From Nitrospirota bacterium (lineage in GTDB: Bacteria; Nitrospirota; Thermodesulfovibrionia; Thermodesulfovibrionales; SM23-35): 64,000 bases of DNA. The stretch covers positions 2,221-66,220 of the forward strand of contig JBFMDO010000031.1 in NCBI GenBank assembly GCA_040753615.1, given 5' to 3'. The notes under the pieces were generated by a model that saw nothing but the letters and a program-made list of their open reading frames with translations, was not told where the DNA came from and did no database searches. The position numbers and the translations under genes are program-made. Positions 1 through 64,000 of this stretch are shown here, one piece after another (positions within the stretch are counted from its first letter, which is position 1; every line of letters begins with the position of its first letter).

Positions 1-63
1 TGAGATTGTTTATGAGCTTTATGGATTGACAGAGGAAGAGAAGAAGATAATCGAAGGCAAATG
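1..63 (+). CDS. 3' end of a restriction-modification-type DNA methyltransferase / type IIG enzyme gene (partial, continues upstream of window)
   Basis: Frame 2 is open from the window edge to TGA 61-63: EIVYELYGLTEEEKKIIEGK*. The IDxxVYxLYGLTEEE..IIE tail is the usual C-terminus of Eco57I/TaqI-like N6-adenine MTase or RM fusion proteins (recognised from memory). Confidence 0.5.
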
Positions 64-113
64 ATTTTAGAAAATTATTCAGGTAAAATAAGGACATCAA
101 GGAGGTGGAATAA

Positions 114-323
114 ATGCTGGTAAAGATAGACACATATTTTGACGGTGAGTATTGGTGTGCAAGAGGAGTTAATGAGGACATCTTCACCCAGAGCAAAACA
201 TACGATGAGTTACTGAAAAATATTAAAGAGGCTGTTAGCCTGCATTTTGAGGATGAACTCAAAAAAGGCAAGTCTGCAGAAATCTTGGTAATGTCGGAAA
301 TAGAGGTTAGCGGTGTCGCCTAA
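114..323 (+). CDS. hicB: HicB-family antitoxin (UPF0150-like, short form)
   Basis: 69 aa. GGAGG RBS at 101-105 upstream of ATG 114. EYWCARG...TYDELLKNIKEAVSLHFE resembles the HicB N-terminal fold. Overlaps the downstream HicA-like gene by 11 nt. Confidence 0.65.
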   Translation: MLVKIDTYFDGEYWCARGVNEDIFTQSKTYDELLKNIKEAVSLHFEDELKKGKSAEILVMSEIEVSGVA

Positions 324-555
324 ACTCCCACAGGTCAGCGGTCAAGAGGTAGTGAGGTTTCTCGAAAAACTCGGTTATCAGATTACCAGACAAAAAGGGA
401 GCCATATCAGGCTAAGAAAGATAACGAGTATTGGTGAACATAATATTACCATCCCAAATCATAAAACCATTGCCAAAGGAACACTAAATGACATTCTTAC
501 ACGTGTTAGCCTCTGGAATAATATAAGTAAAGAAGAATTGATAAAGCTGATATAA
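313..555 (+). CDS. hicA: HicA-family mRNA interferase toxin
   Basis: 80 aa with GTG start. LPQVSGQEVVRFLEKLGYQITRQKGSHIRL...IPNHKTIAKGTLNDIL matches the YcfA/HicA dsRBD-like signature (GSH motif). Confidence 0.75.
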   Translation: MSPKLPQVSGQEVVRFLEKLGYQITRQKGSHIRLRKITSIGEHNITIPNHKTIAKGTLNDILTRVSLWNNISKEELIKLI

Positions 556-780
556 AACGTAAAAACCATCCACGATAACTTCGTCTCCCTCGTGGACCGA
601 ATGCTCGAACTGCACAAAAAGAAAAACTCCCTCCCACCATCAGCCGAGCGCGAAAAAATAGAGCGAGAGATTGTGATAACAGATGAAAAAATAGATGAGA
701 TTGTTTATGAACTTTATGGGATAACCGAGGAGGAGAGGAAGATTATTGAGGCGGATGATTTTCGGGGTGGATTTAGGTAA
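556..780 (+). pseudogene. Reiterated start-less copy (copy 2, diverged) of the methyltransferase gene 3' end
   Basis: Open frame begins directly after the hicA stop: NVKTIHDNFVSLVDRMLELHKKKNSLPPSAEREKIEREIVITDEKIDEIVYELYGITEEERKIIE... It is homologous to 1-63 and 1324-1521. It has no upstream body or RBS. Confidence 0.6.
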
Positions 781-796
781 AATAGGATAATTAAAG

Positions 797-1105
797 ATGT
801 CAGTTTATATTGAGGTTCTTTCTAAACTTGGGAAGCAAATCAGGACAACAAGGAGGCATTGGGATGCTATAGTCGGCAAGCACGAATCGGTAAGAGGATT
901 GGAAAAGCAGGTCAAGGAAACACTTAGGAATCCTGCTTATGTCAGACTCAGCAAAGAGGATAAGTCGGTATATCTTTATTATGCGCCTTATGACGGTTAT
1001 TTCTTATGTGTTGTTTGCCGCCATCTTAATGGAGATGGTTTTATCATTACAGCATATTTAACAGATAAGATTAAAAAGGGGGTAACAGTATATGAAACCT
1101 ATTAA
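797..1105 (+). CDS. Putative toxin partner of DUF2283 (DUF4258/RelE-barnase-like small protein)
   Basis: 102 aa, overlapping the downstream DUF2283-like gene by 14 nt. C-terminal GFIITAYLTDKIKKG resembles small toxin-like proteins that pair with DUF2283. Family assignment is uncertain. Confidence 0.45.
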   Translation: MSVYIEVLSKLGKQIRTTRRHWDAIVGKHESVRGLEKQVKETLRNPAYVRLSKEDKSVYLYYAPYDGYFLCVVCRHLNGDGFIITAYLTDKIKKGVTVYETY

Positions 1106-1322
1106 GATAATTTACGATGAGAAAGGCAATACACTTTTTGTCAGGTTCAGCGAAAAAAAAGAAGCATTCTGCAAAGAAAGCGATATAGGCAAAGAAATTG
1201 TTTATTCAGTAGCTGAAGATGGGAGTGTAATAGGGTTTGAGATACTGAATTATCTTTCAAAAGGTGAGCGTAAACCTTCAAGGGTTTTGCCTGTAAAAAC
1301 TCAGGTGCTGAAAGCATCATAA
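1092..1322 (+). CDS. DUF2283-family protein (putative antitoxin)
   Basis: 76 aa. IIYDEKGNTLFVRFSEKK...DGSVIGFEILN matches the DUF2283 pattern (YDxexDxLyirf...G.ivGiEiln). Confidence 0.7.
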   Translation: MKPIKIIYDEKGNTLFVRFSEKKEAFCKESDIGKEIVYSVAEDGSVIGFEILNYLSKGERKPSRVLPVKTQVLKAS

Positions 1323-1323
1323 T

Positions 1324-1521
1324 CCCTGTTATCCACAACAAGCTCCCCTCCTTGTAAACCACGTGCTTGAACTTCGCAAAAAGAAAAACTCCCTACCCCC
1401 ATCAGCAGAGCGTGAAAAAATAGAGCGAGAAATTGCGGTTACAGATGAGAAGATAGACGAGATTGTTTATGAGCTTTATGGATTGACAGAGGAAGAGAAG
1501 AAGATAATCGAAGGCAAATGA
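1324..1521 (+). pseudogene. Reiterated start-less copy (copy 3) of the methyltransferase gene 3' end
   Basis: Open frame right after the DUF2283 stop: ...LVNHVLELRKKKNSLPPSAEREKIEREIAVTDEKIDEIVYELYGLTEEEKKIIEGK*. Bases 1459-1554 are identical to 2-97. Confidence 0.6.
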
Positions 1522-1600
1522 TTTTAGAAAATTATTCAGGTAAAATAAGGACATTAGAAAAAATTTGTTATGGCGATTGTAAAAATAGGTTTTTGTATAA

Positions 1601-1924
1601 TTACCTTAACAGTCTTTGCTGCAATAAGTCCTGCAAATCTCGCCTGCCATCAAGGACACAATGTACATAGATAGATGATTGAATAACCTGATAGATTATC
1701 CTGTAAGGCTTAAAGAAGATTTCACGAAACTCAAGGACCCCGATGCGTTCAAGTTCTATAGGGTAATGGCCTCTCGTAGGCATTGATTCAAGGGACAAAA
1801 TAGTCTTTTCGATATTGTGGAGGAGTCTGTCGGCTTTTTCGATAGAGTCGTTCAGGGCAACATAACGATAAATATCAGATAGATCCTTCTCAGCATCCTC
1901 AATAATGTAAACAAAATATTTCAT
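1601..1924 (-). CDS. parE: ParE/RelE-family toxin
   Basis: 107 aa. AEKDLSDIYRYVA...YRIIYQV...IYVHCVLDGRRD is the ParE/RelE pattern. ATGA overlap with the upstream antitoxin. Confidence 0.75.
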   Translation of the reverse strand: MKYFVYIIEDAEKDLSDIYRYVALNDSIEKADRLLHNIEKTILSLESMPTRGHYPIELERIGVLEFREIFFKPYRIIYQVIQSSIYVHCVLDGRRDLQDLLQQRLLR

Positions 1925-2205
1925 TATTGTTTAAATTCTTTGGGCTTTTTCCTTAAGTCTCTAAAAACCTCCCTAACATGCCTGAATTTGCCTGCTTCAA
2001 AACTTTTCCTGCTCATAGCAAGTATCTTGAGCATCGCAAGGCTTTCGTTGGTCTTTTCGTATTCTCTGATATCCTGAAGTATCACCTTTGCTTCGCCATT
2101 CAAAGTAATAACAACAGAACAGCCTTTCTCTGAAACTTCCCGAACAATCTCAGAGGCATGAGACTTGAAATAACTTATCGGTTTAACAGATTTACTCAAT
2201 TTCAT
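1924..2205 (-). CDS. Phd/YefM-family antitoxin
   Basis: 93 aa. KPISYFKSHASEIVREVSEKGCSVVITLNGEAKVILQDIREYE is a typical Phd/YefM N-terminus. Translationally coupled to the ParE-like gene. Confidence 0.75.
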   Translation of the reverse strand: MKLSKSVKPISYFKSHASEIVREVSEKGCSVVITLNGEAKVILQDIREYEKTNESLAMLKILAMSRKSFEAGKFRHVREVFRDLRKKPKEFKQ

Positions 2206-2437
2206 AAGAATATCCTCCGTATAAAAAGGTCTGAATATAGTCTATATTATGGTCAATATTTTTTCAAGAATTTATGGGTCCGGAACTAATCAGTGGGGGC
2301 TCTCAATAGGGGTCTTCAATCTTCACTTAACAATACTTATTAAATGTGCGGTTGAAGCAAGACAATTGAGAGTCATGAGATGAGCACTACTATGGAAGGG
2401 GGTCAAGTCTGGGTCAAGTCTTGTTTTTTGCATAAAC

Positions 2438-2614
2438 TCATCTTCCCTTATTCACCATCCTGCTTACTGTTGAGTAATGTATCCCAAGATAGTCAGCAAC
2501 CTCTTTCTGGCTGTATCCATATCTCCCTACAGCCCTCTGTCCTTATACTGGACAGGCGGCTTTGCGTCACCCGGTTACACAGACTTTACCTTTTCGGTGG
2601 ATATGTTGATAAGT
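2438..2614 (-). pseudogene. Decayed C-terminal HTH remnant of a transposase-like (COG1943-type with DnaA-C-like HTH) gene
   Basis: Minus-strand frame reads TYQHIHRKGKVCVTG*RKAACPV*GQRAVGRYGYSQKEVADYLGIHYSTVSRMVNKGR*. The GYSQKEVADYLGIHYSTVSR part is a clear HTH. There are two in-frame stops and no N-terminal body. Confidence 0.4.
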
Positions 2615-2734
2615 AACGTTTATAACTCTAAAATTTATCAATTAAAGGGGCTACATAGGGCGAATTAATACGACCGAGGCATATTAAAGGGATGCAACTG
2701 GAATTTTGGATAATATTACTTTAAGGAATAGACC

Positions 2735-2763
2735 TTGCCAGCATTTTTGGTATAAGTTATAGT
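2735..2763 (+). promoter_or_regulatory. Putative sigma70-type promoter of smc
   Basis: TTGCCA (2735-2740), 17 nt spacer, TATAGT (2758-2763). This would give a very short leader before ATG 2776, and no SD is visible. Confidence 0.25.
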
Positions 2764-2775
2764 ATAAATCTAAAG

Positions 2776-5700
2776 ATGCGTATCGAAAAAATTGAGTTAA
2801 TAGGGTTCAAATCCTTTGCAGATAAAACCACTTTTAATTTTCATCCGGGCATTACCTGTATTGTGGGTCCAAACGGGTGCGGGAAGAGCAATGTTGTTGA
2901 TGCATTCCGCTGGGTTCTTGGTGAACAGAGTGCAAAGAGCCTCAGGGGTGAAAAGATGGAAGAGGTGATTTTCAACGGCTCTGCATCGAAAAAGCCAAAG
3001 GGCATGGCTGAGGTCACTCTGGCAATATCAGGGCTGAATGGCACCCAGCAGGCAAGGCAAGGTGAAAATGGGGAAGGCTCTTCAGATACTGCATTTGTTA
3101 CGAGAAGACTTTACAGGTCTGGAGACAGCGAATACATACTAAATAAAGATCAATGCAGGTTAAAGGATATAAAAGACATTTTCCTTGATACAGGACTGGA
3201 AGTAAAGAGCTATTCTGTGCTTGAACAGGATAGGATTGCCGAGATACTTAATTCAAAACCACAGGACAGAAGGTTTCTTATAGAGGAAGTAGCAGGGGTT
3301 ATGAAGTACAACTTCAGAAAAAAGGAGGCTATCTCAAAGCTCGAATCATCCAAGGCAAATCTTCAAAGGATAAACGATATAATCAGTGAAGTAAAAAAAC
3401 AGATCAACCTGCTCGATAGACTGGCAAAAAAGGCTGAAAGATACAAAAAGCTATCTTCTGAAATCCATTCTATAGAATTGAAGATTGCTAAAAGGGATTA
3501 TCTATCACTTAAGGAAGCGTATGACAAAATACTTGCAGAATATACCACCCTTAAAGAGGATGAATCTCTTAAAAAGGCAGAGCTTGCAGGTATAGAAAAC
3601 TACATAGAGACAAAGAGACTTGAACTCCTCGAAAAAGAAAAGACATTAGAAAATATCCAGACAAAATTCCAAGATGTAGAGAAAGATATTTCCGAACTCG
3701 AAAAGCTTATAGCAATAGCGCGGACAGAACGGGATAACAATAGAGAGTATCTTGCAAAGCTCTATGAGCAGAAGGAAGAACTCAACCTCAAAGAGGAAAA
3801 GGCATCTCTTAAACAAAAAGACCTCGAAAAAACCGAAACTGATATTTCATCAGAAATAGAAAGGCAGAAGGAATTCCTTGCAGATAAAGCTGGTTTTGTA
3901 AGGTCTCTGGAGGAAGAACTCGCAGATGATGAAGAATCACTTGAAGCAAAGAGGCGCGAGATATTCAAGATATCTGAGGATATTAGCAACCGTAGGAATG
4001 ATTATAACAGCCTAAAGACATCTCTTGAAGGACTGAAACAAAGAGAAACATTATCTGTAAAAGATGCGGAGAGTCTGAAAGACATCCTATCTGATATAGA
4101 CTCCTCGCTGAAAGATTTGGAGTCAGCCCTTCTGGAAAAGAATAACAATCTTCTCATTCTTAAAGAAAAAAGGGAAGCTATTGCAAATGAGATTTCTGAA
4201 GATAAAGTCAAAATCGGAACCCTAAGAGAGAAAATATCAGGACTCAAAGAAGAACTTGCGTCTAATATATCACGCTTTGAATCTCTCAGAGAATTAATAT
4301 TTGATGAGTCAACAAAAGAAATACTTTCACAGGATTTGAATATTACTCTTATCGCATCAATTTCTGATGTAATAGAGATCGAGGCTAAGTACGAAAAGGC
4401 TGTGGAGAGCGCACTTTCAGAAAAGGCTAATTCATTTATTCTCCCTTCATACAATGATATAAAAAATGCTATATCAACGTTAAAAGAAAAAGAAACAGGT
4501 AGAACAGCACTGATACCCATTAGCCCGGTTAAAAATATTGTGGAAACAGATGTTCCTGAAGGCGTTATAGGGAGGGCATCGGATTTTATACGGACTAAAG
4601 AGGAGTTTTCTGATGTTTCAAGAAGTCTGTTTGGCAATATCTTCATAGTAAAGGATATGCAGACAGCCTTAAATCTTGTTCCCATGGGACATAACTCAGT
4701 TTTTGTGACCCTCGAAGGAGAGGTTATAGAACCATCAGGTGCGGTTATCGCAGGAGATGTAAGAGGGGTCTTCAGGAGAAAAAGAGAGATGAGGGAGCTT
4801 GAAAAAACCATTGAAAATAATAAGACCGTGATAGCCGATATGCAGGAAGAATTAAACTTAATCCTTCAGATGGCAGAAAAAAGGGAATTCGACCTTAAAG
4901 ATACTGAAACAGATATTGCAGATATTGAAAAATCGCTTTCTATTTTAAACCTGACATCCGAAAATCAGGTGGCAGAGCAAGAGCAGAAAAAGAGAAAACT
5001 TGCTTCTCTTTCAATAGAGAGAGAGCAGGTGATTAATGAGATAAAGTTAACAGAAAAACTAATTACTGAAAAAGAAGCCGAGATGCAATCAGCAGAGTCG
5101 AATAGGGAGGGACTTGAACAGGATACCTTATCCCTTCAGGAAAAAATTATGCAGAAAAGGTCGTGTCTTGAGAAATATAGGGCAGAGGTTACTGATATAA
5201 GACTCGAGATAACTTCTCTCAAGGAGAAGTTGGAATCTGTCAGAAAGGAAAGGGAAGCCCTTTTCAGAGACATGGCTAATAGTAATCAGAAAAGAGAATT
5301 TCTGTTAGCAGAAATTTTTTCAATAAATTCACGTATTGAAGAGAGAGAAAAAGAGATAAATATACATGAAGAAAAAATAAGGTCTGTGGTCTCTATCGCA
5401 GATGGATTAAAAAAAGAGATATCCGAAAGAAAAGAACTAATAGAAACTGAAAATCAGGAATTGCTATTATCTGAGCAGAATCTGAAGGGAATAAGAATCC
5501 AGATTGATTCTCTTTTTCAGAGGATATCCGAGCTCGATATCCACAAGACTGAACATAAAATGAGAATCGAGGGGTTGCATGAAAATATAATGCGGAACTA
5601 TGGCTCAGATATAGCTACTATAGAAGTGGAACCACTTTCTCCTGAAGACGAGGAAAGACTTTTTGAGCTTAAGAAAAAGATACAGGATCTCGGGACTGTA

Positions 5701-6291
5701 AATCTCGGCACTTTAGAAGAATATGAAGAGCTGCGAACACGGTATGAATTTCTTACAGCACAACAGCAAGACCTGACTAAATCTATAGCAGAACTCGAAG
5801 AGGCTATTACAAAAATAAATTCTACAACCCGCAGGAAACTCAGGGAAGCATTTGATTTGCTCAATGCTAAATTTTCGGAAGTATTTATAAAATTATTTGG
5901 CGGCGGCAGGGCTGCACTCGTTATGACAGATGAAAATAACATCCTCGACACAGGCATTGAGATAATCGCACAGCCTCCCGGAAAAAAACTCCAGAACATA
6001 AACCTCCTTTCAGGCGGAGAAAAAACCCTTACTGCCTTATCTCTGCTTTTTGCAAGTTTCCTTATTAAACCAACACCGCTCTGTGTGCTGGATGAGGCAG
6101 ATTCTGCACTGGACGAAGCAAATACAGGAAAATTTGCACAAATGATTCGTGAATTTTCAAGGGATACTCAATTTATTGTGGTAACCCACAATAGAAACAC
6201 CATGAGCGTGGCTGACTATATATATGGAATAACCATGGAAGAGCCAGGGACTTCAAAGGTAATATCCATGCAGCTTATAGAAGCGCAATAG
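2776..6291 (+). CDS. smc: Chromosome segregation protein SMC
   Basis: 1171 aa. Walker A GPNGCGKSN at the N-terminus, long coiled coils, a hinge, signature LSGGEKTLTALSLLFA and Walker B LCVLDEADSALD at the C-terminus. Confidence 0.95.
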   Translation: MRIEKIELIGFKSFADKTTFNFHPGITCIVGPNGCGKSNVVDAFRWVLGEQSAKSLRGEKMEEVIFNGSASKKPKGMAEVTLAISGLNGTQQARQGENGEGSSDTAFVTRRLYRSGDSEYILNKDQCRLKDIKDIFLDTGLEVKSYSVLEQDRIAEILNSKPQDRRFLIEEVAGVMKYNFRKKEAISKLESSKANLQRINDIISEVKKQINLLDRLAKKAERYKKLSSEIHSIELKIAKRDYLSLKEAYDKILAEYTTLKEDESLKKAELAGIENYIETKRLELLEKEKTLENIQTKFQDVEKDISELEKLIAIARTERDNNREYLAKLYEQKEELNLKEEKASLKQKDLEKTETDISSEIERQKEFLADKAGFVRSLEEELADDEESLEAKRREIFKISEDISNRRNDYNSLKTSLEGLKQRETLSVKDAESLKDILSDIDSSLKDLESALLEKNNNLLILKEKREAIANEISEDKVKIGTLREKISGLKEELASNISRFESLRELIFDESTKEILSQDLNITLIASISDVIEIEAKYEKAVESALSEKANSFILPSYNDIKNAISTLKEKETGRTALIPISPVKNIVETDVPEGVIGRASDFIRTKEEFSDVSRSLFGNIFIVKDMQTALNLVPMGHNSVFVTLEGEVIEPSGAVIAGDVRGVFRRKREMRELEKTIENNKTVIADMQEELNLILQMAEKREFDLKDTETDIADIEKSLSILNLTSENQVAEQEQKKRKLASLSIEREQVINEIKLTEKLITEKEAEMQSAESNREGLEQDTLSLQEKIMQKRSCLEKYRAEVTDIRLEITSLKEKLESVRKEREALFRDMANSNQKREFLLAEIFSINSRIEEREKEINIHEEKIRSVVSIADGLKKEISERKELIETENQELLLSEQNLKGIRIQIDSLFQRISELDIHKTEHKMRIEGLHENIMRNYGSDIATIEVEPLSPEDEERLFELKKKIQDLGTVNLGTLEEYEELRTRYEFLTAQQQDLTKSIAELEEAITKINSTTRRKLREAFDLLNAKFSEVFIKLFGGGRAALVMTDENNILDTGIEIIAQPPGKKLQNINLLSGGEKTLTALSLLFASFLIKPTPLCVLDEADSALDEANTGKFAQMIREFSRDTQFIVVTHNRNTMSVADYIYGITMEEPGTSKVISMQLIEAQ

Positions 6292-6383
6292 GATTCAAGG
6301 GGGCAAGGAGTCAAGCGAACAAGGGGGTAAAACTTAGAAAAATAAACACTTGAACCCTCGAATTCTTGAATCCTCGAACCCTC
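6291..6383. repeat. Imperfect inverted repeat built from GGNTTCAAG/TTCGAGG words, directly after the smc stop
   Basis: Left arm GGATTCAAGGGGGCAAGGAGTCAAGCGAACAAGGGGG. Right arm CTTGAACCCTCGAATTCTTGAATCCTCGAACCCTC. GGATTCAAG pairs with CTTGAATCC. The same word family occurs inside purL at 41758-41840. Confidence 0.5.
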
Positions 6384-6422
6384 TTTAACAAATAATTGAA
6401 AGAAGAAAACTTTTAGACTCCA

Positions 6423-7784
6423 ATGAACAAACTTATAGATAAATTACCAAACATAAAAATATCAACTGCCCCTGAGGATCTTATATGTTATAGCTTTGAT
6501 GCCTCAGGACTTGAGGCATTTCCTTCTGCCGTGGTCTGGCCCGAAAATACAGACGATGTAGTAAAGATTATGAAGTATGCCAGTGATAACGGTATCCCCG
6601 TGGTACCGCGTGGTGCAGGCACGGGGATGACAGCAGGAGCATTGCCATCAAAAGGAGCTATAATCCTTAGCTTCGAGAAGATGAACAGGATACTCGAGAT
6701 AGACTCTGAAAATCTTAACGTCCTTTGTGAGCCAGGTGTGATTAACGGGAAACTTCAGCGAGAGCTTGAACTGAAAGGCTTTTTCTATCCTCCAGACCCT
6801 GCGAGCATGAACTTCTGCACCATAGGTGGGAATGTTGCTGAAAATGCAGGCGGTCCGAGGGCATTGAAATATGGCGTGACGAGAGATTATGTGATGGAGA
6901 TAGAGGCTGTGCTTCCATGTGGAGAGATAGTCACAACAGGGGTCAGGACGTCAAAAGGGGTTGTTGGTTATGATCTGGCAAAACTCCTTGTAGGCTCAGA
7001 AGGGACATTATGTATATTTACAAAGATAAGGTTAAAGATGCTTCCCCTGCCTGAAGATGTTATTACATTACTTGCTATTTTTAATAATCTTGAATCAGCA
7101 GGCAAGGCAGTATCAAAGATTATAGCATCGAAAGTTATTCCGAGGACACTTGAGTTTATGGATCACGAGGCTATAAAGGCTGTTGAGAATTATAAACCTG
7201 TTGGGCTTCCAAAAGATGCAGAAGCAGTTCTCCTTATAGAAGTGGACGGTTATCCAACTGTTATAACAAAAGAGGCGGAAAAGATAGCCGAGATATGCCA
7301 GGGACTTGGTGCAGAAATAGAAATGGCAGAAGATGAATATGCAAGGACAGACCTGTGGACAGCGAGGAGGGCTGTCTCGCCTGCTCTTTATCATATAAAG
7401 CCAACAAAGATAAATGAGGATATTGTTGTTCCGAGGAGTATGATACCAGAGATGCTTAACTACCTGAGAAAGCTATCAGAGGAAAGCGGTGTAAAGATAG
7501 TAAACTTCGGACATGCAGGCGACGGAAATATTCACGTAAACATTATGGTAGACAGAAAGGATAAAGAAGAATATCAGAAAGGTTTGAATCTCGTAGGTCA
7601 AGTATTTAGTCAAACCCTTTCATTTGGGGGCACCATTTCAGGTGAACACGGTATTGGACTTACAAAGGCAGCTTATATCAAGATGGAACTATCCGAAAAA
7701 GAGATTGAGATTATGGAATCCATAAAAAAGATATTTGATCCCAAGAGAATTCTTAACCCGGGTAAAATATTCCCGGATAACTAA
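6423..7784 (+). CDS. glcD: FAD-linked oxidase, GlcD/D-lactate dehydrogenase family
   Basis: 453 aa. PCMH-type FAD-binding N-terminus (VVPRGAGTGMTAGALP) and C-terminal GGTISGEHGIGLTK...DPKRILNPGKI, typical of GlcD-like enzymes. Confidence 0.8.
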   Translation: MNKLIDKLPNIKISTAPEDLICYSFDASGLEAFPSAVVWPENTDDVVKIMKYASDNGIPVVPRGAGTGMTAGALPSKGAIILSFEKMNRILEIDSENLNVLCEPGVINGKLQRELELKGFFYPPDPASMNFCTIGGNVAENAGGPRALKYGVTRDYVMEIEAVLPCGEIVTTGVRTSKGVVGYDLAKLLVGSEGTLCIFTKIRLKMLPLPEDVITLLAIFNNLESAGKAVSKIIASKVIPRTLEFMDHEAIKAVENYKPVGLPKDAEAVLLIEVDGYPTVITKEAEKIAEICQGLGAEIEMAEDEYARTDLWTARRAVSPALYHIKPTKINEDIVVPRSMIPEMLNYLRKLSEESGVKIVNFGHAGDGNIHVNIMVDRKDKEEYQKGLNLVGQVFSQTLSFGGTISGEHGIGLTKAAYIKMELSEKEIEIMESIKKIFDPKRILNPGKIFPDN

Positions 7785-7901
7785 AAAATATTTGGTTCTT
7801 CTGGCTTTAGTGTGGGTAAGTGGGATGGAGCAAGATGTGTCCCTCTTTGGAAAAGAGAGGAAAATAAGGCATTAAATTTCTCATAAAAAAAGGGGGGAGG
7901 G

Positions 7902-8780
7902 ATGAAGAAGTATTTAGTATCAATAACAATTTTCTTGGGGTTTTTACTTTTAGTAACACCTGTCAACTCTCATGCTGAAAAGATAAAGGTAATCGCAAGT
8001 ATTGTACCGCTCGCTGATCTTGTAAAACAGGTTGGAGGAGAGAGGGTTGATGTGAGAGTGCTCTTACCGCCAGGTGCAAACCCCCATATCTATGAACCAA
8101 CTCCAAAGGCTATAAAGGATATCTCTGATGCAAGATTGTTCATCAAGATAGGAGCAGGTCTCGAATTCTGGCTTGAAAAAATAATAAAGGCATCAGGAAA
8201 TAACAGATTAATTATTGTTAATTCATCATCAGGAATACCATTAATAAAGGAAACTCATTTTCACGGCTCCTCAGTTGCTGACCCGCACATATGGCTCGAT
8301 CCAGTAATAGTAATAGATATAGTTAAAAAGATAGAAAACGCACTTGTCGAAATTGACCATCCAAATAGTGATTTATATAAAAGGCGCGCCTCTTTATATA
8401 AGGAAAAACTTTTACAACTTGATAAGGAGATATCTGAGAGAACAAAGAAATTTAAGATAAAAGAATATGTCACATTTCATCCTGCATGGAATTATTTTTC
8501 AAAAAGATATGGTCTTAAAGTTGTGGGCGTCATCGAAGAATCACCTGGAAAAGAACCAAGCCCAAAACATATCGAAAGGATAATTAAAGAGATTAAACGC
8601 ATAGGAAGCAGGGTCATTTTTGTCGAGCCTCAGTTTAATCCCAAGATTGCTGAGGCTATAGCAAAAGAAAGCGGTTCACAGGTCTTATATCTCGATCCCA
8701 TTGGCGGACAAAAAGGCAGAGAGACTTACCTGAATATAATGAGATATAATGTTTCTGTAATGGAAAGCGTAATGAGATAG
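7902..8780 (+). CDS. znuA: Periplasmic metal (Zn/Mn)-binding protein, ZnuA/TroA family
   Basis: 292 aa with a signal peptide. Metal-ligand motifs ANPHIYEP, DPHIWLDP and FHPAWNYF. Followed by the cognate ATPase and permease. Confidence 0.8.
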   Translation: MKKYLVSITIFLGFLLLVTPVNSHAEKIKVIASIVPLADLVKQVGGERVDVRVLLPPGANPHIYEPTPKAIKDISDARLFIKIGAGLEFWLEKIIKASGNNRLIIVNSSSGIPLIKETHFHGSSVADPHIWLDPVIVIDIVKKIENALVEIDHPNSDLYKRRASLYKEKLLQLDKEISERTKKFKIKEYVTFHPAWNYFSKRYGLKVVGVIEESPGKEPSPKHIERIIKEIKRIGSRVIFVEPQFNPKIAEAIAKESGSQVLYLDPIGGQKGRETYLNIMRYNVSVMESVMR

Positions 8781-9557
8781 ATGAAAGCGATAGAGATAAA
8801 GAATCTTACTGTAAGGCTTGACAGTAGGGAAGTCCTGAAAGATATAAACCTTTCTCTGGATGAGGGCAGGTTTATAGGGATAGTAGGTCCTAATGGCGGT
8901 GGTAAGACTACTCTCATCAGGGCAATACTCGGTTTTATAAAGCCAACTTTGGGAGAGATATTTGTCTTTGGAACTCCGCCCAAAGAGGTTTTGAAAAAAG
9001 GAAATATATTCGGTTATTTACCCCAGTTATTAAAGGTTAAACCGGATTTTCCTGCGAGGGTAATTGATGTGGTTATGATGGGAAGATACAGCAAGGTTGG
9101 TATGCTGCGATGGCCAAGGGAAGAGGATAAGAAAAAAGCTATTGAATATATATCCGTGATGGGGATAGAGGAATTTAAAGATAAGCCGTTTGGACAACTC
9201 TCAGGAGGACAACAGCAAAGGGCATCTATAGCAAGAGCGCTTGCAGGAGAACCTAAGGTCTTAATACTTGATGAGCCAAATACAGGGATTGATGTTATAG
9301 GACAGGAGGACTTCTATCATCTCCTGAACGGCATTCGGAAGAAATTTGGCATTACAATCATTATGGCATCACACGATATTGGAACAATTTCTTCATATGT
9401 AGATGAGATCGCATGCCTCAACTATACACTCCATTATCATGGCAATCCGCTTGAAGCCCTCAATGAAAAGGTATTGACAGAATTATATGGCAAAAATATT
9501 GATGTGCTTATGCACACAGATATCTGTGACAAATGTGAGCGGCTGCGAAGAGGATGA
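8781..9557 (+). CDS. znuC: Metal ABC transporter ATP-binding protein
   Basis: Walker A GPNGGGKTT, signature LSGGQQQR, Walker B LILDEP. The start abuts the znuA stop. Confidence 0.85.
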   Translation: MKAIEIKNLTVRLDSREVLKDINLSLDEGRFIGIVGPNGGGKTTLIRAILGFIKPTLGEIFVFGTPPKEVLKKGNIFGYLPQLLKVKPDFPARVIDVVMMGRYSKVGMLRWPREEDKKKAIEYISVMGIEEFKDKPFGQLSGGQQQRASIARALAGEPKVLILDEPNTGIDVIGQEDFYHLLNGIRKKFGITIIMASHDIGTISSYVDEIACLNYTLHYHGNPLEALNEKVLTELYGKNIDVLMHTDICDKCERLRRG

Positions 9558-9564
9558 GGAATCA

Positions 9565-10368
9565 ATGTTTGAAATATTAAGTTCTACTTTTATGCAGAAG
9601 GCGCTACTTGTTGGGATTATAGTCAGTCTGTTAGCTGGCATGGTATCAGTTTTTGTAGTTCTCCGCAATATGTCTTTTATAGGGGTGGGAATATCACACG
9701 CAGCCTTTGGCGGGGTAGCAATTGGTTTTTTCGCAGGAATAAACCCAATTATTACAGCCATTGTTTATTCTATGGCAATCGCACTCGGGATAGAATTAGT
9801 TGCACGCAAGGGAAAGGTCTCGGAAGATGCCTCTATAGGTATATTTTATGCCAGTTCAATGGCACTTGGCATCGTTCTCATAAGTCTATCGAGGGAATAT
9901 AATGTTGACCTTTTTGGTTACCTTTTTGGGAATATACTGGCTATTACTGATAGGGAAGTTTTTCTCTCGCTGATCTGGGCTATATTAGTAATTAGCATCA
10001 TTATGCTTTTCCGAAGAGAAATATTCATGATAACCTATAATGAGGAAATAGCACGGGTAAGCGGAATTCCTGTCAGGGCTATTAATATCCTCTTTTTAAT
10101 CATCCTTTCAATAACTATTGTTATCTCAATAAAGATTGTTGGCATAATACTTATTTCTGCCCTACTTGTCCTTCCAGGGGCAACAGCACAATTATTCCCT
10201 AAAAACCTGTATTTTATGATTATGGCATCATGTAGTGTTGCTGTAATCTCAACAGTGGTGGGTCTCTTTTTATCCTATGAATTTGATATCGCACCTGGAG
10301 GGAGCATTGTCTTGACAGCTACAGCCCTGTTTTTGATTTCGTTGTTGCTGAAAAAAAGACAGCGATAA
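9565..10368 (+). CDS. znuB: Metal ABC transporter permease (ABC-3 family)
   Basis: Polytopic membrane protein. Start moved to ATG 9565 (MFEILSSTFMQKALL), which has an AGGATGAGGA RBS just after the znuC stop. The longer ORF-track start overlaps znuC by 71 nt. Confidence 0.8.
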   Translation: MFEILSSTFMQKALLVGIIVSLLAGMVSVFVVLRNMSFIGVGISHAAFGGVAIGFFAGINPIITAIVYSMAIALGIELVARKGKVSEDASIGIFYASSMALGIVLISLSREYNVDLFGYLFGNILAITDREVFLSLIWAILVISIIMLFRREIFMITYNEEIARVSGIPVRAINILFLIILSITIVISIKIVGIILISALLVLPGATAQLFPKNLYFMIMASCSVAVISTVVGLFLSYEFDIAPGGSIVLTATALFLISLLLKKRQR

Positions 10369-10372
10369 AAAA

Positions 10373-10999
10373 CTACTCTTCTGGTGGTATCCATATTTCA
10401 GAAAGAAGAAGTGGCAGCTCAGCAGCACAGACCGGGCCAACCCTGACCTTCCACTTTGTTAATCTCTCGATATCTTCTCTCAAAGAAGCAGCAAGCCCCG
10501 GGATTATGAGTTCTTTTCTTTTTACTTTATCTTCTATTGCCGTTTCTTTTAATGCCTCCTGTATTCTTTCAGCACTCAGGGTATGATAAATCATAGACAT
10601 ATCAACTGTGTTTCCATCAGTATCTACAAATATGACAAAGAAAGGAGCTATGGTAGTCCCTAAAACAGTCAGGAGGACTTGTTCTGTATATTCATTATTT
10701 CCTGATATAAGCACCAGAGATTCAGGGGATGGATTATTTAATTCCACAAGCCCAATCAGGCTTGGCCTCGGATGAACGAGGAGTGGAACCTCGGGCCATA
10801 TGTCTTTCATCTTATAAACTGCACTTAAAGCATAAGCCTTGTTTTTGCTGAGAAAGGAACAGTTCTGAGGTTTTTTAATGCCTTTTTTAAAGGCATTAAA
10901 AAATTCTTCACACGATGAAAAACCGCATTGGAGACAATCAGGTTTTTTAATGTAACTTAAAAGATTGATTGTATTTAAATAAAGGTCTGCTGATGCCAC
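10373..10999 (-). CDS. Fe-S motif protein with a C-terminal domain resembling corrinoid-protein (AcsC/CdhE/HgcA-type) folds; function unknown
   Basis: 208 aa. N-terminal CLQCGFSSCEEF matches the CxxCGxxxC putative Fe-S cluster motif of RnfB/CdhE N-termini. The start lies 1 nt after the hisG stop, so an operon is likely. The C-terminal assignment is weak. Confidence 0.4.
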   Translation of the reverse strand: MASADLYLNTINLLSYIKKPDCLQCGFSSCEEFFNAFKKGIKKPQNCSFLSKNKAYALSAVYKMKDIWPEVPLLVHPRPSLIGLVELNNPSPESLVLISGNNEYTEQVLLTVLGTTIAPFFVIFVDTDGNTVDMSMIYHTLSAERIQEALKETAIEDKVKRKELIIPGLAASLREDIERLTKWKVRVGPVCAAELPLLLSEIWIPPEE

Positions 11000-11000
11000 A

Positions 11001-11876
11001 TTAAGGGATAACCTTATTGAGTTGATATTCTACAATCCCTGACGCGCCTGCCTTCTTTAGTTTCGGTATAATATCCCGCACGACTTTTTCGCCAATTATA
11101 ACTTCAAGTGCATACCATCCCTCGTCTGATAAAGCAGATATCGTCGGAGAATGCATTGCAGAAAGAAGGCTCATCACCCGCTTCAGCGAATTCACTGGCA
11201 CATTCATCTTGAGTCCAACCTTTTCCTCAGCAGAGAGAGCGCCTTTGAGAAGCATTGCGATATTCTCCATCTTCTGCCTTTTCCATTTATCATGCCATGC
11301 CTTTTTATTTGCGATAAACCTTGTACTCGACTCAAGTATGGTTTCGACAATCCTGAGATTATTTGCCCTCAGAGAAGTGCCTGTTTCTGTAAGCTCAACA
11401 ATCGCATCAGCAAGATGCGGAGGCTTTACCTCTGTCGCACCCCATGAAAAATCTACCTCAGCCTTTATACCTTTTGATTTAAGATATCTTTTTGTAAAAC
11501 CAACGAGTTCTGTTGCAATACGTTTTCCATTCAGGTCTTTTAAGGTCTTTATCCTCGAATCACTTGGGACCGCAATCACCCATTTCACAGGCCTGACACC
11601 TTCTTTTGCATAGAGGAGTTCAGTAATCTCATGAACTTCTACATTCTGTTCAAGTATCCAGTCCCTGCCTGTAAGCCCGCAATCGAGTATGCCTGCTTCA
11701 ACATATCTTGCCATCTCCTGTGCCCTTATTAGCATAGCTTCAATCTCAGGGTCGTCGAGGGATGGATAATAAGAACGGGGTGATATATTAATATGGTACC
11801 CTGCCTTTCTGAATAATTTTAATGTTGCCTCCTGAAGACTGCCTTTTGGTAGTCCAAGCTTTAAAATCCTGTTCAT
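11001..11876 (-). CDS. hisG: ATP phosphoribosyltransferase, long form
   Basis: 291 aa. [24 protein letters not shown]-terminus, a C-terminal regulatory domain, and AAGGAGAAG RBS. Confidence 0.9.
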
Positions 11877-11972
11877 AACTTCTCCTTTTAAGGATAAACT
11901 TTAACCTTGTGATATAATAAAAATATTAAATCTGTCCAAGATGATTTTATAGAGGAGATGGCGTTTTCTTTC

Positions 11973-12042
11973 TAAGGTGTTGCTATTGTGTTTCTTCAGC
12001 ATCCAGCCCCCCCTGCCTATTTATGTTATTTGGACAGGCATG
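11973..12042 (+). repeat. Conserved ~70-nt intergenic element, copy A (upstream of mfd)
   Basis: TAAGGTGTTGCTATTGTGTTTCTTCAGCATCCAGCC...TTTGGACAGGCATG aligns by eye at about 80 percent identity with 20348-20416. Both copies lie in divergent intergenic regions, in the same orientation as the downstream + strand gene. Confidence 0.6.
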
Positions 12043-12082
12043 TAAAGATATATAATTTATCATATAGCTAATAATTGTTACA

Positions 12083-15000
12083 ATGCCAATAGATTTTACA
12101 CCCCTTATAAATATCATTAAAAAGAATATGCGGATTTATAACCTTAGAGGCTCATCTGCTGCCCTGCTTCTTTGTCTTTATGATGAACCTTTTCTTGCTG
12201 TTGAGTCAACTGAGGAGCTTGCAGAAGAACTCTGCAGGGATATCAATTTTTTCAGAGGGATATTAAAAAAAGAACCTGTCTTCTTTCTTCCAGAGCCTGA
12301 CGGCCCCTTTTTTTCTGGCGAGAGGACAAGGGTAGTTTGCTCACTAAATAAAACCAGTTCTATTGTCTGTTCTTTTAAAAATCTCAAATCACATATATGG
12401 TCTCAGGAAGAATTAAACAGGATTGGCATAAATTTCGAAAAAGGCATTGAAATCAGCAGGGCATGGCTTGAGGAAAGGCTTCAGGAGATTGGCTACAGGG
12501 AAGTCCCGCTTATTGCTGAAAAAGGAGAATATAGCAGACGCGAATGGCTTATTGATATCTTCCCTTCTACCTCAGAGATGCCAATACGGCTTGAATTCTT
12601 TGGAGATGAAATAGAGAGCATGAAGTTTTTTGATATTGATACACAGAGATCTAAAGAAGACGTGTCTAATCTTCTAATATTTCCTGCAAGAGATCCCATA
12701 TCAGGCATAACACCACTTGTTCTGATGAGTAATGCGAACTATATATTTTCGGATTCTATACAGGAAAGAGATGGACTGCCTGATGGTATCACATTTTTTT
12801 CAAGATATCCCATAAAAGGAACAGGTCATGATGCGGGCGCACTTTCAATTAAAGGTCTTGGAATTTTGCCTGAAGAGAGAAAACATTTAGAGGAATTGCC
12901 ACAGAATATCAAACTTCTTAAGAAAGAAAACAGGATATTTATTATCTCTTCATCAAATGGACAGGCTGGACGTCTTAAAGACATACTTAATGAAGGAGAT
13001 GTAATCGCACCAATCATAGACAAGACAGAAATTTTTGAATATGAAGGAAACATTTCTATAACAGTCGGAGGGCTTTCATCAGGTCTCTTTTTCCCGGGTT
13101 TCCTGATTTTAACTGAAAAAGAAATATTCGGAGAAAGTCCTGGTTACAGGCCTATTAAAAAGTCAAGGGTATCAAAGCTTCTAACCTCACTCGATGATCT
13201 TAAACCAGAAGATTTTGTGGTTCACAGGGACCATGGTATTGGTAGATTTAAAGGACTCATCCGTCAGAATACAGAAGGGCTTGAACAAGACCTCATGTTG
13301 ATTGATTACGAAAATGGAAGATTATACATGCCTCTTCAGGCGATTAATATGATACAGAAATATCGTGCTGAAGACAGTGTTATACCGAGAATTGACAGGC
13401 TCGGGGGGAAGACATGGCTAAGGACAAAAGAGAAGGTAAGAAAAAAGATTCAGGAGCTGGCAGAAAAACTCATTTCAGTTCATGCAGAAAGAAAGGTTCA
13501 TAAAGGTTTTTCATTCAGCGATGACACCGAACTTCACAGGGAATTTGATAGTTTTTTCCAATATGAAGAAACACCCGACCAGCTTAATGCTATAGAAGAC
13601 ATTAAAAGAGATATGGCATCAGAAAGACCAATGGATAGGCTCGTCTGTGGCGATGTGGGGTATGGTAAAACAGAAGTCGCTATGAGAGCAGCATTCAAGG
13701 CAGTATATGATGGAATGCAGGCGGCTATTCTTGTTCCTACAACAATATTATGCGAACAGCATTATCGGACTTTCAAATCAAGGTTTTCTGCATTTCCTGT
13801 CACAATAGATTACCTGAGCAGGTTTAAATCTAAAAAAGACCAGAGGGAGACCATTAAGGCATTATCAAACGGAGATATTGACATAATCATAGGCACACAT
13901 CTTCTTCTTAACAGAAGTATAAATTTTTATAAGCTCGGCTTGCTTGTTATTGACGAGGAACACAGGTTTGGCGTCACCCAGAAGGAAAAGCTAAAAGAAT
14001 TGAGAAAAGAGGTTGATGTGATCACACTTACTGCTACGCCGATACCGAGAACACTTTCTATGGCGCTCTCAGACATGAGGGATATGAGCCTGATCGAGAC
14101 GCCTCCTGAAGAAAGGCTCGCTGTCAGAAGCATAGTCTCTGTATTCGATGAAAAACTGATAAGAGATGCAATAGAAAAAGAAATCGAGAGAAATGGTCAG
14201 GTCTTTTTTGTACATAACAGGATAAAGGATATTTACAAGATTGCAGATTATCTTATGAAGCTTATGCCTTCAGCAAGGATATCTGTTGTGCACGGGCAGA
14301 TGCCTGAAAAAGAACTCGAAAAAATTATGCTTAAATTTTACGACTCAAACATAAATGTCCTTGTATCCACAGCCATTATCGGTTCCGGTCTTGATATACC
14401 AACAGCCAATACAATTATTATCAACAGGGCGGATATGATGGGTCTTGCTGACCTCTATCAACTCAGGGGGCGTGTTGGCAGAGGCAATGTAAGGGCATAT
14501 GCCTATTTTTTAATTCCCGGAGAAGATATTATTACAGAAGAGGCTAAAAAAAGGCTTCAGGCTATACAAGAGATGAGCTATCTCGGAGCAGGCTTCAGGC
14601 TTGCCCTAAAAGACCTTGAAATCAGAGGCGCAGGAAATCTCCTCGGTTCTGAACAATCAGGACATATACATGCAGTTGGGTTTGACCTTTATATGGAGAT
14701 GCTGGGAAAGGCGGTTGCAGAATTAAAAGGACAGAAGATAGAAGAATTCGATCCTATAATAAGCCTGAAGGTTAATGCGTTTATACCTGAAGAGTATATT
14801 GATGACATAACACTCAGGCTGAGTATTTATAGAAGGATTGCTTCATCAATGACATATGAAAATATAAAAGCACTCGAGATGGAAATAGGAGACAGATTTG
14901 GGAAGCTGCCAATAGAAGTTAGAAACCTTATGGACATAATGAGGCTCAAGATAATGGCGAGAGACTTACTCATTGCAAAGATTCAGGACGTACACGGAAG

Positions 15001-15196
15001 GATTCATGTGGTATTTTCTCCTGATACGAGGGTTGAGCCTCGAGATGTCATGGGACTTCATAAGAAAAGGAATGGAAAGATTAAGTTCCTGCCCGAAGGT
15101 TTCGAGATTGATCTCAGTGGACTTTCTTGGGGAAGGACGTATGAAGAACTCATAAATATCTTTACTTGTTTGACTGTTTCTGATAATTTTAAATAA
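12083..15196 (+). CDS. mfd: Transcription-repair coupling factor
   Basis: 1037 aa. CarD-like RNAP-interaction region (FVVHRDHGIGRF), helicase motif I GDVGYGKTEVA, motif II DEEHRFGV, and the TRG/translocation region. Confidence 0.95.
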   Translation: MPIDFTPLINIIKKNMRIYNLRGSSAALLLCLYDEPFLAVESTEELAEELCRDINFFRGILKKEPVFFLPEPDGPFFSGERTRVVCSLNKTSSIVCSFKNLKSHIWSQEELNRIGINFEKGIEISRAWLEERLQEIGYREVPLIAEKGEYSRREWLIDIFPSTSEMPIRLEFFGDEIESMKFFDIDTQRSKEDVSNLLIFPARDPISGITPLVLMSNANYIFSDSIQERDGLPDGITFFSRYPIKGTGHDAGALSIKGLGILPEERKHLEELPQNIKLLKKENRIFIISSSNGQAGRLKDILNEGDVIAPIIDKTEIFEYEGNISITVGGLSSGLFFPGFLILTEKEIFGESPGYRPIKKSRVSKLLTSLDDLKPEDFVVHRDHGIGRFKGLIRQNTEGLEQDLMLIDYENGRLYMPLQAINMIQKYRAEDSVIPRIDRLGGKTWLRTKEKVRKKIQELAEKLISVHAERKVHKGFSFSDDTELHREFDSFFQYEETPDQLNAIEDIKRDMASERPMDRLVCGDVGYGKTEVAMRAAFKAVYDGMQAAILVPTTILCEQHYRTFKSRFSAFPVTIDYLSRFKSKKDQRETIKALSNGDIDIIIGTHLLLNRSINFYKLGLLVIDEEHRFGVTQKEKLKELRKEVDVITLTATPIPRTLSMALSDMRDMSLIETPPEERLAVRSIVSVFDEKLIRDAIEKEIERNGQVFFVHNRIKDIYKIADYLMKLMPSARISVVHGQMPEKELEKIMLKFYDSNINVLVSTAIIGSGLDIPTANTIIINRADMMGLADLYQLRGRVGRGNVRAYAYFLIPGEDIITEEAKKRLQAIQEMSYLGAGFRLALKDLEIRGAGNLLGSEQSGHIHAVGFDLYMEMLGKAVAELKGQKIEEFDPIISLKVNAFIPEEYIDDITLRLSIYRRIASSMTYENIKALEMEIGDRFGKLPIEVRNLMDIMRLKIMARDLLIAKIQDVHGRIHVVFSPDTRVEPRDVMGLHKKRNGKIKFLPEGFEIDLSGLSWGRTYEELINIFTCLTVSDNFK

Positions 15197-15225
15197 TATA
15201 TAAAAACTTGTAAGAGAGTGGATAA

Positions 15226-15951
15226 ATGTTTCCAGATAATTTTTTAAGGAAAAATATTTTAGTTTTTCTTTCAGCCATCCTGATATCATGTGCATCTACT
15301 GAGGAAGCCGGAAATGTTGACAAAGCAACTGCACACTACCAGATAGGACTTTCTTATTACAATGAGGATAAAATACAGATGGCTTATATTGAATTTCAAA
15401 AGGCGATTGAGTTTAATCCAAAAAATAAAGATGTGTTTAATCTTATTGGAATAATTCATCTTTTAAATTTTGAGGATTATCAAAAGGCAATGGATTTCTT
15501 CAAAAAGGCCATAAAAATAGATCCGAAATTTTCAGAAGCCCATAATAATCTTGGTCGTGCATATGAAAAGATGGGAAGATTTAATGACGCGATTGATGCC
15601 TATAAAAAGGCGGCTTCAAATACCATGTATGAACGCCCTGAAAAGGCATATAATAATCTCGGCCGTTTATATTACAGGCTTGGCCGTTATGATGAAGCGA
15701 TAGCTGGATATAGCGATGCCCTCAGAAGGGTGAATGACTTTTATCCTGCATATTATGGACTGGCACTCTGTTATAATGCTAAAGGTTATTATGGTGATGC
15801 AGCCACTGCTATAAATCGTGCGATAGAACTTGATCCACTTTATAAAGGAGACAGAGAAAAGGCGGTGGAAGACTTAGAAGGCAAAAAGATTATCGCGAGT
15901 GAGGAGGAACAGAAGGATATTTCTAATTTCCTCGAGATATTGAGATACTGA
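15226..15951 (+). CDS. TPR-repeat lipoprotein
   Basis: 241 aa. Lipobox-like LSAILISC and several TPR units (AHYQIGLSYY, FQKAIEFNPKN, AHNNLGRAYEKMGRFNDAIDAYKKA). Confidence 0.75.
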   Translation: MFPDNFLRKNILVFLSAILISCASTEEAGNVDKATAHYQIGLSYYNEDKIQMAYIEFQKAIEFNPKNKDVFNLIGIIHLLNFEDYQKAMDFFKKAIKIDPKFSEAHNNLGRAYEKMGRFNDAIDAYKKAASNTMYERPEKAYNNLGRLYYRLGRYDEAIAGYSDALRRVNDFYPAYYGLALCYNAKGYYGDAATAINRAIELDPLYKGDREKAVEDLEGKKIIASEEEQKDISNFLEILRY

Positions 15952-15979
15952 TTTAATATCCAGTTTAAGATATCAAATC

Positions 15980-16153
15980 TTATTCCAGACCGCTCACTTC
16001 TAAATCCTTTGGAAATTCAACACTAAATTTAATCCTTAGCGTCTTCTTTTCAGCAGGAGCTAATTCCAAATTCCATAAGATTATACCATCATCGTGAATC
16101 TTAGCCTCGTCTTTTTTAGGAGATATAAGTTCAATTTTTATCTGTTTTGCTGT
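15980..16153 (-). pseudogene. C-terminal remnant of a DUF4139-like (mucoidy inhibitor MuiA-like) gene
   Basis: Start-less minus-strand frame ...KIELISPKKDEAKIHDDGIILWNLELAPAEKKTLRIKFSVEFPKDLEVSGLE*. This resembles the conserved C-terminus of DUF4139 proteins. It is bounded upstream by an in-frame TAA. Confidence 0.35.
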
Positions 16154-16198
16154 TTAAAGAGAATAAATCAATCAGAATTATTCTATTGAAAAATGGGG

Positions 16199-18262
16199 TT
16201 AGACCTTGAATCTCTTTAGTTCTGACATCAATGTCTCGGCTTCTACTTCCAGAGATTTTATGGATGAATTCATCTCATTGGCAAGATTGACAGATTCGTT
16301 TGCAATCTTTTTTATGCTTTCAATTGAATTAATTATTTCTTTGCTTTGCTCCCTTTGCCCAGATGTTGCCTTTGCTATCTGTTCTGTCTGATGAGATACA
16401 TTGACTATACTTTGAGAAATCTGTTTGCTTCCGCCAGATTGTTCATATGTTGCACTCTTGACATGCTGTGCTAATTTTTTTATCCGTTCTATGGACTCTG
16501 CAATTAATCTGCTCTCCTTACTCTGTTCTTTAGTTGCCGTTGATATATGTGTTATCTGTTGAGTGTTTTTCTTGACTGCATCTGTTATCTGACTAACTGC
16601 CTTTGTCTGTTCAACAGCCGCCTTCTGGATAAACGTAGCCATATTTGATGCTGATTTTGCACTTCCCAGTATGCTTTCAAGGGCTTTTGTTACCTCCTTC
16701 ACAAAATCTACGCCCTTTTCAACACTATTTATCCCTGTTGCTGCAAGTTTAACGCTTGCTTCAGTCTGCCCCTGAATAGATGCTACAGTATCAGCAATTT
16801 CCTTTGTAGAGGATGAAGTCCTCTCAGCAAGGCTTTTTATTTCATCTGCAACCACGGCAAAGCTCTTTCCATGCTCACCAGCTTGTGCAGCAAGTATCGC
16901 TGCATTAAGCGCAAGAAGACTTGTCTTGTCTGCAACCTCGTCAATCACGTTAACCATGAGTCCTATTTGTTTCGAACCTTCGCTTAGCGTATTAATAACC
17001 TTTGAAATTGCATCCATACTCTCCTTGATATCTTTCATGCCATTTATAGCAGCATTTGCAGCATTCATACCCTTGTTGGATGCCTCGGATGTAACGCTTT
17101 GCGCAAGATTAACTGACTCAGAAGCGTGTTTCTCAACTTCCTTCACAGTTGTGTTTATCTCGGTCAGAGATAAGGCTGTCTCCTCAGCGGACGCTGACAG
17201 AAGCTCAAGACTTTGAGAAATATCTTTTATAGAAGAAACCATCTCCTCGACAGAAGCAGCAGCCTCAGCGGCTGTGTCAGAAAAGTCGTTTGCACTTTCA
17301 GCAATCTTTTCTACTGATGCCGACATCTGAATAATTGCAGAAGACGTAGCCTCAGCAGAGGCGGAAAGGCTCTCAGCTCCCGTTGCTATAGAAGATATTG
17401 AGTTATCAATATCTTCTATAGCAACCGCAGTTTTTCCTATTGCATCACGCTGCGTATTAGCCCCTGTTGAAACCTCGCTGGAAGATAGAGCTATCTTTTC
17501 TGTCACAGCAGTGACACGGTCTGTAACCGAACTGACCTTTGTCAGCATGTCTTTAAGATTTTGGGTCATCCTATTTATAGCCATACCGAGAGATGCAAGC
17601 TCGTCATTGCTTTTTACAGAGACGGTGTGGGTAAGGTCACCTTGGGATGTTGTCTCAGCAACACTTTGTATATTAATTATTGGTGTTGCAAAAAATCGTG
17701 ATATAAATATGTAGAGAAGAAAAATTGCCGCAAAAAAACAAACAACTCCAACTATTATTGCATTCTTGAGGAGGCTATATGTCTCCCTGTTTATAGCCTG
17801 TGCCTTTAATCCGAGAATTATTGCACCTTCAATTTGTTTGTTTTCACCAAAAATGGGCGCGACAACATTGTAATATGCTCCGACCTTTTCGCTGAGTGGC
17901 GTCTTAGTTGAAATTGCCCTGTTGCCAAACTGTCCCTCTATCTGTTTACTTCCCGCTTCACTTCCGCCGCGAAAGAGAATCTCTTTATTAGTATTAATAA
18001 CCATAGCAAATGCTATATCTTTTTCCGTTGAGCATATCGCTGCAAGTCTTTCATCAACACGCTCCAGAAGTTCCAATGGTGTTCCAAGTTTTAATGCTGT
18101 TGATATGTCTTTCTGGAGTTCCTCAGCAATGTTCATAGTCCTCGAAAGCAGAACTGCTCTGTATCTATTCGTTGCTGTTACGGTAAGGACAATAGTGTTT
18201 GCAGTAAAGACAACACAAAGTATGATGCTCACTATAAGGGCTGACTTTGTTTTAAGCCTCAT
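16199..18262 (-). CDS. Methyl-accepting chemotaxis protein (two TM segments, periplasmic sensor, HAMP, long signalling domain)
   Basis: 687 aa. Highly conserved MCP hairpin [34 protein letters not shown], and a HAMP segment after TM2. Confidence 0.9.
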
Positions 18263-18320
18263 ACCTCTCTCTTATACATTTCTTTATCACACTTTTTTAT
18301 AGCTTCTGTGAGTATCTCGA

Positions 18321-18941
18321 CTATCGAAGCACGCTCAGACACTCTTCTTCAATCTTCACTGTTACACTGTGAATTGCATCTGCATCTACAATCACATCCC
18401 TTTTTTCAACAGCAAAAGGAGAGGTCTCTACTGCTAAAAATGAAAAGAGCTGCTTAAACAGCATTTTGATATTGTCGTCAGCTTTACTTTTAACGCTTCT
18501 TATTTCTGGTGAAAGCAGACGATAATTAGAATATGCCTTTTTCATTAACATACGCAATGGAGTAGCGGATGCTTTGCGCATCTGACTAATTTCAAAGAAA
18601 ATATTCTTCATATCATAGAAGATAAGCTTATTCACTGCTGAAAGAACCTTCTCTTTATCCCTTTTCACCAGAGCATCCCTTATCTCAGAAACAATATCCA
18701 CATTAAAATTTTTCTTTATTTTATTTGTAGCCTCACTAACTGAAGGAAGCAATGCGGATATCTCCTCGTAATTCCCCTTTGTTGCAGACTCTGTCATTAA
18801 GGCATAAACCGCATCAAGTGACGTCCCCTCGCTAAACTGAGCCTTAACTGGCATTATCTGGCAGAAAAAGGGGGTAAGAATAAAAATTATAAAAATTATA
18901 TGTAGTTTTTTCCCTAACATTTTTTTTAACTTACCCCTCAT
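18321..18941 (-). CDS. Secreted helical protein of unknown function
   Basis: 206 aa with an N-terminal signal-like hydrophobic segment ending VKAQ. Sits between the porin-like and MCP genes on the same strand. No family recognised. Confidence 0.5.
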   Translation of the reverse strand: MRGKLKKMLGKKLHIIFIIFILTPFFCQIMPVKAQFSEGTSLDAVYALMTESATKGNYEEISALLPSVSEATNKIKKNFNVDIVSEIRDALVKRDKEKVLSAVNKLIFYDMKNIFFEISQMRKASATPLRMLMKKAYSNYRLLSPEIRSVKSKADDNIKMLFKQLFSFLAVETSPFAVEKRDVIVDADAIHSVTVKIEEECLSVLR

Positions 18942-18956
18942 TTATCTTATCTTTAT

Positions 18957-20075
18957 TTAAAAATCAACAACTATCTGGCCTAAGAAGGCATTGTTATCCA
19001 AATCTGGCTCATCCTCTGTATTAAACTGATACTCAAACTTAAATAAAAAATGTTTCTTCGGAGAAATGTTAAGAGCCAGAGAGGTTGCCTGCGCCTCCTG
19101 ACCCTCCAGAAGAAGGAATCTATCCATTAAATCCTGTCCCGGGTCAATGGTTTCATACCTGGCTGCTACCTCTAAGTATCTCATCCCCCAGAACTCCTTC
19201 AGGGCAATATAACTCGCTTCGATATAGTAGCCGTCAGTTGTGATGTCATCATCAGAAGTCTCTGCTGTGCTCTGAACATATTCTCCCTTAATCGTCAGGT
19301 CACCAACCGTATAAGCAATATCTCCGGCAATAAATTCGAGATTATATCTTCCTTCATCATCATACTTTCCTGTGTTGTAAGAGAAACCCAGTTCTAACCC
19401 TTCAATAGGTAGAAAACCTATTCTGCCACCTATTGTCTTTTCGGTATTGTTATCCATGTTTTGCCTTGCCGCACGAACTTTACCCTGGTCAGTCGGATTA
19501 ACGTATTCATCATTCAGACCATTAACAATTGCCAGCTCATATTTAAAGCTCATACCGTTCTGACTTATAGGAATATCACCGTATAACTCCATCCCTGTGT
19601 CAGACCATGGGATAACACTTACCAGCCTTATACATAAGGGAACAGAGACGAATTTCCGCAATGAATTATAGTAACCAATCCGATAGATACCTATAGGCAT
19701 ATAAAACTTCCCAAATCTCGCAGTCACTGGCTCAATAATACTCCAGTCCATATATCCCTGGCGTAGCTCTATCTCATCGCCACCGTGTTCATATCTAATC
19801 TCCAGATAGGAATTTAGGTCTTGAGCAATTTCTCCAGAAGCGGCTACATATGCCTCAAAGAGATCAAATGTGGCAACACCATCTTTATAGCCGTCGCCCT
19901 CATAATCCCAGTAGGTCAGGTCTAATGAGCCGTTGAATTTAACTCGTTTCGATAAATCTGCTAATAGAGAGTCATCGCTTTCCCCTGCCTGTAGAACTTC
20001 CTCTGCCTGAGCTGCTAAGCCTACACAAAAGCTAAAGACTACAACCAAAGCCAAACACAGTATAAGTCTCCTCAT
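18957..20075 (-). CDS. Outer-membrane beta-barrel porin-like protein
   Basis: Start moved to ATG 20075 (MRRLILCLALVV...AAQA signal peptide), which has a strong AAGGAGGAGGAG RBS. Alternating beta-strand pattern and a C-terminal ...IVVDF with terminal Phe. Confidence 0.6.
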   Translation of the reverse strand: MRRLILCLALVVVFSFCVGLAAQAEEVLQAGESDDSLLADLSKRVKFNGSLDLTYWDYEGDGYKDGVATFDLFEAYVAASGEIAQDLNSYLEIRYEHGGDEIELRQGYMDWSIIEPVTARFGKFYMPIGIYRIGYYNSLRKFVSVPLCIRLVSVIPWSDTGMELYGDIPISQNGMSFKYELAIVNGLNDEYVNPTDQGKVRAARQNMDNNTEKTIGGRIGFLPIEGLELGFSYNTGKYDDEGRYNLEFIAGDIAYTVGDLTIKGEYVQSTAETSDDDITTDGYYIEASYIALKEFWGMRYLEVAARYETIDPGQDLMDRFLLLEGQEAQATSLALNISPKKHFLFKFEYQFNTEDEPDLDNNAFLGQIVVDF

Positions 20076-20186
20076 TTTCTCCTCCTCCTTTTTTGTTAAT
20101 TTATTCCTCTCAAACAAAAAAGGCGTCTCCTGAAATCAGAAAACGCCGTTGGCTTTTACTTGCTAAATTCTTGTAAAGGTCTATAA

Positions 20187-20204
20187 GTGAGTGAGTGAGT
20201 GAGT
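20187..20204. repeat. Tetranucleotide microsatellite (GTGA)4GT
   Basis: GTGAGTGAGTGAGTGAGT read directly from the sequence. It lies about 110 nt upstream of the porin-like gene start. Confidence 0.9.
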
Positions 20205-20347
20205 AACAAGAATATATCATTATTTATCCCTCATACCCTCTTACTCCTCATTAACATTTTATAAATACTGACCATTTCCATTATTCATTTTCGATAATTT
20301 TATATCACATTATAGATCACTTGTCAAGACCACGAATTATGTTTTTA

Positions 20348-20416
20348 TAAGGTGTCGTCATTGTGTTTCTTCAGCACCCAGCCTCTTTTCTGTTTTTGTT
20401 GTTTTGGACAGTTATG
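20348..20416 (+). repeat. Conserved ~70-nt intergenic element, copy B (upstream of rimO)
   Basis: TAAGGTGTCGTCATTGTGTTTCTTCAGCACCCAGCC...TTTGGACAGTTATG. Homologous to 11973-12042. Confidence 0.6.
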
Positions 20417-20513
20417 ACATGAAATAAAGTTTAACATTTCAAATTTGATATCACTGCTTGAAATATATGTATAATAAAAATAGCCTTTTATCTATTACCT
20501 TTATAGGATTAGT

Positions 20514-21809
20514 ATGAAATTTTATCTCATAAGCCTTGGATGTGCAAAAAATCTCGTTGACAGCGAGAAACTTACAGGGTATCTTTTAAACGCTGGGTAT
20601 GTTATAACCGATGATATTGATAAAGCATCTCTTGTCATAATTAATACATGCGGTTTTATTAAAGATGCAAAAAAGGAATCTATTGATACTATTCTCACCA
20701 TATTAAGGGAAAAACCTGTCAATACAAAGACAGTAGTCTATGGCTGTCTTGTGCAGCGATATCAGAAGGATCTCGAAAAACTCATTCCAGAGGTAGATCT
20801 ATTTCTTCCTCTTCTTCCATATAAAGAGCTGGCAGAAAAAATAATCCAGAAATTTCCGCCTTATAAATGGGGAAAAACCGAAATCCCGAAAAAGATACTA
20901 TTTACGCCACCTTCGTATACATACATTAAGATTTCCGATGGATGTAACAACTTCTGTTCATACTGTACCATCCCTTTGATAAGAGGACGTCTAAAAAGTC
21001 TTCCTGTAGAGGATATAGTAATACAAATCAGAAAGGCCATCGCTGGGGGTTTTTATGAGATAAATCTTATTGCACAGGATATAACTGCTTACGGAACAGA
21101 TTTATATGGAAAGCCCTCTCTGGAATTTCTCTTAAAAAGAATCCTTTCCATAAAAAAAGATTTTTGGTTACGTCTTCTTTACCTCTATCCATCCAGGATA
21201 TCTGAGGAACTTATCAATATCATGCATTCAGATTCCCGAATAGTAAAATATATTGATATCCCTATACAGCATGTAAACAATCGAATCCTGAGATTGATGC
21301 GCAGACACTATACAAAAGAAATACTATTAGAAAAAATATCCCTCTTTAAAGAAAAAATCCCTTCTCTTGCAATAAGAACAACATTTATTGCTGGTTTTCC
21401 TTCAGAAAGTGGAAAAGAACTTAATGAACTGCAAAAGTTTATTGAGCATATACAGTTTGATCATCTCGGGGTTTTTGAATATTCACCTGAAGAAGACACC
21501 CCTGCCTTCTCCCTTAAACCACGCCTGCCTTTTAATATAAAAAGAAAAAGAAAAAAACTACTTATGGAAGCCCAGAAAAAAGTTGTGAGGATTAAAAACA
21601 GATCACTAGTGGGAAAGACCTTTTCCTGTCTGATAGAACAGCCTGCAGATAGAGATGGAAGTGTGTGGATAGGAAGAATTTATTCACAAGCCCCTGAAGT
21701 TGATGGGGTTGTTTATGTTACTGGATATAATGAAAATATGGGGAAGATTATAGATGTCAGGATAAAAAATTTTAAAGACTATGATCTTGCAGGTGAATGT
21801 GTAAGGTAG
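20514..21809 (+). CDS. rimO: Ribosomal protein S12 methylthiotransferase
   Basis: 431 aa. N-terminal SLGCAKNLVDSE, radical-SAM CNNFCSYC, and a C-terminal TRAM domain. Confidence 0.9.
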   Translation: MKFYLISLGCAKNLVDSEKLTGYLLNAGYVITDDIDKASLVIINTCGFIKDAKKESIDTILTILREKPVNTKTVVYGCLVQRYQKDLEKLIPEVDLFLPLLPYKELAEKIIQKFPPYKWGKTEIPKKILFTPPSYTYIKISDGCNNFCSYCTIPLIRGRLKSLPVEDIVIQIRKAIAGGFYEINLIAQDITAYGTDLYGKPSLEFLLKRILSIKKDFWLRLLYLYPSRISEELINIMHSDSRIVKYIDIPIQHVNNRILRLMRRHYTKEILLEKISLFKEKIPSLAIRTTFIAGFPSESGKELNELQKFIEHIQFDHLGVFEYSPEEDTPAFSLKPRLPFNIKRKRKKLLMEAQKKVVRIKNRSLVGKTFSCLIEQPADRDGSVWIGRIYSQAPEVDGVVYVTGYNENMGKIIDVRIKNFKDYDLAGECVR

Positions 21810-24529
21810 TATCCCCTTAGATACTTTCCGGTATAAGAATCTTCTTTTTTAATTATATCTTCAGGTATACCTTCAAAAATAATTCTTCCTCCCTTATCTC
21901 CTCCATCAGGGCCTAAATCCACAATCCAGTCCGATGCCCTTATAACATCGAGGTTGTGTTCAATAACAATGACTGTATTTCCTGCATCAACCAGTCCCTG
22001 AAGCACATCGAGAAGCGCCTTAACATCTTTGAAATGTAAGCCTACTGTTGGCTCATCGAGAATATAAAGAATATCCTTTCCCCTGCTGCCTATCTCTGCG
22101 CATATCTTGAGTCTTTGCGCCTCTCCACCTGATAGGGTTGTTGCAGACTGACCGAGCCTGAGATAACCGAGCCCCACGTCCTTCAATAATAACAGCTCTT
22201 TTTTGATCCGAGGGATATCTGAAAATAATTCAATTGCTTCATCCACTGTCATATTCAGGATATCATTCATATTTCTACTTTTGTATAAAACTCGTAAAAC
22301 TTCTGGTTTATATCTTCTCCCTCCGCACTCCTCACACTTTATGTAGAGGTCTTCAAAAAAGTACATCTCCATCTTCTGATAACCCGTACCTTTGCATGTC
22401 TCACATCTCCCACCTGGCACATTAAAAGAGAAAAACCCGGTTTCATATCCATATGCCATTGCCTCTGGCTGTTCAGCAAAAAGTTTTCTTATCGCATCAA
22501 AAATCTTTAGATAGGTTACTGGATTTGAACGTGGGCTACGCCCTATCGGAGACTGATCAATAAGTCTTATGTCCTGTATATATTGTGCGCCTTCGATCTT
22601 CTTATACGGTAACGGAAATTCGTTCTCTCTTTTAATTTCTCTTACTAATGCCTTATAAAGTGTTTCTACAATAAGACTGCTCTTCCCTGAACCCGAAACC
22701 CCACTAACAGCTATCAATGCCTGTAAAGGGATATCAAGATTAACTAACTTCAGGTTGTTTCCTGTTGCACCAAAAAGCAAAAGTTTTCTTTTATTCTTTA
22801 TCTCCTGTCTCTTCTTTGCAGGGGGTTCTATTTTATCAATCCCTTTTATGTAACGTGCTGTGAGGGTATTGGCTTTCAAAAATTCCTCTTTCTGTCCTGA
22901 AAAGATAACCTCTCCTCCCAAATGTCCTCCTCCGGGACCTAACTCGACAATCCAGTCGGCAGACTCTATTATCCTCCTGTCATGTTCAACAACAAGGATT
23001 GTATTGCCAAGTCTTGCAAGTTCTGACATGATGCCTGCAACCCTATCTGTATCTCTTGCATGAAGCCCCACAGTTGGTTCATCAAACACATAAAGGGTGC
23101 CTGTAAGAAATGACGAGAGTTGATTCGCCATGTTTGCCCTCTGATATTCCCCCCCAGAAAGTGTTCTTCCATCACGACTCAGACTCAGATAATCAAGACC
23201 TACTCGTTTCAGGAAACCGAGTTTAAGGTTTATCTGTCTCAATATCTCTTTTGCCATATCCCTTTGGAAAGGAGATATGTCCATATTTTCAAAAAACTTG
23301 ATAGTATCCAAAATTGGCATCCTGCAGATATCTACTATGTCAACACCTGAAATTTTATATGCAAGTGATTCTTTTCTCAATCTCTTCCCGCTGCACTGAG
23401 GGCAGGCAACAGGTCTTCTGTATCGGCTCAGAAATACCCGTATGTGAAGTTTATACCTTTTGCTCTCCATTTCCTCAAAGAAATCATCAATTCCATAAAA
23501 GCTGCTGCTTCCTTTAAATAATATGGACTTTTCTTTCTCTTTAAACTCAGAGTAGGGTTTATTGATATCAATGCCTTCCTTAGTCGCACCTTTAATAAGC
23601 TGTTGCTTCCACCATCTGTAAGCCGGCTTATTCCATGGATCAATCGCACCTTCTGATAAAGATAGATTTTTGTCAGGAATAATCAGGTCTTTATCGTATT
23701 TAAGAATATTGCCAAATCCTTTACAATCAGGGCATGCGCCAACAGGGTGATTAAAGGAAAAAAGCAGTGGATATGGCTTTGGAAGCTCAATGTCACACTC
23801 ATCACAGGCATTTTCTGATGTAAAGCGAAGGGTGGTTTGTGGGTAAATTATGACCTTTATCCTTCCATTTCCTTCCCTCCATGCCATCTCGATAGAGTCT
23901 GATAGCCGCGGTTCATCTTTTATAATAAGTCTGTCGAGAACAACATCCATTAAACCCACCCTGCCGTCTTTTATTAAAGAGGAGGGAGGATGCTCGATAA
24001 TCTCGCCATTACACCATATCCTGTAAAAACCTCGTTTTTTTAATTCCTCTATCGGCTCGGCAGTTTCAAAAATTATAATTGCCTTTTCACTATCATATTT
24101 CTCTAAGAGTTCTGAAACTATCAGTGAGGGATACCATATCCTTATCTCTTTTCCACACGAGAGACAAAAAGGTGTGGAAATCTTTGAATAAAGGAGTCTG
24201 AAGAGGTCATAAACTTCTGTTAATGTTCCAACTGTAGAACGCGACCCCCTCACAGGATTTTTCTGCTCAATCGCTATTGCAGGCCGTATGTTATGGATAG
24301 CATCCACATCAGGTCTATCAAGTTTTTCAAGAAAAAGTCTCGCATATGTAGAAAGAGACTCTATGAATCTCCACTGTCCCTCAGCAAAAATGGTATCAAA
24401 TGCAAGGGAAGATTTGCCTGATCCTGACACCCCTGTTATTGCTATTACCTTATTATGTGGCAGAGTGAGGTTAATGTTTTTGAGATTATTCTGCCGAGCA
24501 CCCTCTATTATAAGGCTTCTTTCATACAT
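21779..24529 (-). CDS. uvrA: Excinuclease ABC subunit A
   Basis: 916 aa. Two ABC modules (GVSGSGKSS twice, LSGGE twice) and zinc fingers (CPDCKGFG, CETCKGTG). The 3' end overlaps rimO by 31 nt (convergent). Confidence 0.95.
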   Translation of the reverse strand: MYERSLIIEGARQNNLKNINLTLPHNKVIAITGVSGSGKSSLAFDTIFAEGQWRFIESLSTYARLFLEKLDRPDVDAIHNIRPAIAIEQKNPVRGSRSTVGTLTEVYDLFRLLYSKISTPFCLSCGKEIRIWYPSLIVSELLEKYDSEKAIIIFETAEPIEELKKRGFYRIWCNGEIIEHPPSSLIKDGRVGLMDVVLDRLIIKDEPRLSDSIEMAWREGNGRIKVIIYPQTTLRFTSENACDECDIELPKPYPLLFSFNHPVGACPDCKGFGNILKYDKDLIIPDKNLSLSEGAIDPWNKPAYRWWKQQLIKGATKEGIDINKPYSEFKEKEKSILFKGSSSFYGIDDFFEEMESKRYKLHIRVFLSRYRRPVACPQCSGKRLRKESLAYKISGVDIVDICRMPILDTIKFFENMDISPFQRDMAKEILRQINLKLGFLKRVGLDYLSLSRDGRTLSGGEYQRANMANQLSSFLTGTLYVFDEPTVGLHARDTDRVAGIMSELARLGNTILVVEHDRRIIESADWIVELGPGGGHLGGEVIFSGQKEEFLKANTLTARYIKGIDKIEPPAKKRQEIKNKRKLLLFGATGNNLKLVNLDIPLQALIAVSGVSGSGKSSLIVETLYKALVREIKRENEFPLPYKKIEGAQYIQDIRLIDQSPIGRSPRSNPVTYLKIFDAIRKLFAEQPEAMAYGYETGFFSFNVPGGRCETCKGTGYQKMEMYFFEDLYIKCEECGGRRYKPEVLRVLYKSRNMNDILNMTVDEAIELFSDIPRIKKELLLLKDVGLGYLRLGQSATTLSGGEAQRLKICAEIGSRGKDILYILDEPTVGLHFKDVKALLDVLQGLVDAGNTVIVIEHNLDVIRASDWIVDLGPDGGDKGGRIIFEGIPEDIIKKEDSYTGKYLRGYYLTHSPARS

Positions 24530-24639
24530 CTAAACATTTTAACATGTTATAGAAAATTCAGAATCTTGTTTCAAGTAGATATCCTTTTCGAGTGGTTTAA
24601 TTGAGTTTTTAAAACCTCATATTGTAAAATTTAGTTCAT

Positions 24640-24816
24640 ATGAAAGATAACGATAAGGTAATGGAAGAAATCAAGAAAAAATGTATCAATAAAAAGATTT
24701 CATGTCATGTAGCCAGAAAGATTGCCGAAGAACTTTCTGTTTCTTATGAGGAAGTAGGCAGGGCAGCTGATGAGCTTAATATCAAAATTACTAATTGCGA
24801 ACTCGGTTGTTTCTGA
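24640..24816 (+). CDS. Small four-cysteine protein (58 aa), unknown function
   Basis: Not in the ORF track because it is under 60 aa: MKDNDKVMEEIKKKCINKKISCHVARKIAEELSVSYEEVGRAADELNIKITNCELGCF*. The stop overlaps the start of the next gene (TGATG). It recalls small proteins ending CxLGCF, but I cannot name the family. Confidence 0.55.
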   Translation: MKDNDKVMEEIKKKCINKKISCHVARKIAEELSVSYEEVGRAADELNIKITNCELGCF

Positions 24817-25631
24817 TGGTAGTAATACTATTTGAATTAGCCCTGACCTTCTATTTTGCCGCTACTGTTGCAAGCATTATAGAGATATTCAAAGGTGCAA
24901 AGAGCACCTCAAGGATAATTCTCTTATTGGTAATCACAGGATTTACTGTTCACACTATAAGTATTATATATCGTTACATTACTGCAGGACACATACCTAT
25001 AACAAATGCACATGAGGCAACCTCTTTTTTTTCCTGGTGTATAGTTCTCATATTTTTCTTTCTGGAATTCAGGTATAAAATCGTCCTTCTCTCGTCCTTT
25101 GTCATGCCGATTGTATTTATTCTGATGCTTTCGTCTTCTATGCTACCGAGAGAGATAAAGCCTTTAAGTCCTGTGCTTCAGAGTTATTGGCTTGGCATCC
25201 ATACGGTTCTTGCTTTCCTCGGCAACGCTGCCTTTGCATTAGCATTTGGGATTGGTGTAATGTATCTCGTTCAGGAACACTATGTAAAATCCAAACACCT
25301 CGGGAGCCTCTTTGACAGATTACCAAGTCTTCAGACCCTTGATGAGATAAATTATAAACTGATATCTATTGGTTTCCCTCTTCTTACTCTCGCGATAATC
25401 ACAGGTGCCCTATGGGCAGAAAGCGCATGGGGAAGTTACTGGCATTGGGATCCGAGGGAAACATGGTCGCTTATTACATGGTTTATATATGCAATTGTTC
25501 TTCATGCCAGGCTTGCTGCGGGTTGGAGAGGCAGGAAGGCTGCTGTTTTATCCATAGTGGGTTTCCTGACAATCCTTATTGCCTTTTTCGGCATAAAATT
25601 ACTCCGTAAGGGGCTCCATGTCTTTCTATGA
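24816..25631 (+). CDS. CcsA/ResC-family membrane protein (HemX-like, heme-handling WWD motif)
   Basis: Polytopic, with the Trp-rich motif WGSYWHWDPRETWSLITW. Start set at ATG 24816 (MVVILFEL...). Overlaps hemA by 4 nt. A CcsA-like gene next to hemA is known from the Bacillus hemAXCDBL and Desulfovibrio clusters. Confidence 0.8.
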   Translation: MVVILFELALTFYFAATVASIIEIFKGAKSTSRIILLLVITGFTVHTISIIYRYITAGHIPITNAHEATSFFSWCIVLIFFFLEFRYKIVLLSSFVMPIVFILMLSSSMLPREIKPLSPVLQSYWLGIHTVLAFLGNAAFALAFGIGVMYLVQEHYVKSKHLGSLFDRLPSLQTLDEINYKLISIGFPLLTLAIITGALWAESAWGSYWHWDPRETWSLITWFIYAIVLHARLAAGWRGRKAAVLSIVGFLTILIAFFGIKLLRKGLHVFL

Positions 25632-26902
25632 AAGTCTTTATAGTAGGTCTAAATTATAAGATTGCTGATGTTAATGTAAGAGAAAAACTAGCATTTAATG
25701 GGGCAAAGCTTGAAGAAGGTCTTAAAGGACTCAGAACACTACCCGATGTGCAAGAGGCTATGATATTGTCCACCTGTAACAGAGTAGATATTTATACAAA
25801 TGTAAAAGACCCAGCAAAGGCATCTGATTCTATAAAGACATTTCTTTCAGAATTCCATGGTATAGAAAAAAACTTGCTTGATAACGCCCTTTACATCTAT
25901 GAGGATATAGATGCAGTTAGACATATCTTAAAGGTTGCATCAAGCCTCGACTCAATGGTGATAGGCGAACCCCAGATACTCGGGCAACTTAAAGATGCAT
26001 TTGAATTAGCACTTAAGAAAAAGACTACTGGCATAGTTCTGAACAAGCTGGTAAAAAAAGCAATCTCTGTTGCAAAGAGGGTAAGGACAGAGACAAGGAT
26101 ATCAGAAAATGCTGTCTCGATAAGCTTTGCTGCTGTAGAACTCGCGAAAAAGATATTTACTGATCTTTCAAAAAGGGTCTTTATGCTTTTAGGCGCAGGC
26201 GAAATGGCTGAACTCGCTGCAAAGCATCTGATAAGCAATGGCGTGAAAGAAGTTGTTGTGTCAAACAGAACTTATGATCGGGCATGTGAGCTTGCAAATG
26301 AATTTAACGGGAGACCTGTCAAATTTGAAGAATTTTTGCAGGAGATGATAAAAACTGACATCCTCATCTGTTCCACTGGCGCTCCGAGTTATATTCTGCT
26401 GAAAAATCAGATGCAGAAGGTAATGAGAGAGAGGAAGCAAAGACAGGTCTTTATTATTGACATCTCTGTCCCGAGAAATATAGATCCCGAAATTAACGGC
26501 ATTGATAATGTGTATCTATATAATATTGATGACCTGCAAGACGTTGTTGATTCAAATATATTTGAGCGGCAAAAAGAGGCAGAAAAGGCAGAAAAGATAA
26601 TCGAAGAAGAAATAGAAACCTTTTTCAGGTGGCAATCTTCACTCGATTCTGTGCCAACTATTATCGCCCTGAGGGAAAAGGCAGAGGCGATTAAGAAAGA
26701 AGAACTCAACAAACTTTTAAACAAGATCAATACGCTTGGAGAAAAAGAAAAAGAAGCCATTGATTACATGGCTACTGCTATTGTTAACAAGCTTATCCAT
26801 CCACCAACAGCAGCACTGAAAGATGATTCTGAAGACAAGGACATTTTGATAGCAATGATAAAAAGACTTTATGGCATTAACGGAGAAAATGAAGACAAAT
26901 AA
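25628..26902 (+). CDS. hemA: Glutamyl-tRNA reductase
   Basis: 424 aa. Catalytic [18 protein letters not shown], and an NADPH-binding GAGEMAE motif. Confidence 0.95.
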
Positions 26903-27977
26903 AATATCCATTGGCACACGAGGCAGCAAGCTCGCCCTCTGGCAGGCTGAGTGGGTCAAATCTGAATTAAAAAAACTTCACCCTGATCTCGGGGTTGAAA
27001 TCATTAAGATTAAGACGACAGGGGATAAGATATTGGATGTTCCCCTCGCAAAAGTTGGTGGCAAAGGACTCTTTGTTAAAGAAATTGAAGAAGCACTTTT
27101 AAGGCATGAAGTTGACATCGCAGTCCACAGCATGAAAGATGTGCCGACAGAATTTCCAGAAGGGCTTTGCTTGCCGGTAATATGTAAAAGGGAGGACCCG
27201 AGGGATGCCTTAATAATATCCCACAAGTCAAATCCCCCCCTACCCCCCTTTTCTAAAGGGGGGCGAGGGGAGATTTATGACTCTTCAAAACGACATCTTC
27301 AATCTTTATTGTTTAGTTTGCCCAGAGGTGTAGCGATAGGAACAAGCAGTCTTAGACGCTCATGTCAACTGCTCAATATCAGACCTGATTTGAGAATTAA
27401 ACAATTAAGGGGCAATCTTGATACCAGGCTAAGAAAACTTGATGAGGGTCAGTTTTATGCAATAATCGTAGCTTCTGCTGGTCTTAAGAGACTCGGTTTG
27501 GAGGGGAGGATTGCAGAGCTATTGCCTTTTGAGATAAGTCTTCCTGCAATTGGTCAGGGAGCAATAGGCATTGAATGCAGAATTGATGATAAATATACAA
27601 CTAATCTTATTGCAACGTTAAATCATCCTGAAACAGCTATATGCGTCAAAGCAGAGAGGGCATTTTTGAAAAAACTAGAAGGAGGTTGTCAGGTTCCAAT
27701 AGCTGCATATGCAAGATTAGTTAGTCAGGACTCACCCCCCCATCCTATCCTCGGTAAGGGGGGGCATAGGGGTGGTGTTAACTCCGAATTCCGAGAACCA
27801 AACTATAAACTCGTCATGGATGGTCTTGTTGGAAATATTGAGGGAGACAGGATTATAAAGGGCCACTTTGAAGGCAGTCCTGAACAGGCAGAAGACCTGG
27901 GTATCATACTTGCAGAGGATGTCCTTACAAAAGGTGCAAAAGAGATACTGAATGATATATATGGCAGGGAAGGTTAG
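26889..27977 (+). CDS. hemC: Porphobilinogen deaminase (hydroxymethylbilane synthase), carrying two in-frame repeat insertions
   Basis: [31 protein letters not shown] and CQVPIAAYA motifs. Start set at ATG 26889 (GGAG RBS). About 50 residues longer than typical HemC because of the insertions at 27231-27276 and 27733-27795. Confidence 0.9.
27231..27276. repeat. G/C-run palindromic element, subfamily A, in-frame in hemC
   Basis: AATCCCCCCCTACCCCCCTTTTCTAAAGGGGGGCGAGGGGAGATTT. The C-runs pair with the G-runs. Encodes [15 protein letters not shown]. Confidence 0.85.
27733..27795. repeat. G/C-run palindromic element, subfamily B, plus a CTCCGAA-type tail, in-frame in hemC
   Basis: CACCCCCCCATCCTATCCTCGGTAAGGGGGGGCATAGGGGTGGTGTTAAC followed by CTCCGAATTCCGAG. 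Encodes [22 protein letters not shown]. Near-identical to the purL element at 39331-39377. Confidence 0.85.
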
Positions 27978-27994
27978 TACTTAGCCTATTCCTT

Positions 27995-28603
27995 CTATCC
28001 CTCTATCCTTTTTATTTCTTCGAGTTGTTCTCGTTTTTCCTGACAATCTATGCAGTAGATTGCAAATGGCATAACACTAAGCCTTTTTTCGCTTATCTCC
28101 TCACCACAGTCTTCACATATGCCATAGGTGCCCTCGTTAATCTTTCTTAGCACCTCGTCTATTTTATGAAGGGTTTCTCTGTGGGTGCTCAATTGTTTAA
28201 GGCTTATATCTTCTGACAGGTCAACCACTGACCAGTCTCCGTCATCAAGTGCTGTATCCACAAGCTGTTTTGTTTCGCCTTTTATATATTTGGATATTTC
28301 TGACTTGGCTTCTTTAATTATTTCTTTTCTTTTATCAAGTAGAATATTTCTTAGTGTAGCCTTTCTTTCCTCTTCTGTTACTGATTTCTGTAATACCGGC
28401 GATTTTACCGCTTTCTTTTTCTTTGCAGCAGTTTTTGGCTTAACCTTCTTAGATGGTTTTTGGGAACGCGGCACATTGACAGTTGTCTTTATTTTTTTTG
28501 TGGTTTTTAGGTTAGGGCTTTTAGACGTTTTTTTAGAGCGTGATTTTAATACCTTTTTGTCTGCTTTCCTAATCTTTTTCTTTTTAGCCTTTTTATCTGC
28601 CAT
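27995..28603 (-). CDS. DksA/TraR-family C4 zinc-finger protein with a lysine-rich N-terminal extension
   Basis: 202 aa. The C-terminal half matches DksA/TraR (DDGDWSVVDLSED..., YGICEDCGEEISEKRLSVMPFAIYCIDCQ). The first ~75 aa are K/P/S/T-rich (MADKKAKKKKIRKADKKVLKSRSKKTSK...). Confidence 0.8.
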   Translation of the reverse strand: MADKKAKKKKIRKADKKVLKSRSKKTSKSPNLKTTKKIKTTVNVPRSQKPSKKVKPKTAAKKKKAVKSPVLQKSVTEEERKATLRNILLDKRKEIIKEAKSEISKYIKGETKQLVDTALDDGDWSVVDLSEDISLKQLSTHRETLHKIDEVLRKINEGTYGICEDCGEEISEKRLSVMPFAIYCIDCQEKREQLEEIKRIEG

Positions 28604-28762
28604 TATTCTGTCTCTTCCTCAAGTCTGCCTTGTTGTGAATTTTCTCCCTCTTTAAATATCTCTATAATGCTTCTTACTTTTATGCCTGCTGACTGAAGCG
28701 TCTTTTGTATATCAGTTAGTTTGGCATCTGTTACTTTTAGAACGAAATTTCTGTTTATTATT

Positions 28763-30636
<1,874 letters not shown>

Positions 30637-30640
<4 letters not shown>

Positions 30641-31398
30641 TCTGTCACCCCTGCTTCTTCCTGTTCTATCTTTTCCTCGATCTGTTTGCTCTCAGCCTCT
30701 ACTGCCATGGTTTTTGAAAGTATCTCCTTGCCTTCAATTACAGCATCTGCCATCTTTGATGCCATAAGTTTTATAGCCCTTATTGCATCATCATTGCCTG
30801 GGATAACATAATCAACCTCATCCGGGTCGCAATTTGTATCAACTATAGAAACTATTGGCACAGAAAGTTTTCTTGCCTCTGCAATTGCAATCTTTTCTTT
30901 TTTTGGATCAACCACAAATATAGCACCTGGAAGGCTTTTCATATTTTTAATCCCTGCCAGATTTTTTTCGAGTTTTGTCCTTTCTTTTTCAATGCTGGCA
31001 GCCTCTTTTTTGGTCAGCAGGTCTAAGGTGCCATCCTGTTTCATTGTTTCGATCTTTTCAAGTTTTTCTATGCTCTTTTTTATTGTTGAGAAATTTGTAA
31101 GCATACCCCCAAGCCATCGCTGATTAATAAAAAATACACCTGCCCTCGTTGCCTCTTCCTGAATAACATCCTGTGCCTGTTTCTTTGTGCCAATAAACAG
31201 TATGGGGGATCCTGTTGATGCTACTTCCTTAATAAAATTATAGGCTTCCTCGATCCCTTTTACTGTCTTTTGAAGGTCAATGATATAGATACCATTTCTC
31301 TCCCCGAAGATGTATTTCTTCATCTTAGGATGCCATCTTTTTACCTGATGTCCAAAATGCACACCTGCTTCAAGTAGTTCCTTCATTGCTACTACCAT
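30637..31398 (-). CDS. rpsB: 30S ribosomal protein S2
   Basis: [22 protein letters not shown]. Start set at ATG 31398. The ORF-track start at 31422 is a TTG lying inside the AGGAGGAG RBS region. Confidence 0.95.
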
Positions 31399-31558
31399 TT
31401 TTCTTTTTCTCTCCTCCTGCAACCTCTTTAAATCGCCTGTTTTATTTACTGAACGTAGAGGTTAGTTCATTCCCGTAAAATAAAAGGAAATGCCTTCTTC
31501 TTTAAGAACATAAGCCTACCACAAAAATATCTTTTTTTGCAAGTGGATCAACGCCTTA

Positions 31559-31588
31559 TTGACCTGTTTCTTTAATAAGCACTACAAT
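31559..31588 (+). promoter_or_regulatory. Putative sigma70-type promoter for the 31603 gene
   Basis: TTGACC (31559-31564), 18 nt spacer, TACAAT (31583-31588). Implies a very short leader. Confidence 0.25.
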
Positions 31589-31602
31589 ATAGAGACTATA
31601 TT

Positions 31603-32928
31603 ATGGATTTAACAATACGTCAAAAGATATTCTTCGGATATGCAATAATGGTCCTGTTCACCATTATTGTAGGAGTATATGCAATATGGAGTCTTAACGC
31701 CCTCAATAAAATTACTACAACAATTATCTATAGCGATATTGCAGCACAGGAGAAGCTGACAAAACTTAATGACAATATACTTGCTCAGGACTTATATGAA
31801 AAGAGATATACCTTTTTCCATGAAGCGGCTGCAGAGGATAATTTCTGGAATCGAAGCAATGCATTTAAGTCCTTACTATCAATTATTGGAAAAACCTATC
31901 CATCGTTTGAGGATATAATTAATGACATATCAGCTTCTCATGAAAATTATAACTCATCATTTAAAAAACTATCGGAGCTTGTAAATCAGAATAATATTAA
32001 AGAGGCAGAAAACCTGTCATCTACAGATTTGAAGCATAAGCGGGAGAAAGTCCAGTCTTTACTTAAAAACCTTGATTTGAAAATAAAAACTCAGCAAAAA
32101 CAATATATCAACAAATCAAATATACTCGGAAAAAGGGCGTTTCTAATAACTATAACCCTTAGTACGGTATCTATTATATTTGGCATAGTTTTCGCGTACT
32201 TTATAACAACCCACCTTGATTCAACTATAGAAAAGTTAAAGGATGCCACATATTCTATAAGGAGCGGCAATTTTGACAGCCTGCCAGATATTAAAGGTGC
32301 AGATGAACTTGCTGACCTTGCCATCTCATTAAGGGAGATGTCAGCGAGGCTTAAAGATCTCGAGGCTATGAATCTGGATGCAAATCCCCTTACAAAGCTT
32401 CCGGGGAATCTAGCTATAGAGAAAGAACTCCTCACAAGACTGAATGAGAACGAAAATTTTTCATTCTGTCTAATTGACCTCGACAACTTTAAGGCATTCA
32501 GCGACAGATATGGTTTTACAAGAGGCAGCGAAGTGCTTAAGTGGGTTGGAGATTTGCTCTCAGAGATAATGAAAAATTCTGGGAAAAAAGAAGATTTTTT
32601 AGGGCATATTGGCGGTGATGATTATGTGGTAATTTGCGATCCGGAGAGGGTGGAATCTATATGTAATGCGATTATAGAAAAATTCGATAAAGGTATAGTC
32701 AACTTTTATGAGACAGAAGATCTGGAAAGAGGCTATATAGTATCTGTTGACAGGAGTGATAAACCATCTATATTTCCTATAATGACTATATCTATTGCTG
32801 TTGTTAATACTGACAGGACAGTTGTCAAAGAACCGCGGGAGATAGCAGAAAAGTTAGCAGACCTTAAAAAATATGCAAAGGGTTTCCCGAGAAGCATATT
32901 TGTTGTTGACCGCAGAAGATCAAAATAA
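31603..32928 (+). CDS. Membrane receptor: two TM segments, helical sensor, HAMP, and a GGDEF-like palm domain with a GGDD motif
   Basis: 441 aa. TM1 FFGYAIMVLFTIIVGVYAIW and TM2 AFLITITLSTVSIIFGIVFAYFI. HAMP (STIEKLKDATYSIRSGNF...LADLAISLREMSARL). Palm domain LIDLDNFKAFSDRYGFTRGSEVL...HIGGDDYVVI, which departs from canonical fNDxyGHxxGD / GG(D/E)EF. Confidence 0.7.
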   Translation: MDLTIRQKIFFGYAIMVLFTIIVGVYAIWSLNALNKITTTIIYSDIAAQEKLTKLNDNILAQDLYEKRYTFFHEAAAEDNFWNRSNAFKSLLSIIGKTYPSFEDIINDISASHENYNSSFKKLSELVNQNNIKEAENLSSTDLKHKREKVQSLLKNLDLKIKTQQKQYINKSNILGKRAFLITITLSTVSIIFGIVFAYFITTHLDSTIEKLKDATYSIRSGNFDSLPDIKGADELADLAISLREMSARLKDLEAMNLDANPLTKLPGNLAIEKELLTRLNENENFSFCLIDLDNFKAFSDRYGFTRGSEVLKWVGDLLSEIMKNSGKKEDFLGHIGGDDYVVICDPERVESICNAIIEKFDKGIVNFYETEDLERGYIVSVDRSDKPSIFPIMTISIAVVNTDRTVVKEPREIAEKLADLKKYAKGFPRSIFVVDRRRSK

Positions 32929-32939
32929 ATTATTTGTAA

Positions 32940-34151
32940 ATGGTTAACGAAGACTTATCAAGATTAAGGATTGACAAGACAAAGCTTGCTCCTCATTCAA
33001 GGAAAAAGACAAGAAATTTTTACCTGATAATAACCTTGCTACTACTATTGATAGGGGCTCTTTACATTACCGGTATTTTTTCACCACTAACTGTTGAAGT
33101 TTCCAGTGTAACTCAAATATACCCATCTCAGTCTTTTACCTTATTAAATGCGAGTGGATACGTTGTAGCTCAACGCAAGGCTGCTGTTGCCTCAAAGGTT
33201 ACGGGCCGTCTTGTGTCATTGTCAGTTGAGGAAGGAAGCAGGCTGAAAGCAGGAGAAATTATTGCCCAACTCGAAAATGAAGACGTGAGTGCTGTAAAGA
33301 ATCAAACTGAGGCAAATCTGAATATTGCTCGGCATAACCTTGAACAAGCAGAAGCTGAGCTGCAAGATGCTAAACTTTCTTTTCAGAGAAATAAGGAACT
33401 GATTAAACAGGAATTTATTTCAAAAGCCATATATGATGCGTCAGAGGCGCGTTATAAAAAGGCAGATGCTGCGGTTAAAGCGGCTGAGGCTGCTGTCAGG
33501 GCAGCCTCAGCCGCTCTTCGAGAGGCAAGTGTTGCTCTGGAATATACACTAATCCGTGCGCCGTTTGATGCAGTGGTGTTAACAAAGAATGCAGATATTG
33601 GAGATATTGTTACGCCATTGGGTGCTGCAGCAAATGCCAAGGCCGCAGTGGTTACCATTGCAGACATGGATTCCCTTCAGGTAGAAGTTGACGTCTCGGA
33701 GTCAAATCTTCAGAAGGTGAAGACAGAACAACCATGCGAGATCCAGCTCGATGCCTTACCTGATTCACGTTTCCGTGGAAAAGTTCATATGATAGTGCCT
33801 ACTGCTGACCGAACTAAAGCCACAGTAATGGTAAAAATACGTTTTATAGAGAAAGATCCCCGAATATTACCTGAAATGAGCGCCAAGGTAGCCTTTCTAT
33901 CAAGAGAGATCAGGAAAGAGGAGATGAAACCACGCACTGCCTTAATCAAGGAAGCAATAATAAGCAGTCATGATACAAAATTTGTTTATTTAATCAATGG
34001 GGACAGGGCTATAAAAACACCAATAACTGCTGGTGATCAATTCGGCGATATGACTGAAGTTTTAAGCGGAGTGAAGATAGGAGATAGGGTTGTACTTAAA
34101 CCATTGGATAAGATCAAAAATGGCTCAAAGATAAAGGTTATAGAAAAGTAA
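32940..34151 (+). CDS. Efflux transporter periplasmic adaptor (HlyD/MacA family)
   Basis: 403 aa. N-terminal TM segment, a coiled-coil hairpin (A-rich 33440-33540), and beta-barrel motifs IRAPFDAVV and KVHMIVPTAD. Confidence 0.85.
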   Translation: MVNEDLSRLRIDKTKLAPHSRKKTRNFYLIITLLLLLIGALYITGIFSPLTVEVSSVTQIYPSQSFTLLNASGYVVAQRKAAVASKVTGRLVSLSVEEGSRLKAGEIIAQLENEDVSAVKNQTEANLNIARHNLEQAEAELQDAKLSFQRNKELIKQEFISKAIYDASEARYKKADAAVKAAEAAVRAASAALREASVALEYTLIRAPFDAVVLTKNADIGDIVTPLGAAANAKAAVVTIADMDSLQVEVDVSESNLQKVKTEQPCEIQLDALPDSRFRGKVHMIVPTADRTKATVMVKIRFIEKDPRILPEMSAKVAFLSREIRKEEMKPRTALIKEAIISSHDTKFVYLINGDRAIKTPITAGDQFGDMTEVLSGVKIGDRVVLKPLDKIKNGSKIKVIEK

Positions 34152-34853
34152 ATGGCGAACAAATCGCCCATCGTAGAGATAAACAGCCTCTATAAGTCAT
34201 ACCGCAAAGGTAACCAGATCATATCCGTATTGAATGATATATCCTTAAACATTGATGAAGGTGAGTTCCTTGCTCTCATGGGACCTTCAGGTTCTGGCAA
34301 AACAACCCTCTTAAACCTTATTGCAGGCATAGACAAACCTGACAGTGGTGTTATAAAAATTGATGGAATTGATATTGCTTCTATGTCTGAGACAGAACTT
34401 GCTCAATGGCGCGCATTAAATGTGGGGTTTATTTTTCAGTTTTATAATTTAATCCCTGTGCTTACTGCCTTTGAAAATGTTGAGATACCTTTGCTTCTAA
34501 CAGGACTAACGAAAAAAGAGCGGCGAGAACATGTGGAAATGACCATGGAGTTAGTAAATCTCTCTGATCGGATGCACCATTATCCTGGTCAACTTTCTGG
34601 TGGTCAGCAACAACGTGTAGCTATTGCGCGTGCTATTGTGACTGACCCGACTATACTGGTCGCTGACGAACCAACCGGGGATCTAGATAGAATTTCGGCA
34701 AATGATGTGCTGGATTTAATGGAACGTCTTGTTCAAGAACTTAGTAAAACTATTATTATGGTAACCCATGATCCACGGGCTGCAAAAAAAGCCCACCATA
34801 TTATCCACATTGACAAGGGTGTTTTGAATGTACATCCTCAAATTGATTTTTAG
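34152..34853 (+). CDS. ABC transporter ATP-binding protein (MacB/LolD type)
   Basis: Walker A GPSGSGKTT, Q-loop, signature LSGGQQQRVAIARA, Walker B LVADEPTGDLD. Confidence 0.9.
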   Translation: MANKSPIVEINSLYKSYRKGNQIISVLNDISLNIDEGEFLALMGPSGSGKTTLLNLIAGIDKPDSGVIKIDGIDIASMSETELAQWRALNVGFIFQFYNLIPVLTAFENVEIPLLLTGLTKKERREHVEMTMELVNLSDRMHHYPGQLSGGQQQRVAIARAIVTDPTILVADEPTGDLDRISANDVLDLMERLVQELSKTIIMVTHDPRAAKKAHHIIHIDKGVLNVHPQIDF

Positions 34854-35988
34854 AAACGCATTTCGGCACAAACTCCGCACCTCTCTTACTATTGTCGGGG
34901 TTGCCATTGCTATACTCGCCTTTGGTCTTCTAAGAACTGTTATAACCACATGGTATTTAGGTGTTGAGACAGCTTCTGCAAATCGTCTTGTAACAAGAAA
35001 TGCTGTATCCCTTGTCTTTCCGCTTCCCCTCTCACATAAAGATAAGATCCGCCAGATTGAAGGTGTAAAAAACGTTTCTTACGGAACATGGTTTGGCGGT
35101 ATATATATTGACGAAAAACATTTCTTTGCAAACTTTGCAATGCAGCCACAATCATATCTTGCTATTGCTCCTGAAATCGTTATACCGTCTAATCAAAAAA
35201 CTGCTTTTTTCCGAGATCGAAAATCTGCAGTGGCAGGACGAAAACTCGCTGAACGGTATGGATGGAAGATAGGTGATATCATAACATTGAAAGGAACAAT
35301 CTTCCATGGCAACTGGGATTTTGTCCTGCGTGGTATTTATAAAGGAAGGGATCAAAATGTAGATGAGACAGCTTTTTTCTTTCACTGGGAATATCTTAAT
35401 GAGACCTTAAGAAAAACCACCCATCATTCTTGGATTGATCAGGTCGGTTGGTATCTGATCGAGATAACAGACCCTGAGATGGCAGCCGAAATATCTCAAA
35501 AGATTGACCAAACCTTCAAAAATTCCTTAGCAGAGACATTGACCGAAACTGAAAAGGCATTCACCCTGAGTTTTATATCAATGACAGAAGCGATAGTTAT
35601 TGCTATACAATTAATTTCTTTTGTTATCATCCTTATCATTATGGCAGTTGTTGCCAATACCATGGCAATGACTGCCCGTGAGAGGATCGGTGAATATGCA
35701 ATCTTTAAAACACTTGGGTTTGGTGGTCTTCATATTTCCGGATTGATACTCGGAGAATCCCTATTCATTACGTTGTTGGGAACTGCTTTTGGCATTATCC
35801 TCACTTTCCCCGCAGCTAAAATCTTTAGTAAGACACTCAGTGCTTACTTCCCTGTCTTTAATATAACCCGTGAAACCATCTACCTTGATATAGTCGCATC
35901 ATTTATTGTAGCTTTTGTAGCAACAATCTTTCCTGCATGGCGGGCTATAAAAATCCGGATAGCTGATGGACTCAGGAGGATAGGATAG
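34828..35988 (+). CDS. ABC transporter permease (FtsX/MacB-type)
   Basis: 386 aa. TM1, a large periplasmic domain, then three C-terminal TM segments (FtsX-like). Confidence 0.85.
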   Translation: MYILKLIFRNAFRHKLRTSLTIVGVAIAILAFGLLRTVITTWYLGVETASANRLVTRNAVSLVFPLPLSHKDKIRQIEGVKNVSYGTWFGGIYIDEKHFFANFAMQPQSYLAIAPEIVIPSNQKTAFFRDRKSAVAGRKLAERYGWKIGDIITLKGTIFHGNWDFVLRGIYKGRDQNVDETAFFFHWEYLNETLRKTTHHSWIDQVGWYLIEITDPEMAAEISQKIDQTFKNSLAETLTETEKAFTLSFISMTEAIVIAIQLISFVIILIIMAVVANTMAMTARERIGEYAIFKTLGFGGLHISGLILGESLFITLLGTAFGIILTFPAAKIFSKTLSAYFPVFNITRETIYLDIVASFIVAFVATIFPAWRAIKIRIADGLRRIG

Positions 35989-37154
35989 TGAAAATACCTT
36001 TCTCATATAGCCTTCGCAACCTCTTGACACGCAGACTCACTACTGCATTAACTGCCGGGGGCATGGCTTTAGTGGTGTTTGTCTTTGCTGCTGTTCTGAT
36101 GCTTGCCGAGGGCTTACAAAAATCGCTTGTTGAAACCGGTTCTTATAGCAATGTGGTAGTAATTAGAAAGGCAGCAGTTTCTGAGGTTCAAAGTGGGGTT
36201 TATCGTTTGCAGGCATCAATAGTCGAGACCCAACCTGAAATTGCTATAGGGACAGATGGAAAGCAAATGGCTGCAAAGGAATTAGTAATACTTATTACCC
36301 TCCCTAAACGGGGAACAGATAAGCCTTCTAATGTGGTTATCAGGGGGATTGAAGAACATTCAATGGCGCTACGTCCGCAGGTCAAACTTATTAAAGGACG
36401 ATTGCCAAATCCTGGTTCATCTGAAATTATTGCCGGATCAAGTATAGCAAAACGTTTTCAGGGCGGAGGCATTGGAGAAACCCTTCGTTTTGCTATGAGA
36501 GAGTGGACTGTTGTTGGAGTTTTTGATGCAGGGAACACTGGCTTTAGTTCCGAGATATGGGGAGATGCAAATCAGCTCATGCAGGCATTCAGAAGACCTG
36601 CTTACTCTTCAGTTATATTTCGACTGCGTGATGACTCAGAATTCGTAAAAGTTAAACAACGCATAGAAAACGATCCCCGCCTGACCCTCGAGGCAATGAG
36701 GGAAACAGAATATTACAGAAAACAGTCGGAAATGATGGCTAAATTTCTCCGAATCCTTGGAATATCACTTACAATAATATTTTCTTTAGGCGCGGTTATC
36801 GGCGCTATGATTACAATGTATTCTGCTGTAGCGCACCGTGTCTTTGAAATAGGCACCTTGCGTGCTATCGGCTTTTCAAGAAGAAGCATTTTAACGGCTT
36901 TCCTATTAGAATCGCTGTTTCTCGGCATTATCGGCGGATTAGTCGGGCTATTTTTTGCCTCTTTTCTCCAGCTCTTTACTGTTTCAACAATGAACTGGCA
37001 AACCTTTTCAGAACTTGCCTTTAGTTTTACACTGACCTTCGAAATCTTCTATAAAGCCATGGCATTCTCGCTGATAATGGGTTTTGTAGGAGGTTTGCTC
37101 CCGGCATTCAGGGCTGCACGCATGAGCATTGCGGAAGCGTTGAGGGCGAGTTAA
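35988..37154 (+). CDS. ABC transporter permease (FtsX/MacB-type), second copy
   Basis: 388 aa with GTG start overlapping the previous stop. Same architecture, ending FRAARMSIAEALRAS. Confidence 0.85.
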   Translation: MKIPFSYSLRNLLTRRLTTALTAGGMALVVFVFAAVLMLAEGLQKSLVETGSYSNVVVIRKAAVSEVQSGVYRLQASIVETQPEIAIGTDGKQMAAKELVILITLPKRGTDKPSNVVIRGIEEHSMALRPQVKLIKGRLPNPGSSEIIAGSSIAKRFQGGGIGETLRFAMREWTVVGVFDAGNTGFSSEIWGDANQLMQAFRRPAYSSVIFRLRDDSEFVKVKQRIENDPRLTLEAMRETEYYRKQSEMMAKFLRILGISLTIIFSLGAVIGAMITMYSAVAHRVFEIGTLRAIGFSRRSILTAFLLESLFLGIIGGLVGLFFASFLQLFTVSTMNWQTFSELAFSFTLTFEIFYKAMAFSLIMGFVGGLLPAFRAARMSIAEALRAS

Positions 37155-37251
37155 TTTGTGCAGTGGTTGAGTCATAATTGACGCCCGCCGTGAGCGAAAG
37201 CAAATTGATATAATTTTTGTTGATGCAACGAAATGGTAAAGGGAAATAAAT

Positions 37252-37467
37252 ATGGGTAAAGAGTGGGTTGAAGTTCTTGTTACCTATGACCCCATTGAGG
37301 CAGAGATTATAAAAGACATCCTCGAAAGCGGAGGAATCCCTGTTGTCATAAGATCAGCTAAAGTAAGTCCCTATCCTGTAAATATTGGGAAGATGGGTGA
37401 GATTAAAATTTTAGTGAGAAAAGAGGATAAAGAAGAGGCAAAAAAGGTGATAAAGGAAAGCAGTTAA
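37252..37467 (+). CDS. DUF2007-like small protein (putative signal-transducing fold)
   Basis: 71 aa. WVEVLVTYDPIEAEIIKDILESGGIPVVIRS resembles DUF2007. Confidence 0.6.
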   Translation: MGKEWVEVLVTYDPIEAEIIKDILESGGIPVVIRSAKVSPYPVNIGKMGEIKILVRKEDKEEAKKVIKESS

Positions 37468-37814
37468 TGTGATTCATTGTAATAAAAGATACATTAAATT
37501 AATTTTAGCTGCTACTACTCGATCTGTCAGACATTGCCAAATAGAATGCAGTTTTATGGATTACACTACTTGTGCGCAGGTACGGAGGTAATAAACTTTT
37601 ACGAATTCCTCAGAGTTATATGCAAAATCCTAAATCTTTCATATCTATTTGATTCCCCTCGAAGCAAACAAGAGAGAGACAAATCATTGGCATTACTTTC
37701 GATTTCAAAGAAACATTGTCAAAAACTGGCAGGGTATTGAATCCGAAGAGAAACACTCGTTTCATGGAGGGATGTTGTCAAACAGAACAATGTCGTGGCG
37801 TCAGGTTATTTCTT

Positions 37815-37949
37815 TCACCTACAAGTCAATAGAAACGACATGTCTTTTTTCCCTATTCCATGTCCTTCATACCAATGCACTTCTGTTTCAAGAACAGTAC
37901 CATCTTCCAGTTCTACCTGACAAATACCTTTCTGTAGCATATGTTTCAT
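37815..37949 (-). CDS. Possible small ORF (44 aa), unknown function
   Basis: Good RBS (AAGGAGATTAAG then ATG). MKHMLQKGICQVELEDGTVLETEVHWYEGHGIGKKDMSFLLTCR*. Not in the ORF track (under 60 aa). The HWYE.HGIGKK string looks familiar from small conserved proteins, but I cannot name a family. Confidence 0.3.
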   Translation of the reverse strand: MKHMLQKGICQVELEDGTVLETEVHWYEGHGIGKKDMSFLLTCR

Positions 37950-38112
37950 CTTAATCTCCTTCAAGCTTCTTCTATTATAACTTTTCACATTCCAGAGTTC
38001 TTTACCAAACTATTCTTTAAATATTTTTTCAGCAATCCCTTTATGCTCAAGGAATTTTTCGCAGAATAACTTTAACAAATTAGATACACAATATTCGCGT
38101 CCTCCATCACAT

Positions 38113-41100
38113 TTAAGCAGAATCACACCACTTCTTCGCATTCTGAAACATCTTTAACCAGGGGGATGCTTTGAGGGTTTTTTTCCAGTCCTCTGGCATG
38201 TAAGCCCATTGCCATTTAAGAAAAGTCCTTTCTGGATGGGGCATCATTGCGAGGTGTCTGCCATCAGGTGAACAGAGTGCTGTTATCCCAGAAGGCGAGC
38301 CATTTGGATTGAAAGGATAGGTCTCGGTGAATTCGCCATTATCATCAACAAATCTAACAGGTGCAAGGTCTTTCCCTATAACTTCTTCCTGTATTTTATT
38401 GTCTGGGAAATAAAGCCTTCCCTCTCCATGGGCAATCCATACACCCAATGTAGAGCCTTCCATTCCTTTCAACATTATGGCAGGGCTTGGCAGGATGTGG
38501 ACTGTCGAAAATCTTGATTCAAACCTGCCTGATTTATTATGTATAAATCTTGGTTGCGTATTATCAGGGATTCCTTTCCACGGAATCCAGCCAATAAGTG
38601 CCATAAGCTGGCAGCCATTACATATCCCAAGGCTGAATGTATCAGGTCTTTCATAAAACCTATTGAACTGTTCATAAAGTCTCATGTTAAACCTTATTGT
38701 TCCTGCCCATCCCTTTGCCGAGTCAAGCACATCCGCATAACTAAATCCGCCTATAAAGGCAATACCTCTAAAATCGTCGAGTGTTATTTTATTTTTGAGT
38801 AGATCAGACATTGTTATATCCCAAACTTCAAAACCTGCGTGATAAAAGGCAGATGCCATCTCACGATCACCATTGCTGCCTTCTTCACGGATAATGGCTA
38901 CTTTAGGTTTGATATCAGTTAATCCCCCCAGCCCCCCTTTATAAAAGGGGGGTGAGGGGGGATTTTTATCAAAGGGGGATTCGAGGGGATTTTCAGGGGT
39001 AAATGTTAAGACATATTCAGGTCCTTTTCTGTCAAGATTTACCTTTCGTTCCTCCTCAACACACTCAGGATTAGCCTGCAGCTTATCAAGATGATAGCTC
39101 GTATCCTCCCAGATAGCCCTCAATAACCGCATATCCTCATCCAGAACAGATTCGGTTGAGATTTCAGATTTGAGACTTATTCTTATTCTCGGTTCTGACA
39201 GTGTCTTGCCTATTACCTGATAAGGAACTTCGTGCTCTTTCAATATAGATATTATTTCTTCTTCATTTTCAGCTAAATACTCAATTACCAGCCCAAGTTC
39301 TTCTGAGAATAGAAGAGAAAGTGAAGGATTAACACCCCCCCTTCTCCCCCCCTTGGCAAGGGAGGGATGGGGGGGTAATTCTAAATTAATTTCCATCCCG
39401 CAATTTCCCCCAAATGCCATTTCAAGGAGTGTTGTTATCAATCCTCCATCACTTCTGTCATGCCCTGAGAGGATCATATCTTTTTCTATTAAATGCTGGA
39501 CTGCATTAAATGCATTTTTTAATAATTGGGGATTATTTACATCAGGAGATTCATCACCAATCTGTCCATACACATGGGCTAATGCAGTGCCACCCATTCT
39601 GTATTTTCCATTACCGAGATCAATATAAAGCAACCTGCTTTCACCAGGCATTTTTATATCGGGTGTTATAATCTTTGTAATATCAGGGCAAGTTACATAT
39701 GCAGAGATAACCAGACTTCCTGGCGACTTGACCATCTCTGTCCTGCCTGATAAACCATACACCTTTGCAGCCATTGAAAGGCTGTCCTTGCCACCGTCAA
39801 TCGCGATGCCCAGATCTACCATAATATCTCTTAGTGCTAATGCAGCATCATAAATCCTTGCGCCTTCACCCGGAAGTTTTGCTGCCCACATCCAGTTTCC
39901 TGAGCACTTGATATCCTCAAGTGCACTAACTTTTGCCCAAACAATATTGGTGAGCGCCTCTCCAACACTCATTCGAGCCATTGCCTGTGGACTTATCAAA
40001 CCTTTTATTGGTTGCTCTCCGATTGATATGGCTGCACCTGTCAACCCAAAATGGCTTTGACTTACAACTGCCACATTTGATAAGGTGAGATGGAGCGGTC
40101 CAACGCATTGCTGTTGAGCAATGAGACCGGTAACAGACCTATCAACCTTATTTGTAAGGAATCTTTTTGAGCCCACAGAGACAAGACGCAGAACCCTTTC
40201 GAGGGCATTTTTTATTGTAATCCCCCCTTCTCCCCCCTTTAGCAAAGGGGGGTAGGGGGGGATTTTTAAGGGTTCAAGCCGGGGATTAATTCTCTCTAAA
40301 TTAAAGGTCTTTTGCGGCATCTCACCGAGAACCTTTGATAGATCAAGATTCACAGGTGTACTCCCGTCTATAGCGTCATGGAGAACAATATACCCATCTC
40401 CTGTTATCTCACCTATTACAGAGTACGGAGCCTTTTCTCTTTTGCATATGTCAATAAATATCTGGATTTTTTCAGATTTGATAAGAAGGGCATTATTTTC
40501 CTGATATTCAGCCCCCCATATCTCGAGGACTGAGAGGGTATTATCCCCGAGTTGGATATTTTTTATTTCTACCCTTGCGCCAGCAGGATAAATTATTTCC
40601 TTAACCACATTGCAGTTTCCTCCCGCTCCTTGATCATGTATGCTGACTAATGGATTATCATCTCCCATTTCTACACATGCCCTGATGACCCTGTTAACCT
40701 TTTGCTCCATCTCTGCATCACCGCGCTGTACAGCGCTGAAATCCAGTTCTTCTGTTAGCTCACCAGCTAAAACAGATGAGGCAGCGCCACCGCCAATTCC
40801 TATTCTGTATGCAGGGCCACCTATTTTAACCACGAGCATACCCTTCTGAGGTTCTGCTTTTTCAATATGTCTGCTGTCTATCTGGCCTACTCCGCCTGTA
40901 AACATAATGGGCTTAATCCATTCTCTTCTTTCACCGTCAGGCAATTTTAGTCCAAAAGACCTTGTAAATCCCTGTACCACAGGTTCCCCAAACTTGTTCC
41001 CATAGTCAGATGCACCATTGCTCGCCTCTATCTCTATCTGAAGAGGCGAAGCAAGATTTGATGGATATATGAATAACGGGTCTTCCCATGGTAAAAGATA

Positions 41101-42237
41101 GCCTGGTATCTGTAGATTTCCAACACAATATGCAGCAGTGCCAGCGATAACAAGACTTCCTTTTCCTGTTGCATGCACATCTCTTATTCTTCCTCCTGTG
41201 CCTGTTTCTGCTCCAGGGAATGGAGCCACTCCTGTTGGGAAATTGTGTGTTTCTGCTGTGAAGATGATGTGATAATTTAGTTTTGTATGTTTAAAGGGTG
41301 ATGGCTTGTCTGAATACTCGGGGATTATTGTCCGTATTTCATAGCCCTTGATTCCGCTTGAGTTGTCCTTAAAAGCAATAACACTATTACAGGGCTTAAC
41401 CTTTAAAGGATGTTTTACTATATCTATCAGTGTATGGGGCATTTCTTTTCCATCTATAATCAATCTTCCTTTAAAGAACCAGTGTCTTGAGTGCTCACTA
41501 TTTGATTGGGCAAGGTCAAAACACTCTACATTCGTTGGATTACGACCGATGTCTTTAACAAATAGGTTGTAATAATAATCTAAATCCCATTCATCGAACC
41601 CAAGCCCCATTTCAGTGTTTATTTTTTGTAATGCCTCTTTCCCATCTTCAATCAGTGGTACTATAAAAACAGGCTCTGGTTTTATCCCTATTTCAAATGT
41701 TGTGAGTGGTTCAGGATAGGGACATTCAGTCATCCGGTCATGAATGAGGGCAAGAAAGGGTTCAAGGGTTCGAGGAATCAAGGGTCCGAGTGATTCAAAG
41801 ATGCTCTCTTGATCCTTTGACCCCTTGAATCCTTGAATCCTTTCGTTAAACTGTAGTTTATATCTTCTCGATCTTTCTATCCGTGTAATCTTTCTAATGC
41901 CGCACGCATGGCATATAGATACTGCATTAGTTGACCATGCAGTTGTAAAATTCATTCGTGGACCAACCTCAAAAATAAATTTCGGAGTTCGGAGTTCGGA
42001 GTTCGGAGATAAAAAGCTTCCCTCTGAAAAATTCTCAGGCTCGAAAGTCTCTGCAAAAAGCCAGCGAAGAATATAAAGCTCATCTTCTGAAAGCAGTTCA
42101 CTCGTCTCAATGTTAAAGCAGAATTCTGCCTCTATATCTCTTATCTCGGGAGCAACCTTCTGCTGTACAAATGACAATAGCTCTTTTTTCTTTTCCAGTG
42201 AAAGTGCTGGCTTTCGATAAAAATGCAATAGATTCAT
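38113..42237 (-). CDS. purL: Phosphoribosylformylglycinamidine synthase, single-chain large PurL, carrying five in-frame repeat insertions
   Basis: 1374 aa. N-terminal PurS-like domain, duplicated AIR-synthase-like FGAM domains, and a C-terminal glutaminase (GICNGCQLM, HGEG). About 80 aa longer than the ~1295-aa E. coli-type enzyme. Confidence 0.95.
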   Translation of the reverse strand: MNLLHFYRKPALSLEKKKELLSFVQQKVAPEIRDIEAEFCFNIETSELLSEDELYILRWLFAETFEPENFSEGSFLSPNSELRTPKFIFEVGPRMNFTTAWSTNAVSICHACGIRKITRIERSRRYKLQFNERIQGFKGSKDQESIFESLGPLIPRTLEPFLALIHDRMTECPYPEPLTTFEIGIKPEPVFIVPLIEDGKEALQKINTEMGLGFDEWDLDYYYNLFVKDIGRNPTNVECFDLAQSNSEHSRHWFFKGRLIIDGKEMPHTLIDIVKHPLKVKPCNSVIAFKDNSSGIKGYEIRTIIPEYSDKPSPFKHTKLNYHIIFTAETHNFPTGVAPFPGAETGTGGRIRDVHATGKGSLVIAGTAAYCVGNLQIPGYLLPWEDPLFIYPSNLASPLQIEIEASNGASDYGNKFGEPVVQGFTRSFGLKLPDGERREWIKPIMFTGGVGQIDSRHIEKAEPQKGMLVVKIGGPAYRIGIGGGAASSVLAGELTEELDFSAVQRGDAEMEQKVNRVIRACVEMGDDNPLVSIHDQGAGGNCNVVKEIIYPAGARVEIKNIQLGDNTLSVLEIWGAEYQENNALLIKSEKIQIFIDICKREKAPYSVIGEITGDGYIVLHDAIDGSTPVNLDLSKVLGEMPQKTFNLERINPRLEPLKIPPYPPLLKGGEGGITIKNALERVLRLVSVGSKRFLTNKVDRSVTGLIAQQQCVGPLHLTLSNVAVVSQSHFGLTGAAISIGEQPIKGLISPQAMARMSVGEALTNIVWAKVSALEDIKCSGNWMWAAKLPGEGARIYDAALALRDIMVDLGIAIDGGKDSLSMAAKVYGLSGRTEMVKSPGSLVISAYVTCPDITKIITPDIKMPGESRLLYIDLGNGKYRMGGTALAHVYGQIGDESPDVNNPQLLKNAFNAVQHLIEKDMILSGHDRSDGGLITTLLEMAFGGNCGMEINLELPPHPSLAKGGRRGGVNPSLSLLFSEELGLVIEYLAENEEEIISILKEHEVPYQVIGKTLSEPRIRISLKSEISTESVLDEDMRLLRAIWEDTSYHLDKLQANPECVEEERKVNLDRKGPEYVLTFTPENPLESPFDKNPPSPPFYKGGLGGLTDIKPKVAIIREEGSNGDREMASAFYHAGFEVWDITMSDLLKNKITLDDFRGIAFIGGFSYADVLDSAKGWAGTIRFNMRLYEQFNRFYERPDTFSLGICNGCQLMALIGWIPWKGIPDNTQPRFIHNKSGRFESRFSTVHILPSPAIMLKGMEGSTLGVWIAHGEGRLYFPDNKIQEEVIGKDLAPVRFVDDNGEFTETYPFNPNGSPSGITALCSPDGRHLAMMPHPERTFLKWQWAYMPEDWKKTLKASPWLKMFQNAKKWCDSA
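38921..38999. repeat. G/C-run palindromic element, subfamily A, plus an adjacent GGATTCGAGG-word segment, in-frame in purL
   Basis: AATCCCCCCAGCCCCCCTTTATAAAAGGGGGGTGAGGGGGGATTT, then ...AAAGGGGGATTCGAGGGGATTTTCAGGGG. Gene-sense peptide: ENPLESPFDKNPPSPPFYKGGLGGLTD. Confidence 0.85.
39331..39377. repeat. G/C-run palindromic element, subfamily B, in-frame in purL
   Basis: AACACCCCCCCTTCTCCCCCCCTTGGCAAGGGAGGGATGGGGGGGTAA on the + strand. The gene-sense strand encodes LPPHPSLAKGGRRGGVN, which parallels the hemC 27733 element. Confidence 0.85.
40219..40284. repeat. G/C-run palindromic element, subfamily A, plus an adjacent GGGTTCAAG word, in-frame in purL
   Basis: AATCCCCCCTTCTCCCCCCTTTAGCAAAGGGGGGTAGGGGGGGATTT followed by TTAAGGGTTCAAGCCGGGG. 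Gene-sense peptide: RLEPLKIPPYPPLLKGGEGGITIK. Confidence 0.85.
41758..41840. repeat. Long imperfect inverted repeat of GGNTTCAAG/TTCGAGG words, in-frame in purL
   Basis: GGGTTCAAGGGTTCGAGGAATCAAGGGTCCGAG...GATCCTTTGACCCCTTGAATCCTTGAATCC. The arms are about 75 percent complementary by eye. Encodes ERIQGFKGSKDQESIFESLGPLIPRTLEP. Confidence 0.75.
41981..42008. repeat. Perfect heptanucleotide tandem repeat (TTCGGAG)x4 inside purL
   Basis: TTCGGAGTTCGGAGTTCGGAGTTCGGAG read directly from the sequence. Gene-sense (CTCCGAA)4 encodes SPNSELRTPK. Confidence 0.9.
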
Positions 42238-42277
42238 TGAAATTTTATTTTAGCAGAAATGGAAAGGCAAATAATTA

Positions 42278-42829
42278 TTAAATGATATCTATCCCATCTG
42301 GACGGCAAAAAACCTTTCCTCCGAGGTGATGAAGGGTCTTTGCTTCATCAAGATCAACCTTGAGATGCTCCTCAAATATGCCCTCTTTTACAGAAGCAGC
42401 CACTACCTCTCCTACAAATATGGTATGATCTCCTGCCTTGTAGTGAGAATATAGTTTACATTCGATATTGCCAATACATTCCTTGATGAGAGGAGCATTA
42501 ACCTTTTGTGCCTTAACCTGAGTGAGTTTACAGATTTTGAATTTGTCAATATCCCTTCCTGATTGTGTTCCACAACATAAAACCTCTTTAATCATCTTAG
42601 TATTGGGGATATTGATAACAAATTCGCAGCTCTCTAAGATAAGTTTGTGAGAAAATCTCTCATGTCCTATTGCAATAGCAACAAGCATTGGTTTGAAACT
42701 CACAGGCATCTGCCATGCAGCGGTCATAACATTAATTTTTTCTCCTGATCTGGATGTTATTAGCACAGTCGGACCATGATTTATCAAACGGTTGGCTTTT
42801 GCTATAGGTATGTTTTTGAAATCACTCAT
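42278..42829 (-). CDS. Flavin reductase-like FMN-binding protein
   Basis: 183 aa. LINHGPTVLITSRSGEKINVMTAAWQMPVSFKPMLVAIAIG is typical of the flavin reductase (DIM6/NTAB) domain. The start overlaps the purB stop. Confidence 0.8.
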   Translation of the reverse strand: MSDFKNIPIAKANRLINHGPTVLITSRSGEKINVMTAAWQMPVSFKPMLVAIAIGHERFSHKLILESCEFVINIPNTKMIKEVLCCGTQSGRDIDKFKICKLTQVKAQKVNAPLIKECIGNIECKLYSHYKAGDHTIFVGEVVAASVKEGIFEEHLKVDLDEAKTLHHLGGKVFCRPDGIDII

Positions 42830-44127
42830 TAATCTTTCCCAAAAACCCTTTTAAAAATATAATCTACATTTCTCAGATAATAGTCGAGGGCGAAAATCTT
42901 CTCGATCTCTTTTGTCGTCAGATATTTCTTAACATCCTTATCCTTTAATAATAACTTCTTAAACTGAATCCCTGTCTTCCAGCTCTTCATTGCATTTTTC
43001 TGTACTATACTATATGCGTCTTCACGAGTGAGTCCCTTTTCTACGAGTGCAATCATTACCCTCTGAGAGGTATAGAGACCATAACTCCTGTCCATGTTTT
43101 CCTTCATCCTTTTCGGGTAGACGTGTAGTCCATCGAGGATACTCTTAATCCTGTCGAGCATATAATCAACAAGCATAGAGCTGTCAGGAATAATCACACG
43201 TTCTACAGAAGAATGCGAGATGTCCCTCTCATGCCATAAAGCAATATTTTCAATGGCTGCCATTGCATTTGATCTCACGAGTCTCGCAAGACCCGAAAGG
43301 TTTTCACAGCCAACAGGGTTACGCTTATGGGGCATTGCTGATGAGCCTTTCTGCCCTGCCGTAAACGGCTCTTCAGCCTCAAGGACTTCTGACCTCTGGA
43401 GATGTCTTATCTCGATAGCTATCTTTTCTATAGAAGCCGCAATCAGTGCCAGTGTTGTAAGATACTCTGCATGCCTGTCTCTTTGCACTACCTGTGTTGC
43501 AATAAGTTCTGGTTCCAAGCCGAGTTTTTTACAGACCTTTTCTTCAATTACAGGAGGAATATTCGAGAATGTGCCAACTGCGCCTGAAAGTTTTCCAATG
43601 CTTATTATTTCTTTTGCCCTCTTCATCCTTTCAAGGTTTCTTTTCATATCTTCATGCCAGAGGGCAAATTTGAGGCCAAATGTCATGGGTTCTGCATGGA
43701 CACCATGGCTCCTTCCCATCATTGGTGTATTTTTATATTTAAACGCCTGTTGTTTAACAACATCCATAAGCTCATGGATATCGTTGATGATAATATCAGA
43801 GGCATCTCTCATGAGAAGGGCAAGGGCTGTATCGAGTATGTCAGATGATGTTAACCCTTTATGGACAAATCTTGATTCAGGACCAATATTATGAGATAGA
43901 GATGTAAGAAAAGCAATAACATCATGCTTAACAACATTTTCTATCTCGTCAATCTCATGGACATCAAATTTAGACTTTCTCCTTATAGCCTTCAGGGCAT
44001 CTCTTGGTATCTCTCCAATCTCTGCCCATGCCTCACACACAGCAATCTCTACATTAAGCCATTTCTGGTATTTTGTCTCAATATCCCATAATTTACCCAT
44101 CTCTGGGCGTGTATAACGTGGTATCAT
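42829..44127 (-). CDS. purB: Adenylosuccinate lyase
   Basis: Signature GSSAMPHKRNP. Start moved to ATG 44127 (MIPRYTRPEMGKLWD, the conserved PurB N-terminus) with an AGGAGA RBS. The 39-codon ORF-track extension runs into an intergenic hairpin repeat. Confidence 0.95.
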   Translation of the reverse strand: MIPRYTRPEMGKLWDIETKYQKWLNVEIAVCEAWAEIGEIPRDALKAIRRKSKFDVHEIDEIENVVKHDVIAFLTSLSHNIGPESRFVHKGLTSSDILDTALALLMRDASDIIINDIHELMDVVKQQAFKYKNTPMMGRSHGVHAEPMTFGLKFALWHEDMKRNLERMKRAKEIISIGKLSGAVGTFSNIPPVIEEKVCKKLGLEPELIATQVVQRDRHAEYLTTLALIAASIEKIAIEIRHLQRSEVLEAEEPFTAGQKGSSAMPHKRNPVGCENLSGLARLVRSNAMAAIENIALWHERDISHSSVERVIIPDSSMLVDYMLDRIKSILDGLHVYPKRMKENMDRSYGLYTSQRVMIALVEKGLTREDAYSIVQKNAMKSWKTGIQFKKLLLKDKDVKKYLTTKEIEKIFALDYYLRNVDYIFKRVFGKD

Positions 44128-44217
44128 GACTTTTCTCCTATAAAGATATCCTTTATTCTTTAATTCATCTGTACAATATACTAATATAAACGCATTTATT
44201 GTTTTTACATTTCTGTC

Positions 44218-44296
44218 ACCCTGAACTCGTTTCAGGGTCTCCAATCCTGAACTTGATTCAGGATTGGTTTTTTAGATGCTGAAACAAGTTCAGCAT
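44218..44296 (+). repeat. Cluster of three tandem hairpins sharing a CTGAA/TTCAG core; the middle one is terminator-like
   Basis: Hairpin 1: ACCCTGAA-CTCG-TTCAGGGT (44218-44237). Hairpin 2: CCAATCCTGAA-CTTGA-TTCAGGATTGG (44241-44267), followed by TTTTTT. Hairpin 3: ATGCTGAA-ACAAG-TTCAGCAT (44276-44296). Confidence 0.8.
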
Positions 44297-44447
44297 GACA
44301 CATTATATAATGCGTTATCATTAATAATTTTTTCGGGTTATAATTACCCCGAACATATTCTACCATTGAAGGCATCTAAAATTCAGGATAACCGTTTAGG
44401 GTTGTCATAACCCGTTAAAGAAAACCCATTGACCTTATTTTGATAAT

Positions 44448-45854
44448 GTGATAGAAAAAGATATGAGCGAAAAACAAAAAATCCTCTCAAATCTGCCTTC
44501 TGTTGATGAAATCATAAAGAGCGAGAATGGTATAATATGGTTATCTTCCTATCCACGAAGGTATGTGCTTCAGGCTGTGAGGGAGGCTATTGACTTGAGA
44601 AGAAAAAGAATAATCAGCGGCATTGATACTGATTTCTCAGAAGGAAGTTTAGTGGCAGATATCGAAAATAACATCGAAAGATTTTCTTCATATAGTTTGA
44701 AGCCTCTTATAAATGCAACAGGCGTCGTAATCCACACAAACCTCGGACGTTCGGTCCTTTCTGAAGAAGTGCTTGAAAATATAAGCCTTATCGCTGGGAA
44801 CTATTCGAATCTTGAATATGATATTGAAAAAGGGGAAAGAGGAAAAAGATATGTTCATATAAAACGAATCCTTAGAGAGATTACAGGCGCTGAGGATGCG
44901 CTTGTTGTTAATAACAATGCTGCAGCGGTTCTGCTATGTCTCAATACACTTTCGAAAGGGAAAGAGGTGATTGTTTCGAGGGGAGAACTCGTTGAGATCG
45001 GAGGTTCTTTTAGAATGCCTGAGATAATGACAGCAAGCGGAGCAATACTTCGTGAGGTCGGGACAACAAATAAAACACATAAATATGACTACGAAAAGGC
45101 AATCAATGAGAATACCGCACTCATCTTAAAGGTTCACAAGTCCAATTTCAGGGTTGCAGGATTTGCCGAAGAAGTACCTATAGAAGACCTTGTGGACATA
45201 GCTAAAAAATATAAAATACCTGTTATTTTTGATCTGGGAAGCGGATGCCTTATGGATTTAAGACCTTTTGGAATCCATAATGAGCCTGTTGTTGAGGATA
45301 TTGTTAAAACAGGGGTTGATATAGTCACATTCAGCGGCGATAAACTTCTGGGCGGCCCGCAAGGGGGTGTGATTGTGGGTAAAACAGATGTTATTAAGAA
45401 AATCCGGAAGAATCCGCTGACACGGGCGATAAGAATAGATAAACTTACCCTCGCAGGCTTAGAGGCAACACTCATGGAATATATTGATGAAGAAAAGGCG
45501 ATTAAAAATGTCCCGATATTAAGAATGCTCCTTCAGAAACCTGAGGAATTAAAAAGGCGCGCAAATAAGGTAGCCAAAAGATTAAAAGAAGTAAAAGATA
45601 TTGGCATTACTGTTATGGAAGATTCATCGAGGGCAGGTGGAGGATCTCTTCCCGAGATAGATCTTCTGACTTATGTGGTTTCGATAAAATCAAATAAAAT
45701 CTCTGTTAATCAACTTGAAGAAAGACTGAGAAAAGGGCGGCCAGCTATCATATCAAGGATAAAAGAGGACTCCTTAATAATTGATGTAAGGACAGTAAGA
45801 GATAAGGATTTAGGGGACCTTATAAAAGGAATTAAAACAGCCTTATCTTATTAA
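44448..45854 (+). CDS. selA: L-seryl-tRNA(Sec) selenium transferase
   Basis: 468 aa. N-terminal LPSVDEII...YPRR and the PLP-lysine motif FSGDKLLGGPQGG. The true start may be ATG 44463 (MSEKQK) rather than GTG 44448. Confidence 0.9.
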   Translation: MIEKDMSEKQKILSNLPSVDEIIKSENGIIWLSSYPRRYVLQAVREAIDLRRKRIISGIDTDFSEGSLVADIENNIERFSSYSLKPLINATGVVIHTNLGRSVLSEEVLENISLIAGNYSNLEYDIEKGERGKRYVHIKRILREITGAEDALVVNNNAAAVLLCLNTLSKGKEVIVSRGELVEIGGSFRMPEIMTASGAILREVGTTNKTHKYDYEKAINENTALILKVHKSNFRVAGFAEEVPIEDLVDIAKKYKIPVIFDLGSGCLMDLRPFGIHNEPVVEDIVKTGVDIVTFSGDKLLGGPQGGVIVGKTDVIKKIRKNPLTRAIRIDKLTLAGLEATLMEYIDEEKAIKNVPILRMLLQKPEELKRRANKVAKRLKEVKDIGITVMEDSSRAGGGSLPEIDLLTYVVSIKSNKISVNQLEERLRKGRPAIISRIKEDSLIIDVRTVRDKDLGDLIKGIKTALSY

Positions 45855-45862
45855 ATAAATCA

Positions 45863-48769
45863 ATGACAGACAAAAAGACAGATATTCATCTTGCCGGAGG
45901 AAATCCCTATAAAAAGGAGATTATATACAGATCACCTGTCAGACTCCTGTTCGTATTAGTTTCTTCTGTATTCATTGTAGAGGCATTTATAATGTTTCTT
46001 TTAGCCGCTTTCCCTGCAATTTCCACATCAATGCGCGCTTTTATTGACGCTACCATGCTAATTATTCTGCTTTTTCCTGCGATTTACTTTTTCGCATTTA
46101 GGCCTTTGCTGCTTCATATATCTGAACGTAAAAAGGCTGAAGATGCCCTTGAACATCTCAGCCGACGGAACAAGATGATTCTTGAGTCAGCAGGTGAAGG
46201 GATTTTTGGACTTGATGCAGATGGAAAGGTTACTTTTGTCAATCCTGCTGCAGCAAGGATGCTCGGGTATGATGTGGAGGAACTTATTGGGGAGGGTCAT
46301 CATGCAAAAGTGCATTATTCACATTCTGATGGTAAACCTTACCCCAAGGAGGAATGCCCGATATATGAAGCGTATAAAGATGGAGCAGTGCATTATGGTA
46401 GGGAGGTATTCTGGAAAAGAGATGGGACACCATTACCGATTGAATATGTGAGCACACCAATTCGAGAAAATGGCGAGCTAAAAGGAACGGTTGTTGTATT
46501 TAATAACATTACGGAAAAGAAGAAAGCAGAAGAAGCATTAAGGAGGTCTGAAGAGGAAAAGAGGATTATTCTTGATACCATGTCAGAGCTGATGAGCTAT
46601 CGTGATAAGGATATGAGAATAATATGGGCAAACAGGGCTTTTATCGAACATGTAGGCTTAACACAAAATGAGATAAAAAGCAAATATTGTTATGAGGTAA
46701 TACATAAACGTTCTACCCCCTGTCCTGACTGTCCTATCCATATGAAAATCCTTGAAAGCGGCAGGTCACAGGAAGCAGAGATTGCTCTGCCTGATGGAAG
46801 GATTTTGTTAGTAAGGGGATATCCTGTTAGAGACAAAGGAAACATTATAGGAATAGTAGAGATTAGCACGGATATTACAAAGCGCAAACGAATAGAAGAG
46901 GAAGTTCGTATCATGAAACAGCAGATGGAATTCATACTGGGAGCTACAAAAACAGGTCTTGATATTATTGATTCATCCCTTAATATTGTATATATAGATC
47001 CAGAGTGGCAGAAGGTATATGGTGGTCCAGCAGGTAAAAAATGTTATGAATACTTTATGGGAAGGAGTGAAGTGTGCCCCGGCTGTGGGGTTCTAAAGGC
47101 ACTGGAGACAAAGAGCATTATTGTTAGTGAGGAAGTTCTCGTAAAAGAAGGAAATAGACCAATACAGGTTACAACAATTCCATTTCAGAATGAAAAGGGT
47201 GAATGGTTGGTTGCTGAAGTAAATGTTGACATAACAGACCGCAAGAAGTGGGAAAAGGCATTAAGGGAAAGTGAAGAAAAGCTTAATGCCATGTTAAGGG
47301 CTATTGGTGACCCTATTATCATGATGAATAGGGATTTAGATATCATCTGGGCAAATGACATTGCCATGAAAGTTTTTGGTGAAGACTTTGTTGGCAAAAA
47401 ATGTAATGAGTTATTTGTTCGAGAGCAATACAAAACACATCCCTGTCTTACATTTGAGACGTTTCAGGATGGAAAAGTTCATGAGGAAGAGATCAAGATG
47501 ACGGATAAAGATGGAAGAGAAAAATATTTTCATTGTACTGCAAATGTAGCTTTAAAAGATAAAAAAGGAAACCCTACAACAGTAATCGAGATATTCAGGG
47601 ATATTACAGAAGGCAAAAGGCTTGAAGATCAGCTTCTTCAGGCACAGAAGATGGAGGCTATAGGCCAGCTTGCAGGAGGAGTTGCGCATGATTTTAACAA
47701 TATCCTGACAGCAATAATTGGCTTCGGAAACCTGATGCAGATGGAGATGAAAAAAGATAACCCTTCAAGGATTTATGTGACACAAATACTGAATTCTGCA
47801 CAGAGGGCTGCTAACCTGACACAGGCTCTCCTCGCATTCAGCAGAAAACAGATTATCAATCCAAAGCCTGTGAACCTGAACGATATTATAAAAATCCTGG
47901 AAAAACTTCTATCGAGAGTTATTGGCGAAGATATAGAGCTTTCTATAAATCTTACAGATACGGACTTAATCACCATGGCAGACAGCACCCAGATGGAACA
48001 GGTATTGATAAATCTTGCCACAAATGCGAGGGATGCAATGCCTGACGGAGGCAGGTTAATTATCAGCACAGAACTCGTAGAGATTGATCCCGAATTTATA
48101 AAGACACACGCTTATGGCAGGACAGGGCGGTATGCCCTTATCTCGATTGAGGACACAGGCATAGGCATGGATGAGAAGACAAGGGAAAGGATATTTGAAC
48201 CATTTTTCACAACAAAGGAGGTAGGTAAAGGTACAGGCCTCGGACTTGCAATGGTATACGGAATAGTCAAACAGCATCGCGGGTATATTAATGTATACAG
48301 TGAGCCCGGTAAAGGCACTACATTTAAGATATACATACCATTGATCAAGACACTTATTGAAGAGGAAAAGCCACAGGAGCTTTTCCTGATAACCGGAGGC
48401 ACAGAGACAATACTTGTGGCAGAAGATGATGCTCAGGTTAGAGAATTAACAAAAAATCTGCTGGGGGGGTTTGGATATAATGTTCTTGAGGCAGTTGACG
48501 GAGAAGACACACTAAGAGTGTTTAATGAAAATAAGGACAAAGTAGACCTGCTTATCCTTGATGTGGTAATGCCGAAGATGAACGGCAAAGAAGTTTATGA
48601 TGAAATTAGGAAGATAAGACCTGATATTCAGGCTATTTTTATGAGTGGATATAGTGCAGATATTATCCATAAAAAGGGGATATTAGATGAGGGACTGGAA
48701 TTTATCTTGAAACCTATAACACCACATGTGTTTTTGAGAAAAATAAGGGAAACCTTGAATAAAAGATAA
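45863..48769 (+). CDS. Multi-PAS sensor hybrid histidine kinase with a C-terminal receiver
   Basis: 968 aa. Two N-terminal TM segments, four or five PAS/PAC units, H-box GVAHDFNNILTAI, N/G boxes (NLATNARDAM, GTGLGLAMV), and a receiver (ILVAEDD...LLILDVVMPKMNG). Confidence 0.9.
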   Translation: MTDKKTDIHLAGGNPYKKEIIYRSPVRLLFVLVSSVFIVEAFIMFLLAAFPAISTSMRAFIDATMLIILLFPAIYFFAFRPLLLHISERKKAEDALEHLSRRNKMILESAGEGIFGLDADGKVTFVNPAAARMLGYDVEELIGEGHHAKVHYSHSDGKPYPKEECPIYEAYKDGAVHYGREVFWKRDGTPLPIEYVSTPIRENGELKGTVVVFNNITEKKKAEEALRRSEEEKRIILDTMSELMSYRDKDMRIIWANRAFIEHVGLTQNEIKSKYCYEVIHKRSTPCPDCPIHMKILESGRSQEAEIALPDGRILLVRGYPVRDKGNIIGIVEISTDITKRKRIEEEVRIMKQQMEFILGATKTGLDIIDSSLNIVYIDPEWQKVYGGPAGKKCYEYFMGRSEVCPGCGVLKALETKSIIVSEEVLVKEGNRPIQVTTIPFQNEKGEWLVAEVNVDITDRKKWEKALRESEEKLNAMLRAIGDPIIMMNRDLDIIWANDIAMKVFGEDFVGKKCNELFVREQYKTHPCLTFETFQDGKVHEEEIKMTDKDGREKYFHCTANVALKDKKGNPTTVIEIFRDITEGKRLEDQLLQAQKMEAIGQLAGGVAHDFNNILTAIIGFGNLMQMEMKKDNPSRIYVTQILNSAQRAANLTQALLAFSRKQIINPKPVNLNDIIKILEKLLSRVIGEDIELSINLTDTDLITMADSTQMEQVLINLATNARDAMPDGGRLIISTELVEIDPEFIKTHAYGRTGRYALISIEDTGIGMDEKTRERIFEPFFTTKEVGKGTGLGLAMVYGIVKQHRGYINVYSEPGKGTTFKIYIPLIKTLIEEEKPQELFLITGGTETILVAEDDAQVRELTKNLLGGFGYNVLEAVDGEDTLRVFNENKDKVDLLILDVVMPKMNGKEVYDEIRKIRPDIQAIFMSGYSADIIHKKGILDEGLEFILKPITPHVFLRKIRETLNKR

Positions 48770-48790
48770 ATGACCCAAATAAAATGGACT

Positions 48791-48888
48791 TGGCGGGAGC
48801 GTGTGGGAATCGAACCCACCCTGCCCGTTTGTAACAGGCAACACTGGATTTGAAGTCCAGGAGGGACACCAGAACCCTATACACTCCC
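48791..48888 (-). tRNA. selC: tRNA-Sec (anticodon UCA), CCA encoded
   Basis: Reverse complement is GGGAGTGTATAGGGTTCTGGTGTCCCTCCTGGACTTCAAATCCAGTGTTGCCTGTTACAAACGGGCAGGGTGGGTTCGATTCCCACACGCTCCCGCCA. It has an 8-bp acceptor stem (GGGAGTGT/ACGCTCCC with one G-U pair), a 5-bp T stem (GTGGG/CCCAC, loop TTCGATT), and an anticodon arm CTGGA-CTTCAAA-TCCAG. There is also a long 7-bp variable arm. The 8/5 geometry is the bacterial tRNA-Sec hallmark. Confidence 0.9.
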
Positions 48889-48934
48889 TGTCTGATACAA
48901 TTTTTAGGATAACATAGAAAGGGTTTTAAGTTAA

Positions 48935-49276
48935 ATGAAGGTTGAGCAATACTCTTTTGGCAGGATCACTATTGATGGCAAAACCTATATTTCTGATGTA
49001 ATTATATATCCGGAAAGGGTTGACTCTTCATGGTGGAGAAAGGAAGGGCATCGTCTTCAAGTTATTGACCTCACTGATGTCATCAAAGCAAAGCCTGAAG
49101 TATTAATAATCGGTACCGGATATTCAGGCGCTATGGCTGTCCCGAAAGAAACAATTTCACATCTCGAATCAAAAGGCATTGAGGTTCGTATAGAAAGGAC
49201 GGGAACCGCAGTTGAACTATTTAATAAGCTTCAGAAGAATAAAAAAGTAATCGCAGCATTACACCTGACATGCTAA
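48935..49276 (+). CDS. Mth938-like domain protein (DUF498 / NDUFAF3-like)
   Basis: 113 aa. YSFGRITIDGKTYISDVIIYPERV...EVLIIGTGYSGAMAVPKE matches the Mth938 family pattern. Confidence 0.65.
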   Translation: MKVEQYSFGRITIDGKTYISDVIIYPERVDSSWWRKEGHRLQVIDLTDVIKAKPEVLIIGTGYSGAMAVPKETISHLESKGIEVRIERTGTAVELFNKLQKNKKVIAALHLTC

Positions 49277-49336
49277 CCCTCTCTTTATTTTCTTTGATAT
49301 AGCATCTGCCCTTATTATTTAAATGCATTTTTCGGG

Positions 49337-50929
49337 TTAAAACAATCCTGCTTGGTTATCCTTTTTAAATCTTTTTGTTTTATCAGGAATGAATCTATAT
49401 TCTGTGAATTCTTCAGGAATCTCCTTTATGAAAGGAGAGGGCGGTTGAATGAACCTCTGTCCGTATATAAACCTTTTTCTCGCATGTATGAGGAAAAGTT
49501 CATCCTTTGCCCTTGTCATGCCAACATAAAATAACCTTCTTTCTTCCTCTATATCAGTACTGTCTTTTTTCATTGTATAAGGGATTAATCCATCCTCAAC
49601 GCCTGCAATAAATACAACCCTAAATTCAAGCCCTTTTGCCATATGCAAAGTCATTAATGTAACAGCATCAGCCCTCGAGTCAAAAAAATCAGCAGGGGTC
49701 AGGAGACTGGCTTCATCTAAAACAGACGGGCTATAATAATTGGTACTGCCATTAGAGTTAATAACAGCCTTAAGATATGAAATCGTATCTTCTATTTCTT
49801 TCCTTTGCAGATTACCACTCTTGCCTATAATCTGATATGGAATCCCCGATGTACTAAAAGCATCCTCTATAGCCTTTGCCTGCGCATTAGTCCTGAAGAT
49901 TATTGCAAAATCAGAAAAACTATAAGAACATCCTTTCGGATTTTTTGAAATACCCGGTTGCATTAATTGATAATGGCTTGTGCCACCTATCCGTTTCTCT
50001 ATTTCCTTTACTATTATCTCACCTTCTGTCTTTTCATTAGGTACGGAGATGATATTGATAGGCTGCCCTTTTTCTCCTTGTGGTTTGAGTTCTTTATCAA
50101 TTCTTTTCAGGTTATTTTTTATCACAGCATTTGAGGCATTAAGTATCACGCCTGTTGACCTGTAATTTTCTGTAAGGGTAATCCTTTTTGAATCCTCAAA
50201 GTCTTTTTCAAAATTCAGAAAGTTTTTTACATCAGCGCCTCGAAAGGCATATATTGCCTGATCAGAATCTCCTATAACACAGAGGGTTGATTTATTATGA
50301 GCAAGAAGCCTCAGCAATTTATACTGTGCCGGATTTATATCTTGATATTCATCCACCATAATATAGTTGAAGCTATCCATGTATTTTCCCGCTACATCGC
50401 TGCTTAGTATTTCTATAGGCTTGAGTATAAGGTCATCAAAATCCAGAGCAGAGTTTTTCATTAATTCTGATTGATATTTTTCATAAACCTCTTTTATTTC
50501 GTCATCCATGTCTCCAAGAAAATTCTTTATCCTCGAAATCCTATCTGCTGCCTGTTGTGCTTTTGTAATAGAACCCTGCATTAATGGCTTGAGCAGATTT
50601 ACCTGTTTGTCCCTGTTGTAAATAACGAAGTTACCTGTGAGCATATCTTTCAAAATCCTCAGTCCGAGGAGGTGAAATGTGCCGATAAAAACTCCGACTG
50701 AATTTCTTCCTAAAAGGGTCCCAGCCCTTTCCTTTATCTCCTTAGCTGCCCTATTGGTAAAGGTTATAGCAAAGATATTTTCAGGCTTTACACCTTGATT
50801 AATGAGATACGCAAGCCTATGGATAATAGTTAAAGTCTTTCCTGTTCCTGGCCCTGCAATGATTAACATAGGGCCTTCCGTGGTCATTACTGCCTGTTTC
50901 TGTGAGTCATTTATGCCTTTAAGAAACAT
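49337..50929 (-). CDS. UvrD/PcrA-like superfamily 1 DNA helicase (short, 530 aa)
   Basis: Motif I AGPGTGKT, Ia AITFTNRAAKEI, II VDEYQDINP, III GDSDQAIYAFRGA, and C-terminal LMTLHMAKGLEF...LFYVGMTRAK. Its start codon directly abuts the stop of the upstream EndoQ-like gene. Confidence 0.85.
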   Translation of the reverse strand: MFLKGINDSQKQAVMTTEGPMLIIAGPGTGKTLTIIHRLAYLINQGVKPENIFAITFTNRAAKEIKERAGTLLGRNSVGVFIGTFHLLGLRILKDMLTGNFVIYNRDKQVNLLKPLMQGSITKAQQAADRISRIKNFLGDMDDEIKEVYEKYQSELMKNSALDFDDLILKPIEILSSDVAGKYMDSFNYIMVDEYQDINPAQYKLLRLLAHNKSTLCVIGDSDQAIYAFRGADVKNFLNFEKDFEDSKRITLTENYRSTGVILNASNAVIKNNLKRIDKELKPQGEKGQPINIISVPNEKTEGEIIVKEIEKRIGGTSHYQLMQPGISKNPKGCSYSFSDFAIIFRTNAQAKAIEDAFSTSGIPYQIIGKSGNLQRKEIEDTISYLKAVINSNGSTNYYSPSVLDEASLLTPADFFDSRADAVTLMTLHMAKGLEFRVVFIAGVEDGLIPYTMKKDSTDIEEERRLFYVGMTRAKDELFLIHARKRFIYGQRFIQPPSPFIKEIPEEFTEYRFIPDKTKRFKKDNQAGLF

Positions 50930-52201
50930 TCAAAATAACATTGCCTGTCCTTTGATCTCTTTCCTCTCAATAGGTTCAAAAATTTTTATCTTGCCATACT
51001 CGCCATCAAACCCAGGAGAAATATGGATATCTCCAGTACGCATTCGTGAAATGGCTTCCTGAAGGAGAGGCGAGCCTGCTTTCCTTATATCTTCCAGTGG
51101 CACATCTATAAGGATTTTGAATTCATTGCCGAGTTTCTGAAGCAATTTTTGGTACTCATTCTCGACCGCCTTGCTGTTAACCCCGATCTTGATGGTCTCG
51201 GCGATGATTTCGGGTAAAGGAATTATAGAATAATATAATGGTGACTCCTGAGGTTTAAAGCCATTTTCCCTATCTGATAGTTTTTCAACCCTGTGCATTA
51301 CACCTACTGTCAATTTCCTGTTACACACAGGGCAGAGATAGTTATGCCTCATTGTTTCTTCTGGAGAAAAACTGACGCCACAAAATCTATGTCCATCATA
51401 ATGGTACTTGCCTTCTTCAGGGAAGAATTCTATTGTTCCGATAAATCCCTTTTTTGTTTTGATGGCTTCTATTATAGATTTATAAGAAAGTCCTGTATCG
51501 AATATGTTTGCCTCACGCCCTATCTTCGAAGGCGAATGTGCATCTGAATTGGATATAAGGGTTATCCTGTCGAGAGTTGAAAGCCTCCAGTTCATGGGTG
51601 GGTCAGAGGAGAGACCTGTTTCAATAGCATGGATATATGGGGTTAATTCTTCAAAACATTCCTCAAGGGAGTCAAATCCGGATTCAGCGCCAAAAACAGA
51701 GAAATGTGGTGTCCATGCATGGGCAGGGACAAGCATGGAGTTGCCGGATATATCCGATACGATTTTTAGGAGTTCCTTTGCATCCAGTCCCAGTATGGGC
51801 CTTCCATCAGCCTTGAGATTTCCTATCTTTGAGAGGGCTATATTTAGCTTTGCAGCATCAGCAAATGACGGGACAAATATTATAGAATGTATTTTCCGGG
51901 TTTTTCCTTTTTTGTTATAAATGCAGCTTATTTCTGCGGAAAGAAGAAAAAAAACGTCTGCTTTACATGAATCAGGAATATCATCTGATCGAAATTCCTT
52001 TTTAAGTCTGAACAGATCATTGCCTGCTGGCTCAAGTTTTTCATTTAATTCTTTAAACCATGACGGATGGGTAAAATCTCCTGTGCCTATTACTGTAATG
52101 CCTTTTAGTTGTGCCCATCTCCAGATATTTTCCGGAGACATGTCTTTACTGGTCGCCCTCGAATATTTTGAATGTATATGAAGGTCAGCAACAAAACGCA
52201 T
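50930..52201 (-). CDS. Endonuclease Q-like PHP-domain nuclease (TIGR00375 family)
   Basis: 423 aa. DLHIHSKYSRATS, GTGDFTHP, PAHAWTP, SNSDAHSPSKIGREAN, GKYHYDGH, Zn-finger CPVCNRKLTVGVMHR, PLPEIIA and GFDGEYGKIKI all parallel the archaeal EndoQ sequence as I remember it. Confidence 0.75.
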   Translation of the reverse strand: MRFVADLHIHSKYSRATSKDMSPENIWRWAQLKGITVIGTGDFTHPSWFKELNEKLEPAGNDLFRLKKEFRSDDIPDSCKADVFFLLSAEISCIYNKKGKTRKIHSIIFVPSFADAAKLNIALSKIGNLKADGRPILGLDAKELLKIVSDISGNSMLVPAHAWTPHFSVFGAESGFDSLEECFEELTPYIHAIETGLSSDPPMNWRLSTLDRITLISNSDAHSPSKIGREANIFDTGLSYKSIIEAIKTKKGFIGTIEFFPEEGKYHYDGHRFCGVSFSPEETMRHNYLCPVCNRKLTVGVMHRVEKLSDRENGFKPQESPLYYSIIPLPEIIAETIKIGVNSKAVENEYQKLLQKLGNEFKILIDVPLEDIRKAGSPLLQEAISRMRTGDIHISPGFDGEYGKIKIFEPIERKEIKGQAMLF

Positions 52202-52248
52202 GTTGCATTATAACACGAAGATTCCCCTAATGTTGTAAAACTTGTCCT

Positions 52249-52563
52249 TTAACCTGTTGCCTCTTTTAACCACCTCAGATAATCTTCTGACCCCTCGGCT
52301 ATGGGCAGTGCAATTATCTCCGGCACTGTATAGCTGTGTAATTCTTTAACTTTTCTCATAAGTTTATCAAATAGTGATTTTTGACTCTTTGCGATCATAA
52401 GAAACTCCTGTTCATCCTCTATTTTCCCCTGCCAGCTATATATAGAACGGATGTTTTTTATTATATTTACACACCCTGCGAGCCTTGCTTCCACAAGCGC
52501 CCTTGCTATTTTTACTGCCTCATCTTCACTCGAGGCAGTTATAAAGACAACTATTCCATTCAT
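52249..52563 (-). CDS. cutA: Divalent-cation tolerance protein CutA
   Basis: 104 aa. LAGCVNII..IRSIYSWQGKIEDEQEFLMIAKS is the CutA1 signature. Confidence 0.85.
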   Translation of the reverse strand: MNGIVVFITASSEDEAVKIARALVEARLAGCVNIIKNIRSIYSWQGKIEDEQEFLMIAKSQKSLFDKLMRKVKELHSYTVPEIIALPIAEGSEDYLRWLKEATG

Positions 52564-52592
52564 TACTTATTAACCTCCATCTTCACCTTAAC

Positions 52593-53087
52593 TTAACTCT
52601 TTTTTGCCAACTTTCTATAGTATTCGATGTCGAGCAGCCTTCTTTTGATATCAATACCTGCTGAATAACCCCCTAATGAGCCATCGGATTCAATAACCCG
52701 ATGGCATGGAAGGATAATGGGTATTGGGTTTCTACTCAGCGCACTGCCAACAGCCCTGCAGGCATTCGGGTGTTCGACTTTTTCCGCAAGCCACTTGTAT
52801 GTCCTCGTCTCTCCGTAAGGAATCTTTTTGAGAGCAAGCCAGACGCTTTTATCAAATTCTGTGCCTTTACTAAAGCCTATCTCCTGTGTGAATTTCTCTA
52901 TACCATGCTCAAAGTATTCTTCCATCTCCCTTATTATTAGAGAAGGTATTTTGGCCTTTCTATGCAGCTCAAGCGGCTTTTTGAAGGAAATACCTGTAAG
53001 AATCTTACCAGTAAATAATAGATACAGTGTACCCACAGGGCTTTCAAAAGTGCAATATACTGACTCAATGTTGGATAGCTTCTTCAT
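52593..53087 (-). CDS. ogt: Methylated-DNA--protein-cysteine methyltransferase
   Basis: 164 aa. Active site IILPCHRVI, and YGETRTYKWLA. Confidence 0.9.
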   Translation of the reverse strand: MKKLSNIESVYCTFESPVGTLYLLFTGKILTGISFKKPLELHRKAKIPSLIIREMEEYFEHGIEKFTQEIGFSKGTEFDKSVWLALKKIPYGETRTYKWLAEKVEHPNACRAVGSALSRNPIPIILPCHRVIESDGSLGGYSAGIDIKRRLLDIEYYRKLAKKS

Positions 53088-56000
53088 CCTGCTCTTTTGA
53101 GTAAACCTCGACTCTATCTCCGCCCTTTTTAACAGACAGGGCTAAAGCTTTTTCAGCACATAGTATAAATTCTTCAGGTGTCTGCCCGTCAAGGAAGACA
53201 AGCCCGATACTGGCTGTTATGCAGCCTTTAGGCTGTGTTTCCTCATGAAGAAAAGGATAATTTTTTATTATTGCATTAAACCTGTTACTCAGAGAAAGTC
53301 CTGATGAAAGAACTGTATTTGGAAGTATCAGGGCAAAAGCGTCTCCTCCATAACGCACTAAGACATCAGAACCCCTTATATTTTTTCTTAAGAGTTCAGC
53401 AACCTTTTTAAGCACCATGTTGCCATGATATTCTCCATGATCGCTTAAATACTTACCAAAAAAATCTATATCCAGAAGAATAAGGTTCAACGGCAACTTG
53501 TATCTCGTTGCCCGTTCCACTTCCTGTGCAAGCCTAATATGAAAATATCTATGGCTGAACACACCCGTAAGCTCATCTATAAGTCCAGCTCTCTTTGGAT
53601 AAAGGATTTCAAGGTCTTTTATGTGTCCTATTAATTCTTTTGTATCAAAGGCATGTTTCTGGACAATTCTTTCTATTTTTCCCAAAAGTGCCATCCTGTC
53701 CTCAACAGATATGTCCTTTTCAGCAAGTATGAAAATAGGTATGTCTTTTGTAGAAGGCATTTCTTTTATGTTCTTTATCACATCAAATCCGATCATATCA
53801 GGCAGGTTAAAATCAAGAAGTATAACGTCTGGCATTAAAGCTGTCGTCAGCTCTATGCCCCTTTTGCCATCAGGCGCTGAGTATATAATAAAGCCCTGCG
53901 GCTCAAAAATTTCCTTAAAGTAATTTGTAACATCTTCTTCAGCTTCTATTATAAGAACCGTGTTTGGCAATACCCTTTTGCCCTTAGCAATAGCTATCTC
54001 TTCGAGTTTTGAGAGAAGGGCCTCTTTATCAAGAGGTTTAATGAGATAATCTGTTGCACCAAGTGCAAAGGCAAGGTCTCTATTGTCTACTATGGAATGT
54101 ATTATTACAGGGATACCTGCAGTTTTTGGATCACTCTTTAGATCTTGCAGCACCTCCCAACCATCCCTTTTAGGAAGCATAACATCCAATGTAATAGCAA
54201 AAGGATTCAGGTCTCTTGCCTTTTGTATCGCCTCTTCGCCATTAAATGCGTGGGAAACTTTATATCCTGCCTGTGTAAGATGCAGGGTAAGGAGCTCAAC
54301 AGTCGGCATGTCGTCTTCCACAATGAGGATAAGCGGTGCCTCTTCTTTCATCCACGGAAAAGCCAGACTTACTGCTTCTTCCGCTTCCGGCTCTACAGTT
54401 TTAGCAGGAGATGTAATAGGTATTAAAAATGTGAATATGCTTCCCTCGCCGAGTTTACTTTCGACTGTTATATTTCCTCCGTGTAGCTCAACAAGTTTCT
54501 TCGTGAGTGCAAGCCCAAGACCTGTGCCAGCATTTTTCTTTGATAAAGATGAATTTATCTGGACAAACTCATCAAATATCCTTTCTTTATCTTCGGGACC
54601 AATACCAACACCTGTATCCTGAACTGCAAATTTTATAAATTCAAGCCCTTGTATCGCCCCTGAATATCTTCCCCCTGAGCTTACCTCTTTAGCCACGGTT
54701 ATCTTAACCATACCACCTTCGAGTGTGAACTTTATTGCATTGGAAAGGAGATTATATAGTATCTGTTTAAGTTTTACTCTGTCAGCGGTAAGGGCGATTA
54801 TGCCTTCACCGATAGAAATTATAATCTCTATTGATTTTTTTTCAGCCAGAGGTTTCATTATATTTATAACCTCGGTTATTGCATCCTCAAGATGAAAGGT
54901 TTCATATACCATCTCATACTTTCCAGCCTCTATTTTTGCAAGATCCAGAATATTATTTATCAAGTCAAGCAGATGTTTTCCTGCTGAATGGATATTCCTT
55001 GCATATCTTTCCTGATTTTCAGTAAGTTCACCAAATGTTTTCTCAAGAAGGACATTAGAGAATCCGAGGATTGAGTTCAAAGGTGTTCTTAACTCGTGAC
55101 TCATGCTAGCGATAAATTTGCCTTTTATCTCATTTGCACGCTTAAACTCCCTGTTTGTCTTCTCAAGTTCCTCAGTTCTCTCTATCACCTTTTTTTCGAG
55201 GTTGACATTTAATTCCTCAAGTGCCTTTGTTTTGGTCTCAAGCTCGGTTTTAAAATTTCTGATTAATGCAGTTCGGTCCATAAATATACCCAAAAGAGAG
55301 GATAACAGGTTCAGAGATGCCTTTTGCCTTTCAGAAAATTGTCTCGGCTTGAAATCATCCGCATATAATATCCCTGCAACTGTATCTTTTACGATTATAG
55401 GTGCTGCCAGAAATGCCTTTATATTCTCGCTTATTAATAAAGAATTATTTCTCGTATAATCTGATTTTAGGGTATCATTAACTGAAAAAATTTCTTTGCT
55501 GTTTATAATCGCCTCTGTAAGCCCTCCTGGCATTACACTCCATACATTATTTTCAATAAATTTTTTACTTAAGCCCTTGGAGACAATTAGTCTCATCTCT
55601 TTGTTTTCATAAACAGCAATGCTGCCTGCAGGTGTATTGGTCAGTTCAAGGGAGCTATCGAGTATTAACATAAAAAAATCATCGACATATTCTGAAAAAG
55701 GGAGTTTTGAGGCTAAGGCATGGATTGTCTTGTAGTTTTCTATTGCTTTAAACGCCTCTATTCTTGCCCTTTTTTGTTTTTCTATAATCTCCCATATGAA
55801 TCGTACCCCAACCCCTTCTACAATCTCTACCTTATTTCCAATCGCTGCCCTTATTTCATTGGCAAGATCAGGGTCTCCAGTCACATTGATAATCATTTCA
55901 GGGTTGGCATTAAGAAACGTTTTTATATTCTCGAAAACAGGGATATTCCATTTTTTTGCGAGTATAGCACCGGGTGAGTCCTGTTTTCTTTCATAGATTC

Positions 56001-56088
56001 CAACGAGTTTTACGTTTGGGTCCCCGCGAAGCAGAGAAATGAGGGCGCTGCCGCTTATATTTCCGCCTGCAATTGCTAACCTGAACAT
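53065..56088 (-). CDS. Multidomain signalling protein: Rossmann-like N-domain, GAF, HisKA/HATPase, two receivers, degenerate GGDEF (GGDAF)
   Basis: 1007 aa. H-box SHELRTPLN. ATPase N/G boxes (LSNAIKFT, GTGLGLALTKKLVELHGG). Receivers (ILIVEDD...AITLDVMLPKRDG; VLIIEAEED...VILLDFNLPDMIG). C-terminal DELTGVFSHRYF...RYGGDAFALIL. Confidence 0.85.
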   Translation of the reverse strand: MFRLAIAGGNISGSALISLLRGDPNVKLVGIYERKQDSPGAILAKKWNIPVFENIKTFLNANPEMIINVTGDPDLANEIRAAIGNKVEIVEGVGVRFIWEIIEKQKRARIEAFKAIENYKTIHALASKLPFSEYVDDFFMLILDSSLELTNTPAGSIAVYENKEMRLIVSKGLSKKFIENNVWSVMPGGLTEAIINSKEIFSVNDTLKSDYTRNNSLLISENIKAFLAAPIIVKDTVAGILYADDFKPRQFSERQKASLNLLSSLLGIFMDRTALIRNFKTELETKTKALEELNVNLEKKVIERTEELEKTNREFKRANEIKGKFIASMSHELRTPLNSILGFSNVLLEKTFGELTENQERYARNIHSAGKHLLDLINNILDLAKIEAGKYEMVYETFHLEDAITEVINIMKPLAEKKSIEIIISIGEGIIALTADRVKLKQILYNLLSNAIKFTLEGGMVKITVAKEVSSGGRYSGAIQGLEFIKFAVQDTGVGIGPEDKERIFDEFVQINSSLSKKNAGTGLGLALTKKLVELHGGNITVESKLGEGSIFTFLIPITSPAKTVEPEAEEAVSLAFPWMKEEAPLILIVEDDMPTVELLTLHLTQAGYKVSHAFNGEEAIQKARDLNPFAITLDVMLPKRDGWEVLQDLKSDPKTAGIPVIIHSIVDNRDLAFALGATDYLIKPLDKEALLSKLEEIAIAKGKRVLPNTVLIIEAEEDVTNYFKEIFEPQGFIIYSAPDGKRGIELTTALMPDVILLDFNLPDMIGFDVIKNIKEMPSTKDIPIFILAEKDISVEDRMALLGKIERIVQKHAFDTKELIGHIKDLEILYPKRAGLIDELTGVFSHRYFHIRLAQEVERATRYKLPLNLILLDIDFFGKYLSDHGEYHGNMVLKKVAELLRKNIRGSDVLVRYGGDAFALILPNTVLSSGLSLSNRFNAIIKNYPFLHEETQPKGCITASIGLVFLDGQTPEEFILCAEKALALSVKKGGDRVEVYSKEQDEEAIQH

Positions 56089-56089
56089 C

Positions 56090-57085
56090 TCATTTATAAA
56101 TTGTAGTTAATAAAGGAGTCATCATTTCTATAAAATATTTGAGCAACTCCGGATCCCATTGTCCTTGATGCCATTCTGATTCCATAATTTTTAGGGCCTC
56201 CTTAGCTGATTTACGGGCACGATAAGGACGCATTGAGACCATGGCATCAAAAGAATCTATAATCGAAAGTATCCTTGCCATGAGCGGTATTTCATTTCCA
56301 ATGAGTCCATCAGGAAATCCGTTTCCATCCCAGCGTTCATGATGGTGCCTTATAGTAGAAAGCAACCTCTTCATAGAAACGAGAGGCTTGCATATCTCTT
56401 CACCTATTACAGCATGCCTTTTTATTATTTCTCTCTCTTCTTCTGTTAATTCCCCGCGTTTGTGAAGCAGTGATTTACTAATGCCTATCTTTCCTATGTC
56501 ATGAAGTATTCCTGCTTTTTTAATATCTTCCTGGTTTTTTTTATGTAGCCCGAGAAACGATACAAACTCTGATGAAAGCTCACCGACCCTTGTTGAATGT
56601 CCCTTTGTATAAGGGTCATTTGCCTCCAGAGCAACAGCGAGGGTCAAAATGATATTTTCTGAATGTTCAAGATCCTCCTGAAGGGATTTAAGCTTTAGCA
56701 AAGACTTTATCTTGATTGTAAGTTCTAAGGGGTCAAATGGTTTACTGATGAAATCATCTGCTCCTGATTCAAGACCCTTTATCTTACTTTTTTGGTCAGT
56801 CAATGCTGTGAGAAGTATTACAGGAAAGAAACGTTTTCCTGATATTTCCTTAAGTTTACTGCATAATTCAAACCCATCTATACCCGGCATCATAACATCA
56901 AGTACCGCAAGGTCTATATTGTGTTGCCCGAATATTCCCATAGCGATATCTGCGTTTAGGGCAGTATAAACCCTGAATCCCTCTTTCAGAAAAATAGCCT
57001 CCATTAGCTCAAGATTGGATTGGATATCATCTACAACCAAAATAGAAGGGGCAACCTCTTCGATAAGATATGTAAAAGGACCCAT
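56090..57085 (-). CDS. Response regulator with an HD-GYP phosphodiesterase domain (RpfG type)
   Basis: 331 aa. Receiver (ILVVDD...LAVLDVMMPGIDG) and HD-GYP (HSTRV, GILHDIGK, HHERWDGNGFPDGL). Confidence 0.9.
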   Translation of the reverse strand: MGPFTYLIEEVAPSILVVDDIQSNLELMEAIFLKEGFRVYTALNADIAMGIFGQHNIDLAVLDVMMPGIDGFELCSKLKEISGKRFFPVILLTALTDQKSKIKGLESGADDFISKPFDPLELTIKIKSLLKLKSLQEDLEHSENIILTLAVALEANDPYTKGHSTRVGELSSEFVSFLGLHKKNQEDIKKAGILHDIGKIGISKSLLHKRGELTEEEREIIKRHAVIGEEICKPLVSMKRLLSTIRHHHERWDGNGFPDGLIGNEIPLMARILSIIDSFDAMVSMRPYRARKSAKEALKIMESEWHQGQWDPELLKYFIEMMTPLLTTIYK

Positions 57086-57169
57086 AAAAAAATTAAAACA
57101 TGAGAAGGTTATTTTGTCAACAAAAATTCTTCTATAATAATATGTTATATAGAAAGCTTAATCTTTTTC

Positions 57170-57391
57170 TTAAAATCCTATTAGTCTGAGTCCTGCATAA
57201 TAACAGCAGCACTCGTTATCAAGGTTATTTATGAATGTCCTGTCTACGCCGTCCTCGAATAACACTCTAACAAGGCATAACCCGCCCGGCAGGGTTGAAT
57301 GTTTCTCTTCGATAACCTCTCCAATGCCCCATGTTGTATAACGCGTATGCATGACACTATTTCCCACTTTAAGATAAAGTCTTGGTCCCAT
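57170..57391 (-). CDS. Small hypothetical protein (possibly DUF3553-like); start uncertain
   Basis: The 73-aa version from ATG 57391 avoids overlap with the TonB-like gene. VGNSVMHTRYTTWGIGEVIE loosely resembles DUF3553. No clear RBS at either candidate start. Confidence 0.35.
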   Translation of the reverse strand: MGPRLYLKVGNSVMHTRYTTWGIGEVIEEKHSTLPGGLCLVRVLFEDGVDRTFINNLDNECCCYYAGLRLIGF

Positions 57392-57419
57392 AAAAATTAC
57401 ATAAAAATTATGTTTATAA

Positions 57420-58112
57420 TTACCTAATATAATACCCATAAATGGTATATATAAAATGCCCTTTTATGGTATAAGCATCCATTCCCCATTCATCAGGCAA
57501 TGGCCAATACGGCTCTCCGTCTTTTAATGCCTTTATCGCAGCATCATCAAGATTCTGGTGTCCTGATGTCCTGAGAACTTCAATAGCTCCCAATCTGCCA
57601 TTTTTCTTTATGGTAAAACTTATAACGAGGTCTCCATATATGCCTCGTGCTGCTGCATCAGGAGGATAAACCCAAATGCTTTCTATCCTCTCCTTCAATC
57701 TCCTGTTGTATATTAAAAATTTATATTCTTCTGTATCAAATGTTAATGCTCTTTCCTTTTTCTCCTTTTCAACATTTTTTTTTGCAATATCACCGATAAT
57801 ATTCCTGTCAAAGATTTTTTCCCTAAGAGGAGGAGAGAGGGGACCACGAAAAGATTCTTGTTTGGCAGGTAAATATTTTTCTTGTTCTATAGCAGGCGCA
57901 GTGGAAGGTTTTTTAGAGGCAGGATGGTTAGATTTAGAGCCGGGAAGACTCGGGATAAAAGGTTTTTGAAGAAGTTCCTCAGGAGAAATAAGCCTGGTAA
58001 AAAATTCTCCTTTTGTTTTCCTTTCTTTCACAGCAGGCATAAATAATATAATAGCAATTACAATAAGGAAATGGAATGCGACTGAATAACCAAAAAATCT
58101 TTTTAAGCTCAC
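57420..58112 (-). CDS. TonB-family energy transducer (C-terminal TonB domain)
   Basis: 230 aa with GTG start in a GTGA overlap with the upstream gene. N-terminal TM anchor, a Pro/Lys-rich linker, and C-terminal YPPDAAARGIYGDLVISFTIKKNGRLGAIEVLRTSGHQNLDDAAIKAL. Confidence 0.7.
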   Translation of the reverse strand: MSLKRFFGYSVAFHFLIVIAIILFMPAVKERKTKGEFFTRLISPEELLQKPFIPSLPGSKSNHPASKKPSTAPAIEQEKYLPAKQESFRGPLSPPLREKIFDRNIIGDIAKKNVEKEKKERALTFDTEEYKFLIYNRRLKERIESIWVYPPDAAARGIYGDLVISFTIKKNGRLGAIEVLRTSGHQNLDDAAIKALKDGEPYWPLPDEWGMDAYTIKGHFIYTIYGYYIR

Positions 58113-59200
58113 CTCAAGAATTTCCTGAAAAGTCTTATATATTCCTTGATGCCTAAACTGCTGTTATCTTTCCTAAGCCATAGCCTCATAGATGCCTCCT
58201 GAACCTCTGGGATTCTGTGCAGGGCAACAAGTTTTTCAATAGAGATATCGTCTTTCAAAAAATAGTTTCTGAGTCTATTCATTAAAGCGAATCTCTTTTG
58301 AAACATGCTTTTCCATATCTTCTTGTAATTGTTTGCATTTCTTTCTATTATAGCCATTGCAGCAAATTCTCCTGCCTTCATTGCATAATAAATGCCTTCG
58401 CAGGCAAGAGGTAGTACATGACCTGCTGAATCACCTGCAAATATAATCCTGTCTTTATTATATAAATCCCCCTTCCATAGAGGTATTCTATATGACCTTT
58501 TCTGCCCTTCTTCTGTTATCCCTCTTCTTTTTTTAAATCTTTCAAAAAGAAGCCTTATCTTTTCTTTTTTGATACTGCCTGTGCCTGCTGAAACCCCGTC
58601 TGCTGTGGGGAAAACCCAAGAATAGGCGACTGGGGCATAGGATGAACCAAACCAGAACTCACAGGATTCGGTTTTCAGCCCCCTAATATGCTCAGATAGT
58701 GTAGAAATAGACGCAGGAGGTTTTATCCCCATAAATGCCCTTACCCTCGAATTTACGCCGTCAGCAGCAATAATATATTCGGAAAGTATTTCAATCGTTT
58801 CTTTCCCAATATGTGCTTCGATTTTATATGTTTCTTTATCCTTTATAAATCTGACAAATTCTCCTTCTATTATTTTCGCACCCTTTTTTTCTGAAATATT
58901 TCTCAAACATCTCCCAAACTCTCCCCTCTCAACTATCGCGAGGCTACCACTTTTTAGCTCAATTTCAAGAGCTTCACCTTTTGGTGATATGACTTTTATA
59001 TTTTTAACTTCTTTTTTTATTGGTGTTCTTGGTATATTGAATTCTTCAAATGCGGATAAAGGAATTCCCCCTCCACAGGGCTTAACAAAAGAAAGATTTC
59101 TCTCAAGAAGAATAACATCTATCCTATTTTCAGCGAGGAGTTTTGCGGCGGTAGCCCCTGCAGGGCCACCGCCCACTATTAATACCTTTGTCTTTTCCAT
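58109..59200 (-). CDS. FAD-dependent oxidoreductase, geranylgeranyl reductase family
   Basis: 363 aa. The GxGxxG dinucleotide motif VLIVGGGPAGATAAKLLA, with AADGVNSRVR and FAGDSAGHV further along. Confidence 0.8.
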   Translation of the reverse strand: MEKTKVLIVGGGPAGATAAKLLAENRIDVILLERNLSFVKPCGGGIPLSAFEEFNIPRTPIKKEVKNIKVISPKGEALEIELKSGSLAIVERGEFGRCLRNISEKKGAKIIEGEFVRFIKDKETYKIEAHIGKETIEILSEYIIAADGVNSRVRAFMGIKPPASISTLSEHIRGLKTESCEFWFGSSYAPVAYSWVFPTADGVSAGTGSIKKEKIRLLFERFKKRRGITEEGQKRSYRIPLWKGDLYNKDRIIFAGDSAGHVLPLACEGIYYAMKAGEFAAMAIIERNANNYKKIWKSMFQKRFALMNRLRNYFLKDDISIEKLVALHRIPEVQEASMRLWLRKDNSSLGIKEYIRLFRKFLR

Positions 59201-59227
59201 TTTATGGGTTTGGATTAAATAATTTTT

Positions 59228-59734
59228 TCAAAACCCTGGCGGAAATGGACAATGTATTGTTGCCCGTCTTACAGATACAGAACCGTTGAGAAAATGTGCG
59301 GATATCTTAAAGAAGAATTTACCCACAGAACCTGATATTGTGCCGTCTCTATTTTCACCCCACTGCAATGTTTTTTCATTATTATTAATAGCAACTATCA
59401 GGTAAATATTATTAGGGGCCATTTCTTTTATATCTTCTGCGCTCGGTATAGGGAGTCCTTTGGCAGATCCAAACTGTGTATGAGAGTGGAAATCTCCTAT
59501 CTTCTGCAATTTATCAAACTTTGCAAGTATTGGTTCTATCTTTTTGTGATTCTTGTCGCTGTATACCACACCTTTATGCTTCCTATTAGCTGCCTGAACG
59601 CTGAATGCATGTTCAACTATAAACCTGTCTTCAAGACTATACCCGAGAAGAAAGCCGAGACATTCTTTCTTATATACCTCTGCAGAGCTTAGCAGTAGAT
59701 CTAAAAAAGCATTCTCTGAAAGATATACGCGCAT
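59228..59734 (-). CDS. Stand-alone JAB/MPN-domain protein (putative metalloisopeptidase)
   Basis: Start set at ATG 59734 (MRVYLSENAF...). It has ECLGFLLGY (the Glu of the JAMM site) and HSHTQFGSAKGLPIPSAED (HxH...SxxD with a longer spacer than the canonical Hx7S). Confidence 0.6.
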   Translation of the reverse strand: MRVYLSENAFLDLLLSSAEVYKKECLGFLLGYSLEDRFIVEHAFSVQAANRKHKGVVYSDKNHKKIEPILAKFDKLQKIGDFHSHTQFGSAKGLPIPSAEDIKEMAPNNIYLIVAINNNEKTLQWGENRDGTISGSVGKFFFKISAHFLNGSVSVRRATIHCPFPPGF

Positions 59735-59739
59735 AACTC

Positions 59740-60192
59740 TTATTTCTGATGCGGCGGTATCCTTACAGTAAGTACAGGGCATGGAGCAAATCTTACAACC
59801 TGCGAAGCAGTGCTCCCGAAGATTACCCTGTCTAAACCCTTTCTACCATGAGTTGCTATAACTATAAGGTCGACCTCGTTCTTTTTTGCAAATTTTACTA
59901 TTTCTTCGTGTGGGGTACCTTTGATTACGCTTCTCTCAATATCCTTGAATTTGCCAAGTTCCTCTATGCCAAAACTTTCGAGTTCTTTTTTTGCACCTTT
60001 TTCGATATCCTTATACATTTCACTGAGTGACGAATGCGGGACATACCAACCTGATGCTTTTGCTACATCATAAAGAACATGAAGAAGATAAAGTTTTGCT
60101 CCATACCGTTTTGCAATATCAACTGCATACTGCAATGCCTGTGACGCTCCCTCAGAAAAATCTGTAGGGAAAAGAATCCTTTTGATTTCCAT
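59740..60192 (-). CDS. Universal stress protein (UspA family)
   Basis: Start set at ATG 60192 (MEIKRILFPTDFSEGAS) with a GGGAGG RBS. C-terminal ATHGRKGLDRVIFGSTASQVV. TAATG overlap with the upstream gene. Confidence 0.85.
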   Translation of the reverse strand: MEIKRILFPTDFSEGASQALQYAVDIAKRYGAKLYLLHVLYDVAKASGWYVPHSSLSEMYKDIEKGAKKELESFGIEELGKFKDIERSVIKGTPHEEIVKFAKKNEVDLIVIATHGRKGLDRVIFGSTASQVVRFAPCPVLTVRIPPHQK

Positions 60193-61208
60193 TATCCAAC
60201 CTCCCTTAAATATTTTGCTGCATTTTCTGGTGATGTCTGCAGGATATAAAATCCTGATCCCCATTCAAAGCCGCTCATCCTACGGAGACGCGGTATTATT
60301 TCAAGATGCCAGTGAAAATCTTCTCCGAGAGTATGCCAGTGATTTTTTCTCGGTACCATGTTTGGAGCAGTATGAAGAAAATAATTAAAAGACAGCCCAT
60401 TAAATATAATCCTTAACTTTTTTAGTACGGTCATAAGTATAAACCCCATATCTTCAACTTCCTCAGAGGTAATATCCTGAAATGCACAGCGATGCCTTTT
60501 GGGAATTATCCAAGACTCAAAAGGAAACTTAGCTGCATAAGGGCAAAAGGCGATAAAACCCTTTGTCTCTAAAATTATCCTCTCGCCAACCCTCAGTTCT
60601 TCGCTAATAATATCACAGAATATACACCTCTCTTTATAAGCATAATACTGTTTTGCGTTATCAAGCTCATCCTTCACTTTTTTCGGAATTACAGGCGTTG
60701 CCATTAGATACGATACCGGATGAGAGAAAACCTCTCCTGCATCCCTTCCCGAATTTTTGTATATTAAAATATATCTTAATCTGGAATCCTTTTCAAGGTC
60801 AGAGATACGATCTTTGTAAAGGTTTATAACCCTTTTCATCTGCTCAAGCCCCATGTCTTCAGGTCTTACATTATGTTCAGGGGACTCTATAAGGATTTCA
60901 TTCGCTCCAATACTGTTCATTTTATCATAAATACCAATCCCTCTTCTTCCCAGATCTCCTTCTACCTGAAACACAGGTTCAAAACTCGGAAGCGCCCTTA
61001 CCCACCATCCAGTGGTATCAGGAGATGTACCCGTTTTTCTAATAGACATTATCTCAGGTGGAGCTTCACTTTCTCGGCCAGCACACAAAATACACCTATC
61101 TTCTGTTTTTCTTTCATCAGGTGATAAGTTGTAATCAGACGGCGAATATGACCTTGACAGCACAGCAACCCACCTGCCAAGCAATAAATCTTTCCTCAGT
61201 TCATTCAT
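60192..61208 (-). CDS. Galactose-1-phosphate uridylyltransferase (GalT)-family HIT-like protein, atypical active site
   Basis: 338 aa. Zn motif CILCAG and ESPEHN. The central motif reads SHPVSY where GalT has HPHGQ. The second half carries HWHLEIIPRL, like GalT HAHFYPPLL. Confidence 0.65.
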   Translation of the reverse strand: MNELRKDLLLGRWVAVLSRSYSPSDYNLSPDERKTEDRCILCAGRESEAPPEIMSIRKTGTSPDTTGWWVRALPSFEPVFQVEGDLGRRGIGIYDKMNSIGANEILIESPEHNVRPEDMGLEQMKRVINLYKDRISDLEKDSRLRYILIYKNSGRDAGEVFSHPVSYLMATPVIPKKVKDELDNAKQYYAYKERCIFCDIISEELRVGERIILETKGFIAFCPYAAKFPFESWIIPKRHRCAFQDITSEEVEDMGFILMTVLKKLRIIFNGLSFNYFLHTAPNMVPRKNHWHTLGEDFHWHLEIIPRLRRMSGFEWGSGFYILQTSPENAAKYLREVG

Positions 61209-61965
61209 CTAAGTTTCTCTTATATAGTATCCTTAACCCTTCGAGAGTAAGATATGGCTTTAACACGTGTCTCCTTTTGAGAAATTTTGAAATCATACCT
61301 CCGTAGCCGCCTGTCAGAACAACCTTGAGTTTAAATCCAGTCTCCTTTTCTGTTTCCTTTAAAAGTCTCTCTACAGCACCTGCTGTGCCATAAAACAATC
61401 CTGCTTGAATACATCTCATTGTATCAATACCCAATGCTGCCTCAGGAGGAGTTAACGAAACATTGGGCAGTTTAGAAGTACCATCTGCAAGTGACTCCTT
61501 CATCAACCCAATTCCGGGCAATATTACCCCTCCAATATAATTGGCATTTTTGCCAACAACACTTATTGTTGTAGCTGTGCCAAAATCCACTGCTGCCACA
61601 GGAGCTTTAAAAAGCTCATACGCTGCTACCACATTTGCAATTCTGTCTGAGCCAAGTTTCTCTGGCTCAGGAATATCAAATTTAATGCCCGTTTTAATCT
61701 TATAGCTCACCAGCAAAGGCTTTACTGATGTCAATCCTGCAAGGCTTTTTTTCAGGACATCAGTATGTTCTGGCACAACAGAAGATATTATAATTCCTTT
61801 TGGTATTTTGTCTATATTTTTTTCTTTTATAAACCTATTAAAAAGTCCTAAGTATTCCGAAGGGGACAATAATGGAAAGGTGTCAATATTTTGAACAGTA
61901 AGACCACTTTCAGTAAAAAAACCTATATTTATTGAGGAGTTGCCTATATCTAAAGCTACTAACAT
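61201..61965 (-). CDS. coaX: Type III pantothenate kinase
   Basis: 254 aa. LVALDIGNSSINIG, AVDFGTATT, and C-terminal TGGYG. Confidence 0.9.
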   Translation of the reverse strand: MLVALDIGNSSINIGFFTESGLTVQNIDTFPLLSPSEYLGLFNRFIKEKNIDKIPKGIIISSVVPEHTDVLKKSLAGLTSVKPLLVSYKIKTGIKFDIPEPEKLGSDRIANVVAAYELFKAPVAAVDFGTATTISVVGKNANYIGGVILPGIGLMKESLADGTSKLPNVSLTPPEAALGIDTMRCIQAGLFYGTAGAVERLLKETEKETGFKLKVVLTGGYGGMISKFLKRRHVLKPYLTLEGLRILYKRNLDE

Positions 61966-62753
61966 CTATAAATAGTCAGGTCACCTGTATTTATCCTTTT
62001 GAGCATCCCTGACTGAAGCCTCAGGATTAACATTCCCTCGTCATCTACAAATTCAGCTAACCCAAAGAAGGTTTCATTGCCAACAGTAACCATAACTTCC
62101 TTGCCGAGGGTAGATGTAAGCTGTTTCCATTCGGAAAGGATTCTTTCCCTGTCTGTCCTGTTAAGTATGTTATACCATTTATCTATTTCATTAAGGATCT
62201 CTGCAATTAATTCTGCCCGGGAATATGTTTTGCCTGTTTCGATTTTTATAGATGTTACTATGTCTTTGAGATCATCAGGGATTGCATCTATATCCATGTT
62301 TACATTGATTCCTATGCCTATAATAGCAATATTTATCCTCTCGGGAGATGTTTTTGTCTCTGTAAGAATGCCCCCTAATTTTTTGTCAGAAACTATCAGG
62401 TCATTTGGCCATTTGATAGTAATATTCAGTCCTGTTACTTTTCTAAGTGCTGTTGTACATGCAATAGCAGTCATCAGTGTTATAAGAGTTACATCTTTAG
62501 GCTTTATCTCTGGTCTTGTGATAATGCTCATGTATACATTTACGCCCGGGGGGGATACCCATGTTCTTCCGAGCCTTCCTTTTCCCTTTTCCTGGCTATC
62601 AGCAAGGACAACCGCACCCTCTGTCTTGCCTTTTTCGGCAAGGTCTAATGCGATTGTATTTGTGGAAGAAACGGTTTGATAAAAAAGGATTTCCCTTCCT
62701 ATCCTGCCTTTTACCTTTGCCTTTATATCCTCTGTTTGCAATTTATTCTTCAA
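61959..62753 (-). CDS. birA: Biotin--[acetyl-CoA-carboxylase] ligase (no N-terminal HTH)
   Basis: 264 aa. GKGRLGRTWVSPPG (GRGRxGRxW motif) and KWPNDL. Confidence 0.9.
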   Translation of the reverse strand: MKNKLQTEDIKAKVKGRIGREILFYQTVSSTNTIALDLAEKGKTEGAVVLADSQEKGKGRLGRTWVSPPGVNVYMSIITRPEIKPKDVTLITLMTAIACTTALRKVTGLNITIKWPNDLIVSDKKLGGILTETKTSPERINIAIIGIGINVNMDIDAIPDDLKDIVTSIKIETGKTYSRAELIAEILNEIDKWYNILNRTDRERILSEWKQLTSTLGKEVMVTVGNETFFGLAEFVDDEGMLILRLQSGMLKRINTGDLTIYRC

Positions 62754-63435
62754 GTATTATTACTTCAATCTTCCCTTTCAGCCCTTCAGCGAATTTTTTT
62801 GCATCCTTTTCTGAGCCTACTATTGAACCGTAATGCATTGGTATTGCTACTTTTGGCTTTATATCGAGTGCAGCCTTTATAGCCTCCTCAGCAGTCATTA
62901 CGTATGTGCCAGAAACAGGAAGAAGGGCTATATCTATATTTTTGAATGTCTTCATTTCCGGAATATAATCAGTATCTCCTGCTATATATATCCGTTGCCC
63001 TTTTACAGTAAAGATATAACCAACCCATCCTTTGTCTTTTGGATGAAACTGCTTGTTCGTGTTATACGAAGGCACGACCTCGATATCAATGCCTTCTACG
63101 TTAATCTTATCCCCTGCTTTAACCGTTTTGATCTTTCCTGACAGTTTTTTTGCACAATCAGATGTTGTAACAATAACAGTGCCAGGAGACTGAATCATCA
63201 TTACATCATCAGGAGAACAATGGTCATAATGTTCATGAGTAATCAGTATAATATCTGCTTTGTCCTTCTTTTTAATCTTGAAGGGGTCTGTGTAAATAAC
63301 TTTTTCTCCTACAATTTTGAATGTATCATGCCCAAGCCAGTGAATGTCCTTTATCATTGTCTTAACCTCCTTTTCTCCTGCCATAGCAGAAAACGGCAGA
63401 AATATTATGAAAAGTGCAAAAATGAAGGATAACAT
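62743..63435 (-). CDS. Secreted MBL-fold metallo-hydrolase
   Basis: Start set at ATG 63435 (MLSFIFALFIIFLPFSAMA signal peptide) with an AAGGAGGG RBS. HxHxDH motif THEHYDHC. Confidence 0.8.
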   Translation of the reverse strand: MLSFIFALFIIFLPFSAMAGEKEVKTMIKDIHWLGHDTFKIVGEKVIYTDPFKIKKKDKADIILITHEHYDHCSPDDVMMIQSPGTVIVTTSDCAKKLSGKIKTVKAGDKINVEGIDIEVVPSYNTNKQFHPKDKGWVGYIFTVKGQRIYIAGDTDYIPEMKTFKNIDIALLPVSGTYVMTAEEAIKAALDIKPKVAIPMHYGSIVGSEKDAKKFAEGLKGKIEVIILEE

Positions 63436-63556
63436 ATACAACCCTCCTTTTTTAAAAATTATAACATAATCCATAATGAGAAAAATGTTTGACAAAACCG
63501 GGAGGATTTGCTTAAATTTTGATAAAGTTTTATTTCTACTCAGGAGGTTTATGGTT

Positions 63557-64000
63557 ATGAAATTTAAAAGATTATTTTTAATATTTGTGGGAGTTTTATT
63601 ATTCACAGGGTGTGTTTCCTCAAAGGAGTACAAGGCAAAGCTTGCTGACATTGACACCCTTAAAGAAGATGTCTCAACCCTTCAGGAAAAACTTAAGGGA
63701 GCAGAGTCAGAACTATCGAACCTGCAGGAAGAAAAAGAAACCCTTGCAAAAGATAGAGATGAGTTGCTAAAAGAAAATGCTGATCTAAAAAGCCTGCTCG
63801 AAGCAAAGAAAGATGAACTCCTTAATGAAATAAATAGTCTAAGGATGAAACTATTCGATAAGGAGAGCGAGATTAAAGGCATTAAAGATGAATTGAGATC
63901 AAGAGATATACAGGTAGCAGAGCTTAAAACAGAGATAGAAGACCTATCACATGAAAGGTCAAAGGCAATAGAAGAAAAAGAAAAGGCTATATCAGAATTA
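63557..64000 (+). CDS. Coiled-coil lipoprotein (partial, runs off the window end)
   Basis: AGGAGG RBS at 63542-63547 and ATG 63557. MKFKRLFLIFVGVLLFTGC lipobox, then heptad-rich sequence (KLADIDTLKEDVSTLQEKLKGAESELSNLQEEKETL...). Open to base 64000, so absent from the ORF track. Confidence 0.6.
   Translation, partial: MKFKRLFLIFVGVLLFTGCVSSKEYKAKLADIDTLKEDVSTLQEKLKGAESELSNLQEEKETLAKDRDELLKENADLKSLLEAKKDELLNEINSLRMKLFDKESEIKGIKDELRSRDIQVAELKTEIEDLSHERSKAIEEKEKAISEL

Follow-up and report, generated by a model that had tools for sequence, protein, structure and literature searches.

At the start of the window (the whole 64-kb stretch of DNA analysed here), the 3' tail of a type IIG restriction-modification (RM) gene is present in three copies of one orientation, at 1-97, 556-784 and 1323-1554, and toxin-antitoxin (TA) cassettes lie between them. 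With slightly more than even confidence, we read this region as a 3'-end displacement array behind the type IIG gene, which would have been formed by homologous recombination within the conserved gene tail. Arrays of this architecture recur in other genomes; their cassettes are shared and polymorphic, the UTR after a tail goes with the downstream cassette and the tail junction tends to go with the upstream one, breakpoints are scattered, and no recombinase is linked to them. Most defence islands and chromosomal TA clusters have no recognisable mobile-element genes, which makes their growth hard to explain. The arrays offer a concrete route, in which a gene whose middle is hypervariable and whose tail is conserved would be a landing pad where ordinary recombination stacks addictive and defensive cassettes and leaves datable scars.

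Tail copies and cassettes in the window

The features of the region are listed with coordinates and strand.

1..64, + strand, tail copy 1: last 20 codons (2-61) and TGA stop (62-64), profile positions 240-299
65..97, + strand, first copy of the type-A post-tail UTR (TTTTAGAAAATTATTCAGGTAAAATAAGGACAT), equal to 1522-1554; the repeat ends between 97 and 98
98..555, + strand, cassette 1: 16-nt leader with RBS (98-113), hicB-like antitoxin (114-323) and hicA toxin (313-555), by Pfam
556..784, + strand, orphan tail copy 2 including a shortened type-A UTR: profile positions about 104-298, about 65 codons, 1-nt deletion near the stop
775-784, + strand, AGGTAAAATA, the end of the shortened type-A UTR of copy 2 (part of 556..784)
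785..1322, + strand, cassette 2: leader GGATAATTAAAG, 102-aa DUF4258/RelE-like ORF (797-1105) and DUF2283 (1092-1322), by Pfam
1323..1521, + strand, orphan tail copy 3: profile positions 109-300, 3' part equal to copy 1
1522..1554, + strand, type-A UTR again, identical to the first copy up to the boundary between 1554 and 1555
1601..2205, - strand, parE/phd pair at the distal array edge: parE (1601-1924) and phd (1924-2205), by Pfam and TIGR01552

The order is tail 1, hicBA, tail 2, DUF4258-like/DUF2283, tail 3 and the convergent parE/phd pair, and the first-pass annotation, which had described three gene-end copies interleaved with TA cassettes and parE/phd on the other strand, was correct in this. 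The identity that it had noticed between bases 2-97 and 1459-1554 was reproduced (100% over 96 nt); this perfect tract of copies 1 and 3 is at least 96 nt long, as the window begins within it and its left limit lies beyond the window. Copies 2 (588-749) and 3 (1350-1511) are 82% identical over 162 nt by blastn (E=1e-45). The middle copy is indeed diverged with a 1-nt frame change, as had been noticed, this being a deletion directly before its stop by which the frame continues to TAA at 778-780, while a further frameshift in the 5' part of copy 3 (about 1340-1360) had been missed. Copy 1 had been taken as the end of the real gene; its stop is at 62-64 rather than at 61-63. By analogy with those other arrays that start with a full gene, copy 1 is presumed to be the end of an intact full-length RM-type gene lying outside the window. 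The 303-nt gene-end profile places the starts of copies 2 and 3 at 560 and 1328, namely 4-5 nt past the stops of hicA and DUF2283, respectively, and this agrees with the earlier statement that copies start right after cassette stops. No further tail copies were found elsewhere in the 64-kb window. An exact 25-mer at the copy 1/hicB junction had no match in JGI metagenomes, and exact-protein look-ups of HicB, HicA, DUF2283 and the 62-aa tail ORF were also without match.

Four predicted products score above the Pfam cut-offs (HicA, E-value 2e-16; ParE, 5.5e-15; Phd, 5.7e-14; DUF2283, 3e-10), so that signatures of type II TA families are present. The scores of HicB (0.0029) and of the 102-aa "toxin-like" ORF (DUF4258, 0.016) are weak and under the cut-off, and these putative assignments rest chiefly on gene order and on the conservation of partner genes in other arrays. 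The parE/phd pair was absent from all other arrays compared.

Host gene and recurrence of the arrays

The origin of the repeated fragments from an RM-type gene, as first annotated, was borne out by related full genes. These encode a type IIG enzyme of about 1000 aa with HSDR_N/MmeI_N, MmeI_Mtase/N6_Mtase/Eco57I and TaqI_C domains, and the tail is located 3' of TaqI_C. In the full gene of locus L008 (7208-10198), HSDR_N (2.5e-10), MmeI_N (2.3e-5), Eco57I (1.7e-38), N6_Mtase (1.2e-22) and TaqI_C (3.2e-24) were detected, together with PglX-like and TaqI-like matches. The full homologues thus have a nuclease, a gamma N6-adenine methylase and TaqI_C in a single polypeptide, as is characteristic of type IIG, while the window itself shows the last 20 codons only. 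Within the gene family, the 5' part is conserved, the target-recognition region is hypervariable and a tail of about 215 nt is conserved.

We examined 57 sequences, covering the window, Nitrospirota/Thermodesulfovibrionia, and also Acidobacteriota, Stahlbacteria, Sumerlaeota and Cyanothece. At least 23 of them (22 related loci and the window) have 2-5 co-oriented tails with TA or defence cassettes between, and all 105 matches of the gene-end profile in the 57 sequences are co-oriented with the gene. Multi-copy arrays are mostly headed by the full gene (L001, L004, L007, L008, L009, L014, L016 and L017). Distant phyla have the same array architecture, although their tail DNA is quite different, and there is no tail between some cassettes in L006, L010 and L016. 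At the site serA-purA-comF-RM, different arrays are present in L006, L008, L011 and L017; L008 and L017 have the distal hicBA in common, and differ in the proximal part and in the recognition region. In public protein sets, 258 tail ORFs were found, and all 120 listed are 50-120 aa; ORFs of this size are probably pseudogene scars. No description of RM-tail/TA arrays was found in the open-access literature.

This recurrence makes it highly improbable that metagenomic reads were mis-joined at the repeat. Such an artefact would suit the 96 or more identical bases that copies 1 and 3 share, and also the Logan assembly made from short reads of the same sample (SRR29635778), which breaks around the region into contigs of 5.3 kb and 933 bp. 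However, the architecture is the same in dozens of assemblies made independently, among them contigs of 0.7 and 2.4 Mb, and most tails are about 20% divergent and not confusable for an assembler.

Exchange of cassettes and ancestry of tails

The first-pass annotation had proposed serial capture, with cassette polymorphism among related genomes set beforehand as its test. Related genomes do vary in cassettes, and the cassettes of the window recur elsewhere at other positions. The hicBA cassette is found also in the L008 and L017 arrays (94-95% aa identity); in L008, it starts at the leader CAAGGAGGTGGAATAA as in the window, and the junction to a tail that follows it is the same. Since sliding identity between the window and L017 is about 85% in hicBA and its flanks alike, this comparison is uninformative on crossover points. 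The tox102/DUF2283 cassette (cassette 2) recurs in other arrays and at other positions with 93-95% aa and 95% nt identity. Its 95% nt identity to L011 12675-13214 covers window 784-1323 only; beyond the stop the two DNAs are unrelated, the nearby tails are merely 76-81% identical, and in four different contexts identity ends at the stop codon. Because flanking homology is lacking at the right end of this 95% cassette, at least the right end did not come from a crossover in shared homology.

Cassette content differs even between near-identical assemblies. L002, L003 and L004 are 99.2-99.85% identical with different upstream neighbours, and the breakpoints among them are at L003:372, in the tail, and at L002:457, 38 nt inside the DUF433 ORF. 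In L028, an 88-nt perfect tract is shared by two tails with divergent DNA on either side. The nearest relative of a tail lies in its own locus in only 9 of 56 cases, and the mean tail identity is 0.81 within arrays and 0.78 between them. The tails of one array are therefore of mixed origin, imported and not duplicated locally; concerted evolution, or local tail duplication, was rejected on this comparison.

Geometry of orphan tails

Among 42 orphan tails, 37 extend to the stop of the gene, and their 5' starts are scattered over profile positions 84-260. In a gene of 3 kb, not one of these orphans is longer than the conserved tail, and none starts before position 84. Inter-allelic blastn homology resumes at L008 9978-9981, which corresponds to position about 84, so that the longest orphan is, as judged by alignment, equal to the reach of DNA homology between alleles. 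The cassettes are ORF-tight and co-oriented: 27 of 37 orphans begin within 16 nt past the preceding stop codon, and the median gap from this stop to the tail is 6 nt.

The orphans could alternatively be the remains of tandem whole RM genes with their own TA pairs, the bodies of which were deleted with no mobility at the cassette level, and the tails would then have been retained for the promoter that they provide to the addictive TA operon following them. We regard such a gene graveyard as improbable. It would account for 3'-anchored orphans eroded from the 5' side, for the erosion down to a bare UTR seen in L011, and for the Brachyspira loci, where a second, half-gene copy is located 3' of the full gene. 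It is opposed by the 0/42 orphans longer than the conserved tail, by cassettes whose neighbours change from one array and genome to the next, by whole-cassette differences between near-identical strains, and by window copies 1 and 3 being still identical.

The 5' junction of a tail tends to go with the upstream cassette: it is at 144-149 in 4 of 5 DUF3368 cases, and at 102-104 for three close hicA copies. This is not strictly cassette-specific, as the HicA family (35% clustering) has junctions at 86, 102-104 and 158, and DUF3368 has one at 102. At two junctions, L004 2871 (near-identical copy at L002 1052) and L005 3193, the tail itself contributes the stop codon. Small slips linked to microhomology are seen in tail and junction regions.

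These junctions bear on another explanation, in which each event would combine one homologous crossover in the gene with one illegitimate microhomology joint, giving a de novo cassette-to-tail junction by homology-facilitated illegitimate recombination during transformation or by template switching. Junctions scattered in the tail directly past stops, the two tail-supplied stops, the right end of the 95% cassette without flanking homology and the microhomology slips would all be expected from it. Taken alone it leaves unexplained the junction positions shared by a cassette family across genomes and the absence of junctions upstream of position 84, and its known outcome is replacement with deletion, not duplication (PMC3240628). 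We consider it unlikely as the full account; illegitimate joining is probably a contributor and a source of new junctions, not the main engine.

Post-tail UTRs

In the 64-kb window, AGGTAAAATAAGGA occurs only at 81-94 and 1538-1551, against a chance expectation of 0.13, and two or more occurrences were obtained in 0 of 100 shuffles; its counterpart after copy 2 is AGGTAAAATA-GGA at 775-787. A shared motif after each copy had been claimed as the point where the next cassette begins, and the motif or its counterpart is present after all three, but copy 3 is followed by no co-oriented cassette, the opposite-strand parE/phd being next. Elsewhere, the type-A UTR precedes HicB-like, DUF433 and tox102 cassettes. 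There are at least three alternative, unrelated types of post-tail UTR, and AGGTAAAATAAGGA belongs to one of them. The class of UTR tracks the downstream cassette: type B with UPF0175 (4/4), type A with DUF433 (3/3), type C with c11 (2/2), and type A with HicB-like in 5/5 of the tails still having a UTR. As a universal or genome-wide junction signal AGGTAAAATAAGGA was rejected, since in the window it is confined to tails and it tracks the downstream cassette. For several unrelated cassettes the left boundary is constant, directly past ...AAGGACAT and ahead of the RBS. We infer a promoter function for the UTRs; TGCTATAAT is present in type-B UTRs, and a sigma-70 consensus scan called no promoter in the type-A UTR. 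Inspection of the UTR by eye gave no convincing match to a Xer/dif-like site.

Search for a recombinase and for folded sites

No recombinase family was present in two or more of the 87 ORFs flanking 20 arrays (at least 160 aa, within 8-9 kb), which gave no cognate integrase in cis, and no recurrent recombinase was found among 111 cassette ORFs. No intI was found beside the arrays, and the full upstream regions available for L001, L007, L008 and L017 show housekeeping genes. Folded as single-stranded DNA, copy 2 gave no attC-like hairpin on either strand (z = +0.60 and +0.72 versus shuffles); no inverted repeats were found inside the tails of the window, and no Rfam families in window 1-2205.

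An integron- or CIME-like system, in which a recombinase encoded elsewhere in the genome inserts a circular cassette with a partial tail at a site in the tail or UTR, seems quite unlikely to us. It would fit the constant left boundary after ...AAGGACAT in several unrelated cassettes, the co-oriented and ORF-tight cassettes, the sharp ends of the 95%-identical cassette in differing contexts, and three recent events that map within the final ~90 nt of the tail (the window tract, the 88-nt tract of L028 and L003:372). Against it are the lack of a recurrent recombinase in the ORFs surveyed, the lack of hairpin or inverted-repeat structure, at least three unrelated UTR types after tails, the same architecture in distant phyla, whose tail DNA is quite different, one recent breakpoint inside a cassette ORF, and the scattered 5' ends of tails. 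Of the first-pass proposal of serial, site-specific capture, the serial part is thus upheld by recurrent polymorphic arrays and imported tails, while the site-specific part is unsupported, given the scattered 5' ends and breakpoints, no recurrent recombinase in the ORFs surveyed and no attC-like fold.

Proposed mechanism

In the displacement array that we favour, the tail is the only inter-allelic shared DNA just 5' of the variable downstream region, so that it may act as portable homology. The working unit would consist of a post-tail UTR, the cassette ORFs and the 5' part of the next tail, and recombination inside tails would insert, excise and swap such units, probably by a RecA-type crossover with an excised circle or with array-bearing DNA of another cell. 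Each insertion would provide a fresh tail for the gene and shift the old tail and its cassette one step downstream. Being addictive TA modules or useful defence genes, displaced cassettes would be retained, while deletions would shorten the useless tail remnants from their 5' ends until little more than the UTR needed for expression of the next cassette is left. In the window, the latest event may have put the block of hicBA, tail 2 and tox102/DUF2283 between the still-identical copies 1 and 3.

The linkage of UTR with downstream cassette and of junction with upstream cassette is as expected if crossovers occurred inside the tail. Against the model, many cassette ends are tighter than homologous recombination alone predicts. 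The model does not explain new cassette-to-tail junctions, and illegitimate joints may have made the first ones.

Tail and UTR might instead be a dedicated platform for cassette capture and expression, functionally an integron without an integrase, on which another activity would perform ORF-precise (RBS-to-stop) cut-and-paste of TA and defence cassettes. This activity might be encoded in trans, or might reside in the restriction enzyme itself or in the partner gene tightly coupled to it. Such a platform would explain both the 95% cassette ending at its stop in unrelated contexts and the occurrence across phyla; we think it improbable. In practice, the tail profile offers an inexpensive way to find TA and defence cassettes that have escaped annotation in uncultured bacteria.

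Comparison with known systems

On our best reading, C-terminal displacement at rhs and cdiA is a closer analogy than the tRNA islands or integrons that were first named; in the loci surveyed there is no recurrent recombinase, no fixed core and no attC fold. An integron-type layout of co-oriented compact cassettes with a repeated spacer element is found, and the arrays resemble integrons and superintegrons also in being ORF-tight, in their abundant TA cassettes and in cassettes shared between arrays. They differ in having no intI, no attC hairpin and no fixed breakpoints, and their repeat is derived from coding sequence, of which it comprises 50-215 nt. CIMEs and integrative elements accrete at gene 3' ends, for example at fda in Streptococcus thermophilus and in tRNA islands. 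Serial 3'-end insertion that regenerates the gene end, and direct repeats between integrase-less elements, are common to both, whereas CIME repeats are fixed-core att sites used by a resident tyrosine or serine recombinase. Neither enzyme nor fixed core was seen here; orphan starts range over 84-260 and recent breakpoints lie at differing positions.

Poole et al. (2011, PMC3150448) described orphan cdiA-CT/cdiI modules downstream of cdiBAI, in which the upstream handle varies and the limits of the module are sharp. In both systems, toxin/immunity-type pairs each follow a varying stretch of the conserved host gene, and module identity between strains starts and stops sharply at a conserved motif. 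The VENN handle of cdiA is in frame with the toxin domain, so that the main gene acquires a new toxin on recombination, whereas here recombination would alter only the cassette adjoining the gene.

For rhs, Jackson et al. (2009, PMC2935791) proposed homologous recombination via circular intermediates, with core fragments of variable length and strings of displaced tips as its products. The arrays are alike in that fragments of the conserved part of a gene lie behind its intact copy and in the same orientation, variable in length and each with a variable unit and small downstream genes; units are common to loci and strains, and there is no dedicated recombinase. The proposed mechanism would also be alike, with excised-circle recombination pushing the incumbent end downstream. 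Comparable orphan-module arrays are known at the mafB loci of Neisseria. With rhs, cdiA and mafB, the present arrays have in common an intact gene followed by variable-length co-oriented fragments, and exchanged modules with boundaries at the handle. The rhs host is a secreted toxin and the host here is an RM enzyme; the handle here is the extreme tail including stop codon and 3' UTR, so that the cargo is never fused to the host protein. This cargo consists of free-standing type II TA pairs and defence genes in separate operons, in place of the in-frame C-terminal toxin domain and immunity gene of polymorphic toxins. The displacement-array logic, so far a matter of secreted polymorphic toxins (rhs, cdiA, mafB), would thus apply also to a restriction enzyme inside the cell and to free-standing TA pairs.

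Tail Copies and Cassettes in the Window

The window carries three copies of the 3' tail of a restriction-modification (RM) gene, with toxin-antitoxin (TA) gene pairs (cassettes) between them:

1-97: copy 1
98-555: cassette hicBA (hicB-like ORF and hicA)
about 556-784: copy 2
785-1322: cassette tox102/DUF2283 (tox102, a 102-aa DUF4258/RelE-like ORF, and DUF2283)
1323-1554: copy 3
3' of copy 3, opposite strand: parE and phd

No fourth copy was found in the whole 64-kb window. Each copy is composed of the last codons of the ORF (...DEKIDEIVYELYG(L/I)TEEE.KIIEGK), the stop codon and an untranslated stretch (UTR) of ~33 nt with the motif AGGTAAAATA(A)GGA. A search for this motif, as proposed in the first-pass annotation, located it in the tail copies and nowhere else in the 64-kb window; 0.13 matches are expected by chance, and two or more were obtained in 0 of 100 shuffles. 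Bases 2-97 and 1459-1554 are 100% identical over 96 nt, and copies 2 and 3 share ~82% identity across 162-184 nt. A 1-nt deletion precedes the stop codon of copy 2, and the 5' part of copy 3 is frameshifted, so these internal copies are decaying fragments. HicA, DUF2283, ParE and Phd scored above Pfam thresholds, and HicB and the 102-aa ORF below them. The interleaved arrangement, the 96-nt identity with a diverged, frame-changed middle copy, and the parE/phd pair on the other strand had all been noticed at first pass, and are borne out by repeat alignment and Pfam with small coordinate corrections.

The minus strand at 2524-2599 matches the c-di-GMP-I-UAU riboswitch aptamer (RF03168; 36.6 bits, E=1.6e-5, below the gathering score of 65.9). 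This match shares its strand with phd/parE and lies ~320 nt upstream of them, and the stretch between holds no long ORF. Since the sole tRNA of the window is tRNA-SeC (48791-48888, minus strand; anticodon TCA), the organism probably uses selenocysteine.

Parent Gene

As the window begins inside copy 1, the parent gene was identified through its relatives. Copy 2, searched as protein, gave 258 matches; all of the 120 listed measure 50-120 aa, are 70-92% identical and come from Nitrospirota, 'Deltaproteobacteria' and Aminicenantia metagenomes. Small stand-alone ORFs of this tail are common. Public protein sets carry such orphan tails, detached from the full gene, as 50-120-aa 'hypothetical proteins' (P0001-P0120), with P0020 labeled murein tripeptide amidase MpaA at source; these deposited ORFs are probably pseudogene scars.

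Genomic contexts of the matches and 52 loci from species-representative genomes were compared (related loci are denoted by L numbers). The tail is the end of a ~1000-aa single-chain type IIG RM enzyme, and these full genes support the initial assignment of the fragments to an RM-type gene. In L008 the full gene (7208-10198) has HSDR_N/MmeI_N, MmeI_Mtase/N6_Mtase/Eco57I and TaqI_C (residues 803-921) domains, and the repeated tail is the segment after TaqI_C. DNA similarity among alleles covers the first ~1.5 kb and then only L008 ~9978 to the stop codon, the recognition region between the two being unalignable.

Directly after the RM gene, a conserved 358-aa gene without Pfam match is found in L008 (10281-11357), L011 (10195-11165) and L014 (910-1986), and in the latter two its start codon touches or overlaps the RM stop; the gene may encode a partner of the RM enzyme. 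In Brachyspira, a second C-terminal half-copy downstream of the full gene (L044 5809-7275, L047 5576-6814, L053 8981-10192) spans residues ~567-996, recognition domain included, and resembles a spare specificity module more than the remnant of a tail.

Recurrence and Accessory Nature

A 303-nt gene-end profile searched against 57 sequences, window included, gave 105 matches, every one on the gene's strand.

Sequences with 2-5 tail copies
Window itself
Close family: L001, L002, L003, L004, L005, L007, L008, L009, L014, L016, L017, L020, L026, L028, L045
Acidobacteriota, own tail version each: L034, L038
Stahlbacteria, own version: L051
Sumerlaeota, own version: L042
Cyanothece, own version: L055
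Unclassified 'bacterium' MAGs, own version each: L036, L052

Type II TA families predominate among the 111 inter-tail ORFs in a Pfam census (DUF433/PIN_10, UPF0175/DUF3368, HepT/MNT, PIN, HicA, TumE, DUF2283, RES), which also include DUF559, TIR and TPR proteins; PADLOC adds candidate defence systems, GajA, RmrA and a methyl-directed nuclease. The window's hicBA recurs in L008 and L017 (94-95% aa identity), and L023 has hicB only (~81%) directly 3' of the full gene. The tox102/DUF2283 pair recurs in L011 (93-95%) and partially in L010 and L016 (84-92%; truncated tox102, or DUF2283 only).

The array context is serA-purA-comF-RM in L006, L008, L011, L017 and L050, and the window has its array upstream of SMC. 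The closest relative of the window, L059 (10001-13564 and flanks; SMC 70% aa identity), compared with window 2776-8780, shares the FAD oxidase and pterin-binding protein genes downstream of SMC, and upstream has rsmE, BrkB and Der in place of the RM gene, TA array and parE/phd. Since context varies by lineage and L059 lacks both RM gene and array, the whole unit is accessory, and the window's first ~2.7 kb are part of an accessory island. Comparison across related genomes, also suggested at first pass, found varying cassette content instead of a fixed arrangement, with different arrays at the serA-purA-comF-RM site: L006 and L008 are 88-89% identical in flanks and gene and diverge right after the gene's stop, and L008 and L017 have the distal hicBA in common and differ in proximal cassettes and recognition region.

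Anatomy of Tails and Junctions

We compared 42 non-redundant orphan tails from the close family, and 37 of them extend to the stop codon. The 5' starts are scattered over profile positions 84-260, none preceding position 84, where inter-allele DNA homology begins. In 27/37, no more than 16 nt separate the tail start from the stop of the co-oriented ORF before it (median gap 6 nt), and the tail itself provides that stop at two distinct junctions (L004 2871, with a near-identical copy at L002 1052, and L005 3193). At least three alternative UTR types follow the tail stop, and they track the downstream cassette.

UTR types and downstream cassettes
Type A: TGATTTTAG...AGGTAAAATAAGGACAY, then RBS; DUF433 3/3, HicB-like 5/5 where UTR retained
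Type B: TATGCTATAATCAATCAAAAGGAGG, extended -10-like element; UPF0175 4/4
Type C: GC-rich palindrome CCCCTCTTA...TAAGAGGGGG, terminator-like or REP-like element; L002 ~1925-1990 (also L004 ~3745-3810), L028 ~680-730, L045 ~1750-1830; c11 2/2

Type-C post-tail sequence sits ahead of one cassette family in two loci. The tail 5' junction tends to track the upstream cassette (DUF3368 at 144-149 in 4/5; three close hicA copies at 102-104). Because of these two linkages, the heritable unit consists of UTR, ORFs and the 5' portion of the tail that follows, and the sequence patterns indicate that exchange occurs inside the tail.

Proposed Recombination Mechanism

The best-matching tail is in the same locus for just 9/56 tails, and mean identity is 0.81 within and 0.78 between arrays; since array-mates are not nearest relatives, tails were imported, not duplicated in place. 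L002, L003 and L004, from one study, are 99.2-99.85% identical over kilobases with different upstream neighbours, and switch at L003:372 (in the tail, profile ~262) and L002:457 (38 nt inside the DUF433 ORF). Breakpoints that fall at differing positions within any homologous DNA are the hallmark of general homologous recombination (HR). Perfect tracts are shared by tail pairs within an array, over at least 96 nt in the window and over 88 nt in L028, where divergent sequence lies on either side; these tracts are patches of conversion or crossover. The substance of the first-pass interpretation, namely that modules bringing or regenerating the gene end were captured serially at its 3' end, is supported by imported tails, shared cassettes and polymorphic arrays. 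Its site-specific, integron- or tRNA-island-like form is unsupported: breakpoints are scattered, a recurring integrase, resolvase or transposase family was found neither among the cassettes (111 ORFs) nor in the surroundings of 20 arrays out to 8-9 kb, and the tail gave no stable fold and no Rfam match.

HR does not explain every end. Between the window and L011, the 95% identity of tox102/DUF2283 is confined to window 784-1323; 27 of 526 nt are mismatched, and 15 codons differ synonymously and 11 non-synonymously. The adjoining tails are just 76-81% identical. The cassette identity stops exactly at the stop codon, with four different sequences beyond it in four loci; thus crossover in shared homology cannot have made the right end, and, judged from such ends, illegitimate or microhomology-mediated joining must also contribute. 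In some arrays, cassettes abut without a tail between. A precise cut-and-paste activity is a candidate for moving cassettes, albeit an improbable one. Small slips are visible in the repeat units: a 9-nt deletion between TTTATGG direct repeats in the L003 tail (357-372), and AGGACA lost from the copy 2 UTR (784/785) relative to L011.

The reading that we favour is a 3'-end displacement array formed by HR. A circle of UTR, cassette and partial tail would recombine with the gene's tail, which predicts UTR/junction linkage, a ceiling on orphan length and co-orientation. Displaced cassettes may be kept because antitoxin loss is lethal, and the useless 5' part of each orphan would be eroded by deletions, down to the UTR. 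Since the identical copies 1 and 3 bracket hicBA, tail 2 and tox102/DUF2283, and the internal tail is ~20% diverged, the last event in the window moved a two-cassette block.

Comparison with Known Systems

Displacement arrays have precedents among secreted polymorphic toxins. In the open-access literature, we found no description of one on an RM gene with free-standing TA/defence cassettes and a handle including stop codon and UTR. RM-tail arrays offer a testable recombinase-free route by which TA/defence islands could grow, and the tail is a practical marker for locating such cassettes. By analogy, the structure is C-terminal displacement as in rhs genes, for which Jackson et al. proposed that a circle is excised by recombination between repeated core fragments and that its single-crossover re-insertion shunts the incumbent end downstream (PMC2935791). 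Such duplications can arise by HR alone, as documented for interchromatid unequal crossing-over set off by transforming DNA (PMC3784515). The strings of displaced ends belong to a secreted polymorphic toxin gene in rhs, whereas RM-tail arrays are built on an RM gene with free-standing TA/defence cassettes. Orphan cdiA-CT/cdiI arrays are also parallel to RM-tail arrays: upstream cdiA sequence is retained in varying amounts, and module identity spans one conserved motif to the next (PMC3150448).

Follow-up and report, generated by a model that had tools for sequence, protein, structure and literature searches.

Why does a housekeeping gene of heme synthesis contain palindromic runs of C and G in the middle of its reading frame? 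The gene is hemC, and it lies in a 64,000-nt piece of a contig from a Nitrospirota MAG, the whole of which was analyzed and is referred to here as the window. Its product is 100% identical to P0001 ("MAG: hydroxymethylbilane synthase [Nitrospirota bacterium]"), on which the Pfam domains PF01379 and PF03900 are found, and it matches the E. coli HemC structures with E = 1.8e-101. A sequence-only reading of this DNA had described two in-frame C-run/G-run blocks in hemC and had proposed that they are palindromic repeat elements inserted into loops of the protein. When the window was re-read, the sequences, coordinates and translations given for the blocks proved exact, and the blocks are indeed G/C-rich in AT-rich surroundings (G+C of the window, 39%). 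The first block (27231-27276) is AAT-C7-TA-C6-TTTTCTAAA-G6-CGA-GGGGAG-ATTT and encodes 15 residues. Both blocks and the related features of the window are collected in Table 1.

Table 1. Host genes, palindromic elements and companion repeats in the window
Feature	Position	Strand	Remarks
hemC (hydroxymethylbilane synthase), host gene	26889..27977	+	362 aa ORF
Type A element A1 (hemC block 1)	27230..27277	.	AAAT-C7-TA-C6-TTT-TCT-AAA-G6-CGA-GGGGAG-ATTT; 16-residue translation
~9 more extra codons (YDSSKRHLQ), 3' of A1	27278..27306	+	Gap vs E. coli HemC; loops of 120 orthologs
Type B element B1 (hemC block 2), decayed	27733..27782	+	CA-C7-AT-CCTATCC-TCGGTAA-G7-CATA-GGGGTGG-TGTTAAC; 17-residue translation
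CTCCGAATTCCGAG, directly after B1	27782..27795	+	Two decayed CTCCGAA heptamers, translation NSEFRE
purL (large FGAM synthase), with three sister elements and two further repeat modules	38113..42237	-	1374 aa ORF
Type A element A2 (NPPSPPFYKGGLGGL on - strand)	38920..38966	.	Directly upstream of KPKVAIIREEGSNG; profile E = 6e-15
Type B element B2 (LPPHPSLAKGGRRGGVN)	39331..39380	-	Orientation and frame relative to gene same as B1
Type A element A3 (IPPYPPLLKGGEGGI)	40218..40266	.	Profile E = 3e-14
Inverted 8-mer array pair (GGATTCAA/GGGGTCAA)n ... (TTGAACCC/TTGAATCC)n	41756..41842	-	In frame in purL
Heptanucleotide array (CTCCGAA)x4	41981..42008	-	In frame in purL (SPNSELRTPKF); TRF, unit TTCGGAG on + strand

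Alignment with the E. coli HemC structures (1ah5 and 1pda) shows 25 extra residues behind E. coli position ~110 and another 26 at the 254-258 hairpin, close to the earlier figure of about 25 per site. At each site, about 10 of these have a source other than the palindrome, probably decayed heptanucleotide arrays. The YDSSKRHLQ segment that follows A1 is probably such a decayed module, judged by its resemblance to NSSLVTRHSLLY in ortholog P0058, and the heptamer of CTCCGAATTCCGAG, CTCCGAA, is the one that stands four times in purL. In an AlphaFold2 model of HemC (mean pLDDT 76.9), pLDDT falls below 50 at residues 114-137 and 282-303, and also at 46-61. A1 lies within the first of these segments and B1 within the second, and both loops are thus predicted to be disordered. 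The blocks are absent from E. coli HemC and from close relatives, and they are loop insertions and not native HemC sequence.

Sister copies had been claimed in purL, whose product was identified by phmmer (E = 0 against human PFAS, 9n9w; 6e-265 against Salmonella PurL, 1t3t). All three are present and in frame, at 38921-38965, 39331-39380 and 40219-40265. We take the position of A2 to be the linker before the glutaminase domain, and some of the insertion points in HemC and PurL are presumably domain boundaries or linkers. A3 adds 10 residues to the sequence of human PFAS (LPP----------GLSV), and is the one element copy for which an insertion is visible in the printed part of that alignment. 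Scored with an nhmmer profile built from the full elements of other genomes, A1 gives E = 1e-14, comparable scores for A2 and A3 are listed in Table 1, and B2 is a weak match to this type A profile (E = 2e-6). The window holds five element copies (two in hemC, three in purL) against an expectation of 0, with the frame intact in 5/5. The C-run/C-run/G-run pattern occurs eight times in the window, compared with 0.00 in 100 dinucleotide-preserving shuffles, and the peptide motif PP..KGG occurs five times in its ORFs, compared with 0.005 in shuffles. Two C6 runs in pyrH (29858-29879) were considered as an element and rejected, as they encode a native GGGNIFRG motif and form no palindrome.

Each hemC block had been called self-complementary. 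The first is: the A1 palindrome is near-intact, with a single substitution in the outer G-run, and it folds at -16.9 kcal/mol as DNA (z = -4.45) and -27.9 kcal/mol as RNA (z = -3.2). The second folds no better than shuffled sequence (DNA z = +0.83, RNA z = +0.34). One C-run and one G-run of B1 are mutated with no compensating change, whereas its intact orthologs in L124 and L125 read C7-AT-C7-TTG(C/G)CAA-G7-CACA-G7-TGTTAA, and that of L124 forms a hairpin of -38.5 kcal/mol. Block 2 is a decayed type B copy and not a hairpin. The purL copies fold strongly: A2 has a DNA z of -5.2 and an RNA energy of -33.6 kcal/mol, A3 a DNA z of -4.9 and -33.8 kcal/mol, and B2 forms an RNA hairpin of -36.4 kcal/mol (z = -3.4). 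In the mRNA sense, A1, A2, A3 and B2 range from -28 to -36 kcal/mol, with z from -3.2 to -4.2.

The insertions are not lineage-specific in the narrow sense. Among 120 Nitrospirota HemC orthologs (63-78% identity), the strict motif occupies site 1 in 27 and site 2 in 22, and many orthologs have no element. Its presence at the same loops in many orthologs could reflect old vertical inheritance instead of ongoing mobility. A metagenome scan supplied at least ~8 close relatives of hemC. Both sites have filled and empty alleles: a 54-nt indel separates L121 from L122/L126 at site 1, and a 75-nt indel separates L124/L125 from L123 at site 2. Apart from the loops, filled and empty HemC proteins share 97.6-98.3% identity, and the DNA of L123 and L124 is 98-99% identical over ~1.7 kb. 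The filled and empty alleles are bounded by 3-4-nt microhomologies (GAAA, CTC), so that an empty allele may be a deletion as well as a vacant target site; no insertion event was caught.

These orthologs bear on two explanations that need no repeat family at all. The palindromes might be an assembly or binning artefact, given that the source is a MAG and that homopolymer-rich palindromes are hard to sequence. We give this next to no credence: elements at the same hemC positions occur in independent JGI, ENA and NCBI assemblies, the family is found in isolate and complete genomes, and the frame is kept in every copy in the window. Alternatively, PPxPPFxKGGxGG might be an ancestral, functional motif of HemC and PurL in this clade, with the palindromy incidental to CCN and GGN codons, and the recurrence of the peptide at the same two loops in many orthologs is what such a motif would leave. 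This too is very improbable. For Pro and Gly the segments use CCC and GGG throughout, in a genome of 39% G+C; the same DNA stands in short, most likely intergenic ORFs, on both strands and in different frames; the segments are missing from near-identical strains and from the E. coli and human proteins, and they are predicted to be disordered. The pyrH run shows what an incidental case looks like.

Comparison of 157 copies defined the unit. The basic module is ~34 nt, AAAT-C6-N2-4-C6TTT-N3-AAAG6, with a 9-bp C6TTT/AAAG6 stem, and the 46-50-nt full palindrome consists of two overlapping, mutually inverted copies of it. The runs, AAAT and TTT/AAA are invariant, whereas spacers and loops vary freely. 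AAT flanks the 5' end in 153-155 of the 157 copies, A occupies position -4 in 130, and the complete AAAT is present in 127, although the 5' flank was left out of the search pattern. Flanks are random from position -5, and the 3' boundary is as sharp as the 5' one. Inverted doublets are common (~65 pairs in 120 loci, with gaps mostly of 12-35 nt). No target-site duplication was detected at 128 half and 27 full copies, where no direct repeat goes beyond A-rich composition. Conservation across phyla is partly a product of the exact search pattern used.

Could such sequences arise in situ, at hot spots of slippage and template switching where runs, arrays and palindromes form locally and come to resemble one another by convergence? 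Several local features would fit. Heptanucleotide arrays lie within 60 nt of 7 of 134 elements, compared with 0.8 for random positions; the right arm of A2 is partly duplicated in tandem at 38966-38993 (27-nt period, 2.1 copies); inverted heptamer arms stand on both sides of the palindrome in L021; a 24-nt mini-palindrome is nested inside the A element of L125/L127; and the indels are bounded by microhomology. However, convergence cannot account for a single 34-nt architecture whose terminus is AAT in ~97% of 157 copies, whose flanks are random from position -5, and which recurs in phages and at unrelated loci of more than 15 phylum-level groups. Spacer and loop variants are also alike among the few copies seen per genome (L061, L101, L053/L055), which points to copying. 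We therefore regard a purely local origin as distinctly unlikely.

The family is dispersed, with copies in housekeeping genes beyond hemC and purL. In other Nitrospirota, a Nitrospinota and two further low-GC genomes, long ORFs that contain a copy encode radical SAM proteins, CbiG, RecJ and NagZ, as well as LeuRS, SMC, a YfiH-like protein and a Mur ligase. Copies of the family yield Pro/Gly-rich loops when read from either strand and in different frames. Nor is the family confined to Nitrospirota. A genome scan found it in at least 120 loci from more than 15 phylum-level groups, including complete genomes and the isolates Chromatium okenii, Thiorhodococcus, Lysobacter, Luteimonas and Geomesophilobacter. 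Luteimonas sp. R10 (NZ_CP141262.1) is a carrier with a complete genome. Long ORFs hold 5/5 copies in the window and 19/43 in low-GC loci, including nearly all of those from Nitrospirota; outside this phylum, copies are mostly intergenic and often form inverted doublets. A BLAST search of plasmids with the consensus element gave no match, although the low-complexity filter may mask such sequence. Viral contigs yielded 103 stretches with the same AAAT flank. In Mu-like phage contigs the element stands at fixed intergenic positions, for example 5 nt after the stop codon of the tail-sheath gene and before the ribosome-binding site of the next gene. The Mu-like phages that carry it are related, with identities of up to 100%.

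The hemC blocks are one near-intact type A copy and one decayed type B copy of this family of G/C-run hairpins. We consider it likely that the family is a non-autonomous dispersed hairpin repeat, similar in behavior to REP/REPIN and Rickettsia palindromic elements (RPE) and tolerated in coding loops. It resides at unrelated loci in many phyla and on phage contigs, and would be dispersed DNA, mobile or formerly mobile. Coding copies would be tolerated because the frames seen give Pro-Pro...Lys-Gly-Gly and stops are rare. Whatever the frame, C6 and G6 encode Pro and Gly; TTT-N3-AAA gives Phe/Leu-x-Lys in the frames seen, and stops arise within the element only from some loop triplets. The sequence would be almost neutral to translation, so that an in-frame copy would add only a flexible PPxPP(F/L)xKGGxGG loop, and selection would retain copies in surface loops, β-hairpin tips and interdomain linkers, with the frame restored. 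Given this neutrality and selection for loop position and frame, HemC and PurL most likely contain the segments in translated form, judging from the preserved frame. The same loops would gather heptanucleotide arrays and other mini-palindromes and may turn over fast through insertion, microhomology deletion and recombination.

Our best guess is that the repeat is moved by a trans-acting enzyme that recognizes the hairpin and inserts it 3' of AAAT without duplication. By analogy, this would be HUH-type insertion on single-stranded DNA, like that of IS200/IS605 TnpA and RAYT. Candidate genes were sought with phmmer and jackhmmer, using IS200 TnpA and E. coli YafM sequences as queries, in ~2.8 Mb in total. 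No Y1 transposase or RAYT was found beside elements in ~1.9 Mb of genome and metagenome loci plus the window, nor in 0.89 Mb of viral loci, and both searches are weak tests; the YafM query itself is valid, as it picked up a RAYT in an unrelated locus, L140. All-against-all clustering of ORFs in 120 loci gave no recurrent neighbor other than large paralog families (histidine kinases, ABC transporters, MCPs and GGDEF proteins), and no IS or transposase was seen to recur next to copies in the loci examined. With no transposase or RAYT beside any copy in these ~2.8 Mb, the mobilization step is putative.

The hairpin might instead be retained for its usefulness, either as such or as a G-quadruplex/i-motif of the G7/C7 runs. 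REP sequences in operons protect mRNA 3' ends or attenuate transcription. A selected structure could act likewise between genes, and within them it could pause ribosomes at domain boundaries. Strong folding of the mRNA-sense copies, insertion points in disordered HemC loops and PurL alignment gaps, and runs, AAAT and TTT/AAA that stay invariant while spacers and loops vary would all suit such a role, and the fixed intergenic positions in phages hint at function over pure parasitism. Those positions, however, may reflect shared ancestry of related phages. B1 has lost its pairing through non-compensatory changes and hemC is still intact, strains 98-99% identical differ in presence or absence of the element, many orthologs do without it, and there is no Rfam family. 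On balance, we think selection for the structure unlikely, albeit somewhat less so than local origin.

A bolder form of the dispersed-repeat reading is possible, and we put it forward tentatively, with more doubt than confidence. The ~34-nt modules may constitute an undescribed pan-bacterial, phage-carried family that inserts 3' of AAAT by a single-strand or other mechanism with no target-site duplication and is suited to read-through whatever the frame. For some lineages, such as Thermodesulfovibrionia-like Nitrospirota and Nitrospinota, it would be a routine source of Pro/Gly loops, supplying new loops and linkers to essential enzymes. Heptamer arrays and nested mini-palindromes would act with it in making specific protein loops hypervariable at the level of strains.

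How does the repeat relate to systems already described? The earlier likening to RPE is apt as regards in-frame residence in housekeeping genes, and does not extend to membership of that group. RPE are ~150 bp long, form ten families and are confined to Rickettsia (PMC10969869). Like the hemC and purL elements, they are palindromes found in frame within unrelated housekeeping genes, where they lengthen the protein by a segment compatible with its fold; here the hosts are hemC and purL, and RecJ, LeuRS, SMC, CbiG and NagZ in related genomes. RPE encode a conserved peptide in an obligate intracellular genus, whereas the present elements (34-50 nt, with full copies in this Nitrospirota host of 46-50 nt) consist of homopolymer runs, have no sequence in common with RPE, and occur in phages and in free-living bacteria of many phyla, where they are mostly intergenic outside Nitrospirota.

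REP sequences, which differ between species, offer a second comparison. They and REPINs, which RAYT (Y1 HUH) transposases mobilize, share with the present elements imperfect palindromes of 20-40 nt, a 5' tag, inverted doublets, dispersal and the lack of target-site duplication. The stem-loop corresponds to our ~34-nt half unit (folding of the full palindromes reaches z = -4.5 to -5.2), and REPINs, defined as inverted doublets of REP sequences (PMC3116915), have their counterpart in the ~65 pairs in 120 loci. The tag here is AAAT, unlike the tetranucleotide GTAG/CGTC given for REP (PMC3733652). REPs are extragenic by definition, whereas Nitrospirota elements are mostly intragenic; the present architecture recurs across phyla, unlike species-specific REP sequences, and no RAYT lies near any copy (a weak test).

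Bacterial MITEs (Correia, QMITE, Nezha) are non-autonomous, carry inverted repeats at their ends and occasionally form in-frame fusions with a host ORF (PMC10969869). They are usually >50-100 bp, with a recognizable parent IS and target-site duplications. Here the element is itself an inverted repeat, and among the loci studied there was no duplication (128 half and 27 full copies) and no parent IS that recurs beside copies. SDR are reportedly hairpin-like mobile repeats of 21-27 nt that nest and occur in genomes rich in tandem heptamers (STRR), as Elhai et al. are said to have described in 2008. They have been reported only in Nostocaceae (PMC5861425); sequences and host phylum differ from ours, and the likeness lies in tiny nested hairpin repeats together with heptamers. 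The multicopy sequences of Geobacter (Aklujkar et al.) show the same in-gene behavior, including a heptamer companion class. In G. metallireducens, 49 elements of four heptanucleotide repeats lie both inside genes and between them (PMC2700814). The Geobacter heptamers differ in sequence (e.g., GGACCGG), and no cross-phylum family is described there; in the G. bemidjiensis supplements examined, C6/G6 runs are limited to two unrelated consensus sequences and a table that lists homopolymer frameshifts.

The sequence-only reading knew of no description of the family, and we found none in Rfam or in the literature searched. The latter covered palindromic and in-frame repeats, RPE, MITE and SDR, and the strings CCCCCCTTT, AAAGGGGGG, AATCCCCCC and GGGGGGATT. 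At the gathering threshold, Rfam matched no element in 143 kb (the window plus 10 element-bearing loci); its sole matches, a tRNA-Sec and a c-di-GMP-I riboswitch, overlap none.

Palindromic elements that lie in frame in housekeeping genes have so far counted as peculiar to Rickettsia and a few other genomes. Free-living bacteria now show this behavior too, with an element three times smaller and common to many phyla and phages. If the dispersed-repeat reading is true, the AAAT-C6...G6 signature would flag repeat-derived insertions that inflate loops, which would matter for MAG annotation, alignments and phylogenies. Strains that are 98-99% identical and differ only by the element would provide a system for studying loop tolerance and short-repeat movement, and a search for the responsible enzyme, HUH-type or new, would have the element as its candidate substrate. 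In essential genes, such as hemC, homopolymer runs and strong hairpins also raise testable questions of frameshift load, EF-P dependence and translation pausing.

The two other repeat modules of purL also coincide with extra sequence. A gap against human PFAS lies at the heptanucleotide array, and the inverted 8-mer array pair is a ~19-residue insertion relative to the human protein. This pair is a second palindromic insertion family, with an intergenic copy at 6290-6383.

Both G/C-run blocks that the sequence-only reading had described in hemC are real, and the coordinates and translations it gave were exact. C or G runs of at least six are scarce in the window (39% G+C), and they cluster at five places, of which hemC holds two and purL three. 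The C-run/C-run/G-run pattern was matched eight times, as against 0.00 in 100 shuffles, and the peptide signature P.xP..(K/R)GG..G occurred five times in the ORFs of the window, as against 0.005 in shuffled proteins. Two types of copy were distinguished: type A, AAAT-C6/7-N2-4-C6-TTT-N3-AAA-G6-N2-3-G6/7-ATTT, and type B, (T)CA-C7-AT-C7-TTG(C/G)CAA-G7-N3-4-G7-TGTTAA. The type B copies in hemC and purL have identical orientation and frame relative to the host gene. The HemC product is identical to 'MAG: hydroxymethylbilane synthase [Nitrospirota bacterium]', which is encoded on an 81.8-kb contig. Two C6 runs in pyrH lack the palindrome and were rejected as an element, leaving them as a negative control for run-based searches; the coding strand there reads native GGGNIFRG, which we take to be the glycine-rich motif of UMP kinase.

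Repeat modules, their host genes and other features located in the window
Feature	Position	Strand	Host	Remark
c-di-GMP-I riboswitch	2525-2600	-		Rfam, 36.5 bits (cut-off 35)
8-mer inverted arrays, second copy	6290-6383		intergenic	
hemC	26889-27977	+		product 362 aa
A1 (block 1), type A	27230-27277		hemC site 1	
B1 (block 2), type B	27733-27782		hemC site 2	decayed
CTCCGAATTCCGAG	27782-27795		hemC, after B1	two decayed copies of the heptamer found four times in purL
C6 runs	29858-29879	-	pyrH	palindrome absent
purL	38113-42237	-		hosts three G/C-run copies
A2, type A	38920-38966		purL	
A2 right arm, partial tandem duplication	38966-38993		purL	TRF period 27, 2.1 copies
B2, type B	39331-39380		purL	
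A3, type A	40218-40266		purL	
8-mer inverted arrays (GGATTCAA/GGGGTCAA)n ... (TTGAACCC/TTGAATCC)n	41756-41842		purL	in frame, ~19-residue insertion vs human PFAS
(CTCCGAA)x4 heptanucleotide array	41981-42008	- (coding strand)	purL	in frame
tRNA-Sec	48795-48888	-		Rfam, 73.2 bits

Aligned with the solved E. coli HemC, the protein has 25 additional residues after residue ~110 and 26 at the β-hairpin 254-258. With 32 homologs as input, AlphaFold2 gave a model (mean pLDDT 76.9, pTM 0.80) that is confident except at residues 46-61, 114-137 and 282-303; the last two stretches are the inserts, which have no secondary structure, and site 2 lies at the tip of a β-hairpin (E271-279/E306-315). Both loops are hypervariable. 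Among 120 homologs (63-78% identity, 326-394 aa; nearly all either without an organism label or labelled Nitrospirae/Nitrospirota), the site 1 loop spans 17-56 residues versus 14 in E. coli, and the site 2 loop 10-54 versus 10. These loops are mosaics of a few modules, including PPxPP..KGG.GG, peptides with a 7-residue period and other short ones. The strict PPxPP..KGG.GG motif is found at site 1 in 27 of the 120 homologs and at site 2 in 22, and the presence of modules is patchy across a tree built from conserved columns. Where the alignment of PurL with human PFAS was inspected, one G/C-run copy, the heptamer array and the 8-mer inverted-array module are likewise insertions.

Filled and empty sites could be paired among hemC-bearing relatives. 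At site 1 a 54-nt indel separates the filled L121 from L122/L126, and at site 2 a 75-nt indel separates the filled L124/L125 from L123; HemC protein identity outside the loops is 97.6% and 98.3%. Over ~1.7 kb the DNA of the L123 and L124 loci is 98-99% identical, save at the two hemC loops. At loop 1 (hemC codons ~107-146) they carry wholly unrelated cassettes of 64 and 121 nt, flanking codons included, and judging by these sequences it looks as if the cassette had been exchanged by recombination. Two loop 1 classes, FISxIRNSKF...KDLP and LIISxKS...SLIYxLP, are each scattered over the ortholog tree. The filled/empty pairs, together with a replaced cassette in near-identical strains, indicate gain, loss and replacement at strain level. 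Since the indels are flanked by 3-4-nt microhomologies (GAAA; CTC), each pair can be read as insertion or deletion alike. The hemC inserts are thus polymorphic, and they are common to a broad Nitrospirota clade. The proposal that the blocks are insertions was therefore essentially right, on the evidence of both E. coli HemC and the filled/empty pairs, whereas the proposed restriction to one lineage was not borne out.

The inserts are composite: of the ~25 residues added at each hemC site, no more than about 15-17 derive from the palindrome. B1 is followed by decayed heptamers, and the nine or so codons after A1 are similar to a decayed heptamer-array module of orthologs. The 7-residue-period peptides of HemC loops (SEVRSQK, NSKFKIQ, RNSKFEI, EQRAKSK, SLVTRHS) match the translation of heptanucleotide tandem arrays in three frames. 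Heptamer-type loops were noted in the HemC orthologs P0007, P0027, P0042, P0017 and others, and the purL array gives the peptide NSELRTP. Elements similar to these in-frame arrays, each of four heptamers, have been reported within Geobacter metallireducens genes. The 8-mer inverted arrays, a second palindromic repeat class, are listed also at site 1 of L129. The type A element at site 1 of L125/L127 contains, relative to L124, a nested GC-rich mini-palindrome of 24 nt, CCCGCCTTCCGTCCGTCGGGCAGG (read ARLPSVGQG), and this module recurs in the orthologs P0009, P0017 and P0030.

Each block had been described as self-complementary. This holds for block 1: type A copies form DNA hairpins with z = -4.5 to -5.2 against shuffles, and block 1 and the three purL copies fold as strong RNA hairpins in the mRNA sense (-28 to -36 kcal/mol). 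It does not hold for block 2, which is no better than shuffles (z = +0.83 and +0.34). In this copy one C-run and one G-run are mutated that are not each other's partners, so the decay is non-compensatory. Block 2 is the decayed version of an element that the orthologous site of L124/L125 carries in perfect form.

The family is pan-bacterial. A scan of 185,579 species genomes with C6-N2-4-C6TTT-N3-AAAG6 returned at least 120 loci, compared with about 0.01 matches expected by chance on our own estimate. The matches listed come from Nitrospirota, Nitrospinota, Desulfobacterota/'Deltaproteobacteria', Beta- and Gammaproteobacteria, Methylomirabilota, Dehalococcoidia, Acidobacteriota, Aminicenantes, Planctomycetota (including Brocadiia), Binatia, Omnitrophota, Schekmanbacteria, Kapaibacterium and Trueperaceae, and include the isolates Chromatium okenii, Thiorhodococcus mannitoliphagus, Lysobacter spp., Luteimonas sp. 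R10 (complete genome) and Geomesophilobacter sediminis. The search pattern did not cover the tetranucleotide that precedes the first C-run; among these listed matches it reads AAAT in 127 of 157 copies and NAAT in almost every one, with random composition from position -5 outward. Downstream of the 'half' form, which is the commoner, position +1 is A in 72% of copies, and everything past it is random. The conserved AAAT and the random flanks on both sides define a discrete ~34-nt unit with sharp ends. Two half units very often stand in inverted orientation with 12-35 nt between them; where such a doublet overlaps by 21-22 nt, the result is the 'full' palindrome of the kind found in the window (30 of 157 copies). 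Spacers and loops vary freely between genomes and appear similar among copies seen from one genome.

The G/C-run element is a DNA-level entity, since it is palindromic and occurs on both strands, in different frames, and between as well as inside genes. In low-GC genomes, copies in Nitrospirota, one Nitrospinota and a few others fall within long ORFs (a radical SAM protein, a CbiG-methylase with two copies, RecJ, NagZ, LeuRS, SMC, a YfiH-like protein and a Mur ligase); in the remaining low-GC genomes the ORFs that hold copies are short, so an intergenic location is most likely. Tolerance within genes follows from composition: C6/G6 read Pro/Gly in any frame, TTT-N3-AAA reads F/L-x-K in the frames seen, and stops arise from some loop triplets only. 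Across the different frames and the two strands, the peptides of the copies all vary around (N/I/S)PPxPP(F/L)xKGGxGG(I/F). Copies that restore the frame in a loop, hairpin tip or linker would be nearly neutral and could persist. The frame is kept in all five window copies, which would be needless if the segments were removed from the RNA, and we infer that they are translated.

Viral genomes also carry the unit. The IMG/VR scan gave 103 viral stretches (L205-L307), with the AAAT flank in 104 of 130 copies. Many copies are in Mu-like phages at fixed intergenic positions adjoining Mu F, Gam and tail-sheath genes. Those after the tail-sheath gene (e.g., L254, L277, L304) start within its TAA stop or 5 nt past it and end ~20 nt before the ribosome-binding site of the next gene; others lie upstream of a Mu F-like gene (L208, L226, L266) or of Gam (L210, L229, L244). 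The fixed positions could reflect a role as mRNA stabiliser or attenuator, a vehicle for horizontal spread, or simply the shared ancestry of related phages.

We class the G/C-run elements with the small palindromic repeats of the REP/RPE type. The Rickettsia palindromic element is closest in behaviour, with in-frame insertion in housekeeping genes (PMC10969869), but differs in size, sequence and taxon. REP/REPIN are closest in structure, although the G/C-run element lacks their GTAG/CGTC tag and their restriction to extragenic DNA. The target-site duplication of MITEs was not detectable at the copies examined. Precedents for repeats inserted in genes of free-living bacteria are provided by two Geobacter papers; a C-run/G-run palindromic family was not found in the main text of these or in the G. 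bemidjiensis supplements examined. Rfam, at the gathering threshold, gave no family matching the elements in 143 kb comprising the window and 10 element-bearing loci; within the window it matched a riboswitch and tRNA-Sec.

IS200/IS605 TnpA and RAYT enzymes act on single-stranded DNA (PMC3116915, PMC6006769). The G/C-run copies show features that such enzymes produce, namely sharp termini, an invariant tetranucleotide directly 5' of a hairpin, inverted doublets, and the lack of both a target-site duplication and a linked transposase; an enzyme of this kind may spread them. A Y1/RAYT gene was not found in the 8-20-kb pieces searched, pieces so short that the search is weak. At hemC site 2 of L132, a different GC-rich palindrome, CCCTGCCTTGCCGGCAGGCAGG, lies directly 3' of AAAT within an (AAATCAG)n array, an arrangement suggesting that AAAT may serve as the insertion target and not belong to the element itself. 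Turnover clearly owes something to slippage and template switching: 7 of 134 G/C-run elements have a heptamer array within 60 nt, versus 0.8 for random positions (about ninefold enriched), the A2 arm is duplicated in tandem, and inverted heptamer arms occur at the element in L021. These processes cannot, however, account for a single architecture at unrelated loci across phyla. The A2 duplication adds PLESPFDK to PurL, upstream of NPPSPPFYKGG. In Deltaproteobacteria MAGs (L053, L055, L049, L100, L043), the half unit lies within a ~150-nt repeat, TCCCCCTTTgaaAAAGGGGGATTTAGGGGGATT - ~15 nt - AATCCCCCCnnnCCCCCCTTTnnnAAAGGGGGGTAAAA, with more of the flank conserved in some copies; this repeat comprises three adjacent hairpins, for which alternative pairings are possible.

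What the first reader, a model, noticed from the sequence alone, without database searches (positions are those of the whole stretch)
38921..40284. Three more copies of the same G/C-run palindromic element family in-frame in purL, all read in the same peptide frame
On the + strand, 38921-38965 is AATCCCCCCAGCCCCCCTTTATAAAAGGGGGGTGAGGGGGGATTT. 40219-40265 is AATCCCCCCTTCTCCCCCCTTTAGCAAAGGGGGGTAGGGGGGGATTT. 39331-39377 is AACACCCCCCCTTCTCCCCCCCTTGGCAAGGGAGGGATGGGGGGGTAA. In purL sense they encode NPPSPPFYKGGLGGL, IPPYPPLLKGGEGGI and LPPHPSLAKGGRRGGVN. The 39331 copy matches the hemC 27733 copy almost base for base when both are read in gene sense (ACCCCCCCATCC...AAGGGGGGG...GGGG.GGTGTTAA). All five copies in the window lie inside ORFs and all give Pro-Pro...Lys-Gly-Gly peptides. 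Because the element is palindromic, either orientation yields a Pro-run followed by a Gly-run. Other frames would meet the TAA/TAG triplets in the loop (for example TTCTAAAGG), which suggests selection for translatable insertions. PurL is 1374 aa against about 1295 aa for the E. coli-type enzyme.
Basis: partly seen in the sequence, partly recalled or inferred. Interest (0 to 1): 0.8.

Follow-up and report, generated by a model that had tools for sequence, protein, structure and literature searches.

The report
Translated palindromic mobile repeats in purL
An essential purine-synthesis gene of an uncultured Nitrospirota bacterium carries three copies of a 45-base G/C-run hairpin repeat that are read through as Pro-Pro…Lys-Gly-Gly loops. 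The same repeat is scattered through many housekeeping genes of its relatives and, mostly between genes, through more than a dozen bacterial phyla, which makes this a second, independent case of the "selfish DNA inside proteins" known from Rickettsia.

Summary
Three about 45-nt palindromes, (A/T)AAT-C6-n2-4-C6TTT-nnn-AAAG6-n2-4-G6-ATT(T/A), lie in frame in purL, and two more lie in hemC. Shuffled sequence gives none. They fold at -33 to -36 kcal/mol.

They are not native PurL. They are absent from human and Salmonella PurL and variably present among 120 Thermodesulfovibrionales orthologs, and pairs 93-97% identical differ by several inserts.

In high-GC taxa it is mostly intergenic, often as a 70-130-nt composite. 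In low-GC Nitrospirota-type contigs, 28 of 60 copies are read through inside long ORFs (LeuRS, RecJ, MurD, HisF and others) and only 2 separate unlinked ORFs.

Best reading: a non-autonomous mobile hairpin repeat, like Rickettsia palindromic elements and yeast mitochondrial GC clusters, filtered by selection to permissive loops. No transposase and no clean target duplication were found.

One result is unexplained. The site-A copy is the most conserved 45 nt of purL across orthologs about 80% identical in protein. This suggests a constraint on the hairpin itself, or site-specific reinsertion. I rate it a new variant of a known kind.

The parts
38113..42237 (-). purL (phosphoribosylformylglycinamidine synthase, 1374 aa), the host gene
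   Evidence: ORF list and translation. Pfam domains on record. 100% identical to an NCBI 'MAG: Nitrospirota bacterium' protein. Full-length match to solved PurL/PFAS structures.
40219..40265 (-). G/C-run palindromic element, subtype A, 'site A'. It is read as (K)IPPYPPLLKGGEGGI. It lies in a loop where human PFAS has LALPP-GLSV, so about 10 extra residues.
   Evidence: Sequence. Hairpin -33.8 kcal/mol, z = -3.7. Gap in the alignment with 9n9w. Present in 12 of 120 orthologs. Nucleotide identity across orthologs 0.91-0.96, against a 0.77 mean elsewhere in the gene.
39331..39377 (-). G/C-run palindromic element, subtype B (C7/G7 runs, partly decayed), 'site B'. It is read as LPPHPSLAKGGRRGGVN.
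   Evidence: Sequence. Hairpin -36.4 kcal/mol, z = -3.0. A 12-13-residue gap in human and Salmonella PurL. LPPHPPLTKGGRRGG-type inserts occur at this site in other orthologs, and other repeat families occupy it in the rest.
38921..38965 (-). G/C-run palindromic element, subtype A, 'site C'. It lies in the linker before the glutaminase domain and is read as NPPSPPFYKGGLGGL.
   Evidence: Sequence. Hairpin -33.6 kcal/mol, z = -4.4. Orthologs without an insert have a 9-residue linker, EKTPQKILE. The region is variable in solved structures.
38971..38993 (-). Degenerate extra left arm (sense AATCCCCTCGAATCCCCCTTT, read NPLESPF) directly upstream of the 38921 copy. It is probably the remnant of an older copy into whose loop the present one inserted.
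   Evidence: Sequence and translation. Clear nested copies occur at the same site in P0026 (DNA) and at site A in P0011.
27230..27276 (+). Same family, subtype A, in hemC. It is read as [15 protein letters not shown].
27733..27780 (+). Same family, subtype B, decayed, in hemC. It is read as [17 protein letters not shown].
   Evidence: Its fold is no longer better than shuffles (z = -0.4).
41750..41840 (-). A different in-frame repeat in purL: a long palindrome built from about 8-nt units, (GGATTCAA)n ... (TTGAACCC)n. It is read as IQGFKGSKDQESIFESLGPLIPRTLEPF.
   Evidence: This site holds G/C-run elements in other orthologs. A second copy of this family lies at about 6291-6380 in the window.
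41981..42003 (-). Tandem heptamer (CCGAACT) x about 3.5 in purL, read as SPNSELRTP. It is a third repeat family at a hypervariable site.
   Evidence: Orthologs have G/C-run elements, other heptamer runs or other palindromes at this site.

Best explanation
The three sequences are copies of a short, non-autonomous, hairpin-forming repeat. It behaves like a mobile or selfish element and has colonised coding sequence in this Thermodesulfovibrionales lineage.

Shown: the unit is an imperfect palindrome with an outer arm (A/T)AAT-C6, an inner arm C6TTT, a 3-nt loop and non-complementary 2-4-nt spacers. It has a polarity and at least two subtypes (A with C6/G6 runs, B with C7/G7 runs). Copies come and go at a handful of permissive places in PurL, namely loops and inter-domain linkers. 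The same family sits in many other housekeeping genes of related genomes. In other phyla it sits mainly between genes, often as a 70-130-nt composite with two hairpins.

Inferred: copies insert more or less blindly, with a liking for existing hairpin loops. Because the sequence is built of C runs, G runs and A/T triplets, most reading frames carry no stop, and the palindrome gives Pro-Pro ... Lys-Gly-Gly in either orientation. Selection then removes copies that break the frame or land in structured parts. What remains is translated into short, flexible Pro/Gly loops that the enzyme tolerates. Turnover at the hot spots also involves replacement by other repeat families, and probably exchange of short gene patches by recombination.

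Not known: the enzyme or mechanism that copies the element.
For: 1. The copies are repeated DNA, not protein motifs. Five copies lie in 64 kb against none expected. The element uses CCC and GGG codons where conserved Pro and Gly of the same gene use CCT, CCA, GGT and GGA.

2. Presence and absence vary among orthologs. At five hot spots of PurL, 12-44 of 120 orthologs carry such an element. Pairs 93-97% identical in core columns differ by up to five insert blocks. DNA alignments show filled, differently filled and empty states.

3. Nested copies lie in the loop of older copies: P0026 at site C, P0011 at site A, and the window at 38921-38993.

4. Distribution is wide. Of 144 genome hits, 121 also carry the outer arm, which was not part of the query. 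Hosts include cultured Chromatium, Lysobacter, Luteimonas, Pelotalea and Thiorhodococcus, and labels from more than a dozen phyla.

5. Context depends on lineage. Under 46% GC, 26 of 45 copies are genic and 13 intergenic. At 52% GC or more, 5 of 47 are genic and 32 intergenic.

6. A selection filter is visible. 28 copies are read through and 2 are not. Host genes are LeuRS, RecJ, MurD, HisF, CarA, MetH, FabF, TsaD, Der, SMC, TatD and others.

7. The inserts fall at alignment gaps or variable linkers relative to solved PurL structures.

8. The behaviour matches known analogues: Rickettsia RPEs (review PMC10969869) and the 42-nt yeast mitochondrial GC cluster, including nested mergers and stems more conserved than synonymous sites (PMC4478555).
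Against: - No transposase or other gene recurs near copies in 120 genome loci, or between paired ends in all loci.
- No clean target-site duplication was found. The 3-nt CWG direct repeat flanks only 11 copies, which share homologous flanks and so may be a single event. None of 51 composite elements has a 3-nt repeat, and only 1 of 54 low-GC copies does.
- Filled and empty alleles differ by net +7 to +10 codons rather than +15, so part of the native sequence is replaced and no simple insertion is visible.
- The site-A copy is far more conserved than neutral DNA should be, which a purely junk reading does not predict.
- Translation of the inserts is inferred from open frames only.
- The genome-wide census rests on fragments, not on a complete genome.
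Confidence: 0.7

Rival explanations
1. The hairpins are kept because they do something as nucleic acid. In mRNA they could pause ribosomes at domain boundaries (a strong stem plus Pro-Pro codons) or set mRNA stability. In DNA they could be bound by a protein. Their origin may still be mobile, but the copies in purL would be exapted and under purifying selection.
For: The site-A copy is the most conserved 45-nt stretch of purL among orthologs about 80% identical in protein. Its identity is 0.96 against a mean of 0.76 and a maximum of 0.91 over 1162 windows. Third codon positions are 0.92 identical against 0.54 gene-wide, and the stems, the loop GCT and the spacer AGAA are all kept. One ortholog shows a possible paired change in both outer arms. 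Several hot spots lie at or near domain junctions or linkers; this is shown for site C and rests on memory of the published Salmonella PurL domain boundaries for the others. Genic copies prefer one register, 26 of 38, p = 1e-4 to 1e-5. The same argument has been made for yeast mitochondrial GC42 (PMC4478555).
Against: Only 12 of 120 orthologs keep the site-A copy, and 10 of those 12 have an empty nearest relative. Other copies are visibly decaying, at 39331 and 27733. Sites are freely occupied by unrelated repeat families. The frame counts may include orthologous, non-independent copies. No Rfam family matches.
Confidence: 0.15
2. The copies are members of a classical system with a known type of enzyme. 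Either they are REP/REPIN sequences moved by a RAYT (IS200/IS605-like tyrosine transposase), or they are MITEs moved in trans by a DDE transposase that makes a 3-bp CWG duplication.
For: The size, the imperfect hairpin with a bulge, and the occurrence as singlets and as inverted doublets with a spacer resemble REP/REPIN. The TIR-like ends AAATC6 ... G6ATTT are conserved in 139 copies. A CWG direct repeat flanks 14 of 85 copies in contigs of 46% GC or more, against about 3 expected.
Against: There is no GTAG or CGTC tag at the ends, which is the hallmark of the two REP superfamilies (PMC3733652 abstract; element ends). No Y1 or DDE transposase recurs near copies. The CWG cases share long homologous flanks. 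Copies are intragenic in this lineage.
Confidence: 0.1
3. The inserts are not translated. Ribosomes hop over them, as with the GC-rich 'byp' inserts in Magnusiomyces mitochondrial genes or T4 gene 60.
For: These are short GC-rich hairpins inside genes of an AT-rich genome, like byps. Byps are mentioned in 10.1101/2022.08.31.505936 and PMC8211752 (listed); the rest of this comparison is from my own knowledge of Lang et al. 2014.
Against: Every genic copy keeps the frame and lacks stops (28 of 30). Bypassing would not require that. No matched take-off and landing codons flank the window copies.
Confidence: 0.03
4. They are ordinary Pro/Gly-rich linkers that arose in place, or an assembly artefact.
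For: Pro/Gly-rich loops are common in linkers, and the genome is a metagenome assembly.
Against: The DNA is palindromic and uses codons atypical for the gene. The same DNA occurs between genes and in unrelated phyla, including isolate genomes. An identical PurL was recovered in two independent assemblies, NCBI MAG and Logan.
Confidence: 0.02

Closest known systems
Rickettsia palindromic elements (RPE; Ogata et al. 2000 Science 290:347; 2002 Genome Res 12:808, as summarised in PMC10969869)
   Same: Palindromic repeats inserted in frame into unrelated housekeeping genes. Several families occur in one genome. The added peptides are judged compatible with the fold. No transposase is known, and they are read as selfish DNA.
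   Different: RPEs are about 100-150 bp, and these are 45 bp. There is no sequence relationship. RPE peptides are not Pro/Gly runs. RPEs are confined to Rickettsia (the 2002 title calls them 'unique'). This family is in Nitrospirota genes and, as intergenic copies, in more than a dozen phyla and in viral contigs.
Palindromic GC clusters of yeast mitochondria (for example GC42; PMC4478555) and the related 'byp' inserts of Magnusiomyces
   Same: A 42-nt versus a 45-nt GC-rich hairpin in an AT-rich genome. Distribution is sporadic. Copies merge and nest. Homologous recombination is involved. Stems are more conserved than synonymous sites. No dedicated enzyme is known.
   Different: Those are organellar and mostly intergenic. 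GC42 has an AG target, which was not tested here. Byps are skipped by the ribosome, whereas these copies keep an open frame.
REP / REPIN sequences with RAYT transposases
   Same: Imperfect palindromes of 20-40 nt with a bulge. They occur as singlets or as inverted doublets. They are extragenic in most host taxa.
   Different: No GTAG or CGTC tag. No RAYT was found next to copies. The copies are intragenic and translated in this lineage. The same sequence is shared across phyla, whereas REPs are usually species-specific.
Bacterial MITEs that fuse with ORFs (Coxiella QMITE1, Correia, ERIC, Anabaena MITEs; PMC10969869, PMC5896051)
   Same: Terminal inverted repeats, non-autonomous, occasional in-frame fusions.
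   Different: Those are usually over 100 bp with a clear target duplication and a related IS. Here the minimal unit is 45 bp, a target duplication is unproven, and no parent IS was found.
PARCELs (palindromic amphipathic repeat coding elements; PMC2996958)
   Same: A palindromic coding repeat with a patchy, horizontally spread distribution.
   Different: PARCELs are longer, occur in tandem in surface proteins and encode amphipathic helices. They are not dispersed single inserts in enzymes.

Membership tests
Rickettsia palindromic elements (RPE) | Palindromic repeat inserted in frame in many unrelated protein-coding genes | tested here: met
Rickettsia palindromic elements (RPE) | Length about 100-150 bp and sequence homology to one of the ten RPE families | tested here: not met
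   The element is 45 bp and made of C6/G6 runs. The RPE length is taken from PMC10969869. No alignment to RPE sequences was run, because none were available in the tools.
Rickettsia palindromic elements (RPE) | Inserted peptide lies on the protein surface, away from active sites | tested here: inconclusive
   The inserts align to gaps or variable linkers of solved PurL structures. The AlphaFold model was too poor to use (mean pLDDT 51).
REP / REPIN-RAYT | Short (20-40 nt) imperfect palindrome, occurring singly and as inverted doublets | tested here: met
   Half units of about 33 nt, with inverted pairs 40-130 nt apart.
REP / REPIN-RAYT | Conserved GTAG or CGTC tetranucleotide at one end | tested here: not met
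   The ends are (A/T)AAT ... ATT(T/A) in 139 copies. The criterion is from the PMC3733652 abstract.
REP / REPIN-RAYT | A RAYT gene flanked by the REPs in the same genome | tested here: inconclusive
   No recurrent gene lies next to copies in 120 genome loci. Whole genomes could not be scanned.
REP / REPIN-RAYT | Extragenic location | tested here: not met
   5 of 5 copies in the window are intragenic. Under 46% GC, 26 of 45 are genic. The feature is met in high-GC taxa.
MITE | Terminal inverted repeats | tested here: met
   AAATC6-n-C6TTT and AAAG6-n-G6ATTT.
MITE | Target-site duplication of fixed length | tested here: inconclusive
   A CWG direct repeat flanks 14 of 85 mid/high-GC copies. Eleven of them share homologous flanks. 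The count is 0 of 51 for composites and 1 of 54 for low-GC copies.
MITE | A related autonomous IS with the same ends | tested here: not met
   Paired ends 0.4-4.5 kb apart enclose only unrelated host or phage genes.
Mitochondrial-type palindromic GC clusters | A 30-60-nt GC-rich hairpin dispersed in an AT-rich genome, with nesting or merging of copies | tested here: met
   Window GC is 39%. Hairpins. Nested copies.
Mitochondrial-type palindromic GC clusters | Stems conserved below the synonymous rate | tested here: met
   for site A. for the N2 site.
Mitochondrial-type palindromic GC clusters | Organellar host and sequence homology to the yeast M-class clusters | tested here: not met
   The host is bacterial. 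Only the mode of behaviour is similar.

The most novel reading that the evidence does not exclude
One and the same about 33-45-nt G/C-run hairpin is maintained across more than a dozen bacterial phyla and their viruses. This would be because it is the substrate of a still unidentified, widely shared copying mechanism, or because it has a function as folded nucleic acid, or both. In that mechanism it would be targeted to hairpin loops or cruciforms, possibly without any element-encoded protein. In Thermodesulfovibrionales, hundreds of copies per genome would then sit inside essential genes, kept at the nucleotide level more strictly than the catalytic cores of those genes.
Probability: 0.2. Interest if true: 0.85.

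Novelty: new variant of a known kind. Interest (0 to 1): 0.66.

Why it matters
Protein-coding palindromes have been treated as a peculiarity of Rickettsia. One of the founding papers calls them 'unique' in its title, and a 2024 review still singles them out.

A second, unrelated and much shorter family in free-living Nitrospirota would show that the phenomenon is general. It would offer hundreds of natural 15-residue loop insertions in well-studied enzymes as a map of permissive sites. It also has practical consequences, because such inserts inflate protein lengths and disturb alignments, domain calls and phylogenies built from metagenome-assembled genomes.

The cross-phylum identity of the repeat and its conservation above the synonymous background make two open questions testable. 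How do enzyme-less hairpin repeats multiply? And are such hairpins selected as RNA or DNA structures?

Tried and rejected
- **DUF559 endonuclease as the mobilising gene.** One frameshifted DUF559 gene is flanked by two half elements in L041. phmmer found no other DUF559 gene in 120 loci, so I dropped it.
- **Recurrent neighbouring genes.** All-against-all BLAST of 4920 ORFs found only generic families: SDR, PlsY, HypB/UreG and TPR proteins. An IS1595-like transposase lies in L063, but it is about 1.2 kb away and occurs once.
- **An autonomous element between paired ends.** The intervals hold only host or phage genes, including terminase and portal.
- **Target-site duplication.** The signal is confined to CWG at one boundary. 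It traces to 11 copies with homologous flanks and is absent from composites.
- **Parsimony on a neighbour-joining tree.** The number of changes is about the same as for shuffled states. This probably reflects a star-like, mosaic gene tree, so I did not use it to count insertions.
- **AlphaFold2 of residues 601-1374 with 40 homologs.** Mean pLDDT was 51, so the model was unusable.
- **Rfam.** No family at gathering score in the window or in eight loci with composite elements. Below threshold there were only generic hairpin matches with E of 0.24 or higher.
- **Literature.** Searches by sequence strings and by topic found no description of this element.
- **Not done.** BLAST against phage, plasmid or E. 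coli records, because the low-complexity filter would mask the query. A whole-genome census, because no tool gives complete MAGs.
Full report
**What is there.**
- They lie in a 1374-aa ORF on the minus strand, 38113-42237. This ORF is PurL: it has the FGAR-AT_N, linker, AIRS_C and GATase_5 domains and a full-length match to human PFAS 9n9w and Salmonella PurL 1t3t.
- The protein is 100% identical to an NCBI 'MAG: Nitrospirota bacterium' entry. Its next relatives, at 77% identity and below, are Thermodesulfovibrionales MAGs. The window has 39% G+C.
- Two more copies sit in hemC at 27230-27276 and 27733-27780.
- Runs of six or more C or G are concentrated at these five places. The core CCCCCCTTTNNNAAAGGGGGG occurs three times against none in 100 shuffles.
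- As RNA, four copies fold at -31.5 to -36.4 kcal/mol, and no shuffle of 200 folds as well. The decayed hemC copy no longer stands out.

**Anatomy.**
- From 139 copies in all collections, the unit is (A/T)AAT-C6, a 2-4-nt spacer, C6TTT, a 3-nt loop, AAAG6, a 2-4-nt spacer, then G6-ATT(T/A). Flanks beyond that are random.
- The two spacers are usually not complementary; TCA with ATG is a common pair. The hairpin therefore has an internal loop and the element has a polarity.
- Subtype B has C7/G7 runs and the ends (T)CAC7 ... G7TG.
- Four of the five window copies are read in the register AAT CCC CCC. The 40219 copy is read one base off.
- Two of three sense frames are open in every copy, and 3.7-4.5 of six frames are open in 129 metagenome copies. 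Freedom from stops is therefore largely built into a sequence made of C runs, G runs and A/T triplets. Only the loop and the spacers can supply stops.

**Not native PurL.**
- In alignments with solved structures, the site-A insert faces a 10-residue gap.
- The site-B insert faces a 12-13-residue gap, and site C lies in the variable linker before the glutaminase domain.
- Among 120 orthologs, lengths run from 1216 to 1423 aa, or 1314 to 1423 for the near-full-length hits. The length differences are concentrated in a few blocks.
- At five hot spots, 12-44 of the 120 carry a Pro-Pro ... Lys-Gly-Gly element. The rest are empty or carry other repeat families, such as SPPTHPSPSRGEGKGGGE, SLVTRH or LRTPNSE heptamer runs, and AGYRMQDKK.
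- Pairs 93-97% identical in core columns differ by up to five insert blocks.
- DNA of two sister pairs shows filled sites, differently filled sites and nested copies.
- The window's PurL also carries an 8-nt-unit palindrome at about 41750-41840 and a CCGAACT heptamer run at 41981-42003.

**The wider family.**
- Chance would give roughly ten hits in 596 Gb. That figure is my own estimate, 596e9 / 4^18.
- Of 144 genome hits, 121 also carry the outer arm, which was not queried.
- Hosts include isolates (Chromatium okenii, Thiorhodococcus, Thiospirillum, Lysobacter, Luteimonas, Pelotalea, Geomesophilobacter) and MAGs labelled Nitrospirota, Nitrospinota, Desulfobacterota, Myxococcota, Alpha-, Beta- and Gammaproteobacteria, Acidobacteriota/Aminicenantes, Methylomirabilota, Chloroflexota, Planctomycetota, Elusimicrobiota, Ignavibacteria, Deinococcota, Binatia and others.
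- Outside Nitrospirota the usual form is a 'half' unit (outer arm plus one hairpin). Often a second, weaker hairpin and the opposite outer arm follow 10-30 nt later, giving a 70-130-nt composite palindrome. The window's 45-nt form looks like the collapsed minimal version.

**Genic or intergenic.**
- In metagenome contigs below 46% G+C, 26 of 45 copies lie in long ORFs and 13 are intergenic. At 52% or more, 5 of 47 are genic and 32 intergenic.
- In low-GC loci, 28 copies are read through in one frame with at least 60 aa on each side. Only 2 have ORFs on both sides that are not joined, and those look like gene junctions.
- The host proteins are ordinary housekeeping enzymes: LeuRS, RecJ, MurD, HisF, CarA, MetH, FabF (two copies), TsaD, Der, RibD, SMC, TatD, RtcA and radical-SAM proteins, often with inserts of the other repeat families as well.

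**How it moves is not settled.**
- No gene family recurs beside copies, and none lies between paired ends.
- One DUF559 pseudogene flanked by two half units (L041) has no parallel.
- A 3-nt CWG direct repeat flanks 14 of 85 copies from contigs of 46% GC or more, against about 3 expected. Eleven of these share long homologous flanks and may descend from a single event. Composites show none and low-GC copies show 1 of 54.
- Filled alleles differ from empty ones by +7 to +10 codons, with part of the native linker replaced.
- Three independent nested cases put a new copy in the loop of an old one. This suggests that hairpin tips are preferred targets; it is my inference.
- In sister pairs, identity is 80-81% within 90 nt of indels against 93-96% elsewhere, with a roughly 400-nt stretch at 52-85%. 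This fits import of divergent patches by recombination, or simply fast-evolving linkers.

**An unexplained result.**
- The site-A copy occurs in orthologs only about 80% identical in protein, with the same stems, the same loop (GCT) and the same right spacer (AGAA).
- Its pairwise nucleotide identity is 0.91, or 0.96 without one decayed copy. Over 1162 other 15-codon windows of purL the mean is 0.77 and the maximum 0.91.
- Third codon positions are 0.92 identical, against 0.54 gene-wide and 0.41 at conserved Pro/Gly codons. Those codons use GGT, GGA and CCT rather than GGG and CCC.
- The 150 nt around the copy are at background, with third positions at 0.56.
- Yet only 12 of 120 orthologs have this copy, and 10 of the 12 have an empty nearest relative.
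- At another site, two distant orthologs (74% nt identity) share a 94%-identical A-type copy, while the sister of one of them (92% nt) has a B-type copy there.
- Possible explanations are a nucleotide-level constraint on the hairpin, recurrent site-specific insertion, or very short patch exchange. The data do not decide between them.
- The same pattern, stems conserved below the synonymous rate, was reported for the 42-nt yeast mitochondrial GC cluster and read as functional constraint on a mobile element (PMC4478555).

**Comparison with what is known.**
- The phenomenon is of the RPE kind: palindromic repeats fused in frame into metabolic genes, at unusually high frequency in Rickettsia (PMC10969869).
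- In size, composition and behaviour, the closest analogue is the mitochondrial palindromic GC cluster.
- It fails defining features of RPE (length, homology), of REP/RAYT (GTAG or CGTC tag, RAYT neighbour, extragenic location) and of MITEs (parent IS; target duplication unproven). I therefore file it as a new variant of a known kind, not as a member of any of these families.
- No Rfam family matches, and six literature searches found no description. Absence from the open-access library does not prove that it is undescribed.

**Verdict.** The best explanation is a selfish, non-autonomous hairpin repeat filtered by selection into permissive loops (confidence 0.7). An RNA- or DNA-level function of the retained copies is the main rival (0.15). 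Interest is 0.66. It is not a new principle, but it is an independent and much broader second instance of one, with a cross-phylum distribution and a conservation anomaly that deserve follow-up.

Noticed in passing
window 41750-41840 (purL, minus strand) and window about 6291-6380 (plus strand): A second repeat family: a long palindrome of about 8-nt units, (GGATTCAA)n ... (TTGAACCC)n. In purL it is read in frame as IQGFKGSK...SLGPLIPRTLEPF. The other copy lies at the end of, or just after, ORF 2776-6291. Orthologs have GGGGTCAA/CCCTCGAA versions at the same purL site.
   Followed up: partly
window 41981-42003 (purL) and 27780-27790 (hemC, just after the B-type element): CCGAACT / AACTCCGAA heptamer tandem repeats, read in frame as SPNSELRTP. 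Related heptamer runs (ACTCATC, giving SLVTRH) fill the same site in orthologs and recur in MurD, CarA and RecJ of related contigs.
   Followed up: partly
PurL orthologs P0010, P0016, P0029, P0050, P0053 and others; L152, L163: Further in-frame repeat peptide families occur in this lineage, for example SPPTHPSPSRGEGKGGGE, AGYRMQDKK/NAECRM and VIASEAKQS...CEERSDEAIS. The proteomes appear peppered with several unrelated repeat families.
   Followed up: no
L041 3340-3790: A frameshifted DUF559 (Vsr-like endonuclease) gene is bracketed by two half elements in inverted orientation. It is the only such case among 120 loci.
   Followed up: yes
L129, L148, L175, L179, L181, L188, L207, L210 (two copies), L224, L234: Eleven full elements flanked by CTG...CTG sit inside a larger conserved context: upstream ...TCTTTAAATTTTGTAAAGAA...GGAAAC..., downstream GAAGGC...GGTTGCGGCTCTGCCGCGCTGTG. 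This may be a bigger repeat or a conserved non-coding locus that hosts the hairpin.
   Followed up: partly
L258, L355, L336 (IMG/VR contigs): In viral contigs the elements lie next to terminase-like and portal-like genes. These assignments are my reading of the ORF translations; no family search was run. Of 145 core hits in 120 viral loci, 119 carry an outer arm. Phages are thus a possible vehicle for cross-phylum spread.
   Followed up: partly
L364/L365 (P0026 against P0076) alignment columns 2880-3300; L122/L123 columns 180-540: Sister purL genes are 96% identical overall but contain stretches of 52-85% identity around the insert sites. This looks like mosaic recombination patches.
   Followed up: partly
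window 48795-48888 (minus) and 2525-2600 (minus): A tRNA-Sec gene (73 bits) and a c-di-GMP-I riboswitch just above its gathering score (36.5 against 35 bits).
   Followed up: no
window 29858-29879: Two C6 runs 10 nt apart, without a G-run partner, inside ORF 29289-30029 (minus). On the coding strand they give a GGG..GGG motif and look like a native glycine-rich loop, not an element. This is by inspection only.
   Followed up: no
L122 4809-6929 and L123 2077-8418: The region upstream of purL differs between two genomes with 94% identical PurL. It holds restriction-modification, Fic, PemK and DUF559-fusion genes, so it appears to be a variable defence island next to purB and purL.
   Followed up: no
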